The translations under genes were made by a program, and so were the position numbers. The notes beneath the pieces are model-generated. The model had not been told where the DNA came from. It made no database searches and saw only the letters and a program-made list of their open reading frames with translations. A DNA stretch of 57,214 nt, the filler included, from Dirinaria sp. TL-2023a (taxonomy: Eukaryota), in assembly GCA_051941275.1 (NCBI GenBank). It is 4 parts of 4 records of this genome, joined end to end, with 100 filler letters (N's around TTAATTAATTAA, not from the genome) between each part and the next. Parts side by side here need not be neighbours in the genome. Positions count along the whole stretch, not along the records: positions 14,354 to 28,592 come from JAVEBF010000614.1; 3 more parts are not named here. The stretch is one strand, 5' to 3'. Below are positions 1 through 57,214 of the stretch, piece after piece; positions within the stretch are counted from its first letter, which is position 1; each line of letters opens with the position of its first letter.

Positions 1-323
1 AAAAAAAAAAAACAAAAAACCAACAACAAATGAAAACAAATCCCAAAATCACTCCCCCCCCCGGGCGACTCCATCACATTTCATTCTTTTCTCCCCCTTT
101 CCCTCCCTCTTCTTGAATTTATCTGAATCCACTCCCAACTCCTGAGTCCGCCGCAAAACTCCAATATGTCCTGAACTTCGCATGCCATGATTCAATAAGG
201 TAGAGTAAGGTAACCTCCCCAGAACCCATAACTCGTTCCAAGACGTGAAAAAAAAAAAAAAAAAAAAAAAACGCCTGTGACCCCCCCAACATGCATGCAT
301 GGAAAACCCTTTTCGAAACTTTA

Positions 324-1615
324 CTACTGCATACCCATGCCATTCATACCCATACCGTTCATCCCGTTCATATTCAAACCGCCCATAGCGCCATTGGGAA
401 CTTGACCACCACCGCCAGCACCACCGCCGCCGCCGCCGTTGACACCCATTTGCATACCACCGCCCATACCATTGACGCCGGCCATGCCTCCCATCTGCGC
501 CTGCATCATCAGCCGGTGATGTTCTAAATTATTTTGCTGCTGCTTGGCCAGCGCCTGCCGCGCCATGGTCTGCGCATAAGCCAGGGTTTGTGTATGCACC
601 TGCTGCCTCTTGTCGTGCGGGATCTCGCCACCCATGTTGTGCTGGATCCTTTGGATCTGGGTAGTGTAGATTTGTTTTTGGAGGTGATGGAACTGCTGCT
701 GCATCTGCATTTGGCTGGGCATAGCGGGGCGCGGTTGGCCCGGGTGGGTTTGAGGCTGCTGCGCTGGATGCTGTTGCTGACCCGGATGAGGTTGAGGAGG
801 TTGGCCGGGGTAAGGAGAGGTAATGTGGCCGTTCATTTGCTGGTGCTGTTGTTTGCGGACGTTGTCCTGGTAGGCCACTTGTTGGACCAGACGTTGTTGT
901 GGATGCTGCTGCTGGTGGTACATTTGCACGCGTTCGGGGGATATTGGACCTGGAGGGGAATTCTGCATCTGATGTGCTATTTGCTGGTGCTCGAGCGCCC
1001 GTGCGCGTTGCGTCATTTTCTGCTGCTCCTGTTTTTGTTGCACGCGGCGGATGTGCTCAGGTGTCATGTGAGGGTGGCTGAGGCCGATATGCTGAGCAGC
1101 TATAGTATTAGGCGCCATGACTGGGGTTTGTGCCATCGTGTTAGATGGACTCGCGTGAGTCATCCGTGAAACGGGAGTAGATGCGCCCATGACTGGCGTC
1201 GCTTGATGCATGTTTGGAGTCCCAGCCTGCATTGGAGTGCCTCTTCGGCTTTGTCCTTGTTGACTACGCTGATGTACCATGGCAACACCGCCAGATTGAG
1301 GATGTGCATGTTGCATCGCTGAAGGCGGCCTCCCAGGGCTACTGGCAATCCCAGGGCCCGCAGAAGTTACATTTATCGGCTGGCTTGTCGCAGGCTGACC
1401 CACGTGGCTCAATGAGGGAGAGGCAACATTGTGAGGAGTCATATTACGGACAATGGGCGATTGATGGGCTTGAGAGGCTGGAACCATAGGGGGTTGCGAG
1501 CTCGGCATGACAGTATTCAGAACTGGGGTCTGTGATGCCCGATTCTGAATCGGCGCTGCCCGCTGCGGCTGCTGCTGGCGCATCTGCTGCGGAACGGCCT
1601 GCTGCTGGGCGACCG

Positions 1616-1649
<34 letters not shown>

Positions 1650-3399
1650 TAATTGCCGTCGTTGCTGCTCGCGCACAGCCTCCAGCGTTGCCTGGTTTTG
1701 GTTTGCTTTTAATTGCATACCCTCAAGCCGGGCTTGCTGTTCTTGAGCTTGGCGAGCCTCCTGTGCAAGATGTTGCTCTCGAGCATGCCTTGCCTCATTC
1801 TCTTTGTCGGCCTTCGCTTTCGCCGCAGCTTGCATGGCGTTTCGTTGTTCGTTTTGCTCCCGCTCCCGCTGTTTCTTAGCATGTTGCTCCGCTTTAATTT
1901 GTTCTATCAGCTTGAACCTTTCAAATCGAGGCTCGAAGCCCGCAACGCCAGTTTCACTGTCAGCTACGTTGGGTTTGCCTGAGGCAACTCCTGCTGCCGA
2001 AGGCGCAAGCCTTTCGTCCATGATCAGCATGAAACGTTGTTCCTGCGCAGCCAAAGCCTCATCCGCTGCCAATTCAGCGACCGTTCTCTTGCGTGTTTTC
2101 GGCGCAGGGTACTCCTCTTTATGCTGAGGGTCGGTTAAACTGTTGATTAGTATATCCGCTTCTTCGAGGCTTCCTACAAGATCTAGACACAGTGGCCCTG
2201 CCATGGCTTCGATGAGGCGACTTTCGAAACCTCTTATATCTTTTGCACCAACAAGAGTCTTTTGTTTTTTATTAGGAGGACCAGCAGTGGAAGGTGTTAG
2301 AGGAGCGGCAGATAATGGAGTAGGTGGATGAGGCATGGTCGCTGAAGCTGGTGTGCGAGGTACATTCCCGATTGTAGATTGTTTGCGATTGACAGACCGA
2401 GAGTCGGGCGTTGTAGCGTAATATGCAAGCTCGGCCTGTAATGACAAAGGTGTGGGAAATAACACAGTAGTGAACTTGCTAACGGAATCTTTCGTGGTTG
2501 TGCTGTGACTTGAGGATTCTGCGTGCGCAGGAACTTTGCCAATGCCGGCAGCTGCGCCAGCTATCGGCTCTCCTTTAGCGTCTCTATCGTCCGCACCCGC
2601 ATTGGTAGACTCGGGGTGTGGCACATATGGCGACGGGATAAGATGCTCGTCGTGGTTATGTATTGAAAAGGGTAGCTTTTTGTCGTTGGAGGGACTAGTC
2701 TTAGAGCCTAACGAGGCAGCAGCTGTCCGATGATCGATTACCTGAACAATCAGACAACCTGCGATGTCTGCGTCAGCTCCAATAAAAGCAACGCGGATTC
2801 GACCTTAATACTTTCGTAAAACTTGACTCCGCCCGCTATGAGCTCCTCCATCATATCGTGAGGCACTGTCTCATTCTTTATGTGTTCGAGAAGGAATCTC
2901 ATGGGTGAATTATAGGAGAATGTACCATCTTGTTGATCGAAACGAAAGTGTGTGGGGTGAAGATGGAGTATAACAGATGGAGGATGTTTTCTGTATTTTC
3001 GCATGATGTAGGAACTGGTTTTGACTAGTTTCGCATTTTGTTCAGTGCCTAGTCTTGACTACTCAACCAGTACAGCATTCAGATATTGAGCTTACCATAT
3101 GGCTCGGAAACCTTCTTCTGAACCCTCCGGTCTCCATCTTGGCCAGGCTTTCCAGATTTGGGATCTCTCCTTCGGGCGCTGCTGCGAGGTCCTGTTCCAC
3201 TTATAGCGCCGTTAATTCCATTGATGTTTGTTGCGCTCGGTGGGTGCTTAGACGCGGATGGAGCGCGCATTGAGCCGAGAGGCGATGGGGAAGGCTGGGA
3301 GGATCTTTCACCATTCATGCCTGTTTGGACAGCTGGTGGTGGTGGGCGTTTCATCTTCTGGTGAGAGGGCGGAGGTTTGGTCACAATAGCGGTTGCCAT
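324..3399 (-). CDS. SPT20: SAGA complex subunit Spt20 (3 exons: ~3399-3096, 3024-2812, 2758-324)
   Basis: Splicing at GT..AG joins the ORFs into the Spt20 signature ([33 protein letters not shown]...[10 protein letters not shown]...[13 protein letters not shown]...[12 protein letters not shown]...PLCLD...[11 protein letters not shown]...[15 protein letters not shown]), followed by a long Q/P/M/G-rich tail. Confidence 0.9.
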
Positions 3400-4219
3400 C
3401 TTCGCTACCAGCCTTTGCTTGAGCTTGGCTTAGGCGGTTCGCGGAGCAATATTCCGTCGTATACGAGCGTCTGTGACCTAGAAAGGCTCATAGACCGCCC
3501 GCACGCTGTTTTGATACCTTTGAAGCGACATGTGAAGCTGTAGGCGACCGATGGTCAGTACTCTTGGACCAATGATCATAGGAATTTGTGAGTGGTGGAA
3601 AAAGGTCTTCAAGACGACACATTCAGTGTGGCACTTGCGTACGTTGCTGCAACATAAGCAAAATGTTCATTGTTGAGAAGTTGTTGAAGATAGAAGTACC
3701 TCACATCGACGGAGGTAAGGTTACAGTAGTAATGTACCCTTGTAGACATCCGGCTCGGAAGATCTATTAGCCGCTGGAACTAGCCTGATTTGTTCTTCGG
3801 CTTCCTGTAAGTACATATTAGGTAATCAAGGATCCAAGTTGGAGATTGCTTGCATGCGAGTACCTTATGCCTCTCTCCTTCTACGTATGCCTACCTTAGC
3901 ATGCTTACTTATAGGTACATTTTTGCCGAGTAGGATTATTGCGATTCCGGTACTGTATTGCTTATTACTGGCAATCTTACCCTTTTTCAGGTACAGGTAG
4001 CTTTAAGCTTAGGTACTCAATTATCCAAGTAATGTAGCGTCCAAATATGGGGAGAGTACCTAAACCGACAGTGCTGACTCCTGTGCTTAAATATATGGCA
4101 ATATCTCCTCGCTCGTCATGAGTTTTATTCCCCAGTACTGGAAATTCGATTTCATCCCTCAAATCTTCTATGGTGACCCTTCTCCATAGACACGCGAGCC
4201 ATCCATCTTCAGCCTACCT

Positions 4220-5529
4220 CTAGTCATGCCCTCTGACAACCCTCCTCCAATGATCTCCCACCATCAGACCCTCCACAACTTCCACTCCCTTCCCAAGGCC
4301 TATCCGGGAGTCGCCTCGCCACCACTTCTCTCCCTCGACAACTCTGTTGGCTTTTTCGTCTTCGCTGTCCACCAGGCCTCCGTGTCCGCTCTCGTCGCCA
4401 ACCACAATCACGATCTGCCTTACCCAATTGTTGATCTGCGTAATTACAGCACCATTTGAGCCCGTCAATGGTTCTTGGATATACACTATGTCCGGGCCCA
4501 GATGGCGCAGGAGATGGACATGGCCTTCAGGCGTGGTGAAGGGCATGATCATTGTTTCCTTCTCCACGAGGCTTTGAGCCTCCGCATACAATTTCTCGAA
4601 CTTTTTCGAGCGTGGAGGGGAGGAGATGGGGCGCGGATCGAGAGTTTCGAGAGGTCGATCATCCGAGTGGCTTTGGGCATCCTCGTGACCAATGTTGGAG
4701 TATGAGGAGGTCATGGACATTGAGGGTTGAGACACCTGCTGCCCACTGGAAAGTGGATGATGTGCAAGCTCTGGCGCGTATATAAGTACAAAGAGGCGAG
4801 TTTCATCGTCGACGTGTGAAGGGAGGTGGGATAGAATAGACTACCGAGCGTTAGGTTCGAGCGAGATGAGGGAGGCGGGACACTAACAGCGTGCTCCTGA
4901 TGATACGAGCCTTCTTCATTGCGAGCATCAGCATCCTCCTCTGCAGACAATACGACAGCGACGGTCTTCTTCCTTGTTTGCTCCTTGGTACTCTTCGCGG
5001 GTCCCCTGGTTTCAGTCACCCTCGTCTCCGCTTCTTCTGACCACCTTGAATGATCCTCAAAGTCCTTTTTGTCTTCCTCCCTAATCGATGACAGCGCGCC
5101 ACCGACGGCAGCTCCAGCTGCTGTAACACCTGCTACCACCCTCCGACTCGCCCCATCGAAGATCTGCTGCGGGCTTGGCGTTCTTCGTATCGCTCCCGAC
5201 ATCCGCGCAAGCATGCTCTGGTCTTCCGGAGGCGGATATGCTGGACCAGTACCAGGATTTGGACCGTAAGAAGATTGTCCTAAACCCACACTTGAACCAC
5301 CGTAGCTAGGGGGAGGAGGGCCATCGTTGCGACGATCGGAGTCCACATGATCGTAGTCCTCATTGTCTTCATTTTCTTTACGCTCGCTCCAAATCCACGC
5401 TGCGATACCAACAGCGGCAGCTGTGACGGTTACCGCAAGGGGAATCCAGTATCCGAATGCGCTCCGTCGCGTGGACGCGCCATATGTCGAGCGGCGTTGG
5501 CGCTCGTAGCGGTCGTAGGAGTATGACAT
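4220..5529 (-). CDS. Fungal peroxin 22-like membrane protein (2 exons, intron ~4887-4841)
   Basis: N-terminal TM helix (GYWIPLAVTVTAAAVGIAAWIWSER). Exon 2 reads SILSHLP...LFVLIYAP...MIMPFTTPEGHVHLLRHLGP...GGLVDSEDE...RIGLGKGVEVVEG, typical of the Pezizomycotina PEX22-like/FAM1 family. Intron has GTTAGT donor, CTAAC branch site and TAG acceptor. Confidence 0.75.
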
Positions 5530-6148
5530 TTTTACCAACCTCTGGTATCGTTATGCAGAGCCTGAAGCTTTGCTTATAAGAATCCGGTTTTATGGTTGAA
5601 GCAGCATGCAGTAGATCAGGTTGTCTCCATTTCAGACATGATTTCAGCTTAGCAATTGAGCTAGGAATGCGAGGCTGTAGCGGTGTTTGGTGATGCGGTC
5701 GAGGGTTGACGCAGGGACCATTGGGCCAAGAGCCGAGCCTTGGCACGCTAAGGGCTCGAAGGAAGTCGTCAAGGTCGTCTTGTACAAAAAAGTAACATGA
5801 ATTGAGACAATCTTACAATTCTACTCTAATCTATCTTCATGCGCTAGTTTGCGAACTCTGCTTAGATGAGCTCACCTGATTTCATACTCGTTTCGCGGAT
5901 AATTACCACGCATGCAGCGTAACCTTTCGACCGCCCAGAGGAAGAGGGAATCATTTCCTTTGATCGAGCGTTTGCTGAGTTCTAAACCGAGAAAACAGTC
6001 AAGTCTTCAACCAGCTCTAAGGTAATGAGTTTCCAAATTACTCTCATCTACTAGTTTCCTTTTGGTGCACTTTCAACCCACCTGCGTTCCTTTTTGCAAG
6101 CGCCATTGCTCTTGATGTAACACGGTCTGATTGTCTTCTTTCGACATT

Positions 6149-9100
6149 TCATGTCTGGACTTCTTCACCACCGTCGTTTTTACTCCTACGGGCCTCCCAA
6201 TTATCCAGTAAGCGCCCCACTTCCTTGAAAGAGACTGGTTTTGTCAAGAAAAGGTCAACGCCACTCTTAAAAGCTTCCGCCTGATCTCGACTTGACGCCA
6301 AGCCTGTTAATGCTATAATAAGGGCTTGCTGCGGTCCCTGTCCATCCAGACTTTGCCCATCGTTCTGCGCTACTCTCCGCGTTCGCTCAATCTCTCGGAT
6401 GGCTCGTGTAGCTTCGAAACCGTTCATGACCGGCATAGATATATCCATGAGAATGATATCGTAGCCCTCGTCATGCGCCATAGCTGCTTCCACCGCAAGC
6501 TGGCCGTTCTCTGCAGAATCCACGAATTGGTATTTTCTCTTGCGCATAAAAGTTTCGAGCAAACGGAGATTGATCTTGTTGTCATCAACAAGAAGTAGTC
6601 GCGGCGGACGATCTATTGCAGCGGATGAAGAGAGTGCAGAATCATCGGTCCTCTTCGGTTCCAATGCCCCTGTACCTGTTTGTATCATCTCTCGTGAAGC
6701 TGTTTGGCCAGGTCTCTGATTCATTGCGGTAGCAAGTGCTCCGGTCTTCGTTACTGCAGACGAGGTAGGGAAAATGGTCGCACCTACTGGTTCCGTAGCT
6801 CTTTGAATCAGAGGAGGTCGCCTTGATTCTCTCTTTACGAGATCTGGTCTCGATTGCTGAGCCTTGGCATCGCTGTGCTGCTGAGTGCTCTGAGACGGAA
6901 ACGGGAAATCCTCACGCCGACTTTTTGAAATATGTTCGTCGTAAGGAGAAGATACGCGAATGGAACTACCTGAGGGCGAGTCAGTGTCCCTAAAAGAAAG
7001 CTGTGACGAGCGCCCTTCTGCTTGAACATTAGGCTGTCCAAGGCTAGGACCTATCGTTGTCGTATCCGATTCGATAGGGCTTTCAGGCGGAAATGTGTCT
7101 CTAGCATCGGCCTCTTCTTCGGAAAGCCCCTTGGCTTTCTCCAAGCAGAGGAAGATCGCTTTTGCAAGCTTGTATGGCCCAAATGGCTTTGATACGAACT
7201 CCGAAATAGTCGATTTGTGGACGTGAGAGGGTACTTGAGGTCGAGCAGCTCCGCAAAGCACAACCATTGGACGCCGATCAAGGTTCAAAGCCCACAGAGC
7301 ATGTAGATCCTTCTCATCAACAATAATAACATCCACTGCTACAGATAAGCTGTGTGTAAGCTGGAGGCTATACCAATCTTTGATATACGAATGGAGGACA
7401 CGACAGCGCTGGCTGTTTAGCGACACCGGCGCTTTGTCACACAAAAAACCATACAAGGCGACCATCTTGCCAGTATATTCCGATTGCAAGCTCTGCAATG
7501 AGGTGACAGTACTGCTTGTGGAAGCAATCGTGCTTGGTGTCGACTTGGGCGTATCTGTACCCGGTAGCTTCATCAGCGGTACTCGCACAGTGACTAGTGT
7601 TCCTTTCCCAACTTGGCTTTGGAAATCAATAGTCCCGTTGAGCACATTCACGATACTTTTGACAATACTCAACCCCAAGCCCACGCCTGTTGCCAGAATA
7701 TCTTCTTGAGAGAACGCTGATATCCAATATCAGCATGAGCTAAGCAACAGCACTTTGCAACCATTTACTCACCTGTGTAGAGATTATTCTGTAAATACGT
7801 ACTTGATATCCCCTTTCCCGTATCTTTAATCGTCATTATCAGCATCTTCTCGTCAGGATTAGGCTCGGCGCCTGATTCTATCTCGTCAAGTCGAAGGCTA
7901 ACTATGATTGATCCCTTTTCAGTATATTTCTAGAGCCTGCATTAGTCTCCCTCTTCCTGAATTCCAAGACATCATATGCTAACCAGACTGTTCCCAAAGA
8001 GATTCATCATGATCTATTCAAAGCAGAAGATTAGCGTAAATTGCTGATTTAATGGCGCAAAGTGCTCCCACCCTACGCAGTGCACCGGGCTGAGTTGTGA
8101 AAACATAGTCACCCCGGGAGATATCTAGAATGACATCGACGTCTTTAGCCACCAGTGGGATCTTGGATTCTCTCCGGAGCGCTCGTCGGGAAGGGCCGAG
8201 TCCATGTGACAGTATTTTGCCTTTAGTCTCCGAGGACATATATGCAATTTCTGTGGAGCTTATGTCTTGATATACCTGTCCTGCATAAACACCTTCAACG
8301 ACCTCTTCGGCGATAGCAGCAACATCAGTAGTCGCATAGATACTCATCAAAGGCGGTGCTTCTCTGTTGGATGGGGTTGCGATGGCAGACTTCGTTCTCA
8401 TTGAGATCGTCGTTTTTTGCGCACGCGTTTGGCGAGCGTTGAGCCAGACTCTCTCGTAAGCATTTATTTTGCTGTAATCTAGTATGTGATTGACAGTATC
8501 GAGCAAAGTGCGGCCGCAACTCGAGATTGTGTCAATGAGACTATTCTGAAACGTATCGAACTCTGTATCGGCCAAAAATTCCGCACTCGCCAGAATGCCA
8601 TGGAGTGGGGACCTCAACTCGTGCGAAATAGAACCGATAAAGTCGCCCTTCTTCCGTTCTGCAGCGATGTACGCTAACCTGTTTGCTTCCGCCATGACGC
8701 TATTGCCGAAAGTCATCAAAAAGCTCAGTTCTGCGTCCATCGAGAAAATCTGTCGAACAGTAGTTGCAAAGCAGAAGCAGCCGCCCGACCATTTTGCGGT
8801 ACTGGGGTCCCAGAGTGGTGCCAGGAGAAGTTGGCGGACTACATATTCAGTCAGCAATTTACGCTCGATCTCGAAAAGTCCTAGTCAAGTATCTACACGC
8901 AAAACGTGGGCTCATAGTAGGGGCAAAAAGGTGTGGAATTACCGTTGGGGAAGTGTTGAGCTAGAAGACCTGCTTCCGCGTGCGTTCGTCGATTGCGAAA
9001 CTGTCTAATTCCTACAGCCGAAGGTCCGTCACCTTCAACCAACCTGCCAGTTGCGTCAAAGGTCCATACGTTGCCGCGGGGATAGCGATGCAGGAGATGC

Positions 9101-10484
9101 TGAAGCATGTCCTCCGGTAAGGGAGAGAACATTTCCGCCTTAGCTAGGTCCTTCTTGCCACCAAGAGGCACCTGAGCAGTCGAGAAGCCCATAACATCCG
9201 AGTGCGTGTATGCTTCTTGCTCAGAATATGAGCTATGGAAGGTCCTCTGTCTATTTAGCTTCCTAGGCCAGTCTTCGTTCTCTGCCTCTGAGTCCTCCAT
9301 GTTGGTAAAAGGGGTGTCACTGTGGGCTTTGTGATAGCCCATGTCGGAGTTCATAAAAACCACTCCTCCATGGTCTTGCAATGCCAGTGACTCGCGGAGG
9401 ATGTTAGCAGCCCTGACAAAAGTTGAATGAGGCGATTGATCCTGTACTTGTTTTTCTTCATCTTCGCTGAATTTCGCCTTGGTTGATTTGAGTGTAGTAG
9501 CATCACCGTTGCCATGTGCTTCAGCTGCAGTAGGTACAGCAGGGTTGTGTTGCATTAGATTGTTCCCATGACCCTCGTCTTCTAATTGCTCACCGCTATA
9601 GCCTTCAACTCGGGTGTTCCCGTCCCCTAGCTTGATGAATGAATCGTAGTCCACGCTCGATTTTTCATTCTGGTCTTCGAGATCAATGCTGTCCCGCCCA
9701 TCCTGAAAAGATTGCAATCCTTTGGACATCCTGAAAGATCTTCTTCTCTCTTCAGCTTCACTGTTAAGCTTCATCGTCTGCATAACAATGCGTGCAATTG
9801 TGCCCAGACAATCTTGCTGATCCTCCGTAAGTTCTGGCCGGACTTTGTCATCGATGACGAAAAGACTACCGATATTTACTCCATTCTCAGTTGTTAGAGG
9901 TGTACCAGCGTAGAAGCGGAAGTGAGGTGGTTCAGTGACAAATGGTAGCTGGTTGAAACGCTCGTCTTGGCTGAGATCTGTGACTACGAAGCACGGGTAT
10001 TTTCCAGGCACTGGTGGTAGCTCTACTGTTCTCTATTCTTTTCAGTCGTCGATGCATTGCTGGGTCAAAGAACGTACCTCACAAAGTCTTCCAGCTTTCG
10101 GGACGGACGTACAGCCCACCCATAAACTGTCGCCATCTCGTTCAAATTTACGAGTATCGCTGAGCATCAAAGTTTTTGTGGCTTCGGCGATGAAATACTG
10201 CGTTTCCTTGTCAACTACGCTGTAGAATCGGATCAACTTTGATCTAGATTTTGGAGTATTGGTTGTATTCACCTGATCATTGCTCTTGACGCATCTAAAC
10301 GGAGAGCAGTCAGTTGGGCCAGCGCTGTCAGAGCTGTGTTTGGTGACATCGGGGGCTTCTCGACCAGAGATGCAAGACCTTCGGCATGGTTATCTGAACT
10401 GCCATCGAGACTCTGGCAGTAGCGGAAAAGCTCGCGCTCTCTAATGTAGTCGATCTGACTTTGGTGACTTTTCAAGAAGTCCAT
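6149..10484 (-). CDS. Hybrid sensor histidine kinase (GAF, HisKA, HATPase_c, degenerate receiver, receiver), ~7 exons
   Basis: RERELFRY...LTALAQLTALRL N-terminus; GAF (FRFYAGTPLTT..NIGSLFVID); H-box SISHELRSPLHGIL; N-box MNLFGNSL-KYT; DTGKG and GVGLGLSIV G-boxes; receiver LLVDDNKIN...ILMDISMPVMNG...FLTKP. All ORF pieces join in frame through canonical introns. Confidence 0.92.
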
Positions 10485-12378
10485 GGGTTCAAGTAGCAAA
10501 GTTAATGGCCCTCAGTTGGCTGAAAGGACATGCAATGGATTGTGAGTTCTCAAGAGCGCTGCCGAGAGTCCATCCAAACCCAGGCCGTAAAGGTCGTCAA
10601 GCATGGCGTATAGAATCTGATGCAGGAAGCGACAACTCGAGGGATCTCACAGTAGAAGAAAGGACGCAGAGCGCCTCGATCGTGAATAGATAAGGAATCA
10701 TAATAGTCTTTCGAGAAGCGAGGAGAAACCACAGACATCACCGACGCGCTACGCGTATCGATAAGTAGCAGCTCGTCTTGGTATTCCTTGGCACAAGCGA
10801 GCTTCAGCCACTTGCTCTAGTAAGCTGGAACAATGAAAGCCCGAAGGGGCTTGTATGATATGCAGCAGCGGCTGAGGGGCCGGACCGAAGTATGAAGGAG
10901 GCTCGGGATGTAGGATCGTAGGTAGAGTCATGGTATGTGGATTGAAAGCTCACTCGCTGTGATTACCAGTCAATTTGGTAAGTGAAAAGCCAAAATCGTC
11001 GGTATCCTTTAGAGTAACTTACTAGAAATTATTAATAATCATGTCGATCTAGTGCACTAATGTTGAGAAATCTTCCAGTACTACGCAACCTACGAGTCTC
11101 CTTGGTCAAAGACTTCAAGCTCGCAATGATAGCTTGAGTATTTTGTTCTACATCTCCTATAGATCTCCTGCAATTACTATCGCTGGCACTTTTATTCCCG
11201 AATGTGTCTCTAGGCACGGCTGCGTTTTTCATGCATCAAAGCCAGACGACTACAATAATTTCCCATTTCTTCAATACAGACTCTCCTTTTCCCCAGCTCC
11301 CATTCTGCGTAGTGATTTATCAATCATAAAGCTGCAAGCATCCTTCTAGATTGTTTGCCCTGGACGCTTTTGGACGCCTGGATAGGAAGGCTGAAGGTCA
11401 TCACGGTCTTCAAGCCAGAGGTAGGTCCAACCCGTTTCCAAGGTCGTTTACCATGAATAGAAGACGCTGCTAACGCAGCTAAAATTGAGCACCACGGCGG
11501 TTCAAAAGCTACCTTATGTCGGTTCTGAACCACATCGCGACTTATCTTACTGTTGTTTTCTGATAAAGATTCTGTAAACGATGAAAATGTCTATCTGGCG
11601 CAGTGCATACAAGCGCTCAACTCGAGCTTTGCATGAGGTACACTTCGACACGGCATTTCATGTGAAGGCTGCTCAGTCATACGGATGCACGTACGTGCAT
11701 ATAGCAAAGCACTCGATGTTGGTATACGCTCTTTGGCAAGTTGCAAACGATGCGAGTGGCAATCTTCGACGCCAAGTCCTTCCCCACTTTGTGCAGTTGA
11801 GCTTTCGCGGATTTGATTCCTCCTACATGCACATGCAGCCCGGCATACAAAATCCGCAGAAACCGTCGTCGGCACCTAAGAGCGCCAAACAGGCCGAAGA
11901 ATATCTCAGACGTCATCAATGCGCAATAATTTGGTAGCTCTCCTCCCGTCGCAAAAGATAATTCGGACGGTAAGCCTAACCGATAGCGCTAATCGAACTT
12001 TTGTTTGAAGATCTGCTTTCTTTTACAAGTACTTTTTCCACCCTTCTGATTAGCAATACTACCCTTTGGCCTCGTCGCTAGATGCGTCAAAGATTTTCTT
12101 GGTCTTCAGTGGTATTTAGACGGTGAAAGAGATGTGCAGAGGTACTTAGTTATGGTTCACGCTTGCGGTTAGGCTTACTGTCCGAATCATTAGTCCATCG
12201 GGAGCTATCTACAGTACGGAGTAATCAACCTTCCGTCCCATCATCTTACTTTATAAAACGGCAACTTCTCCAAGCTGTTCTCAGCAAATCCTTTAAATCC
12301 CACAAGACTACAAGAAAATCTAGTCTTCTAAAATTCCTACTTGTGCTATTAATCCGGGAATTCACCTCTTTGGTCGCG

Positions 12379-13200
12379 ATGCCAAACTACGCAATCCTTG
12401 GAGCAACAGGCGCGACTGGTCAAGCGCTCCTGAAGCACCTAACATCGTCTTCCTCTTCATCTGATACAAGAATCAATGCCTACGCGCGGTCCAGGGCAAG
12501 GCTGGAGAAAATGTCTCCCAAGCTCGTCTCGGATCCAAATATCCAGATCTTCGAAGGCAGCCTAGATAATATATCGCTCCTTGCTTCATGCCTTTCCGGC
12601 GTCAGCACTGCCTTCGTCGTCATCGGCGCCAATGTCTCCTACCCCGGAACGCGCATCGTGCAAGAGGCCGTGCACTCCGTTGTAGCCGCACTATGCCATC
12701 TTCGCTCCCAGGATCCCTTCACATCTCTACCCAGAATTCTTCTCCTGTCATCTATTGGTATAAATCCACGCGCACACGAAAACGGACCGGCATTCTTCAA
12801 CTGGCTTCTCCATTCAGCATTGAGTTACTCCTACGAAGACCTCGAATTGGCGCAGTCATATTTGCAGCTGCATAAGTCGTGGCTCAAAGCTGTCTTTATA
12901 CAACCTGGAGCGCTGAGCAATGATGTGGCAAAAGGCCATAGGCTTTGTTCGGACGGAAACACCCAGGGATTTATAAGTTATGCAGATGTGGCAGCGGGAA
13001 TGGTCGAGATCGCGGAGAGAAGTGAAGCAACCAAAGGCGTCGAAGGGGGAGAATTTGATTGGGAACCGGTGGTAATCGCGCCCACGAGTGACAAAGTGGA
13101 TTTCAATTGGGATGCACCGAGAAACCTGGTGAGGGGCTTAGTAGCGCATTTTGTACCTCCAGTGTATTGGGGAATGAAGCGAATTGGCTTGGTACTATAA
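12379..13200 (+). CDS. NAD(P)-binding Rossmann oxidoreductase, AflX/OrdB/MdpK (AvfA-related) family, intronless
   Basis: MPNYAILGATGATGQALL start, FEGSLDNISLLASCL, VFIQPGALSNDVAKGHRL and ISYADVAAGMVEIA closely follow the AflX/OrdB/MdpK pattern. ATG at 12379 preferred over the upstream TTG ORF start. Confidence 0.8.
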   Translation: MPNYAILGATGATGQALLKHLTSSSSSSDTRINAYARSRARLEKMSPKLVSDPNIQIFEGSLDNISLLASCLSGVSTAFVVIGANVSYPGTRIVQEAVHSVVAALCHLRSQDPFTSLPRILLLSSIGINPRAHENGPAFFNWLLHSALSYSYEDLELAQSYLQLHKSWLKAVFIQPGALSNDVAKGHRLCSDGNTQGFISYADVAAGMVEIAERSEATKGVEGGEFDWEPVVIAPTSDKVDFNWDAPRNLVRGLVAHFVPPVYWGMKRIGLVL

Positions 13201-14253
13201 ATCTGAAGGAAAGAGGAGTGACGTAATGGAAGATGAGGAGCTGTTGCAAGGTTCTATTTAATGGCACTTCGATAAGTGTTGTGGAGCGCTTTCATGCTTT
13301 TACTTTCTTCTCTCTCTCTTATCAAGCCACACTTTCATAAACCACACCATATAAAAGAATCTAGGGTATTTACAAGAATTATTGACATATTCAGAATAAC
13401 CCCTGTGGGCGTTCTGATACCCAACGACAAATGGCGCTGAGGAGCCACTATTTCTCTGCCTCATTAATACACTTTAGGGGGGGCGCCAGAATGAGATAAG
13501 GTAGAAACAAGGCGGGTAAATACCTGAAGCAAATTCGACGAGACTCGGACTGATGACCAATGACGCTCGCATCCATCCCGAGCCCGAATGCTTAAATGCA
13601 CGTCTCTGAACAGCCTTTGGCGCCGCCATCGACCTAAATACAATTTTGCATCAATTGCATCTTATGAATCTTCGGTAACCACAATCGTGGCATTGATCCG
13701 TCCACCTCAAAACATAGCATAGCTCTCGTTGTCCCATCCCATTTTCGCCATCACTTGAATAAAGCCCCTATAATTACTTTAGGCGCCAAATTAGACATGG
13801 GAGGCGTGCAACAAAAAATTTCAACTGAGCCTGCATTCGACCTTGGCATCTACTACGGTTTCTTCTGCATACCCTTGCCTCATCCAGATCCACTTTTGCA
13901 ACTGACTGGAGAGAGAAAGGATTTCCACAAAAGTCTTTCGCAAGTTTTTTGAGGATCACACTTAAATTCCATTAGCTGTACCTATCGCCGCCTACATAGT
14001 TCATTGACTCGCCGACTCTACTCTTTAAATCGTACGTAAGTAAGAGCCCTTTAGAGTCATACCTCTCGTGATGGTACTTTGGGGTTTGTCATACCCATGA
14101 CGAGCCGACGAGCTCTATCACTACCCGCAGCCAAGTGGCTATCTCATCAAAGTGTGAAATGGATCAATGAGATATAGTGAGTGTAGATATAGTAGTTTAA
14201 AATAATTCCCACATTTCGCGGGACGAATGAGTTGGGGGGGGGTTGAAAGGCAT

Positions 14254-14353
14254 NNNNNNNNNNNNNNNNNNNNNNNNNNNNNNNNNNNNNNNNNNNNTTA
14301 ATTAATTAANNNNNNNNNNNNNNNNNNNNNNNNNNNNNNNNNNNNNNNNNNNN
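14254..14353. other. Artificial contig spacer (44 N + TTAATTAATTAA + 44 N)
   Basis: Exactly 100 bp, carries a six-frame stop linker, identical to the other two spacers. Confidence 0.98.
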
Positions 14354-14482
14354 CACTTCCTCCGCGCGAACCGGCATCTCGATACTAGAAACCTGTTATT
14401 TGGTTCCTTGGCTCCTAAACCAAACCCCCCCAACACCCACAAAAACCTTGGTCAGAAAATCGCCATTAAAGAATCACAGAAT

Positions 14483-14514
14483 GAAATGTAAGAAAGAAAT
14501 GTAAGAAAGAAATG
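14483..14514 (+). repeat. Short tandem repeat, 13-bp unit GAAATGTAAGAAA x~2.5
   Basis: Read directly; lies in purine-rich non-coding sequence. Confidence 0.8.
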
Positions 14515-15160
14515 GGATAGTGCAGAGATTTATGTTATTATAGGGAGTGCGGTGATTTTTTTTTTTTTCTTGGTTGGGATAAGGTAAGGAATATCGCACT
14601 ATACGACAGGAGATAGACTCATTCCATACCTTATATAAAAAAGAGAAGGGAAAAGAAGAAAACAGGGGGAGGGGGGTTGGAAATCTATCTTCCCCTCCAC
14701 TCGATTAGAGAGGGATTAACTGGCCGTGCGGTTTTTAAAGTCTAGAAAAGGAAAAGAAATTGGGGTGGTATTTGATTGTGATTGATTTGGGAAGCAGAGA
14801 GAGAGGGAAAAGAGAAAAAAAAAAGAGAAGTGAGGTTTATAAGCTTTGTTTCTTCTTTGGGGGTTGCTGGGAGTTTGAATTAAGAAAGGAGAGGGTGGGT
14901 AGCGGTTGGGATTTATTTTTTAGGGGTTTGTATAGTCTTTGGTATGGGTTATTCTCATGTATCTGCGTTTGAATTGAAGGTGAGGGGAGAGGGAAGGTCT
15001 CACGGGCTGGAGGTATATGGTTTTTTTTTTTAACTTATTTGGTAGGCTAGTCATTCTCGGGTTTACTCGGGGGATTTTGGAGAGCATCCGTCCTTTGCTT
15101 GCACTAGCTGAGTCTTCACGACAGTTATGACCACTTCATTGCCCTTCCTCACACCATACT

Positions 15161-18100
15161 TCATCCCTCCACTCCATCTTTCCCCTCTTCAAACAGCCTC
15201 ACAAACTCCAGGTTATCATCGATCAGATCCTGACAAGCCTTCTCCAGATCAAAAGCCCTAGCTTTGCTCGCCTCGGCTTTCGCAGCGACAACGTTATTAG
15301 CTCGGACGTAGGTGTGGAACTTTTCGAGCAGAGACTGCTCTGTGATGCTATGCAGCCGCTTCATGATACACCTATCGGCTCCTCGAAGCAGATCTAGAAG
15401 CTCATCGAGGCGGTCTGCGATCTTTTCTGTCGATGGCGTGTCCTGTAATGGCGGCAGAGACGTCGTGCCCGTATATGCGAATTTGACCATCCGTTCGAGG
15501 GTCGATGGTTCAAGGTCTTGAATAGCGATGGTCGCGTCTGGCTTTAGATTCTGGCCCCAATCGCCGGAGAACTGAGCTCTGCAATAGTCCGAAACGCCGG
15601 CCATGCAGACTTTGTGGGCCGCAATTCGAGTACCTTGAGCCTCGAAGGTGACGTCCAGCATTTCGCCTTGCTCCCAGAGTCGGCGGTAGTTTTGGATTAA
15701 GTAGTCCGATGTTGTCAGATCTTCGCTGGCCCTGGCGGGAGGCTGGATGTGTCGAGTGATAACTGCGTGGACGCCCAAGGCTTTTAATAACTTCTCATAG
15801 GGCGTCAAAAATCTCAAAGCATTCCTGTATGGAGCTGGATCTGCTGGGGAGTTGATGCACATGCGGTTAGCGGGCAAGAGATCACTCTTGATTTGATCAT
15901 GGGTAATCAGATCAAGATCAGTGGTGTCAACGTTAAGCCATATTGATTTATCCTGAACACCCGGTATTGCAGCGGTTTTATTGAAATTCTCTTGCAAGTA
16001 GCAATAACATGCTTGGATATCTTTCAGAAATTCAACGATCTCAGCAGAAGGAACGTCGGATCGTATCTCCAGCAGGTATAGGAGATGGTCATAGACGGTC
16101 TTAATGGACGGGCTCGCACATGCAGGCAGACATTCGTATATGTACTCCACTGGTGGTTGTTCCAGTATTGGCTGCTGACTCCAGCAGATGCGGACATTGC
16201 TGGCCTTGGCTGCTTCGAGAAGAGAGCAAGCTGTCCGGGATTGAGCAATTTCGTGCATATGAGATTGCTGATAAACCATCTCCAAGGATGCATCACTCCG
16301 CACTCGGAACATTCGTGTCTTAGCAATGTCAGCCCACGTCTCCGCTTTCCAGAGGCGAGAATTCTGTCTGTCAAAGGCCAAGTACTCAGCCACTGTTGAT
16401 GCATCAGCGGCCAACGATGAGTCATCGCTGGTTGCTTCATAGCGTGCGCTGATTGCGCGAACGCATTCAAGATATGCCTTCTTGGCTAGGCAGTCCGTTT
16501 CGTATCGTCTACGTAGTCCATTGAAGATCCAGTACTTCCGCAAGTTGCGGAAGTCTGGATGAATGAACCGATTCTGCTGCTGCTGCTCTTGATTAAAAGC
16601 TGCTCTGAAGACCGGGACTTCGTTGTCGTACAAGTCTTTCGCTCGACGTAACTTGCCCGTAACGTCGGGTGCTATTCGTGCTGTGGATGTAATGTTACGT
16701 CTCTGCAAGCACAGTAGCATCTTCGAAAAGCGGCTGTGGTCGGCGATACCTAGAATTTTGGGCAGATAGCCCTCTAAGTAGTTTCTCCACACTACCTCTG
16801 GGATCATCACCTCCATTTTTAAGGTGCTGAAGATTGATTCTCTTCCTGCTTTCCAGGATGGATGGATGAACCGATCCGCGTTTTTTAGCCAGGGTAACAG
16901 AACTAAGTCCGCATGTCCACATAATAGAGCATCTTTCGCAGCAAGAAAGTAACTCTCGTCTTCTGAGCCTTTCTTTGCAGCGCGAGGCCAGATAGGCAGT
17001 GCATGGAGTATGTCAACGTTGTCAACGGCCAAACCATTTTTGATACAGCTAAAAAGGATCTCTCGCAAAACCTTTGCGCTGTCAGCGATAAAATTTTAGT
17101 ATATCACCTGATATTTCAACACTTACTCCGACAGAATTCGGACTTAGACTTTTGCGAAGGTATGCAGTCAGATCCGGTTCGGATGTCTCCTTTATCTTTC
17201 GCAATGCACGCTCTAATCTCTTGAACGAAGCAACCTTCTCCATAACGCTCTCTTCCACCGCCAAAGTGGCTGGAATACCCTGCGCGTCCAGCAATTTCAA
17301 GCTCGCGATTTCTTGGCACACCTTGGTTTGTTCTGCGCTGTTCGGACTGACGATGCACGGCCCGTGCTCAAATTCATAGGGACTCAGGTATTTCCACCGT
17401 CCATCAACCAGAGCACGATAGATCGGGCAATGCGTCAAATTGGCTTTGGCCAAGATATGTGCAACACTCTTGTCCGATTCTCCTGAATCTGTCCGCGTGG
17501 CCTCTAAACGGGAGTTTAGATACCCCCACAGACTTCGATACCATTTATCCTGGGACGCTCCGTCCAGTGGTCTTTTTACCAGCGAGTCGGCGCGAGACAA
17601 GATGCGCCCAATATCATGCATCTGCATCGCTCGAACGTTTAAGGGCGCGTCCAATAGATTCTGTAAAAGGGGCTGCGGGAGACTACGGGATGAACTTGAC
17701 TCGAAGGGCTTCGAGTCCACTAGTGTATCCGCAGCGAAGGAGAATATCTCTACTTCTGCCACGAAATTCGGCACCAGCGCCCAATCTTGCGTTTCAGATT
17801 GCCTGTCGCTCTCCTCAACTACTTTTAAAAGCTTTAGGGAGCCATCATGCATTGGCAAAATTCTGCAGCCGCTCAATGGAACCATGGAGGTTTTATCTTC
17901 TGCACTGGATTTCGGAATGACAAGAGAGAGCAGTTTTCCTTTCGTTTGTGCCCTTTTCTCGGCCTCAATCGAGGCGAGAAAAGCTTCTAGGCGGGCACAA
18001 TTATTCTCATCCTGAAATAGCTGGCATAGATAGCGAGAATCCAAGGTAGTGACGTTCCTCCCTCTGAGTGAAGAGATTCGCGACATAAGTTTGGGAGAAG

Positions 18101-21100
18101 GCCGGACAAGTCGGGAGCACAATGTAGCAAGTAAAGGCTGAAGTGCGGTCTCGAAGTCCTCCGGAAGATTGTCAAATTGTGCTTTTGATAGTGTAGTGAC
18201 CTCGTGCAGTTTCCTGCTCCCGCCCTCCCTCGTCTTCAAAGGATTTGCGGGACTCGTCAAGGTCGCTGAGTTCAATGGAAAAAGAGGGTATTGTTCATAC
18301 TTAGACTCCGCAAGCTTCTCCCAGAAGGCTTGGGTCACCATTTGGCCATGCGAGGAGGTAGCGCCAGATGCAGACGGCCAGAAAATAAAAGCTTGAGGAC
18401 CAAGATTTGGGGCTAGATCTTTGAGAAATTCGATATAGAGTTCGGGTACGCAGCATTCTAGGAGCCACCGATTCCAACCTGAGTTTGGATCATGCTCTTC
18501 ATTGAAGGTGATTGTTCGACGATCACCCGTCATGCCGAAGGTGGCGTTAATTGACACCGGAAGTCCGATTTCGTAATTTGTTGGGAGCTTGTTGTACAAT
18601 CTACTTTTCCGGTTCTCAAACTTTTCAGAAACATAGCCGTCTACCCGCTTGACTGTTCGACTGATGCATGCAGCAATCCCGCACTCCGTTACTTTGAGTT
18701 TCCCTATGATGGGCGTAACATGATCTGGCGGAGCCCTGTCTATATCTGTCATACCAATGCGCCATAGCTCCTCGAAGTGTGGCTGACTATGGGTTGTGCC
18801 AATCATGCGTATCTGTTGAAATATCTCACCTGCAGAAGCATCGGATCGCGAGGCTTTTATTGCCCAAATGGCCTTGCTTTGGCCTCGAATACTAAATGAG
18901 ACTTCGCTAATGGACCGAAGAAATTGCATTGATGCCCGCGCGGTCTCATAGTACTCGACGAGCAAACGTTCGATTTCTATGTGCAGAAGCGGCTGAGCTC
19001 CGGCGAAAGTGCCATTGAGAGGCATGCGGAATATTGTGCCGTGATAGAAGTCCTTGTCCTTGTTGTAAGAGTACAATCCGTCAAAAGGAGCAAGCTGATC
19101 AGGATATAGTAGTCGAACTTTGCTCAAAGCCATCTTAATGCCAACCTTACGCTTTAAGTGTTTGTTCTTTGGGAGTAACTGCTGTTTGGGATCCTATATC
19201 TGTCTTAGTTACCACTCATAAGACCATAGGCGATAAATGTTCAGCATTTTGCAGGTTGCTCTGCCATGATCCAAAAGCCGGCACCACAGCTTAATGCGAT
19301 GAAGTTTGACTTAATAGTGAAGATAATCAGGGCCATCTAGGCTGCTGAAAATGTAGCTCAACTTACCAAAATAAGCAATGAATCGCCTGACAAAATCATT
19401 GGATTGTTTGTGAAGTGATACATAGACATGGATCCGCGTCCAAAGAGGCCTATCGATGTATTGCTCTCTAACTTTCCACCGCGACCAATGTCTTTGTAGC
19501 CTTCGAAATCTTTCGAAGAGAAAACTGTAAGGCAAAGTTAGATTTGGTGATCGGACGGTAACCGTCACATAAGTAGCATACCTCCATCATTATAAGCACA
19601 CAAAGCGGCTCCCTGTAAATCTCGCATCTTCGTGGTCAACAGCCTCTCACAGCCGTAATGCCCTTCTCTGCACAAGTCCAGAGACCATGAAATCCTTGTA
19701 GCTTGGCAATCCTCGGCATTCGCAAGAAATTCGCTGAAAGTACTTTGAATATGATAGCGTCTCAACGTATCGCAGATGATGGTCGTCAGTCGCTCACGTG
19801 GGATGTATTCGTCCTCGTCTTCATCATCAATCTCTATCTCCAGCCTAGCAGCCCTTTCTTGAACAGTTTCAATTCCTAGCTTCTCGGCAAGCTGCGAAGA
19901 GATTGCTGGATGTACAAAACGCAGATTCGCTGAAGATACCAAAGCGATTTCTCCGGTGACAACGTCGCACATCCGTTGTAGCTTGCGCTCCGTATCTGGT
20001 ACCATCAACTTAGTGGCATTCTCGTTGATCTCCGGCAGTCGTGAGGCTATCTCCAAGACAGCAACAGCCCTGCTCAGCTCTGCTTCGTCCAACGTGTAAG
20101 TCTCAGAAGAATCTATGCTTGATTGGACGTTGAGAAGGTCAGCTAGAGAGGGTTCTTGGCGGACGCTGAGGGCTAATAACAATTGATCATGCATCTCGGC
20201 GAATACTCCATCAACTTCATCGAGATATGGGTCTAAGGGGAAGAGCTTTAACAAGCCACCAGGGAGGAATGCTTGACATGGTAATAGATAAGTTCTCCGC
20301 ATGCCTCTAATGCATTTCCTGGATCGTAATAAGGAAAGGTCCAAATTTGCGTGGTGCATGTATTTCAGGACTTGGTCTACTTTCCCCGCTTGCTGTTCCT
20401 TAAGACTGGCGTCCAGCTGGCCAACCAAGAGTTTTTGGTCCAAGATTGCGTCCCATCCGAGCAATTTTGTCCAGTCCGGCTTGACTGTAGCCTCAAAAAC
20501 CCCATGAACGTGGTCAACAAGATTACGCTGGTCAGCTCCACGCGACTCGTTTGGCGAAAGTAGTGTTAGGGGTTTAACGGGCCTGGGAATAGCTGGTAAC
20601 CAACGGAGGTTCCTCATCTCAGAAATCGAGTCTAACGAAGAGAGAAGCCGTGGATCCAATGGCAACGCCAAGAGCATCGATGTTTTTTCAACAAGCTGGT
20701 GCGGGTCATTGCAAGTTGCATAGTAACGTGCGCGCTCGAGTGGCATGTCCCACGATGCATTGTGCCTCAGACCTAATTTTGAGAGAACTGCTCGATGTTT
20801 GCAAAAGAGCTCATTTTCTGGGAAAACCTTCTCGTCGGTGGAGGAGAGCTTTGCCATATCAGACGTAGGGTCGATAAGTTCGTGTACATAACCGTAAGTC
20901 CGAGCACGTTCGCCGCCCTGATGTTGCACTGGGATGATAGCATGCTTTTGCATCAGTTGTGCCCAGTGCTGACTTTGAAAACGTGACTGATCAAGAGCGT
21001 AATCCACAATATTGTACTTCATGTTCTCGATTGCTTTATCAACTCCATCCTCCATTGGCATCGCCGATGGGATTATGTGGCCGAACAGGAGTGTTTCTAT

Positions 21101-24100
21101 TGGAAGATTTTCAACAAGCCCAAAATAGCTATTGAGGTAGTGCTCTGTTGCACTAGGAAACTCATAAAACGCAATTCCGACGATGCCATAGACTGGCGGC
21201 AATGACGACGGTATTAAGACCGCAGTCTTCGACACTTCAATGTCGGTTCTGGAGGTACTCCACGATCTACATGGTGCATCAGCCAGTCAGTTCGTGTCAT
21301 TCTAAAACAGTTAAATGACAATATCAACAATTTCTTTTGTGAGCAAGATCACCCATTGTCGTCAGTACACGGACCTCTCTATTGTGATGGCTCATTACCT
21401 TGACTTTTTAGGGTTCGGACTGGTAAAAGGTGCCAGACTTACTTGAATGGACGAGATGTCTCGAGTCTTTTAAATAACGGCAGTTGCCGCATCTGCACAG
21501 CTATTTCTTGTCTGAAGTCCTCAAGCACAGGCTGTGGCAAAGCGTGCGAGAGCCTCTCAAGCTCTATCAACAACTCAAATTTAGCGTTCTCCGGAGCCTG
21601 AGCAAGGCTGACTCTGTTCGCAACGAGCCACAGAACGAAAGACTCTAGGCGATTTGACGACGCAATCGACATGGAAGGATTGGTGAGCGCTAGAGATCGC
21701 AGAAGGGTAATAGCCTCCGATGATAACACGTCACAATCGAGGATCTGCTGATGTAGTGTTTCTTCTTGGTTGATGGCGGCTACAAGGTGCCGATAGAAAG
21801 ATTCATTTTCTTCTATGATCAAGATTGGAGAACCTCTGCTCTGTGGCACGAGCTGGCGGATATGACCGCTCTTGACCGGGATTAGCCAGAGCTTCAAAAG
21901 CATTGGCAGGAATTCTTTCCCTTTTTCATATCTTGCCACGATCCATGTCCATATGGAAGTAAGGCGCCAATCCTGCTCTCTGTCACGCGGGATAGATCCA
22001 CGCAGTACTTCGGTATTTAGGTGCATCGGATACATCATTGGCCAATCGGATTCTAAGCTTTCTAGGCCACGATATGCGATGTTCTTTGGTATTGCCGAAG
22101 CAACATCTTTGTGAATGAGCGCCGACACACAAGGTGTAAGCCGGTTAAGGTCTGTGGTTCTCTCGCAGCGTGAAGGCGTGAATAAAACATTTCATCTGTA
22201 TCTCTCGGCAGTAACAGCTTTTGCCGTCCCATTGCAGCGGCTGCTCCATCAAGCGTCGGCCACAGCTGCAGTTGATCGATCTGTTGGTATGCAGCAAGTC
22301 TTGTAGAGTCACTAGGCGTCCCGCCGATGAGATCGAGAAGGCAATATTGCAGAAGCATCGGATCAAATGGCGTTGAAATGACAAGATTGTTTTGACTGCA
22401 GAGGAATAAACGGACACTGTCGGATGTGGTAAGTCGTAAGGACTGTCCGTATGTTTCTGTCAGAAGTTGAATTTTGTCGAGAAGAGTGGGTGGCAGCCAC
22501 ACCGCTGGCAGTTGGACTGAGGCTAAAGAACTCGAATAAATTTCCGCTGTGTCACTGGCCACGGAACCAAAGTACCCTTGCGTTAACGGGATGCAGTTGC
22601 TCGTTGAGCACCAGACCGGTAGATCTTCCCTAATGATATTCCTGGTTACAAAAGTGTCTAATTTGTTCCAAATAGACGTCGGCTCGCTTTCAATGCGAGG
22701 CCATAGCTTGAAGTCTTCTTCATTCCAGGACCTGTCTCTGCGAAACACTAGGAGATTTGTCCAAGCCTCTGCGACACAATTGGAGAACACGAAGTCATTC
22801 CACTTAGTTTCCATGTCCAAATACCCTGGAGTTTGCCCTGCTGATGATAGACGACCGCGGTCAGGGGTAATCGAGAACAAGCCGTGTATGTGTACGGGAT
22901 GATTAGTCTCTATAGGGAGTCGTAGGACAGAGAAGAGACGACCACTGAAAGACCCTGAGGCCCATTTATCCTGCCGAAAGATTCAGTACATGCCGCTCCC
23001 TCGGTAATCATGACGTTTTAGAAGAATTACCATTGGTGCTGCAATCGCGACCCACGCAAAAAGCTTTTTGCAGCGAGACCATTGATCCAATTCCGTGTCA
23101 CTGCTGGAACTCTTCATGAGGTGATGCACAAGGTATGAGTGGGTAGTTTCCCCCTCATTTTCAGCGAAAGACATATCCACATAGAAGGTCCTCGAACCGG
23201 CGATATGGCCGGTACTAGATGTAAGAGGAATGCATATGTTTTGAAAGTCATTTGGAACCTCGCGACGAGCCCTGCAAGAGTCTGTCAGTCTTCAGCAAGT
23301 AAGAGCTTGATGCAGCCGTACTGATCACTGATTGTATCGTGCCCTCGGATCTCGACTTTCCACAGCACCTCTTTGTCTATCCTGACCACCATTCGTCGAA
23401 TATGCTTTAGAAAAAGCAGTCCGCCCTGCTTCGCTTCATAGCCAAGCAATGACAAGGCTTCGGAGATCTGGTCTGTAGTGACTTCTCGATCGACAATCTT
23501 ACTCGTCGCCGCCTGTGCTTTGGTCCTCAGCGGGATCCTGATTATGGTGCCATCAAATGGCAGCGAGCGCGGTATATCGAAAAGACTGAAGGTCTTCAGG
23601 TGATTTTGAATCTCTATTGAGCCTGAGTCCTTCACTACATCCCAAGTTGGGCCTCCCGGAGTTCCACAATCAACCGACCACCTCTCATGAGGATCAAGAA
23701 TGAGTAACAAATTTCTGCTATAAACCCACGGTCCATCGGTCCAATGATAGCACTGATCATTGCTACTCAGTAGTATTTGGCTTGGCCAGGACGGTTTAGT
23801 ACTTACGGAATTGAAGCCTTGACCAAATTTGCCGGTTGAAGCTGGATCGTGCCGCTTTCGAGAGTCGCCAATGCTCGAAAGGCTCTGGAAGTCTTGGTCA
23901 CTGAATACGCTGTTGTTGCGTGCCAGCAAAGCTGGGCCATGGTACTGCTTTAAGTCGTCGTGCAGCAAGGCGTCGTCATTGTACGTATTGGAATCAAGCA
24001 CGTATTCGATTTCGGTAGCCTCAGCATCATCCGCGTTTTGGAGAAGCTCGCGGAGGCATGTAGCTGCTGGGTATGAGTCGCAAATTTGCCGCAACGCTGT

Positions 24101-24202
24101 GGTAATCGGTTGATGCTAGCTAGTTGCTTAGTGACGTCCTAGATCTGCACTTAGAGGGAATATCACCTGCTGGAAGTTTTTCACTGCTGCAGGAGGAGCC
24201 AT
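15161..24202 (-). CDS. Giant sacsin-like protein: two sacsin-repeat GHKL/Hsp90-like ATPase modules plus C-terminal BTB/POZ domain (roughly 2,800 aa, ~9 exons, one apparent 1-nt frameshift at ~22184-22187)
   Basis: Module 1: PITTALRQICDSYP..LRELLQNADDA..NNSVFSDQDF..GKFGQGFNS..GTIIRIPLRT..GRLFSVLRLPIETNHPVHIHGLF. Module 2: ERLTTIICDTLRRY..FSEFLANAEDC..YNDGVFSSKDF..IGLFGRGSMSMYH..GTIFRMPL..LPVSINATF. BTB: LDVTFEAQGTRIAAHKVCMAGVSDYCRAQFSG. Eight GT..AG introns join the ORFs in phase; one junction needs a frameshift. Confidence 0.85.
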
Positions 24203-25420
24203 GGTAAACACGCTCGATAGTGACAAATGCACAATAATTGCTTTACCTGAGATGGCGCGATACCAAGGGTTATACTCAGGAAAAAGAGCTTTTGACTATC
24301 GCTTTATCAATTGAGGGATGGAACTGTTAGACGATATTCATGTCTAGCCATGAGGTAAGATGGAATAGGTTAGAATCAAATGAGCATGCAGGTGACCGAA
24401 GAGTGAGACGTAATAGGTGGTTGAGCGCGAACATTCATCGATTCACAAAGTGATGCCTAAAAGAGCAATGATGCAAAAGAGCAATGCGAGACACCAACCA
24501 CAGCAAGAAGCTTAGGTCGGCCAATTGGCCACTTTTGTGCCTCCCAGGAGGTTTCAGCCGGAAACGCTTCAATCGAGACTAGCGAGTCATAGTGGCTAGC
24601 ATTTAGAATGCATCATGAGGATCAAAAAGTCCATCTGGTCTTGTCAGTGCGCATGCTTTAGACTTCCAAACTGTTTCGAAGCGTATCGTATGCTCCAGAA
24701 TCTATTTTATCCATGTCACCGCAAGACTGGGTTTCAGTTCTTCAGCCTACTTATTGACGCACTATTCCATTGCATTTCCTGTGTCATGATGCTAATGCAA
24801 CTATGCCGATTTGTCTGTTTCAGGATCGCTTTCCACCTGTAGACTGCTCCACTGCCAACGCGTTGATCCGATTGCGATATCCCATCGCCTAGGAAGATCA
24901 ATACGGTACCTGGTAATGGATAGTGACTTGCTTGGCAGGCCTCTCAAGAACATTGTGCTAGGATATGGGATTATTTTCTCCAAAGCAAGCGGAGCGAAGA
25001 AATAAGCGAACCAGATTGAGTCGATTTTTCAAACAATCGAGCTGCCACGATGCGCGTCTTGAGGTACAGTACGTGAGCTTTCGGTTGGGCAGGAGCTGAG
25101 GAGTAACCGCCCGTAGCGCCGGCGCTCAGCCGAGACATTTGGCGCTGCCCTGCACGGATCAAGTAATGGGGTCAATCAGCCTTCCAGACTGGCAGTACCT
25201 TGTTTGACATCATTCAATCGGAGCAATGACCTTACAGCCCCTATCCCGACCGCCGTACTTTGCCAGGATCACAAACGGACCAGTTGCCCTCCTTCAAAGC
25301 ACCGTGATGAGTCATGCACAGTAGTTGAACAAGCTACCTCACGCCTAATATCGTCACCAATTGGCTGTTTCTAACCCTTCCCGTATATCCGTGTCTCATA
25401 GACTGTCAACAGCACTATCC

Positions 25421-26476
25421 TCATGATCCTTCGCCGTCCATCATCTCCTCATCCTCATCATCACTTTCTCCCAGATCTTCCGCATCGGCCACTCCTCCCT
25501 TCTTAATAGCCCTTACAATCTTGGCATTTTCGCCTTTCTCATACTGCCCACGCACAGCTACAGAAATCTCCTTCTGTCCCAGGACCTTGGCTGCCTTAGC
25601 GAATGCGTTGACCATCCGACAACAGCCTTGCGGGCAGAAGATGGATCCGATGTCGAGAATCAGCCGTGAAAGGGACTCGAGGGACTCAAGGACACAAAGA
25701 TCGTTCTCCCAGACAATGCTGTTCATCACTCGGCCATTCTAGATACCTAAGTTAGCAAAGACGATTCAAGTGGTCATTGGTGCAAAGCCAGGGAGGTTCA
25801 AGAGCAAGATCACCCTGCCCAAATCTGCGCGCCTCTGTTGCTCTCATTGAGGGTCAGGTGATAACCATAATATCAAATAGAATATTGCAAAGTTCGACTC
25901 AAGGCAATTTTCCAGGGCTATGGAAACAGAAAGCAGCACTTACCTCATGGAAGATCTGACGACGCTGCCTAGGGGTCATAGTTTGCCACGCCGGAAGGTT
26001 CCACTGACTCTGAATGTAGGCATGCTGACGAGCCTCGCCCATGATTTCCGGCTCGCCTATCAGGCTGATATTCTGAATCAAGTGCCTTGATCTATACATC
26101 TCATCCTCGGTCGGATACGCGTGCATGCAGAGCGGCTCTCCGGCGTTGAAAAAAGGGATGAAGTTGTTACAGGTACTGAGCACGAAGATGCCCCGCCCGT
26201 AACTACGTTAGAATGCGATCAGGATCCGCTATAGAAGTAGAAAGACATTAGTAATACTCACAGAATCTCGTTGCCCTCTGTGTGAAGCTGCTTGTTGACG
26301 CGCAGTACGCTGGTGTGGGGCGCTTTGCGATCATTCTTGGGGCAGTCGCAAGCGCAGGGCTTGTAGTCATAAGGAAATAGCATATTCTTCTCCAAAAGGA
26401 GGAGCTCGAGGATGGAGTCGCGGATTTCGCGGGGCAGTGTGAGCAATGTGGGCATCGCTGCCGTATTGGTTGCCAT
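25421..26476 (-). CDS. Hypothetical protein with N-terminal F-box-like motif (3 exons)
   Basis: LLTLPREIRDSILELLL...VLRVNKQLHTEGNEILY is the common fungal F-box-like N-terminus. Introns at ~26260-26203 and ~25944-25739 join in phase to a FCPQGCCR-containing last exon with an acidic tail. Confidence 0.7.
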
Positions 26477-26923
26477 AGTGAACGTGCTGGTTGAGGTTGA
26501 CTGGGTGCTGTGAGAATGTAGAAGTGGTTGAACTTCTGGTGATGGAGGAGAGACCGGCTTGTTTATATGAAGATAAACAAAGGTAAGCGCGTCCGGCAGC
26601 AAACAAGCACCAAGTGTCTAACAGGAGGATAAAGCAGAGATCTGCAAGAATGTGTAGTCACTCTTGCCAAGATCAGGTTTGAAAGATGTGCTGCAGTATC
26701 GGTGCATTGTTGGGTACTGTGATGTTCGTGATTTTCCGTTGTTCCCAATATTTCCTTATTTCGCCAAGCTACCGTATCAAATTCGCTCTAGTGATAAGGG
26801 GCTTCCGATAGCAAAACAGCAACACCGGAGAGGGCAGTGCAGATCAGATGAAGTAGAGTCAGTCGCACTCAACTGAGCATCTTGGTCAATGGATTTCCTT
26901 CATGCAGCTCTACGACTTTTTTG

Positions 26924-27923
26924 TTATCCCTTCTCTCCGGACTTCCTTACCGAGTCGAGCTCGGCCTTTTCCTCCTTGAACTCTGCCTGCGCTTTTATAG
27001 ATCTTTGCACTTGCCACACAGCGCGCTCAACTTCTGCACCCAGTTCTGGGATCTCAAGGCATTTCGCAATCAAAGCCCCATCGCCTTTCGAGAGCAGCAT
27101 CTGCTCAGGCAATTGCTGATTTTTTGATGCAAACCTAGATTGAACGGTGGCCCGCTCCTCCATGGCCTTCACTGTTTTATCAATGTCTCTTAGAGATAGC
27201 CCTACTCTTGCAACCGCGTAGGCGGTGTCGAGCGTAGAGGATGCAGAGGATGGAGTCAGATCAAGAAGCTCATTATCAATGAGGAATTCGACGTGTTTGG
27301 AGCCGTTTTGTGCTGCAATTATCAGCTCTTATCGACATAATCCGTGGATGATGGTCACCTCGCCAATGTGACCACCACCGAAAGACGAGCCAGAAGAATG
27401 GTAGATTCGGTATTCTGTAAATCAAATGTTGTCAATATCATTTCAAAATATATACGGTTAAGGTGTATTCGGAGCATCAGACCCACACGGGCAGTAAAGC
27501 AACGGGCGCCGTGATTGGCATCCCAAAAACGCTGGCCCACATCCACTTCCGGTGGTAACGCTGCCTCTCATGGCTCGCGTACCATTTCAAAAGTTCCCTC
27601 ACCCGCTCTTCGCCCAGTATACTGCTGGGGTACTTAACATTACTTTTCGTCCGCCTCTCAAGCTCCTCAGCTCTCCTCGTCTCGCTCAATGGAACCACGC
27701 TCTTCAGGCCCCACTCTTCGTAAGGTAGCCGCTGGAATAGTTTATTGCCGTATACGGCAACTTTTTTTTGCCAACCCGACTCGTATTTCTCCCAGAGCAT
27801 CCAGCGCTCAGAAGCTTTGGAGGTAATCCGATCGATGTAGGTTGTTTGACCTGGTAGGCGGCTTCGTTTCTGGCAGTAAATGAGACTTTGCCGCGTGGAT
27901 ATTGGGAGGAGAAAGAGTCTCAT
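26924..27923 (-). CDS. Mitochondrial K+/H+ exchange-related protein (Mit_KHE1 / yeast YDL183C family), 3 exons
   Basis: MRLFLLPISTRQSLIYC...W..WEK.ESGWQKK..YGNKLFQRLPYEEWGLKSV...YHRKWMWASVFGMPITAPVALLP-IPNLPFFWLVFRWWSH...ELGAEVERAVWQV. Confidence 0.85.
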
Positions 27924-28281
27924 TTCAAGTCGAGCCAAAATAATTTTCAAAGATAGGAAAATCAGGCTTTGGTCTTATGCCATTGCCTGGTCTTGAACTC
28001 AATCAAAATGGTCTAAACGCGTACTCGTACTAGTACAGTGCAGACCGCGGCAGCGCTAGGTCTTGGCATCAGAAGAAGACAGAAATCTGCCCCCCGCTCA
28101 GTCGGGAGCTCTCTCAGGGTGGCCGCTTTTAGCGAGCCGGCTGGGTGAGCAGGGGTGACTCGACACCCCATCAGGGTGATCAGCACCTCAGGCCGAGTGA
28201 GCAAAGCTCATCCTTCACCTTTTCACTCACTCAATTCTTCAACGTCCGAGCAGCTCAAAAAGTGCGCGCACATCCTCACGG

Positions 28282-28592
28282 TCTTTGACATAGTCTCATT
28301 CATGTGATCTTGAAAATGAATGTCGTGATGAAAACAAAAAAAAAACGATGCGTCGTCAATTCTCGCTCTTTCGATCTCAAAATCGTCATCGTTTTTTTCA
28401 TTTTACTCGTTCTCGACATTCTTATCTATTCTGTGCGATCATGAGTCGAAGAGAAATCTCGCTCGAGAAACTTCTGAAGAGAGTCTAAGTCAATGATTAC
28501 AAACGAGACGCTCATCAGACAGAGAACAGCATTAAAAACAATATTAAATATGTGAAAAAGACTCTGAAAAATCAGAATTGAGCGTTGAGACG
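28282..28592. repeat. Hypermutated (RIP-like) relic at contig end, probably the edge of a repeat or transposon
   Basis: 311 bp, ~36% GC by hand count, zero CC and zero GG, rich in TC/GA, no ORF, ends at an assembly break. Confidence 0.6.
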
Positions 28593-28692
28593 NNNNNNNN
28601 NNNNNNNNNNNNNNNNNNNNNNNNNNNNNNNNNNNNTTAATTAATTAANNNNNNNNNNNNNNNNNNNNNNNNNNNNNNNNNNNNNNNNNNNN
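28593..28692. other. Artificial contig spacer (44 N + TTAATTAATTAA + 44 N)
   Basis: Identical 100-bp linker. Confidence 0.98.
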
Positions 28693-29740
28693 TCCCCCAC
28701 AACCCCCCCAACCCGTTGCCCGGACGCGCAGCGGTCCCGAGATACGGCACGAGATTCGTGCCATTATTGTATCGCGTGCTGTTCCTGCCTGCTGCGGTGA
28801 AATTCCCCGCGTCGTAGATTACGCCCGTGCTCGATGCTGGATTTGCTGCTGCTCCTCCTCCTGCTCCTGGGGTTCTATATAAAATTCCAGTGGATGGGAT
28901 TCCTGTGTTGTAGTCGATTATTCCCAAGCTCGATGGTGTGCTTGCTCCTGTTGCGATTATATACGGGCTACTGATAGGGGTTGTAGCCAGAGTTCCATAT
29001 GCGGGCTGGGGAGTAGTGGTAGGAGTGCCAACTGGCGCGGCGGTCGAGGACATGGCGTGCTCGCCTACCGTGCCCTCGGAGTCTATGGTCAGGGCGTACT
29101 GTTGGGTCGAAGCGGCCGATGATGGAATTGTACTTGATAAGCCCGTTATTACTGTGCTTTGCATTCTTGGGGCGCCGAGAAGTACGACAGAGGCGTTAGA
29201 CGCCGTTGACGAGTTCGTTATTCCCGCGTTTGGAGTTGATGGAGGTGGAGATGATGCAGAGGATTTTGGGGTTTCGGCTACTCTCAGTGTAGCCACTGGA
29301 GCTATTTTCGGGGAACTCGATGGCGGAGTAGTAGTTGGAGACGATTTCGATGCTCCGCCTACTTGTATTGTAGCCACTGGCGCAATTTTCGGCGGATTCG
29401 AGTGGGAAGCAGTAGTTGAAGAATCATTTTTTGCCAGCTGCGGTGTTACAGTGCCCGTTGCTCCGGATGTGGCTGGGTGCGCGACGCCCGACAGTCCCAT
29501 GAGCCGTAGATTTTGAGAATTTTGTAGTGCCGCAAGAGGAATTCCTGTACTGAATGTGGAGCCAACGACCGGATTTGCCATGATGGCTCGGTTCTCCTTC
29601 TGCGCCGCATGATTTAGAGGACTTAGAGACCGTTCACGCTGAGCGCCATGTAGATTTGACCTCCCTTCATGAGGCGAGGCAATGATTGCTGTCGTTAGAA
29701 GCCATCCAGCACAAAGGAAAGCGTAGATGAGCTTGCACAT
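28693..29740 (-). CDS. Secreted Ser/Thr/Pro-rich cell-surface protein, possibly GPI-anchored; 3' end truncated by the contig end
   Basis: Signal-peptide-like MCKLIYAFLCAGWLLTTAIIASP, mucin-like S/T/P/A body, N-glycosylation sequons, internal duplicate (PKIAPVATIQV / PKIAPVATLRV), and a last readable stretch PYLGTAARPGNGLGGLWG resembling the start of a GPI signal. Confidence 0.7.
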
Positions 29741-30879
29741 TCTTCGCAAAGTGATAGCGACAGACGTGTATTCATGGACAAACTGAAAAGGACAGACATT
29801 GCGAGATCTCGCAAGTTGGAGGAGAGGTCTATGCTTCAAAAGAGGTTCAAACTCACTTGCATCTAATCGCCAATACTCCGGAGTACATGCAGATCCGCAG
29901 AGCGACCCAATCACCTGTCATTCCACCCCATATTAATAGTTTCATCAGCATCATGCGCTTGTTGCGGGTGTAAAAGGTTTGGGAGACAACAGGCGACTGG
30001 CACGGCAAGCGCGGGTACAAATGAAGCGACAACCTCAAATGTCCCAAGAGACGGCGGGAAAACATGATTGAATACCGACATCAAGAAATGCAGCCTTCAT
30101 CGAGGGGAACATCGATCTATTGGCTGTGTGCATACATCCGATTTCAGCCGCCCCAGGCAGCCTGGAATCTTTTCATCTTGAGTGCTGTATGTAGCTGACG
30201 TGGATGAATATGTTACAGAGACAAATATAGGAGATAGTGACTTCTTCAGACGAGAATGAGATAATGGATATAGATCGAAATGGACTCATCTATCCCATAA
30301 TTTGAAAAGGAAACTGAATTAGGAGAGGTGTCCTTCGAAAGGTTTGGTTATGGGTCAGTTTGGGTGTATGAAGGCATATCGAGACAGAGCACGAGATACT
30401 TCGGCCGTTGCAGTGTCTTGTCTCCGCGAGCCAGCTTGCCTGAGTTTGTGGGTATCTGATGGGATACATCATTTCTCACTGTTCTAAAGCAGAAGATGGC
30501 TAGATGTATAAAGACTGATCGATCACTTGACGCGAGGGATTCAAAGTCACCCACCCCCCACACTACGTCATCCCCCACAATCCATGAACAGCGCATTAGG
30601 TTTGCTCATTCACATGTGTATATAGCCCACCTTATCTTTGTATGGAGTATCGCGACACAGCAAATTGACCTTCCTCAAATATCGATCAATTCCTGAGATT
30701 TCGAAGATCATTCCTCATCTGACCTGATCACATCAGAGGCTTTCACCTACCAATCAAAGTTTCTAGTGACCTCTTGAACACCCCAACACCTTCAGACACC
30801 AATCTCCTAAGAACAAATCTCAACCAATACCGTCCGATCTGTATCGCAATCGACTGAATCCTCTAACCTCCCCTCGGCA

Positions 30880-31490
30880 ATGGATCCCTCCGCGCCATCC
30901 CAGCCTCCTCTCGACACCGCATACCAACATCCATCCAATCCCACCACCAAAGAACCCCAAGAGCAATACGAATCGCAATCAACGAGCGCATCTCAAAGGC
31001 GAACAGGAGCAAAACTCGACGGGCGCTCCGCGGGCGATGTCCCAACCGAAGCGACACCCAGCTCTTTAGCCAAGGGTGGCCACGGCGAGAGGGATGACCC
31101 GAATGTATCTAAACCCCTCTACCCCAACCCTCCTCCCCTACCAAACCTCCTATTCAAACCAACACTTTATATCTAACCAGCACTTCTGAGTTACTCCACA
31201 TCTAGATCCTAGGCAGCGACCCCACATCCTCCCTCGAAGGCGAACAGATGCGCGCCCCCGGCGAAGGCGACATCGCGCGGGCCAACGAGAACGTGACTGG
31301 GTTCGGCGAACAACCCGATCTAGCAGCTGATATGGATCGCAAGCGCGCGGAGCAGGATCAGATCAAAGAAGATCGCCGCGCGGATGGTAGGAGGGAGGAA
31401 GACAGAGGGGTCGATGTTCAGGGTGCGCTGGGAGGGGGAAAGAATGTGGTCGGTGCAGGTGCGGGCAGTGGGGGGAAAGGTGTTGCTTAG
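30880..31490 (+). CDS. Small hydrophilic hypothetical protein (2 exons, intron ~31105-31205)
   Basis: GTATCT donor, CTAAC branch site and TAG acceptor join MDPSAPSQPP...DDPN to ILGSDPTSSLEGEQMRAPGEGDIA...GFGEQPDLAADMDRKRAEQ in frame. G/E/D/R-rich. Confidence 0.7.
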
Positions 31491-32607
31491 GTGGATGCGA
31501 AGCGTATTGGGTTACGGATGGATATTATTATGTGTTTTGGGTGGAGCAGTTATCTGGAGTTGTTACCTGCTTGCCATGTCAGAAATCGGACCATGATAGC
31601 TAGAAAGAAAGAAGGGCGCAAAGCGCCGTCAGCGAGCCCACCTTCCCTTCAAAACCTTTTCCAGCCTTTTCCATCACATCCCCAATATCCCCCCTCCCCT
31701 CACTCACCGTCCAAACCCATCTAATCCTACTTCATCCATTATCCCCAACCAAAACCCACACCCAACATCCACAACATGAAATCCAGAAAAGAGCAAATGA
31801 TATGCCAAGCCGCCGCCAAGAAAACCCCAGACCCAGCGGGGTTTAAGGATCTTATCAGATTAGATTCCGAGTCCGGAAAGTCATGGAATGGGGTTCCATG
31901 CCGTGTGTGTTGTGGGACCTCCGAGAAACCAGCTGAAGTACATATATGTAAGTATACTGTATGGTGATTATTGAGGTGAAACAGCTGAAGGGAATGGGGG
32001 GAGGGATTCAGATTTGCGGCTGACCGAAGCAGTGTAATGTAATGTAAGTAGGTAGGTACAGTAGAATCGAGTTAATATTATTGTTGTATGTGTGTGTGTG
32101 TTGCAAAAAATGTCCCATTTTTGTTTGTGTTCTCCTGCAGCAGTTGCAGCTGGAGAAGAACCTCCCGAACGAAGAAGCCGGGCACGCCTTTTGTGAAATC
32201 AAAGGCAGCAAGCAGCTTCTGGCTAAACAATATCTATGGACAGCCTCTGCAGAAAAACTAGTAGTAGTGGTCTAATCGAAGGGCAGTTTTATACTCGGGC
32301 AATTCCCGGATTGCATCCGCTTGACCGACCGCCTTTGGCAAACGCAGCAAAAAGAAAAAAAAAAAAAAAAGAAAAAGAAAAGCAAGGTCTGGTATTTGCC
32401 AGACACTAAAGCCGCCAACGCCTTGCATTTCGTACTCGAATCGAGTTCAGATGGTGCCGCCCAATTATAATCGTACTAGGCCAGCCGAGAGGACGTGTTG
32501 CGAGACAAAGGCCGTGCCGCAAACGTCTTTTCCCTGTTGGCTCAACTTGTAATATCGTGGCTAGGAGATGATAGTCCACGGTACCAAAGATACTTCACTT
32601 GCAGCTC

Positions 32608-34434
32608 TCATCGCCGCCACCCAACATTCCAGATCACGTGAGCGATATCCTTCGCGGTGTTGACTGTGTCAACGACCTTTCCAAGGATTCCAGCCGTCTC
32701 ATCGTCGTCCTCGTCCTCGTCCTCTTCGTAAGGCATAAACATACCAGATGGTGTTCGTCGGAGACCACTTCGCTCTTCTTCGTCAGAGTCGTACATCGGA
32801 GTTCCTATCCCGGCATGCCCAGGGTAGGTGCTGGCTCTTCTGCCGGCAGAAGGCTGCCAGTTAGTGTCAAGTTCATCATCTTCATCGTCGAGCAGGAAAT
32901 TGGAGGACATATTGGCAGGCCTGATAGTCTCCTGGGATGATGAGTGGTTCAGCTTCGATGGCTGATTCCAGAAGCTGGCCTTCTGCCTGGCTTTTTGCTC
33001 TGCTGGGTCTGGTGTATCTCCTCGGTAGTTCAAAGTGGTGGATGGTAGCATAGCAATAGTTTTGTTTTCATGGCTGAAGCTACCTGGCGGTGTTCCTCGA
33101 CTGCTAAGGTTGGCTTTGGGATTCTCGATGGGCTTCATCGTCAGCAGCTCCTCTTCTGACGAATCACCGTCGTATACAGCACAGTAGGAATCTCCACAAT
33201 CATCTCGACCACAGTTGATAGCAATGCATTGTTCAACCTTGTTATTGAAATGAATGTGCTTCTTGGTGCAAGGTGTTTGTTGACCGGAAGTCGCTACAGA
33301 TGGTGTCTTCGATGAGGTAGCCGCCGAGTCGCTGGGCGAGGTCGTAGAATCCGACGAGGAGGTGAAGTCAGACAGTGCGCGATCACTCAGCATAGGCCGC
33401 TCACATAAACGCTTTCCAGGTCGTTGGGCTCGCAAGGCATCTGTGGCTCGCTTCATTAGGGTTGCCGACGACAGCGACCGTTGCAACATTATCTCTGACA
33501 AGCTGCGTTTTTTGAGTATAGGCTTCTTTGAGCCAAATGAATTACTCCTGGATATCTGATTTGTTGGTGGAGTAGCAGGCGGGTTGAAGTACCGCGCATT
33601 TCCAGTCTGCAGCGGGCCATATAACCATGTTGTGTCATGATCTTTGAACCTTTTACAAGATTAGCAAGTCACATTGCCAATTACTTCCAGAGAGATGTAC
33701 CAATTGAGTCTCTCAGGTGACACCGTCTTCAGCTTGTACATTGACTTGGTCCACGACCGCCACGAAGCATTCTCCAGTCTGGGACTCTCGCTATAGACCT
33801 TTCTCCTTGAAACGACGTGCTTCCAAGAAGACCAAATATCCTCTTCGTCCCAGTTGTGCGTTAGATAGTCAACATGCCTGGTGGGCTCCTTCGAAATCGC
33901 CGTATCGTCTCCAGCTGTGGACGTGCCTGTAGGACTGAGGCATGGCGGGGTCTTCGACGAAGCACTGTCGAGCGATACCATGGAAGGAACGTCTGAGATT
34001 ACAGGCTTGACCGGAGTTGGAGGAGGGTCTTCGATCCAAGCTCGCTTCCGAGAGCGGCCACGACCAATCTCTGCTGTTTCCTCCTCTTGCTCGTCCTCAT
34101 CGTATGAAGGAAAAGAGATCTCAGATTCGTCCTCTGAAGCGCACTGGTCGTCCAGCGAAAGGCTGCTCGACGGCGTTGACAGGTAAGACGGCTGATTTGA
34201 GAAGTCTGGCTGTGCGAAGAAGGGGGACGGCGGAGCAGATGAAGGCTCGGAAGAGGGATGACGAGATTCGAAGTCGATGTGGGCGTCATTCGTTCTGTGG
34301 TCGACAGAGGATGTTGCGTAGGGGGACGAAGACTGTAGGAAGATATTACTCTGAGAGGATGTTCGGCGTAGAGGTGGCCCGAATTGAGATCCACTGCCTG
34401 GCCGAGGCGGAAGTGATGAGAGTACTTCTGCCAT
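32608..34434 (-). CDS. REG1: Protein phosphatase 1 regulatory subunit Reg1-like (glucose repression), 2 exons
   Basis: AGDDTAISKEPTRHVDYLTHNWDEEDIWSSWK..RLENASWRSW..SPERLNW-FKDHDTTWLYGPL (DUF1752 region), KPILKKRSLSEIMLQRS, PP1-docking motif KHIHF, and C-terminal DTVNTAKDIAHVIWNVGWRR. Confidence 0.88.
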
Positions 34435-37400
34435 AGTAGGAGGAGATGAGCAGAAAGATCCTGAGTTGCTCAAGATGTCCCTTGGCCCCAATTGGGTCGG
34501 TCAAGTCTGACCCGTGAGCGACGATGAGGGTTTCCCCGACATTTGAGAGACACCCGTGTTAAACGACGTTCAATGCTCGCAACGATGGCCTTGTAAAGGG
34601 GGGAAAGGAGACCTTGCTGTGAGATGGGGTGCCGAGTCACACGAATTGTGTGATCGGGAGGTGAGTGTTATGGACCAACTGAGGGGAAATAATGAATGCT
34701 TTAGACTCGAGGGGTTGTGGGTAAGCAGGCAGGACCTGCTGTGGAGAAGTGGAGAAGGCAGCGAGGGGACTGGGGTTGAAGCGGGAGAACAGCTGCATAT
34801 ACGAATTATCCTCGTAAAGTAAGGTCAGGCCAGAGGTACCTTGCTCAATTGATGGAAGGAATTTGGGAAGAGAGAAGAATTGATGGTTTTGACGGGCCAG
34901 AGAGTAAAAGAACCTTATCGAGTCGAGCGTGTGGGGAAAGTCCCTGACTCGCTGTGTTCCTCGAATCAAAACAAAAAAACGGTTAAATACAACCCAAGGC
35001 CAATGGAACCTAAATGGACTGCCCTCGCACTATGTGAAGGTACGGTACCTTACTAAGGACTTTGGAAAACGAATAGCCAAGACCGAGGGTACCCATCATC
35101 GAGATTGACCAGAGCGCATTAATATTATTATCATCCAAAACTATCTTACAGTACGGAGTACATTATTCTTCCTTCGTCTTTTCGAAGCCATCGTTCACTA
35201 ATCCCATCTCAGTCCATCGCAATCCGACGATTCGAGCGTTATTACCGTCACCCGGCATACTGGCGAGCCACCTACGCAGTTCTCTTCAGCGGAAGGATTG
35301 CAGGACGCCCGGTGTGCAGGCTTGCAGGCTTGCAGCAGCAGACTGCAGCCGGAGCCGTTTCCTTGACATAAGCGCAATTAATGCGCCACACTTAGATCTG
35401 GGTCCCCAGGGTTCCCTGCCCACCAATCCTTAGCGCAGGAGGAATTTTTATACGTTTTACTCTGGCTCAGAAGATGGCGGGATTCGCAAAGCGAGAGTAA
35501 GAACGATACATTATTTGGGACGCGTTTCTTCTCACGCCCTTGAGCTTACCTTATTACTACCATTTGCCACCTTGATTTTCAGGGATGCCCTGACTCTTCT
35601 TCATACTTGACACAAGGCCTCTCGGACAACTGGAAGTCCACAGAGCCACTTTTCGGATTCTCGCGGTCGGCGTGAATCTCCGGCTAAAGCTTGAATTTCC
35701 CCATCACGATGACAACTGCCTGCAACGCTGTGATCGCCAACCAGCACCAGAAAACTCTTAACAAGCTGCTGAGGACATTGCACTGTAACCGTAACTTGGA
35801 CTTAGCCCCATCTACCTTACCTTACCTACCTTACCTTAGGTTAGGTAATGAGGTAGGGTGGTCCACCGGGTTCCCTGTGCTCTGCTGAGTTACGAAATAA
35901 TTAACATTTTTAGGTCGTTGAAACGAACGAAGTGGGTCTGTTATCACTCAGCATCCGGACTAGCCTCTTGGTAGGGAGTATTCGGTCCGGTAGCAAGTGA
36001 TGGTTGAGCCTTGCCTCAGCTTGCCCTCTTGCCACTAGTTGGTAAACGGCACCAGCAGGTTCGCCTCTCATGGTTCAGAGTGCCGTCACTGCAGCTAGGA
36101 AAATTGCGAATCAAATTCAAGCGCCGCCCAGTGATTGACGACTAAGCGTTGGAAGCCAGAGAACTCGTCACGCTTTCTGGCCATTGGCGACCACCCATAG
36201 ACGAGCACCATGGAGAAAAATCGAGGTAGCCTGGGCGGCTGAACTAACGGATCAAAATATCCACGAATGGCTCGCGTCGGAGAAATCATGTGCCTTGGCA
36301 ACGTTCGTTATCTGCATCCTCGGTGTCCTTTTAATGCACACAATCCAGAACAACTAACAAGCCACGATGGCGCAAGAGCTGTCTCCCATTACCGAATAAC
36401 GCGCGCTCTCGATGACTTGCAGGATATCACACTTTCAGCCTGGACCACTGTGCATGCTCTTTGCTTTAACTCCGTACCTCATTGGTAAGTCTACTGTCCA
36501 GTACTGTATGGTTGCGGGGCGAAACGCACAGACCGCTCGATTGGTTTTTGGCGGACTTGAGGTAGGCTGGTTTGGATGGCCATTGACTTTCATTGCCATG
36601 ATGTTATCATCTAACACAGAACGCCTTATCGCGTCCTGCATCGCGAGTACTCTGCATGCATCACCGTTTTCGCCTTGGGAGTCGAATGACCAAGTGGTAG
36701 CTTATCGCTCGTCAAACTTTCCTTATCAGTTTCCATATCCTCTCCTTTCAAAACTGCCAACCTATCTTCAAAGCACCAGAACTGGTGTTCCTGCCTGGAT
36801 AGCTATCCGACACGCGGGAGATCTACCATATAATGGGGCACTCGGCTTTTCGTGTAACACAGATCGCTCTGAGCCATGATGAAGGCCACGGTAGCTCCCA
36901 GACCAGATGGCTGGCCTCGTGTCAGCTGGCACTGTTTACAATACTAATAATAACACCACTATCTGGATTTCCACAACCAAGATGCTGTGATTACAAAAAA
37001 ATCCCATGGTTCATGATCTGGTCGGCGAGATACACTATGTGGATCAATTTCACACGGAAAATGACCTCTAACCAGATCCGCTGTCATTTACATGCCCCGA
37101 AATAGTGTTTGATGAGGCTTCGAGATTCATCGTCTATTTGTATCAAAGACGGAAATTCCTCTGGTTGCTGTGGTCGCATCGGATCCTATGAATAATGAAT
37201 TAAGCAAAGACATGTTTTCCGCAAAAGGTCCTCCTGCAGGGAGCTATTGTCGATCCATTGACCTGGATATTAACTGATTCCTCGTACTCAAGGCTCCGCG
37301 TCTCTATGCTCATGCCTCCAATCGGGGTTAACACCGAGCGTTTGATCTCAATCGCAACGCAGCCCTTGTACCAAGGTAGGAGGATCGAGAACTTGCCTTT

Positions 37401-40331
37401 GCATCGAGCAAGGCTTATCAACGATAACGCACTGCTTATTGGATCTAGTGGCCCTCTACCGCCGGTTGTGGCTGCAGAGCCATACTTTACACTTATGAGT
37501 TGGCTGTCAAGCATCGCATTCAGCACGTGCAGAACGAGGGGTAGCTGAAGCGGTTGCTGGACTACGATATCCTGCTGATCCTGCGTAGCGGGTGCTTGCA
37601 TGGCAGAAAAGCTTCTTTAATCTTCAGCCAAATCCGCATCCGATATCCTTTCTTTATAAATGTGGTACGAGTACAGTTTTACTCTAGGTACTCGTACATT
37701 GGTGCGCTTTGGCAGTCGAATACCCGATTACGTGATACCGCACAAAGAAGCTGGAAGAGAGCTTCCTTTTCTATATATCTTTCGCTACATCCGCTTGCAC
37801 TAAATCCTTCGGAGTTTTGATGACCTAAATGTGCTTCCGACATTCGGAGCCAAATGCATCGTAGCCAAAAGCGACCACAGTGTCTGTTCCAATTGTGTGG
37901 CATCGCAATGCTCCCGAACCTGACATTAACTAATGATCAGCTGAACCTACTCCACAACAAAGGTTCGTGCATGCTTATGATGTATATTGCTCCTTGCCCT
38001 CTTTCTGAGCTCAAACTCCAAGAATTTTACCAAATTACCATGCAATGCATTGCATCTCGAAGTGCATAGATGACGCAGCTTACTAGGTTACATGGACAGC
38101 AGCTGCTGGTTGTCGACCAGCTTTAGGAACTCCCGGTACCTGTTTAGTTACTTTTTTACTAAGATTCTGCCTTGTGCCAGAGGCAAGGAGGTGGAAATAA
38201 AGTTCTGCATGCGCCGAGAACGACATCACGACGCATCGCTGGTTGGACAAGCGGAGACTACGATAATACTTACGGAAACACTTCCTTCATACAATTTGGA
38301 CGCTGCCGGTCTCGAGAATCAGAGGGAAAATTGGTCTAAAGTCAGAGAACTTTGCTTCTGGTTAGCCAAATTGGGGGTCACCGCATGACCAGAGCTTCCG
38401 AGCTCCTTTGGTATCTTCAACTATTCTCTTTCATTCCAAACGAGGCCCACGACCGAGAAACAATGCATTGCGAAAAGAAATTTGGTCTCTCAGGTCTCTG
38501 ATCAATCAATGCCGTTTTGAGTCACATGGTCGTCTTCATTGAAACATAGTACCAGCCAGATCATGCAATTGGCTATCAAAAGATATTATACCTGACGACA
38601 ATGAGAATGAGTTCCGCAATCAATCAATTGATGACTCAATCTACCGAAGATATGAATACACCCAGCTCACTGCGTCTCCGGAGACCACAGCTCACCAACT
38701 TCCCGATGTCCATGCGCTGCAGTCGCAGAGGGCTTCATTCTTGTCTACTACCCTTCGCTAGTGAGGTGGCAGAGGTTGTGGAAAAATGAGATATTCGGTA
38801 CAGCAGCTCTCAAATCGAAAGGGACTGGTATGGACCTTACGAGCGATGGCACAATCTCCTACAATGTTGACTTCTTGGCTTTAAACCTGAATTTCCAAAT
38901 CATCGCCGTGTATGCTTCGCTTTTGATAAGCGCATGACTGGCACTCATCTACCTTGATGTGCAGGATCGATTTATTAAAGTTAATGATGCGTACCTGGAT
39001 TGCCGTGGACTATTATGTTTGTTTGATCTATAGAGCTAGACCCGACAACTGGAGTCTGGAGGATAGTAGCTAGACATCGCTTGTGAGTAGTCCCAGAACA
39101 ATGTCCGGGCAGTTGAGATTCAAAGGCATCCGGACATCATATCTTCGCAATCACGGTCCTGGACCGGCTAAACGGGCCATACTCTGCCCATGCCAGTCGG
39201 CTTGTCCAGTCATCAATCGTTTCTTGTGAAAATAGGGTTTGACACACAGTTTTTATTGGCCCTCTATATGGTCAATGCTGGAAGAATTGGTCACTATAGT
39301 TTTTGGTCAAACCCAAAAGCCTCACATAGTGACTCTGTCGTACTAATATTGAGATGTCTCGTGGATGCAAGGTGCAATCATCTGGTCCGAATCATGTGTT
39401 CTAGCCATTCCGGTGACAATCGTGGGTATTTCTGAGCGTATTTTTCAGCGGAGTCCGCTCTCTAGAGTTTGCTCCAAATGACCCATTCTGTTTGCTAATA
39501 GCATGCACAATTCAGGGGCTGAGAGTGCCTGCAAAATCCTAGTGCATCGACGTGAAATAAAAGATGATGGAATCGAGATAAAGTTCACCATACCACCCCC
39601 CCAAAAACACACATAAACAAAGACAAGCCGTATTTACGGCTCACTGCACTGATCATTCAATGCATGTGTAAAAGGCGATGAGGTAGCGGACAGAGTAGCC
39701 AACGAAGCAAACGCACTTCTATGGCCAGATCCACTGGCATGCGAATCCGGCGCCAGAGCAGCGCTGATCCAGAACCAGCCCTGCGCAGCATGACGAAGTG
39801 CATCAGTAAAGTCTACTGTCCCAAGTTGACGTCGACGACAACACATCGTTATATGCATCTTCACGCCGAGCGTATGAGTTCGCACAGCGCACTGCTCTCA
39901 CAGTAAAATACAGGCAAGATTGGCTCTCGCCAATTCTTGTGCGTGCGGCGCGTGCTCGAGATGACCGCAGAAGGTCTGCCATTGCGGCCAGGATCGCATG
40001 ATGGTGAAGCATGTCTTGCTGATTTGCCTCAACTGAAGGCAGGAACAATTGGAATTGCAACGAAAGCCAAATAACATCACGCCCATAAGAAAAATGCTTG
40101 GTAGTACTATGATAGCGATATATCTTGTGGTATCTATTGGACTATTCAATCAATATCAGGCGAACCCCTCTCGAATTCGGGTTAGGACATGTATGAGGCT
40201 CATAAAGTCCTCGAATGGAGAATGTCCTGGTATTCCGGGAGGCGAGAAGGGCAATGACAGAAAGAGTCGGTACCACGCATGCATAGTGATACAAATCTCC
40301 CATAGGCCGCTTGAGGGTGGTCAATCGAGTG

Positions 40332-40550
40332 AGATCTCTTCAAATGAAACATTCAATGTTTTGCTTGGAAGTTGCTCGACCTGCGAAGAGCAGACGTAAA
40401 CAAGATCGAGGATATGAAGGAGAAATTTTTACCAACTGAAAAGTAGTGTAGAAAGAAGCTGCGTATATCAATGCTACTGCATGTAAATGAGTCTATAGTT
40501 ACGTGGCATGAAATAAGAAGTAAGATCTCTTCAAATGAAACATTCAATGT
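40332..40550 (+). repeat. Exact 28-bp direct repeat AGATCTCTTCAAATGAAACATTCAATGT at 40332-40359 and 40523-40550
   Basis: Read directly; copies start 191 bp apart and weak similarity extends on both flanks. Confidence 0.85.
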
Positions 40551-41134
40551 GTTGTAGTCTATGCTAAAGTTGCACAGAACAGTTACTAGATTACAGTAGC
40601 AAGTCACTGCAAGTGATCGCGGACAAGAAAAGATATACAGTAATGCATGTTTTCGCATCTCAAAGAAACGAGCAAATGTCCTTACTGGGGCATAGGATCA
40701 GTGCTGCCTCCAGTGGGACGTCTTGTGGTGTGTTGTGAGGTATGGATAGGATCGCTGAAGTTCACATCGTGACTGTTTGGATGTAGACTCGCAATTTTGG
40801 TACTTCATTTTTTCTGGCTATTCGAGCTTGAATAATGTGTAGGACTTGACTCTTATCATCCATTCAATGCCAACGGCCTCGGGCCAGTTGGCTTTAAACT
40901 AGCGATAACTCTAATTTAGACGCCAACGCCGCTTAGTTGCCGCCGGCAAGCCCATATTAGCGCCTGGAGACATTAAAGTGAAGAGCCCAAGGCTAAGGAG
41001 GAATCGGGACAGACTTTAGTTTGGAGACGTTCCATTTCAGCCGTCAACCTCTTCAAACCAACGTCTCAGGATTGAATGTGCGATGTTCGCGTTGATGTAA
41101 CCGTTCGGTGAATATCCTCTCAGCCGATAAAGCC

Positions 41135-42927
41135 ATGGAGGGTGTCAATGTTCCAGAGCTCGTTGAGCGACTGGCTAGTGAGGAAGACGCGGTGCGTAAG
41201 ATGGCCGTGTTCAAGCTCCAGACGAATGTTGGGGATCCTTCTTTCGCCGAAAACTTCATAGCAGAAGGAGGTTCCATTAAATTACGGTACTTGATGCTCC
41301 ATGCTTCAGGCAATACGCTTGCCTATAGCCTGACTTCTTTCTCGCGTTTGCTCGAGGTTGACAAAGGCTGGGAGTACATCAACCAAGACCTTGTGGATCG
41401 AGTATATTTGCCAGTCGTATATTGAATAGCGCGGGCTGAAACTTGCATAGGTTGTTGAATTAGTGGTACAGCACCCTCTTGTGAATATTCTCCGTGGTGC
41501 CATGTCTATCCTTGTAGCAATCGTCTCACATCCTCATGATCCCTCAAGACCCGATGCCTTTGGCTTCAAGGCGCTCAAACCCGCCATAACTCTGTATCCG
41601 CAGTTCCTCGAGATGTTAGTCAGTCGGCTGTCATCTGCCGACCACGCCCTTTGCGCCAACGCTCTTCAGCTCATCAACTCGCTGATGCGCGAAGCCATAA
41701 GCAGTGACTCCGACTCCGAGTGGCCCAAGTTCATCAAAAACCTACAGGACCTAGGAGTCATCAAAGCCGCGTATAGCCTCATGCTCAGCAGCTCACTACA
41801 GGACCTTGCACATCCTATCCTCGAATTCCAGACTCTCTCCAAAGTTCTTTTAGGAAAATGGCATTCAGTGCCACTGGACCTTGACAAACCTGAGCACCGT
41901 CGGACGCTCAAATGCTTACATCTAGCTTCCAACCCGGCTCCTTCCGCGGAGCCTTCTTTAAACAGCAACACAGACGAGCCGAAACGACGCCATCACCCGA
42001 CCAAATGGCGGCGATTAGGCTTCGAAACCGAGTCCCCAGCGTGGGAGTTCGAAGACACCGGCTACCTTGGAATGATTGACTTGACACACTACGTTCGCAA
42101 ACATGAAGACGCCTACCAGAAGGTTCTCCTCGAACAAGCATCCAAACCGTGGGAAGACCGGTGCCCGGTTGCGCGCGCGTCGCTCGCTGTAACTGTGCTG
42201 TTGTACGAACACTTTGAGGTCGATAAAGCGGACATTAACGACGCAAAGGCCGGGCTGGTGCTTGAATCGCGCGCCAACTACGAAAAGATCTTTAAACCGC
42301 TACTCCTACAATGGCCAAGTCTACATGTGTGCGGATTGCAGGCTTTTCTCCGCCTCTGGAAAGCCACCCGTGCAAAGCAGCATGACTTCGTCAAAATTGT
42401 AGACCTAGTCCGCATCCTGCTTGAGGCGGTTGTAGGCGCAGCACCACGCACGAAAGAGGTCAAAGCCGTCGAAACCGAAATGGAGGAATACTCTTTGCCT
42501 CGCTTGAGGCAGTTGCAAATGGAACTGATTGAACTGACATACGAAGACGCCTGGGCCCATCACCTCCGGCAAGTGAAAGACGAGTTGGCCCACGAAGCCC
42601 TTCAATTCGTCAAGGAACAGCGCATCCGCTGCCTGCTAGCCGGCAGCTGGTTTCCGAACAAGCTACAGTACAAATCGGACGGCGGGCCAGTGACGAAGGC
42701 TAACCTCCGGCCCCAAGTACCCTCAAGTTTCCGCTTCGTGCGCCTCTCCCACAACCGGCGCTACCTGCACTACGCCGATTTCTCCACCCGCGGCGAGGAA
42801 GCACCAGAGCTGGAAAACTTAGACGAGCGCCTAGACCTCAGCGCCGTCTCTTCCGTCGTATCGAACGTATCCACCACCTCCCCACCCTCCTCCAGCGAAA
42901 CCGTCTCCGCAGTCCACCAACACTCCC
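41135..42927 (+). CDS. ELMO/CED-12 family protein (ELMO domain and start of PH-like domain); 3' truncated by contig end; intron 41402-41450
   Basis: GNTLAYSL, HPLVNILRGAMSIL, KWRRLGFETESPAWEF..G.LGM.DL (ELMO domain), RCPVARASLAVT, EALQFVKEQRIRCLLAGSWF, FVRLSHNRRYLHYADF. Confidence 0.9.
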
Positions 42928-43027
42928 NNNNNNNNNNNNNNNNNNNNNNNNNNNNNNNNNNNNNNNNNNNNTTAATTAATTAANNNNNNNNNNNNNNNNN
43001 NNNNNNNNNNNNNNNNNNNNNNNNNNN
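42928..43027. other. Artificial contig spacer (44 N + TTAATTAATTAA + 44 N)
   Basis: Identical 100-bp linker. Confidence 0.98.
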
Positions 43028-43263
43028 CCTTACAGTACTACTACCTTCCGCGCTGAGTTGCAGTCCACCGCTCCCCTTTTCCATCCGTCCCTATGGCGGC
43101 CCTAGCAAACCAAATACCCGGTTTTCCTACTCCTGTCGCACAAAGCGAAGGGCTGGGGGAGGAGATTGCATGTACATATCTTACTGCCGCGCAGATCACG
43201 ACACAGCAACAGCTAGACCCGATCAACGGATCCTTGTGTTCCGGGTTGTGAAAAATTTGCAGC

Positions 43264-43287
43264 ACACACACACACACACACACACAC
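43264..43287 (+). repeat. (CA)n microsatellite, ~12 units
   Basis: Read directly. Confidence 0.9.
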
Positions 43288-44594
43288 TGATCGCCGGGGG
43301 AGGAGAGCTCGCCGTACAGGGCATTTTTCGGAGGTTTCACAGCTTCAGGTAATAACCAAGCCAAGAAACAAGGCGTCTGCCGCTGAGGTAGCAATGCGTC
43401 ATCCAGGCAACCAAATCCCTGCTCAGTGCTCTCCCTCAACCTTGCTTATCGCTCTCTCTCGTAGAAAAAAAAAAAAGGTTTAAAATATCAGGTAGCAAGC
43501 ATTCGATTCCGATTCAAAGCATGTCCGTACAGTAGCGATCGCATGCATTTTTGGGTCGCACGAGGCATTCGGAATATGTATGCGTAGGACTCCTTGGGAT
43601 CCGTAACATGCGTTCCAACCAAAAGACACACACTGCTGATACGCGCCCCGGTCAGGGAAGCTCTCAGCCTCGTATGTAGATCGAGCTGTGCGAAGGGAAA
43701 AGTCTCGTCGTGCATCGCCGTCCTGCATCGCGGATAAACTTACCTCGTAATTCTCCGTAGCTCCCGAGCACTAAGGTAAACTAAACCCCACCGACTCCCG
43801 TAGTGCGACTGCAGTACTGCACCCCACTCACTCCAAACGCCAAACCTCCCCACCATTACCTTAGTCATTACAGTAAAGATAGTGCCGTCAGCGCTAGCGC
43901 AGGACTTTTATGACGCAGCCATAAGGTACGGTTCGGATCGCAGGGCGCCACCACTAGATACGGAGGTACACTTCTTCCCGCTCCCTTGTCGGATTATGCG
44001 TCTCGATTGGGATCAGCGCGTCACATCGGCTTTGCCCATGGCCCTCGGACTGCGAAGTTGAGGAGTAAGGCAAGACCCTATTAGTGCATACACGGCTGAT
44101 ACTGCGGAAGCACAGTAGCACCTTCAAATGCTGCTCCACCACGTGTCAGCCTCGATGTGCATTTATGCATGTTGTCGGGATAACTGTGGAATGCAGAGCC
44201 TACCTACCCTAGAGGCTCTGGGTAGTATGATCCTGAGTAAAGCCAGTGCGAGCGAAGACGGTATGCCAACGTAATAAAAATGGAGGATACGTAAAGGTTG
44301 GTATAGTATACATTCTTAGGATAAGGTATCTTACCTACCCAAGGTAGGTACTTATCGAGCGGTATCATGACAACTCTTCTGTACTTGCTTTGAAAGAACT
44401 TCCCACCGTTCAGTGACAGGTCGTGCTTGCTTGTACTTCTGACGACCTGATTAGGGAGTACAAAAGACCCATCGCAACATGGCAAAACATTTCAAGCTCA
44501 TTCCTCCAAAGAACGCTTTCAACTTTGAATAAGACAATCAGCTGGCTGTTAAGTGATGATGCTGGACTTTCAGTCAGCACTACGCCTTCATACC

Positions 44595-46019
44595 TCATAC
44601 TAGGTCTCGCGCTTCGGCTGGACGGTTTGCTCTTTTGAAAGTGCTAATCCCGGGTCTTAACTCGTAGATGTCTTCCCCATAAGGTACGGCGTTGCTATTG
44701 TTTTGCTTGCTTTCAGTCTCATTGGACAATAAGCTCTCATCCAGCTTGGTCCACGGACCCGGCTTTGTTTCGAAATGGCGAACGGGCTGACTATTGTTGC
44801 TGTTGGAGATTTCGCTCTTCTGGCTTGAGCGAGTGAAGGAAAGGCTAAATTTAGATCCGAGATTGGATGTCGCGACGCGTTTGAAGAGAGTTTGAGTCAG
44901 AGGCATGCATGCACACGTGAGCACACTTGTAGGCTCGAGGACGGTAAACATCACGGGTAAGACAGATGAACCTACTCGGTAAAAATAAGAGTCAGAAAAT
45001 AACACTATAATTGAGCGCAAGAGAGAAGAACTCACGTGTTGAGTCATAATTGGTACCTGCGTTTGCACCTCGCAGTAAAGGGATGCGTGCTATGCTGATG
45101 GCAGTAGCGCTGTCCACGCGTTAGCTCGTTCTCGATCCTAGTAGCTCCTTTAGGTTCGACAGGTCACATACAAAGACCCTACCAAGAACAGAAGACTGAC
45201 ACCGAGCTTCTTCACGGGGGGGAGGTGCAGCTGCCATATTAGAGGCTGGGGTAGTATCAAGATGCCGATGTCGGATATCGCATTGACTACGGATGTACTG
45301 ACGCTGGTTTTGAAGGCAGGCCGACACTGCGTTGGCGAACCCCAATTGGTACTGATAGGGCGGCATTCTAGGAATATGACCAGGAGACCGGCGCTCCACC
45401 AGAGAAGGGTATATACCGCCCAGAAGTAAACGCCAACCTTGAACCATTTCTTATGGAGGGTGAAGACGCGAGCGAGGAGCGCGAGAATCGACAATTTACC
45501 AAGGGCCATGCTCAGGTCGTAGAAAACCGAAAAGGCCAATTCTGTCTGTGAAAATATCAATCGCGGGGTAAAAAGACATTTGAATACGGCTTATGCCCTT
45601 TGACCAGTACCTTGCCAATACGCACAAAGTTTTGGGGATCCTGCGCCACCCATAGCAGAACTCTTCCCACTCCAAAGTGTGCGACTTGTGAGACGTTAGA
45701 ACAACACATAGCGGGGATTGTAGCACCGTGTCGACATACTGAGACTTGCTGTGATATCTACGCCGATCAAAGGTATCTATTTCATCGCTAAGTCAGCAAC
45801 GGTGAAGTCTGCAGCTAGAGGGCATACCGATGTTGCAAGGGCAAGCCAATCGTCCAAGCCTAGAGATGTTCTGGTGAGTTTTCGAGATATTAGACGAGCA
45901 AACAGGGATAATAGGGCTAGGCCTGTGAATGCGTTACAGACTCCGATGAGGATGGGCGTGAGATTATCATTAATATGAGCCTTTTGGTGGGCTATCTCTG
46001 ACGGCGGTAGGCTGGCCAT
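44595..46019 (-). CDS. PTH11-like (non-CFEM) fungal rhodopsin-domain 7TM integral membrane protein, ~6 exons
   Basis: ARLISRKLTRTSLGLDDWLALA, HFGVGR, KLSILALLARVF, FLECRPISTNW..C, NAISDIGILILPQPLIWQLHLPPVKKLGV, SIARI and LEPTSVLTCACMP; five canonical introns join in frame. Confidence 0.85.
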
Positions 46020-46681
46020 GATACAATTGCTGCCCTTGAACGACTTTGAGGTTCATAAACAGAGAACAGGATCATGAAACCTTTAAAAGCTTCTGTAGAC
46101 GTCCATTTGCCGACTTAGGTAGAGCTGAGCCGTATCACGTCACATGCCCATCCTCCAGTCACATTATTAATGTTGAAACTCGTAGGCCTATTATTACCAT
46201 GCCATGTCTGTTCTGTTTCGCCATATGCAGGTAAACTTTTTTTTCTGACATTATGCATCAAGTCAGAATCATTTGTGAATGCATAGCCTCCACACCCCTT
46301 TACCCCCCATATCCTTGCTGCTCTAGGAGATAGGGGTGGTAGATCATACCTAAGATAAGGTAGGCACCTTGCCACACATGAATAGTGCTAATGCAATGCA
46401 AGGTTGACGCAAGTGGTTCAAGCACCACACCACCACACCATGTTCTCTTCCCACAAGCTTCCAACTCAGACGGAGCGAAATGTATGCTTCGTAAATAACG
46501 TTACAATTTTGGCTGTCGTGCAATTTTCGTCAGATGATTGGAGAGGAAATAATACAAGCTCATACAAACAGCGCTAGATACCGAACTCACGTACTAAGGT
46601 ATGATCATGCTAGGGACACAATATCGTCGAAGCTGCTACGCAACGTCTTCGTGACAAATCGCCAGACAGAAAATATCGTGA

Positions 46682-48402
46682 TTAGTACGATTGGCGCAAC
46701 CGAAAACCCATCTCTTGGCTTCGGCTTGGAATGACTCGCTCATCTACAAACAAGTTTTCCGGTCTTCGGACCTGTCCGTTGGGAAAGGAGATATCAAAAT
46801 GCCATAGAATCCAAGCCAGGATAAGCTTGATCTCCGAAGCGGCCATGAAACGGCCCGGACATGCATTTCGTCCATAGCCCCAGTGAAGGTTTTCTGGGCT
46901 CGTACTCGTTGCAAGGAATGGGGTAGCGCTCTTTCCCGCACGCTCCGCTGCTTCCCGTAGTTCGAACCACCGCCAAGGTCTGAAATCTTCACCACCTTCA
47001 AAAAGCTCGGGATCTCTGGCTGTCCAGTAAGCCGAAGTTGAGATGAAAGTACCTGGTGGTATGACGAGACCATCTGAGAGTGTGACCGTTCGTTGTATTT
47101 TGCGGTTGAAAGAGACTGAGGAAGTGAGCCTCGTGCCTCTATCGAGAGCGCTAGCAACCTAAGAGAAGGGGTTGGGATTCATGCCACTCACGCAGAAGAT
47201 GATGGTTCAATCTCTGAGATTCCTTGATGAAGCTATCCAGTCTTTTCATCTTCTGAATTGCCGGAAGACTCCAACCCCCTGAGCTTTTGAGCACAGTCTC
47301 AATCTCTTGTCGTAGTGGGTCCTGGAAGTGCGGAAACGCTATCAGGTCGTACAAGGTATTGACGATTGAAGTTGCCGTAGAACGAGTGGATGCGATAGCT
47401 ACGAAAAGGGTCTGATTCGTCAAGAAAGGAATGTCCAGTCTGTCTCCTTTGTAGCTGTCTATCAGCCACTGCAGCACATCGGTATTCTTGCTTTCTTTCC
47501 GACGAACATTGATAACCCCAGAAAGTAATCTTTGCGCTGTTTCAAAACTGTCGTTCAGTGGCTTACGAGACTTTGTAAAAGGGTATACCAGAGGCCTTAA
47601 TATAGAAGGGTACTTTTGCAATTCCAAGCATATCATGCCAGTGTTTATCGTGGTCTCTAAACATGTACGTAACCAGGTCTCATCATAACAAAGTGGCGCA
47701 CCAACAAGAGGTCTAGCAGAGCTTCTGTTGACAATATTCAATATCGTCTCTGCTGCGTTGTAAAACTGAAAGTCTATCATGACTAATTAGCGGCCAGAGT
47801 AAGCTGAGTGGACATTGACCAACGACCAACCTTGACTTTCAAAGCATTCAGGCAGCTCCCGCTGGAAGATGCTATTCAGATCGTGAATCTGGCCTTCAGT
47901 GATCTTGTCTTCGCATTGTTAATAAGATGGAGGGCCGGCATGGATATTAGCGCATACCTAGGTTCTGAACTAGCTGAGTACGACAAACATCCACATGAGT
48001 AGTACTCTTCAATATGATGTCCACGCGATTGTACCAGCCTAGGTTTCTCTCGACGACGGCCTGTTTACTGTCCAAGTAACGGTCAGGAAGCCTACGTAGT
48101 TCGTCAAGGTAGCGATTTGAAAGCACCAAGCGCTCCATGTCACCGGTTTGGATCCAGTACATCGAGTGCTTGTACCGAACGTAGCCCTCCTTGGTTAATT
48201 GTTTGCCGTTCTTGAAGAAATCTGCGCGGGCACGAGCTAAGCCAGTGAGCCATGGGTTCTTCCCAACCCTCGGCGCGTTGACTTTTCTGTAATGCTCGTA
48301 AACGTTCGAGACGATAAATGCGAGGACAGATCCAACCACGATGCTCTGAAGGGCGACACTGATATTCCGAACGACTGATGATAATCGTGCCTGAGTCTCC
48401 AT
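46682..48402 (-). CDS. Cytochrome P450 (P450-A), ent-kaurene-oxidase/PaxP-like group, 4 exons
   Basis: N-terminal TM anchor; K-helix LDSFIKESQR; last exon (frame absent from the ORF track) reads FNRKIQRTVTLSDG..FRPWRW..LHWGYGRNACPGRFMAASEIK..RQSY* with TAA at 46684-46682. Confidence 0.9.
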
Positions 48403-48818
48403 GAAAACTATATTGCAGCCTATATGAGAGCTTACAAGCTACAAAGGCTGGTTATTCGTTGTTGCTTGGTGCAGAAAATTGCAATCACAGGGTAAAGCTT
48501 TCTAGTCGTCAGAGGTGGTACATAGATGATGGTAAGCAGCAAATACATCTACTAGTGGGCCGTAAAGATAAACATCCCGTGTCCTTGGGTATCGTCTAGT
48601 GTATAATACGCAGAACTCAGGGATTCCAATACGCGGTGAGGGAATCTGCAGGAGCTAGGATACCACGCAGCACAAACCTTTCCCCAAATGTATCCATCCC
48701 TGCATCATCGCCCGAAGCATATGCAGACAGAAGTGAGGCGCAACGAGGGCAGTGCAAAAACCAGAGCGTGTCCCTCCGGCTTGTTCTTGAATGGATCAGA
48801 CATTGAACAATAGACACA

Positions 48819-50658
48819 ATGGCGAGTTGGAAGTCCCTTGAGAAAATCCAGTTTTATGATCTCGAAATCGACCCGCTGCTTCACAGCAACTACGTATGGG
48901 TTTCGCTGTTGGTGCTAGCAGTGTTGAGCATTCCTCTTTTCCAGCCAAAGACGAGCAATGAGAGCATCGATGTACCCATCGTTGGCCCCGAGCGGTCATG
49001 GATTGCAAGGTGGAGGTTCTTCTTAGAAGCGGGCAGGCTGATCAATGAGGGAGATAGCAAGGTCAGGCAGCCAATGCAAATTCACCTGGCCCGTCGTAAC
49101 ATTCTTTCAGTTCAGGAACAGTCTTTTCAAGCTCAGCGGAAACGACATGGTCATCCTGCCGACCAAATTCGTGGATGAGCTACGCAATGTTCCAGAAGAT
49201 GAGCTAAGCTCTATCATAGCCAACACAGATGTTAGCAGGTGCTGTTGATTTTGGATCGTCCATTGCTTATGGTGACGAAACGCAGAACTTTCAGGGAGTG
49301 TACTCGGCGACCACAATTCTCACGGAGAGTAATCTCCACTCCCGCGTCTTGCGTACAAAATTGACTCCCAAGTTGGGTCCACTGATACCAATCATTCGGG
49401 ATGAGCTTGGCTATGCAATGACTCAAGAGATGCCGGACATTGGTGGTACGCATCATTAGGTTTTGTTTGAAGTAAAGTTGTGCTAATGTCGTGCCTAGGA
49501 GAGTGGCAGGGCGTCGATGCTTTCAACCTGATCATTCGTCTCGTGAGCCGAGTTTCATCTCGACTGTTCGTTGGCGAAGACCTCTGCCGAAGCATGACAT
49601 GGCTGAGCGCCTCACGAGGTAACTATACTGTGGTCTGCCTGTGTAGCATGTTCAACTGCTCACCGAACAAGGGTACACTGAAAACGCATTCAAGTCAATC
49701 ATTCTGCTTCGGATTTTCCCGCAGTGGATGAGATGGTACGTCGCTGAATTTGTGCCATATGTGTGGTTGATAAGATGGCACTTGTACCAAGCTCAGAGGG
49801 CTTTGAAGCCGCTTATAGCGACGCGTCGAGAAGAACATGCCGCTGGTACATTCGTTCGTGATGAGAAATTTGAAAATTTACTTCAACTCATGGATGATGA
49901 GGCGACTGGAAACGACGCAAGGCCAGATAAATTGGCTGGAAGGACGCTGGTCCTTACGCTGGCTTCATCACATACCACTTCGATGGCAGCATGCCAGGCG
50001 CTCTTTCAGTTGTGCGAACATCCGGAGTATATTCTTGAGTTGAGGGAAGAAGTGCGCAATGTTGTCGAAGAGGACAAGGGCTGGCGCAAGACAACGCTAA
50101 CCAAGTTACGCAAGCTTGATAGCTTTATTAAAGAATCCCAGAGAGTCCATCCCCCAAGTCTTCGTGAGTGGCATCCTCGAAGCATTGCTCAACCCTGCTA
50201 TGCCATGCTAATCGATGTTACCAGTGGGATTCAAGCGAGCTTTCCTGAAGCAGCGGACACTTTCTGACGGAACCTTCATCCCACAGGGAGCCCATACGCT
50301 CATGGCTATCCAGCCGCATCAGCAAAGGGACCCGAGCATACCAGATCCGGAGGTTTTCGACGGACTCCGGTATTATCGAATGAGACAGCAAGAAGGACAC
50401 GGAAACAAACATCAATTTGCGACCACGGACCCATACACGCTGCATTTTGGCCATGGCAAATACGCATGTCCTGGGAGATTTCTGGCCTCAAACGTCATCA
50501 AGCTCCTCCTTGGTCAACTACTTCTTGACTTCGACATGCGTTTTCCGCCCAGTCAAGGTCGCCCAGAAAATATTAGAGTACACGAATATAACTTTCCGAA
50601 TCCGCATGGAAAAGTAGAACTCAGGCTTCGTGAAGGCGCACATCATTCAGACTCCTGA
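48819..50658 (+). CDS. Cytochrome P450 (P450-B), ent-kaurene-oxidase/PaxP-like group, 6 exons
   Basis: TM anchor, RVSSRLFVGEDLCR, I-helix LTLASSHTTS, LDSFIKESQR, FDGLRY and heme motif FGHGKYACPGRFLA; five canonical introns join in frame. Confidence 0.92.
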
Positions 50659-50874
50659 CCCGGTGATTGAAAATGTGGTTTGTATTCTCCATTCAGAATT
50701 TCGAAATTAATTGAACGTTCGCTCGAGATAAGTACTTCAAGTAGATAAAATTCGCTTTGACACCTGAATATATCAGCTTTGGGATCGCTTCCTGGATACG
50801 TGAACAATCAGGTAGAGTTATCATGCGCCTTTCCCGATGTATCTGGACCATTTGCAAGTCATCAGCATCCGATG

Positions 50875-52056
50875 TCAAATTATCCCACCTCGACTCCCCT
50901 CGAGCGCAGTCCAAAGATCGTCAGCTGCCTTCAACGCCTTCTCATCCAACGGGCCTTTCTTGATCATCGCGACCGTCTCCTTGATCTGCTCGCTCTTGCT
51001 CGCACCGAGTATAATCCCGTCTTCGTCCCGCAGTGCTGAGTGGTGCGCAATCCAGCGGACCGCGATCTCGATTGATGTCAGGTTGTGCGATTTCGCTTCT
51101 GCGTTGAACTTTTTCATGGCATCATGCAGGTCTTCTGCGCTGAAGAGTTTTTGCAACACCTTACCCAGGGGGTTGTTGTCATCAGCACGAGTGCCGGCAT
51201 GCTCGTTATTGACAAGCTTGCCGGTCAAAAACCCTACGGCAAGTGGCCTGACCATATTGAGTAAGCCTTGATCCTACTTTCTGCACAAATGCGCGGAAAA
51301 TGTGCAGGTCGGTCAAAAAGCGCACGCTGAATGCATACCTAAAGGCGTTAAAAGTCATGCCGTGAGCACGCAAGAGTGGCAAGAGCTTCGTCTCCATACC
51401 ACGTGTCATAACATTGTACTCGCCCTGATAACAGCATGGCTTCTGTAGATTCTGCTCCTCGCACAGACGTAAAATCTGTTCGAGCATTGCAGGCGGCACG
51501 TTTGACACCCCCCACTGTCAGGTTTGACTCTCAGCTAATTAGCACGTGAGCAGGAGGATCGCTAGGACTTACAGCATGACAACGACCTTTTTCAATTTGC
51601 TGATTGAACCCTTTGATCTGTTCTTCTAATGGTGTAGAAGGATCGGCTCTATGGGCGTGAAGAACATTCACCTATGATGAGGGTTAATGAAGAACACATT
51701 CCCAAGGCGCAATTTAAGATCATAGTAGGTACCATGCCATCAGATATCTTCAAGCGCTGTAGACTTGCAAGCAGTGACTTCTCTATCGCTTCAACTGTCA
51801 AGTCTCCGCTACCATCTGTCTTTGTATCGGTATAGACTTTAGTGTCGATGGTAAGATCTTTGCTGAGCTCTCTCGCCTCGCCAATCAGTTCTTCTGCTTT
51901 TCCCGGTTTCATGGGCGGATAGCGAGCCCCCGAATCAAGCCGGTGAACGCCTATGTCATTCAGGCTTCCAAGAAGAGGGCGGACCGTTGAAGAGTCCTGA
52001 AACTCGGTCATGTCCATGCCAAAGGTGGCGGTCCCAAATATGAGTTGAGGAGCCAT
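50875..52056 (-). CDS. Aldo-keto reductase, AKR7/aflatoxin B1 aldehyde reductase-like, ~4 exons
   Basis: MAPQLIFGTATFG..LDSGARYP..IDTK..SLQRL, GVSN, YQGEYN..R.ME..LLP.LR, PLAVGFLTGK, IAVRWIAHHSAL..DGIILGASK, KKGPL. Confidence 0.88.
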
Positions 52057-53136
52057 TGTGCATTGCCTAGTGCTCAAAGGTTCAGAACCGGCTTCTGGGT
52101 AGTGAATCTCAGCGGTATTTAAGCTGGCTCGCATTTGTCAGGTAGGGTTGCTTTGCGGGGCAGCGCACGAGCGGTTCGGAAGGGTCTGCATAATCGGGTC
52201 CAAATTTGTGTGCCAATCGACGAGATCTGACGATCAGACTTACACAGTAAAAAAGAATTGAAAAGATATTCCGTACAGTAGTGAGAGAGGGTGCAAGAGC
52301 CATAGCTCGCAACTCTCAAATTTTCAGCAGCGACAATTGAGCGTTCGGCTTGCATCCAATTTTGAGACCGAGGTACGACTAGACGTTGATGTGACGCGAA
52401 CAGTCCTGGCTACCTCGATCAGCGCAATGGGTGTAAGTGGTTGGAACTCACCCGAGGGAATATGTAGCTGACCGGCCCCTACATTCTTGTATACTTCGTA
52501 TCTAGATGATTCAACCCGCTACCTAAGGCCGACCTGGCTCACCCAAACCTCACCTGTACTCCTCAGGCTTGGCGCTATTCGAGCCCACCACGACTTCTGG
52601 CGCCGTTGACCTTCCTTGCGTTTCAACCTCGTATTGAGTATAGCATCAAGATGCACACGTGCTTCTGGGGTCTCATTGGCAAAACATCAGCGAAAAGCTC
52701 GAAGTGTCGGATGCTGAAACATCGTGATTGCTACGAAGGTACGAGTTATGCCCGGCACGATACAGAGCAATACTGTACACACCCTCGACACCTTGAGTCC
52801 TCGACACGATACAGTGCCAAGACGCTAGCAATAAGCGAGACCGGTTTGCAGAAAAAATGGGACACTAAACGCGCCAAGCCTCACTCAAAGTGTCCCATTT
52901 TTTCTGCAAACCGCGCACAATAGGTAACTCATTCTGCGGAGTCTCAGGAATATTCACAGTCCTAAGGAACCTTATTGCGACCTGTCGACGGAGCGACCTG
53001 GGTGGTTGATGAATTCTTTGCCCAGCAATCGAATTGCACTACATGCGATACAAGCACCGTGAATGCCGTTCCTCCCTTCAGATACTGCTTACTCTAAGGG
53101 ACCTTGGAATTTTGCAGCTTTTACTTCGAGCTAAGC

Positions 53137-53697
53137 TTACCATAACGGCGAATTGAGCATCGGTAACCACTGGTTCACCCGGACGATGTGCCCTCCGACC
53201 AAGAAGGAATTGGGATCAATATTGTAGCCTCCGCACAACAGGATCAGTATAGCAATGGCACACCCAATATACATGGCGACGATCATCAGCAAAGTAAGAT
53301 ATAGGCCACCTTTGCCGTCAGTATGAGAATCGAGCTTCTTAGCAATTTCATGAAGGTTCAATCCAGAAAGTGAATGGATGAGCGGTGAGTGCTGATGGGC
53401 CCATCAACGTTGAATCTGTGCGGTCTTTATATCACCTGTAAGTGTCTCACCAGGTCGAGAAAGAGCAGAGCTGATGCAGGCTTGCTCGATATCTATCGGC
53501 TCCATCTTTATATTTGCGCGAGGACAGTCGGTAGGATAGCGCAGCATTTCCATTCCAGTGAAATCGAGCAAATCTTCATACTCCTACTTCATAGGCTTCG
53601 GGATGCCAACTACCGCATGCTTATATGCCTTACAATGCCTTTAGGTTTTCTATAAAACTGTAATATTCCCCGCTATATTAATCCTCCCGATGTCCAT
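53137..53697 (-). pseudogene. Putative decayed HeLo-like / fungal STAND N-terminal-domain gene fragment
   Basis: One frame reads MDIGRINIAGNITVL*KT*RHCKAYKHA...MK*EYEDLL...IQR*WAHQH...LHEIAKKLDSHT..LYLTLLMIV, with four in-frame stops, each one C-to-T change from Gln or Arg codons. Family resemblance is by eye only. Confidence 0.4.
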
Positions 53698-54018
53698 AAG
53701 GGGAAAAGGTGCATTAGAAACGAGCGAAATCAGACTAGGGGGAAAGGCCGTGGATTGGGATTTATAGCAGCAAAAGCTTGTATCTATCTTGCGGTCCGAA
53801 GTGTACTTAGACCACTTCAGGATCAGAGGAGGTGCTATGCGCTGCAACTTGCCCATCTGGATATGACTGCGGCCAGAGAAATATCTACAAGAAAAACAAT
53901 CCTTTTCAACACCTTATAAAGAGCAGTGTTACCTCTTTTCCTCTGCCACAGCCGAAAGAAAAATGTAAAAACCACGCCTGATGCACGCATCGCCTCACAC
54001 TACTTTTCAGGGTATACC

Positions 54019-55898
54019 TCAACTAGTGCTGACCTGAGACTTTGGTAGGTATGGAGCGTTTTGCCAGAACTGACACCGTTCAGGCAGCTGTTCGATACCC
54101 CTCTCGTCTGCTATCGGACCCACAAAGTCGCTCCCCACATTCTGCACTGTTGTTCCGGGTTTCGCAGGCGGGAATAGCGGTAAGTTTGGCGCATTTGGTT
54201 GGCCTGTCTGTGCAAAGCGCACTATATAGCCCTGGAGGATCGTTGCTACAGTGGTATTGACGCCAGGAACATCTCCGAAGTCATAAAATGTGTACGAGAG
54301 GTCAGCCCCGTGCACCGCGGGCGGCACAAACCATTCGTACCCGTACGTCGGACGGAAGAAGTTTGCCTGATTTATGTACCGAGTGTTGCACACAAATTCG
54401 GCGTCGGCAATGGTCAAGTTGTTGCGCTCCGCTTGAGTTGTGTAGCCCTGTGAGCCGTCGAAGACTGGTGGATAAAGTATTTGAGTAATCGTACGCAAGG
54501 CAGCGGCTTCGCTCGCGAGTGGCTGGAAGAAAGATTCCAGGTAACTTGCGTAGGACGACTCATCGGTAACTAACGTGTTTGGTATAAAACGAGATCCTTC
54601 ATCCTGGTTATGACCTGTCATGACGGAGAGCGTACGATCAAAGCGCCCCTGCCGAAGCAATCTCCCTGGCAGTTCAGGGACATATTCGTTGTCCCGTACA
54701 ACACCTAACGAGCCTTAATTAGCGCCTAAATTTATCTGACGCCTACAGTAGCCACTCACCAAAAATGAAAGATCCAAATGGAGTCGCGTTCCCAATGAGA
54801 AGCGCATTCAGCCTCTGCAAATCTGCTGAGGACTTACTTCGAAGCGTGCTGAGCGAAGTTACATTTCCAAAACTCAACACAGCATTGACTCGTGAATTTG
54901 GCATGGGGTTGCTCGGCAGCAAATACGGGCTCTGCGCGATTGCGCCCTTGAACGGAGACCTTTTCTTGCTACCCCCGTACGCTGTGATATGAGCTTCAAC
55001 GGAGCCGCCACCGGCTGACTCGCCCAGGATGGTCACTTGGGAAGGATCACCACCAAAGGAACTGATGTGTTTCTGGACCCATTCGAGTGCAAAACGTTGG
55101 TCTAGCAAACCCGCGTTCGATGTCACGCCTGGCCCGTTCATCCAGCCCTTACACCTTCTTGTCAGCGTCAAGCCATTCTCATGTTCAATTGCGCTTCTTG
55201 CTATTGTTGGAGGCGATGACTGCAGAACTTACGAAGAGACCGAGACGGTAATTGATGGATACGAGAATGGCTCCCTGGCTGCCAAATTGCTGGCTACGCG
55301 TGACTAGGCCATAGCCCCTACCACTAGCATCCTTCCAGCCGATGTCGTAACCGCCGCCAGGGATCCACACCAGCACTGGAGCGCGACTAGTCCGCCGTGT
55401 GTCCCATATTCCCTTGGGGAGTAAGACGTCGAGGAACAAGCAATCTTCCGAAGTTCGGGGATCTACAGGCGGAATATCGGCAGGGGTGAAATTCCCTACT
55501 ACGCCAGTGGTAAGCCAATTCGGATATGCTTGAGGGCAAATGACATCGCTAGCATTCTGAATGCCGGTCCTATTGACTCCAGGTGCCGTGGGCGCAAGAA
55601 AGCGCAATGGCCCAACCGGGGGGGCGGCATAGCGTATGTTTCTAAAAGTAACAAGAGATCCGTTCTAAAGGTGACAGGCAGGAATCTGTAAGCTCGTGTC
55701 CAAACACTGAAGGCGGGGTGCATGTATCTCTCGGCGCGGGAAACATTGGATGGGCCTTACCAATACAACTTCACCTTGGTTCAATTGATAGCCAAGGTCG
55801 ACCGAATAATCATTTCCAGAAGTGGAAGCATTTGGAGCTCCCCAAGGAGTGACTAGTGGCGCATACAGGGCGAAGAGAGCAATGATGAAGCCAAGCAT
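54019..55898 (-). CDS. Secreted type-B carboxylesterase/lipase (COesterase family), ~4 exons
   Basis: Signal peptide [65 protein letters not shown], nucleophile GESAGG, acid GHNQDEG and His VHGADL. Confidence 0.92.
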
Positions 55899-56111
55899 CG
55901 TGAGGACTGGGATGAAAGTAGTTTTATGAGCAAGCGTTCGGACGAAAATGACAACCAAGAGATATTGGGAATTTATACGTACTAAAAGTCGAAGTAATGA
56001 TGGGAGTCGCCATCAGGCCGTTGATCTCGTGGGTACTTTATACTGCTAGACTTTCTCAAGGTTCGGGTACACCCTCTCGGACTATAGGCCCGACCGGCTG
56101 ACCCGCCTTTC

Positions 56112-56135
56112 CGCTGATCGCGTCGCTGATCGCGT
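56112..56135 (+). repeat. 12-bp tandem duplication CGCTGATCGCGT x2 upstream of the carboxylesterase gene
   Basis: Read directly; ~215 bp upstream of the ATG at 55898. Confidence 0.7.
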
Positions 56136-57214
56136 GGGAAAACTCGCTGACGAGTCACTTAGATTGGCTGCTTGAAAGGAAGCCAAATCTTAGGCGCAGC
56201 AGTGCCCGTGTCCGCGCAAGACCAAGTCGCGTGGGAGGGCTCTGAGGTGGTTTAAATGTCCGAATCGGTGGCCCTAGCGTGATACCCTGACGACGTCAGA
56301 GAGCAAAGCTGTGCATTATCCTAGACTAATGTAGGTAAAGTAGGTATCCACGAGGATGGCTCCCCCCTTTTTATATAAGCTACCAATTGCGGCTCGGGCT
56401 GGTAAATGAAGAGAGTATCCCACTTTCCACTTTCTGAAAAAGGTATTTGCCCTGTGCAATAACGTCCGGCGGCACGGCGCATGATGCTTCCACGGTTTCA
56501 GGCAACGAGAAACAATTTAGGCAGCTGCTCCCAAACCGAAATCATTGAGAGCTCCACAGTGGCACCTGCAACTTCCAGCATCCGCACAGCGCAAGCGCGC
56601 CGCTGCATACGGTAAGGGACTCTACTTAGGCGAGCAAATGTCTACCTGTTCAAGGTATTGGCAAGTCCGAGTCTGCATATATTCATAGCCGGTGGTATAT
56701 CATGAACTGAGCTGGTTACAGATAATCCGTGGTCGGTTCCCCCGTGAGAATATTCGGTATCCTCAGCTACCAATCTAACTACCTCGCCATCGTGAAGGCG
56801 ATGTGTCTTACTCTCCTGTGCTTCATCACCGCAACCTCCTCCACTGCCACTAGGTGGAATCCTCATCTCTCCTCCATAATTTATGTCATTGGCCGTCATC
56901 ACTTGATCGTGGACTTATCATGCCTCACTCAGGCATCACCACCTTAATCACCTACAGTAGCGCCCGCGTCAATTGGAAATTATACGTCCATGTCTGCTGC
57001 TTTGATTTCAGCAGGGCGCTCTATCAAAATGTTGATTATAGATGATGATGATGAAGATCTGTTATGCATGCATAAGTAGTTGAAAGACGAATTCGCGAAT
57101 TCGTTGAGATTTCCATTTTCTAATAAGACTGAGCATACCTTATCCTGTTCTTGTCGGATGTTGACAACCTCGGGACGCATCCGATGGATTAACGTATAAA
57201 GATATAATTATCGC

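What the first reader, a model, noticed from the sequence alone, without database searches (positions are those of the whole stretch)
28282..28592. 311-bp tract with no CC or GG: signature of a CpC-directed RIP-like mutator
Seen: by hand count ~57 C and ~55 G in 311 nt, so ~20 CC+GG dinucleotides are expected by chance, yet none occur. CA/TG and CG remain plentiful and TC/GA is strongly enriched. Established: classical Neurospora RIP converts CpA to TpA, depleting CA/TG and enriching TA, which is not this pattern. Inference: strand-symmetric saturation of CC to TC (GG to GA), i.e. a repeat-defence mutator with unusual CpC context that standard RIP indices would miss.
Basis: partly seen in the sequence, partly recalled or inferred. 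Interest (0 to 1): 0.7.

Follow-up and report, generated by a model that had tools for sequence, protein, structure and literature searches.

The report
CCD-targeted repeat hypermutation, lichen-type fungus
This stretch is the front end of a dead fungal jumping element in which nearly every C standing before another C has become T, the footprint of a repeat-destroying mutation process with a different target from the one known in other fungi, so the usual tests for it see nothing.

Summary
Confirmed: 28282-28592 has 0 CC/GG against 19.8 expected (0 of 100,000 shuffles). Its right end is only a contig end. It lies inside a repeat (14 places) that starts near 28061 and carries a broken DUF3435 (Starship-captain-type) gene. 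Between copies, C>T falls on the first C of CC on both strands: CpC 76/87, CpT 43/135, CpA 19/128, CpG 11/108. The motif is finer than CpC. An intact retroelement compared with a mutated copy gives CCD 53/54 but CCC 2/13, and C-runs end as CTC or TCTC. The first 100-220 bp of the element are spared. A second lichen-type host (Vps36 70% identical) shows the same wipe-out. One RID-like methyltransferase and DNMT5 were found, but no DIM-2. Standard RIP indices call the tract unmutated. Best reading: a RIP variant aimed at 5'-CCD; the enzyme and its timing are inferred. The scan noted the CpC signature earlier on other DNA of this genome. My word look-ups found no note of the CCD rule, and ten literature searches found no report of CpC-dominant RIP.

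The parts
28061..28068 (+). Left boundary motif of the repeat, (T)CTTGGCA; element end or target-site core, not resolved
   Evidence: Similarity between copies starts here, with unrelated flanks; CTTGGCA is also at the boundary of the element in the second host L120
28061..28280 (+). Spared edge of the element: CC/GG largely kept, fading inward
   Evidence: CC/GG per 50 bp from the left end: 8, 11, 8, 3, 2, then 0; similar fading in L002, L003 and L004
28281..28592 (.). CC/GG-free tract: hypermutated interior (5' leader and start of the DUF3435 ORF)
   Evidence: against five other copies, C in copy and T in window: CpC 29/39, CpT 41/113, CpA 4/100, CpG 8/94 (sites re-counted across copies)
28441..28590 (+). 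First 50 codons of a broken DUF3435 (Starship-captain-type) gene with two in-frame stops, cut by the contig end
   Evidence: aligns to residues 1-50 of the DUF3435 protein P0134 (40% identity, E 4e-10); no Pfam hit on its own; P0134 tiles residues 1-575 over other copies
28593..28692 (.). Artificial contig linker N44-TTAATTAATTAA-N44; the DNA to its right is taken to be another contig
   Evidence: the tract ends at the last base of contig C614
27477..27974 (-). Host gene part (Mit_KHE1 domain) next to the element's left end, with normal CC/GG content
   Evidence: PF10173 E 1.4e-38; an RNA contig of run X1 reaches 27989; CC/GG counts normal

Best explanation
The tract is the interior of a dead DUF3435 (Starship-captain-type) element hit by a repeat-directed C:G>T:A mutator that works like RIP but targets the first C of 5'-CCD (D = A, G or T), with CpT as a weaker second target and CpA and CpG close to background. 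SHOWN: multi-copy element, transition bias, context, both strands, CCD over CCC, confinement to repeats in the sample taken, spared edge, same signature in a second host. INFERRED: homologous repeats are recognised (as in RIP, before meiosis); the RID-like C5-methyltransferase, with a changed target preference, methylates the first C of CCD; deamination then fixes T. Each hit in a C-run creates a new CCD two bases upstream, so repeated rounds give CTC, TCTC, TCTCTC until no CC/GG is left.
For: C1897 to C1757 over 944 bp: 159 transitions, 7 transversions; CpC 76/87, CpT 43/135, CpA 19/128, CpG 11/108; reverse direction 10/316; CpC by strand 33/37 and 43/50; no 5' effect (ACC 21/25, GCC 22/24, TCC 20/21). 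Intact RT element against two mutated copies: CCD 53/54 and 27/29, CCC 2/13 and 1/6, CG 0/54 and 0/34, CA 2/79 and 5/38. 42 pairs not selected for CC content: CCD 615/1284 against CCC 68/372, Fisher p 4e-26; CpA 7.5%, CpG 3.4%, CpT 11.8%. CCCC became TCTC in 16 of 21 runs and CCTC in 3, never CTTC or TTTC; equal-chance hits predict 50% for those two (p 3e-5). In-frame stops in the 32 RT matches: 34 TGA, 9 TAG, 7 TAA (my count). The spared edge fits the roughly 150-bp boundary zone where RIP fades in Neurospora, and the RID pathway mutates inside repeats (10.1101/344036, passages). A C5-methyltransferase is on C1379. Second host L120: CC o/e 0.10, CA/TG 1.02, TA 0.81.
Against: No methylation, cross or enzyme data. 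Calling the C1379 protein RID-like rests on recalled motifs and architecture; the Atlas look-up gave no answer, and the end of its catalytic domain, where target recognition should lie, runs off the contig. Not finding DIM-2 in a 3105-contig assembly is weak evidence. Not all repeats are hit: 8 of 30 RT loci have o/e of 0.78 or more, and one RT match has 5 TAG stops to 1 TGA, as a CpA-type process would leave. Against copy L008, CpT changes dominate in both directions (11/29 and 8/27), with CpC 0/3. The 26-pair set was selected on CC content, so its CpC rate is inflated by design.
Confidence: 0.7

Rival explanations
1. Standing (vegetative) cytosine methylation of transposons at CCD by a DIM-2-like or other silencing methyltransferase, followed by slow deamination over evolutionary time; no premeiotic homology search.
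For: The sequence end-state would look the same. DIM-2 could lie in an unassembled part (27.7 Mb in 3105 contigs). DIM-2 methylates non-CG contexts with a CpT preference (PMC13297926, passages), and CpT is the second target here.
Against: Two methyltransferase searches found only C1379 and C712, and none of the BAH loci read looked like DIM-2 (by recall). C712 is DNMT5-like, a CpG enzyme, yet CpG is spared. Flanks keep CC/GG and mutation fades inside the element's edge, unlike the spreading expected of heterochromatin.
Confidence: 0.2
2. A cytidine deaminase or UV photoproduct deamination (lichens are light-exposed) acting at dipyrimidines in silent repeats.
For: The two top contexts, CpC and CpT, are both dipyrimidines. 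No search for deaminase genes was run.
Against: The mutated base is the 5' C and the 5' neighbour has no effect (ACC 21/25, GCC 22/24, TCC 20/21; TCA 8/45, TCG 5/41). UV and APOBEC3-type signatures depend on the 5' pyrimidine and hit the 3' C (recalled). CC became CT in only 1 of 110 CC runs. UV would not spare CCC, element edges or genes.
Confidence: 0.07
3. Chance, ordinary saturated RIP, or an assembly or sequencing artefact at a contig end.
For: The tract abuts a contig end and linker; the source reads were not seen.
Against: 0 of 100,000 shuffles reach zero. CA/TG is kept and TA is depleted. Longer free tracts lie in other copies, one mid-contig in L120. Contigs of other public runs show both CC/GG-keeping and CC/GG-free versions of the element.
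Confidence: 0.03

Closest known systems
Repeat-induced point mutation (RIP), RID pathway, Neurospora crassa and other Pezizomycotina
   Same: C:G>T:A transitions in repeats on both strands; interior hit and edges fading; short or diverged copies less hit (L005, L006, L007, L009); a RID-like gene in the genome.
   Different: The target is the first C of CCD, then CpT; CpA is nearly spared and TpA is not enriched, so the indices read TpA/ApT 0.34 and substrate 1.31. PMC12543289 (passages) concludes that RIP-like defences share a CpA preference.
Non-canonical RIP-like signatures: CpT in Botrytis, Sclerotinia and Magnaporthe; CpG in Tuber and Microbotryum (PMC4352252, passages)
   Same: Species-specific dinucleotide context; CpT bias was linked there to a RID-specific motif.
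   Different: That survey lists CpA, CpT and CpG only (0 occurrences of 'CpC' in its main text); here CpC leads, with a +2 rule.
Chlorovirus methyltransferases M.CviPII and M.CviQIX
   Same: [quoted passage not shown]
   Different: Viral modification enzymes, not repeat-directed; that paper's own bisulfite test lists their motif as CC. The two methyltransferase searches of G000 gave no third candidate. Resemblance of motif only.
Starship elements with DUF3435 tyrosine-recombinase captains (PMC11162782; Tangerine in lichens, PMC13486527; passages)
   Same: DUF3435 gene at the element's 5' end, 380 bp from a shared boundary.
   Different: Derelict copies only; right end, cargo, direct repeats and empty site not seen.

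Membership tests
Canonical RIP | C:G>T:A transitions dominate between repeat copies | tested here: met
   159 transitions to 7 transversions; 1655 to 193 in 42 unselected pairs
Canonical RIP | Confined to repeated DNA | tested here: met
   16 of 30 RT loci with o/e 0.3 or less, against 10 of 10 baseline stretches at 0.88-1.00; sample only, not genome-wide
Canonical RIP | Both strands affected | tested here: met
   CpC 33/37 on one strand and 43/50 on the other
Canonical RIP | CpA>TpA preference | tested here: not met
   CpA 19/128 against CpC 76/87; CA 2/79 against CCD 53/54
Canonical RIP | Length and identity threshold (about 400 bp and 80%, PMC3017866) | tested here: inconclusive
   Copies of 165-333 bp and a 68%-identical copy keep more CC/GG, but truncation may postdate mutation
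Canonical RIP | Fading over about 150 bp at repeat boundaries | tested here: met
   The first 100-220 bp are spared in the window, L002, L003 and L004; the boundary bin is spared in L120; left end only
Canonical RIP | RID methyltransferase present | tested here: inconclusive
   One PF00145 gene on C1379, weak similarity to PDB 9BAP (27 bits; recalled as DIM-2); RID assignment by recalled motif, no tree built
Canonical RIP | Acts before meiosis and depends on RID | not testable with these tools
   Needs crosses or pedigree sequencing
Starship | DUF3435 captain at the 5' end | tested here: met
   established by tiling across copies, since the window piece alone has no Pfam hit
Starship | Direct repeats or TIRs and an empty site | tested here: inconclusive
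   Shared left motif; no matching right end identified among the loci scanned
Starship | Cargo genes downstream of the captain | not testable with these tools
   The window copy and the other long copies end at contig ends
Starship | Catalytic tyrosine-recombinase residues | not tested
   Copies are broken; not examined

The most novel reading that the evidence does not exclude
A clade of lichen-type fungi (best named protein hits Physcia and Dirinaria) runs RIP through a RID whose specificity has switched to the first C of CCD, without DIM-2. Their heavily mutated repeats score as RIP-free, so the claim that RIP-like defence is universally CpA-directed is wrong, and comparing RID target-recognition regions across this clade would locate what sets RIP's sequence preference.
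Probability: 0.4. Interest if true: 0.85.

Novelty: new variant of a known kind. Interest (0 to 1): 0.68.

Why it matters
RIP is scored almost everywhere by CpA/TpA indices, and a 2025 kingdom-wide screen concluded that RIP-like defences share the CpA preference (PMC12543289). A saturating CCD-directed process is invisible to those indices, so genome defence in some lichen fungi may be misjudged. A sharp three-base motif, apparently tied to a single candidate enzyme, gives a direct test of the open question whether RID itself methylates DNA and sets the context. It also leaves Gly/Pro-free relic proteins in public databases (5 of 150 relatives).

Tried and rejected
Direct Pfam scans of the window ORF and of mutated copies found no DUF3435. 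A word-index search for longer homologues of the mutated ORF found none among 237 candidates; the link came through the less-mutated copy C1897. My first translation was out of frame and was redone. The idea that the CpT excess is an echo of CCC runs was rejected: CTA 15/31 and CTT 39/95 exceed CTC 15/75. Equal-chance hits on any CC were rejected. A right end of the element was not found. The DUF7893 search (accession recalled as DIM-2-linked) rang nowhere, controls included, and is uninformative. The Atlas gave no result for the methyltransferase. The five runs had small shares; four were laid, as contigs only, so they give no expression or copy number. Ten paper searches showed no CpC-dominant RIP. 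Subscription papers such as Clutterbuck 2011 (cited) were not seen, and supplements, including the k-mer tables of PMC12543289, were not read; either could bear on novelty.

Full report
OBSERVATION. The 311 bases hold 57 C and 55 G, no CC and no GG, with TC and GA enriched, CA/TG at expectation and TA low. Shuffles give 19.8 on average and never zero in 100,000; Markov simulations of the window never exceed a 157-base free run in 200 tries. The tract ends at the last base of contig C614, followed by an artificial linker, so 311 is a lower bound on its length.

WHAT IT IS. A search of the window's genome with 28000-28592 gave 14 places (14 of 14 candidates scored). Most share a left boundary near 28061 with unrelated flanks. 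An ATG at 28441 opens a broken ORF that aligns to residues 1-50 of P0134 (E 4e-10), a DUF3435 protein (111.9 bits) named from Lecanora helva. P0134 tiles residues 1-575 over copies on C1839, C2347, C1757 and C1897, and the C1897 piece passes the PF11917 cut-off itself. The tract is therefore the leader and gene start of a derelict Starship-captain-type element; its right end and cargo were not seen. The host is a Pezizomycotina fungus whose best named ELMO hit is Physcia stellaris at 72%; the runs that hold part of the stretch are labelled lichen metagenome.

MUTATION SPECTRUM. Over the tract, five other copies give C-in-copy, T-in-window rates of CpC 29/39, CpT 41/113, CpA 4/100 and CpG 8/94 (sites re-counted across copies; copy L008 goes against the trend, with CpC 0/3). 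In the gene body, C1897 against C1757 gives 159 transitions and 7 transversions, CpC 76/87, CpT 43/135, CpA 19/128 and CpG 11/108, equal on both strands, with no 5'-neighbour effect. Of 1618 alignments at 80-99% identity among fetched loci, 42 were kept so that each segment is used about once, without selection on CC content: CpC 41.2%, CpT 11.8%, CpA 7.5%, CpG 3.4%. Sixteen of 30 RT loci have CC/GG o/e of 0.3 or less and 8 of 30 have 0.78 or more; 10 of 10 arbitrarily chosen baseline stretches (94 kb) have 0.88-1.00.

THE MOTIF IS CCD. In those 42 pairs the first C changed in 615/1284 CCD but 68/372 CCC (p 4e-26). An intact RT element against two mutated copies gives CCD 53/54 and 27/29, CCC 2/13 and 1/6, and CG 0/88. 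In the 26 selected pairs (26 kept of 171 selected from 2506 alignments), CCC became CTC in 53 of 92 runs and TTC in 13; CCCC became TCTC in 16 of 21, CCTC in 3, and never CTTC or TTTC; 2 of 4 six-C runs became TCTCTC. Equal-chance hits on any CC predict half of CCCC ending as CTTC or TTTC. Either the enzyme reads CCD and returns in later rounds, or it moves 3' to 5' and skips a C whose neighbour is already modified; these data cannot separate the two. Chlorovirus M.CviPII is annotated with the same motif (PMC9636781, passages), a precedent for the chemistry only.

EDGES AND BREADTH. CC/GG is kept over the first 100-220 bp of four long copies and in the flanks. In Neurospora, RIP fades over about 150 bp at repeat boundaries and the RID pathway acts inside repeats (10.1101/344036, passages). 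A metagenome scan gave 2 loci from 85 pattern matches, identical to each other over 4848 bp. L120 holds the same element family with the same boundary motif, CC o/e 0.10, CA/TG 1.02, TA 0.81 and a spared edge. Its host's Vps36 is 70% identical to that of G000, with Dirinaria as best named hit at 64%. Five of 150 protein relatives have no Gly and no Pro, from ENA and Logan assemblies, whose hosts are unknown. In run X4, several contigs stack on the element and read C or G at several tract positions where the window has T or A.

MACHINERY. PF00145 found one gene (C1379; 1 match of 2 candidates) and TIGR00675 a second (C712). C1379 has a long N-terminal part and a C-terminal catalytic domain that runs off the contig; I call it RID-like from recalled motifs. 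C712 matches PDB 7R76 (E 5e-20), which I recall as Cryptococcus DNMT5. The BAH loci read look like RSC, SNT2, a BAH-PHD protein and ORC1 (names recalled). No DIM-2 was found, which is weak evidence in a fragmented assembly; Cladonia rangiformis has both RID and DIM-2 (PMC12542154, passages).

COMPARISON AND NOVELTY. It works like RIP but fails the CpA criterion, so I file it as a variant, not as canonical RIP. The standard indices miss it (TpA/ApT 0.34, substrate 1.31, against 0.71 and 1.31 for the whole window), although RIPCAL defines a CpC index (PMC2621366, passages). PMC4352252 reports CpA, CpT and CpG signatures (passages); PMC12543289 concludes a shared CpA preference (passages). The passages read in the two lichen papers report RIP by GC content or LRARs, and neither main text contains 'CpA'. 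I also read passages of PMC5602860, PMC3017866, PMC5555474, PMC5737583, PMC13297926 and PMC11162782; none described CpC-dominant mutation. I read no paper whole and no supplements. The scan's own notes describe this CpC signature on many other pieces of this genome; they are AI notes and are not counted as evidence. Two word look-ups including 'CCD' returned nothing.

VERDICT. RIP variant aimed at CCD 0.70; standing methylation with deamination 0.20; deaminase or UV 0.07; artefact 0.03. Interest 0.68.

Noticed in passing
window 14254-14353, 28593-28692, 42928-43027: Three identical N44-TTAATTAATTAA-N44 linkers: the window appears to be four joined contigs, and the ORFs listed into them (28637-29917, 41451-42983) are cut at the linker.
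   Followed up: yes
window 27989-28061: The element's left end lies about 70 bp from the furthest point reached by an RNA contig of the divergent KHE1-like gene; its spared edge may overlap that gene's promoter.
   Followed up: no
window 40333-40680: Mildly CC/GG-poor stretch (7 against 21.9 expected in 40351-40650) with a segment of about 28 bp present twice; possibly a small mutated relic.
   Followed up: partly
window 15161-24115, minus strand: Large sacsin-domain and BTB-domain gene region.
   Followed up: no
L015 1-507 (C1757): An LTR-like repeat interrupts the DUF3435 copy; its end matches about 20 places at 83-97% identity and keeps CC/GG here.
   Followed up: partly
G000:C2403:766-1167: RT match with 5 TAG stops and 1 TGA, the pattern of CpA-type mutation; a second, canonical process may coexist.
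   Followed up: no
L005 317-768: A 450-bp imperfect palindrome (78% self-complementary) with CTTGGCA-like motifs near its ends; possibly a MITE.
   Followed up: no
P0124, P0128, P0150, P0188, P0255: Database proteins with no Gly or Pro but with Trp; probably mutated relics called with TGA read as Trp (inference).
   Followed up: partly
L007 (C1839): Internally deleted, diverged copy joining the element's first 620 bp to a region also found on C1897; largely unmutated.
   Followed up: partly
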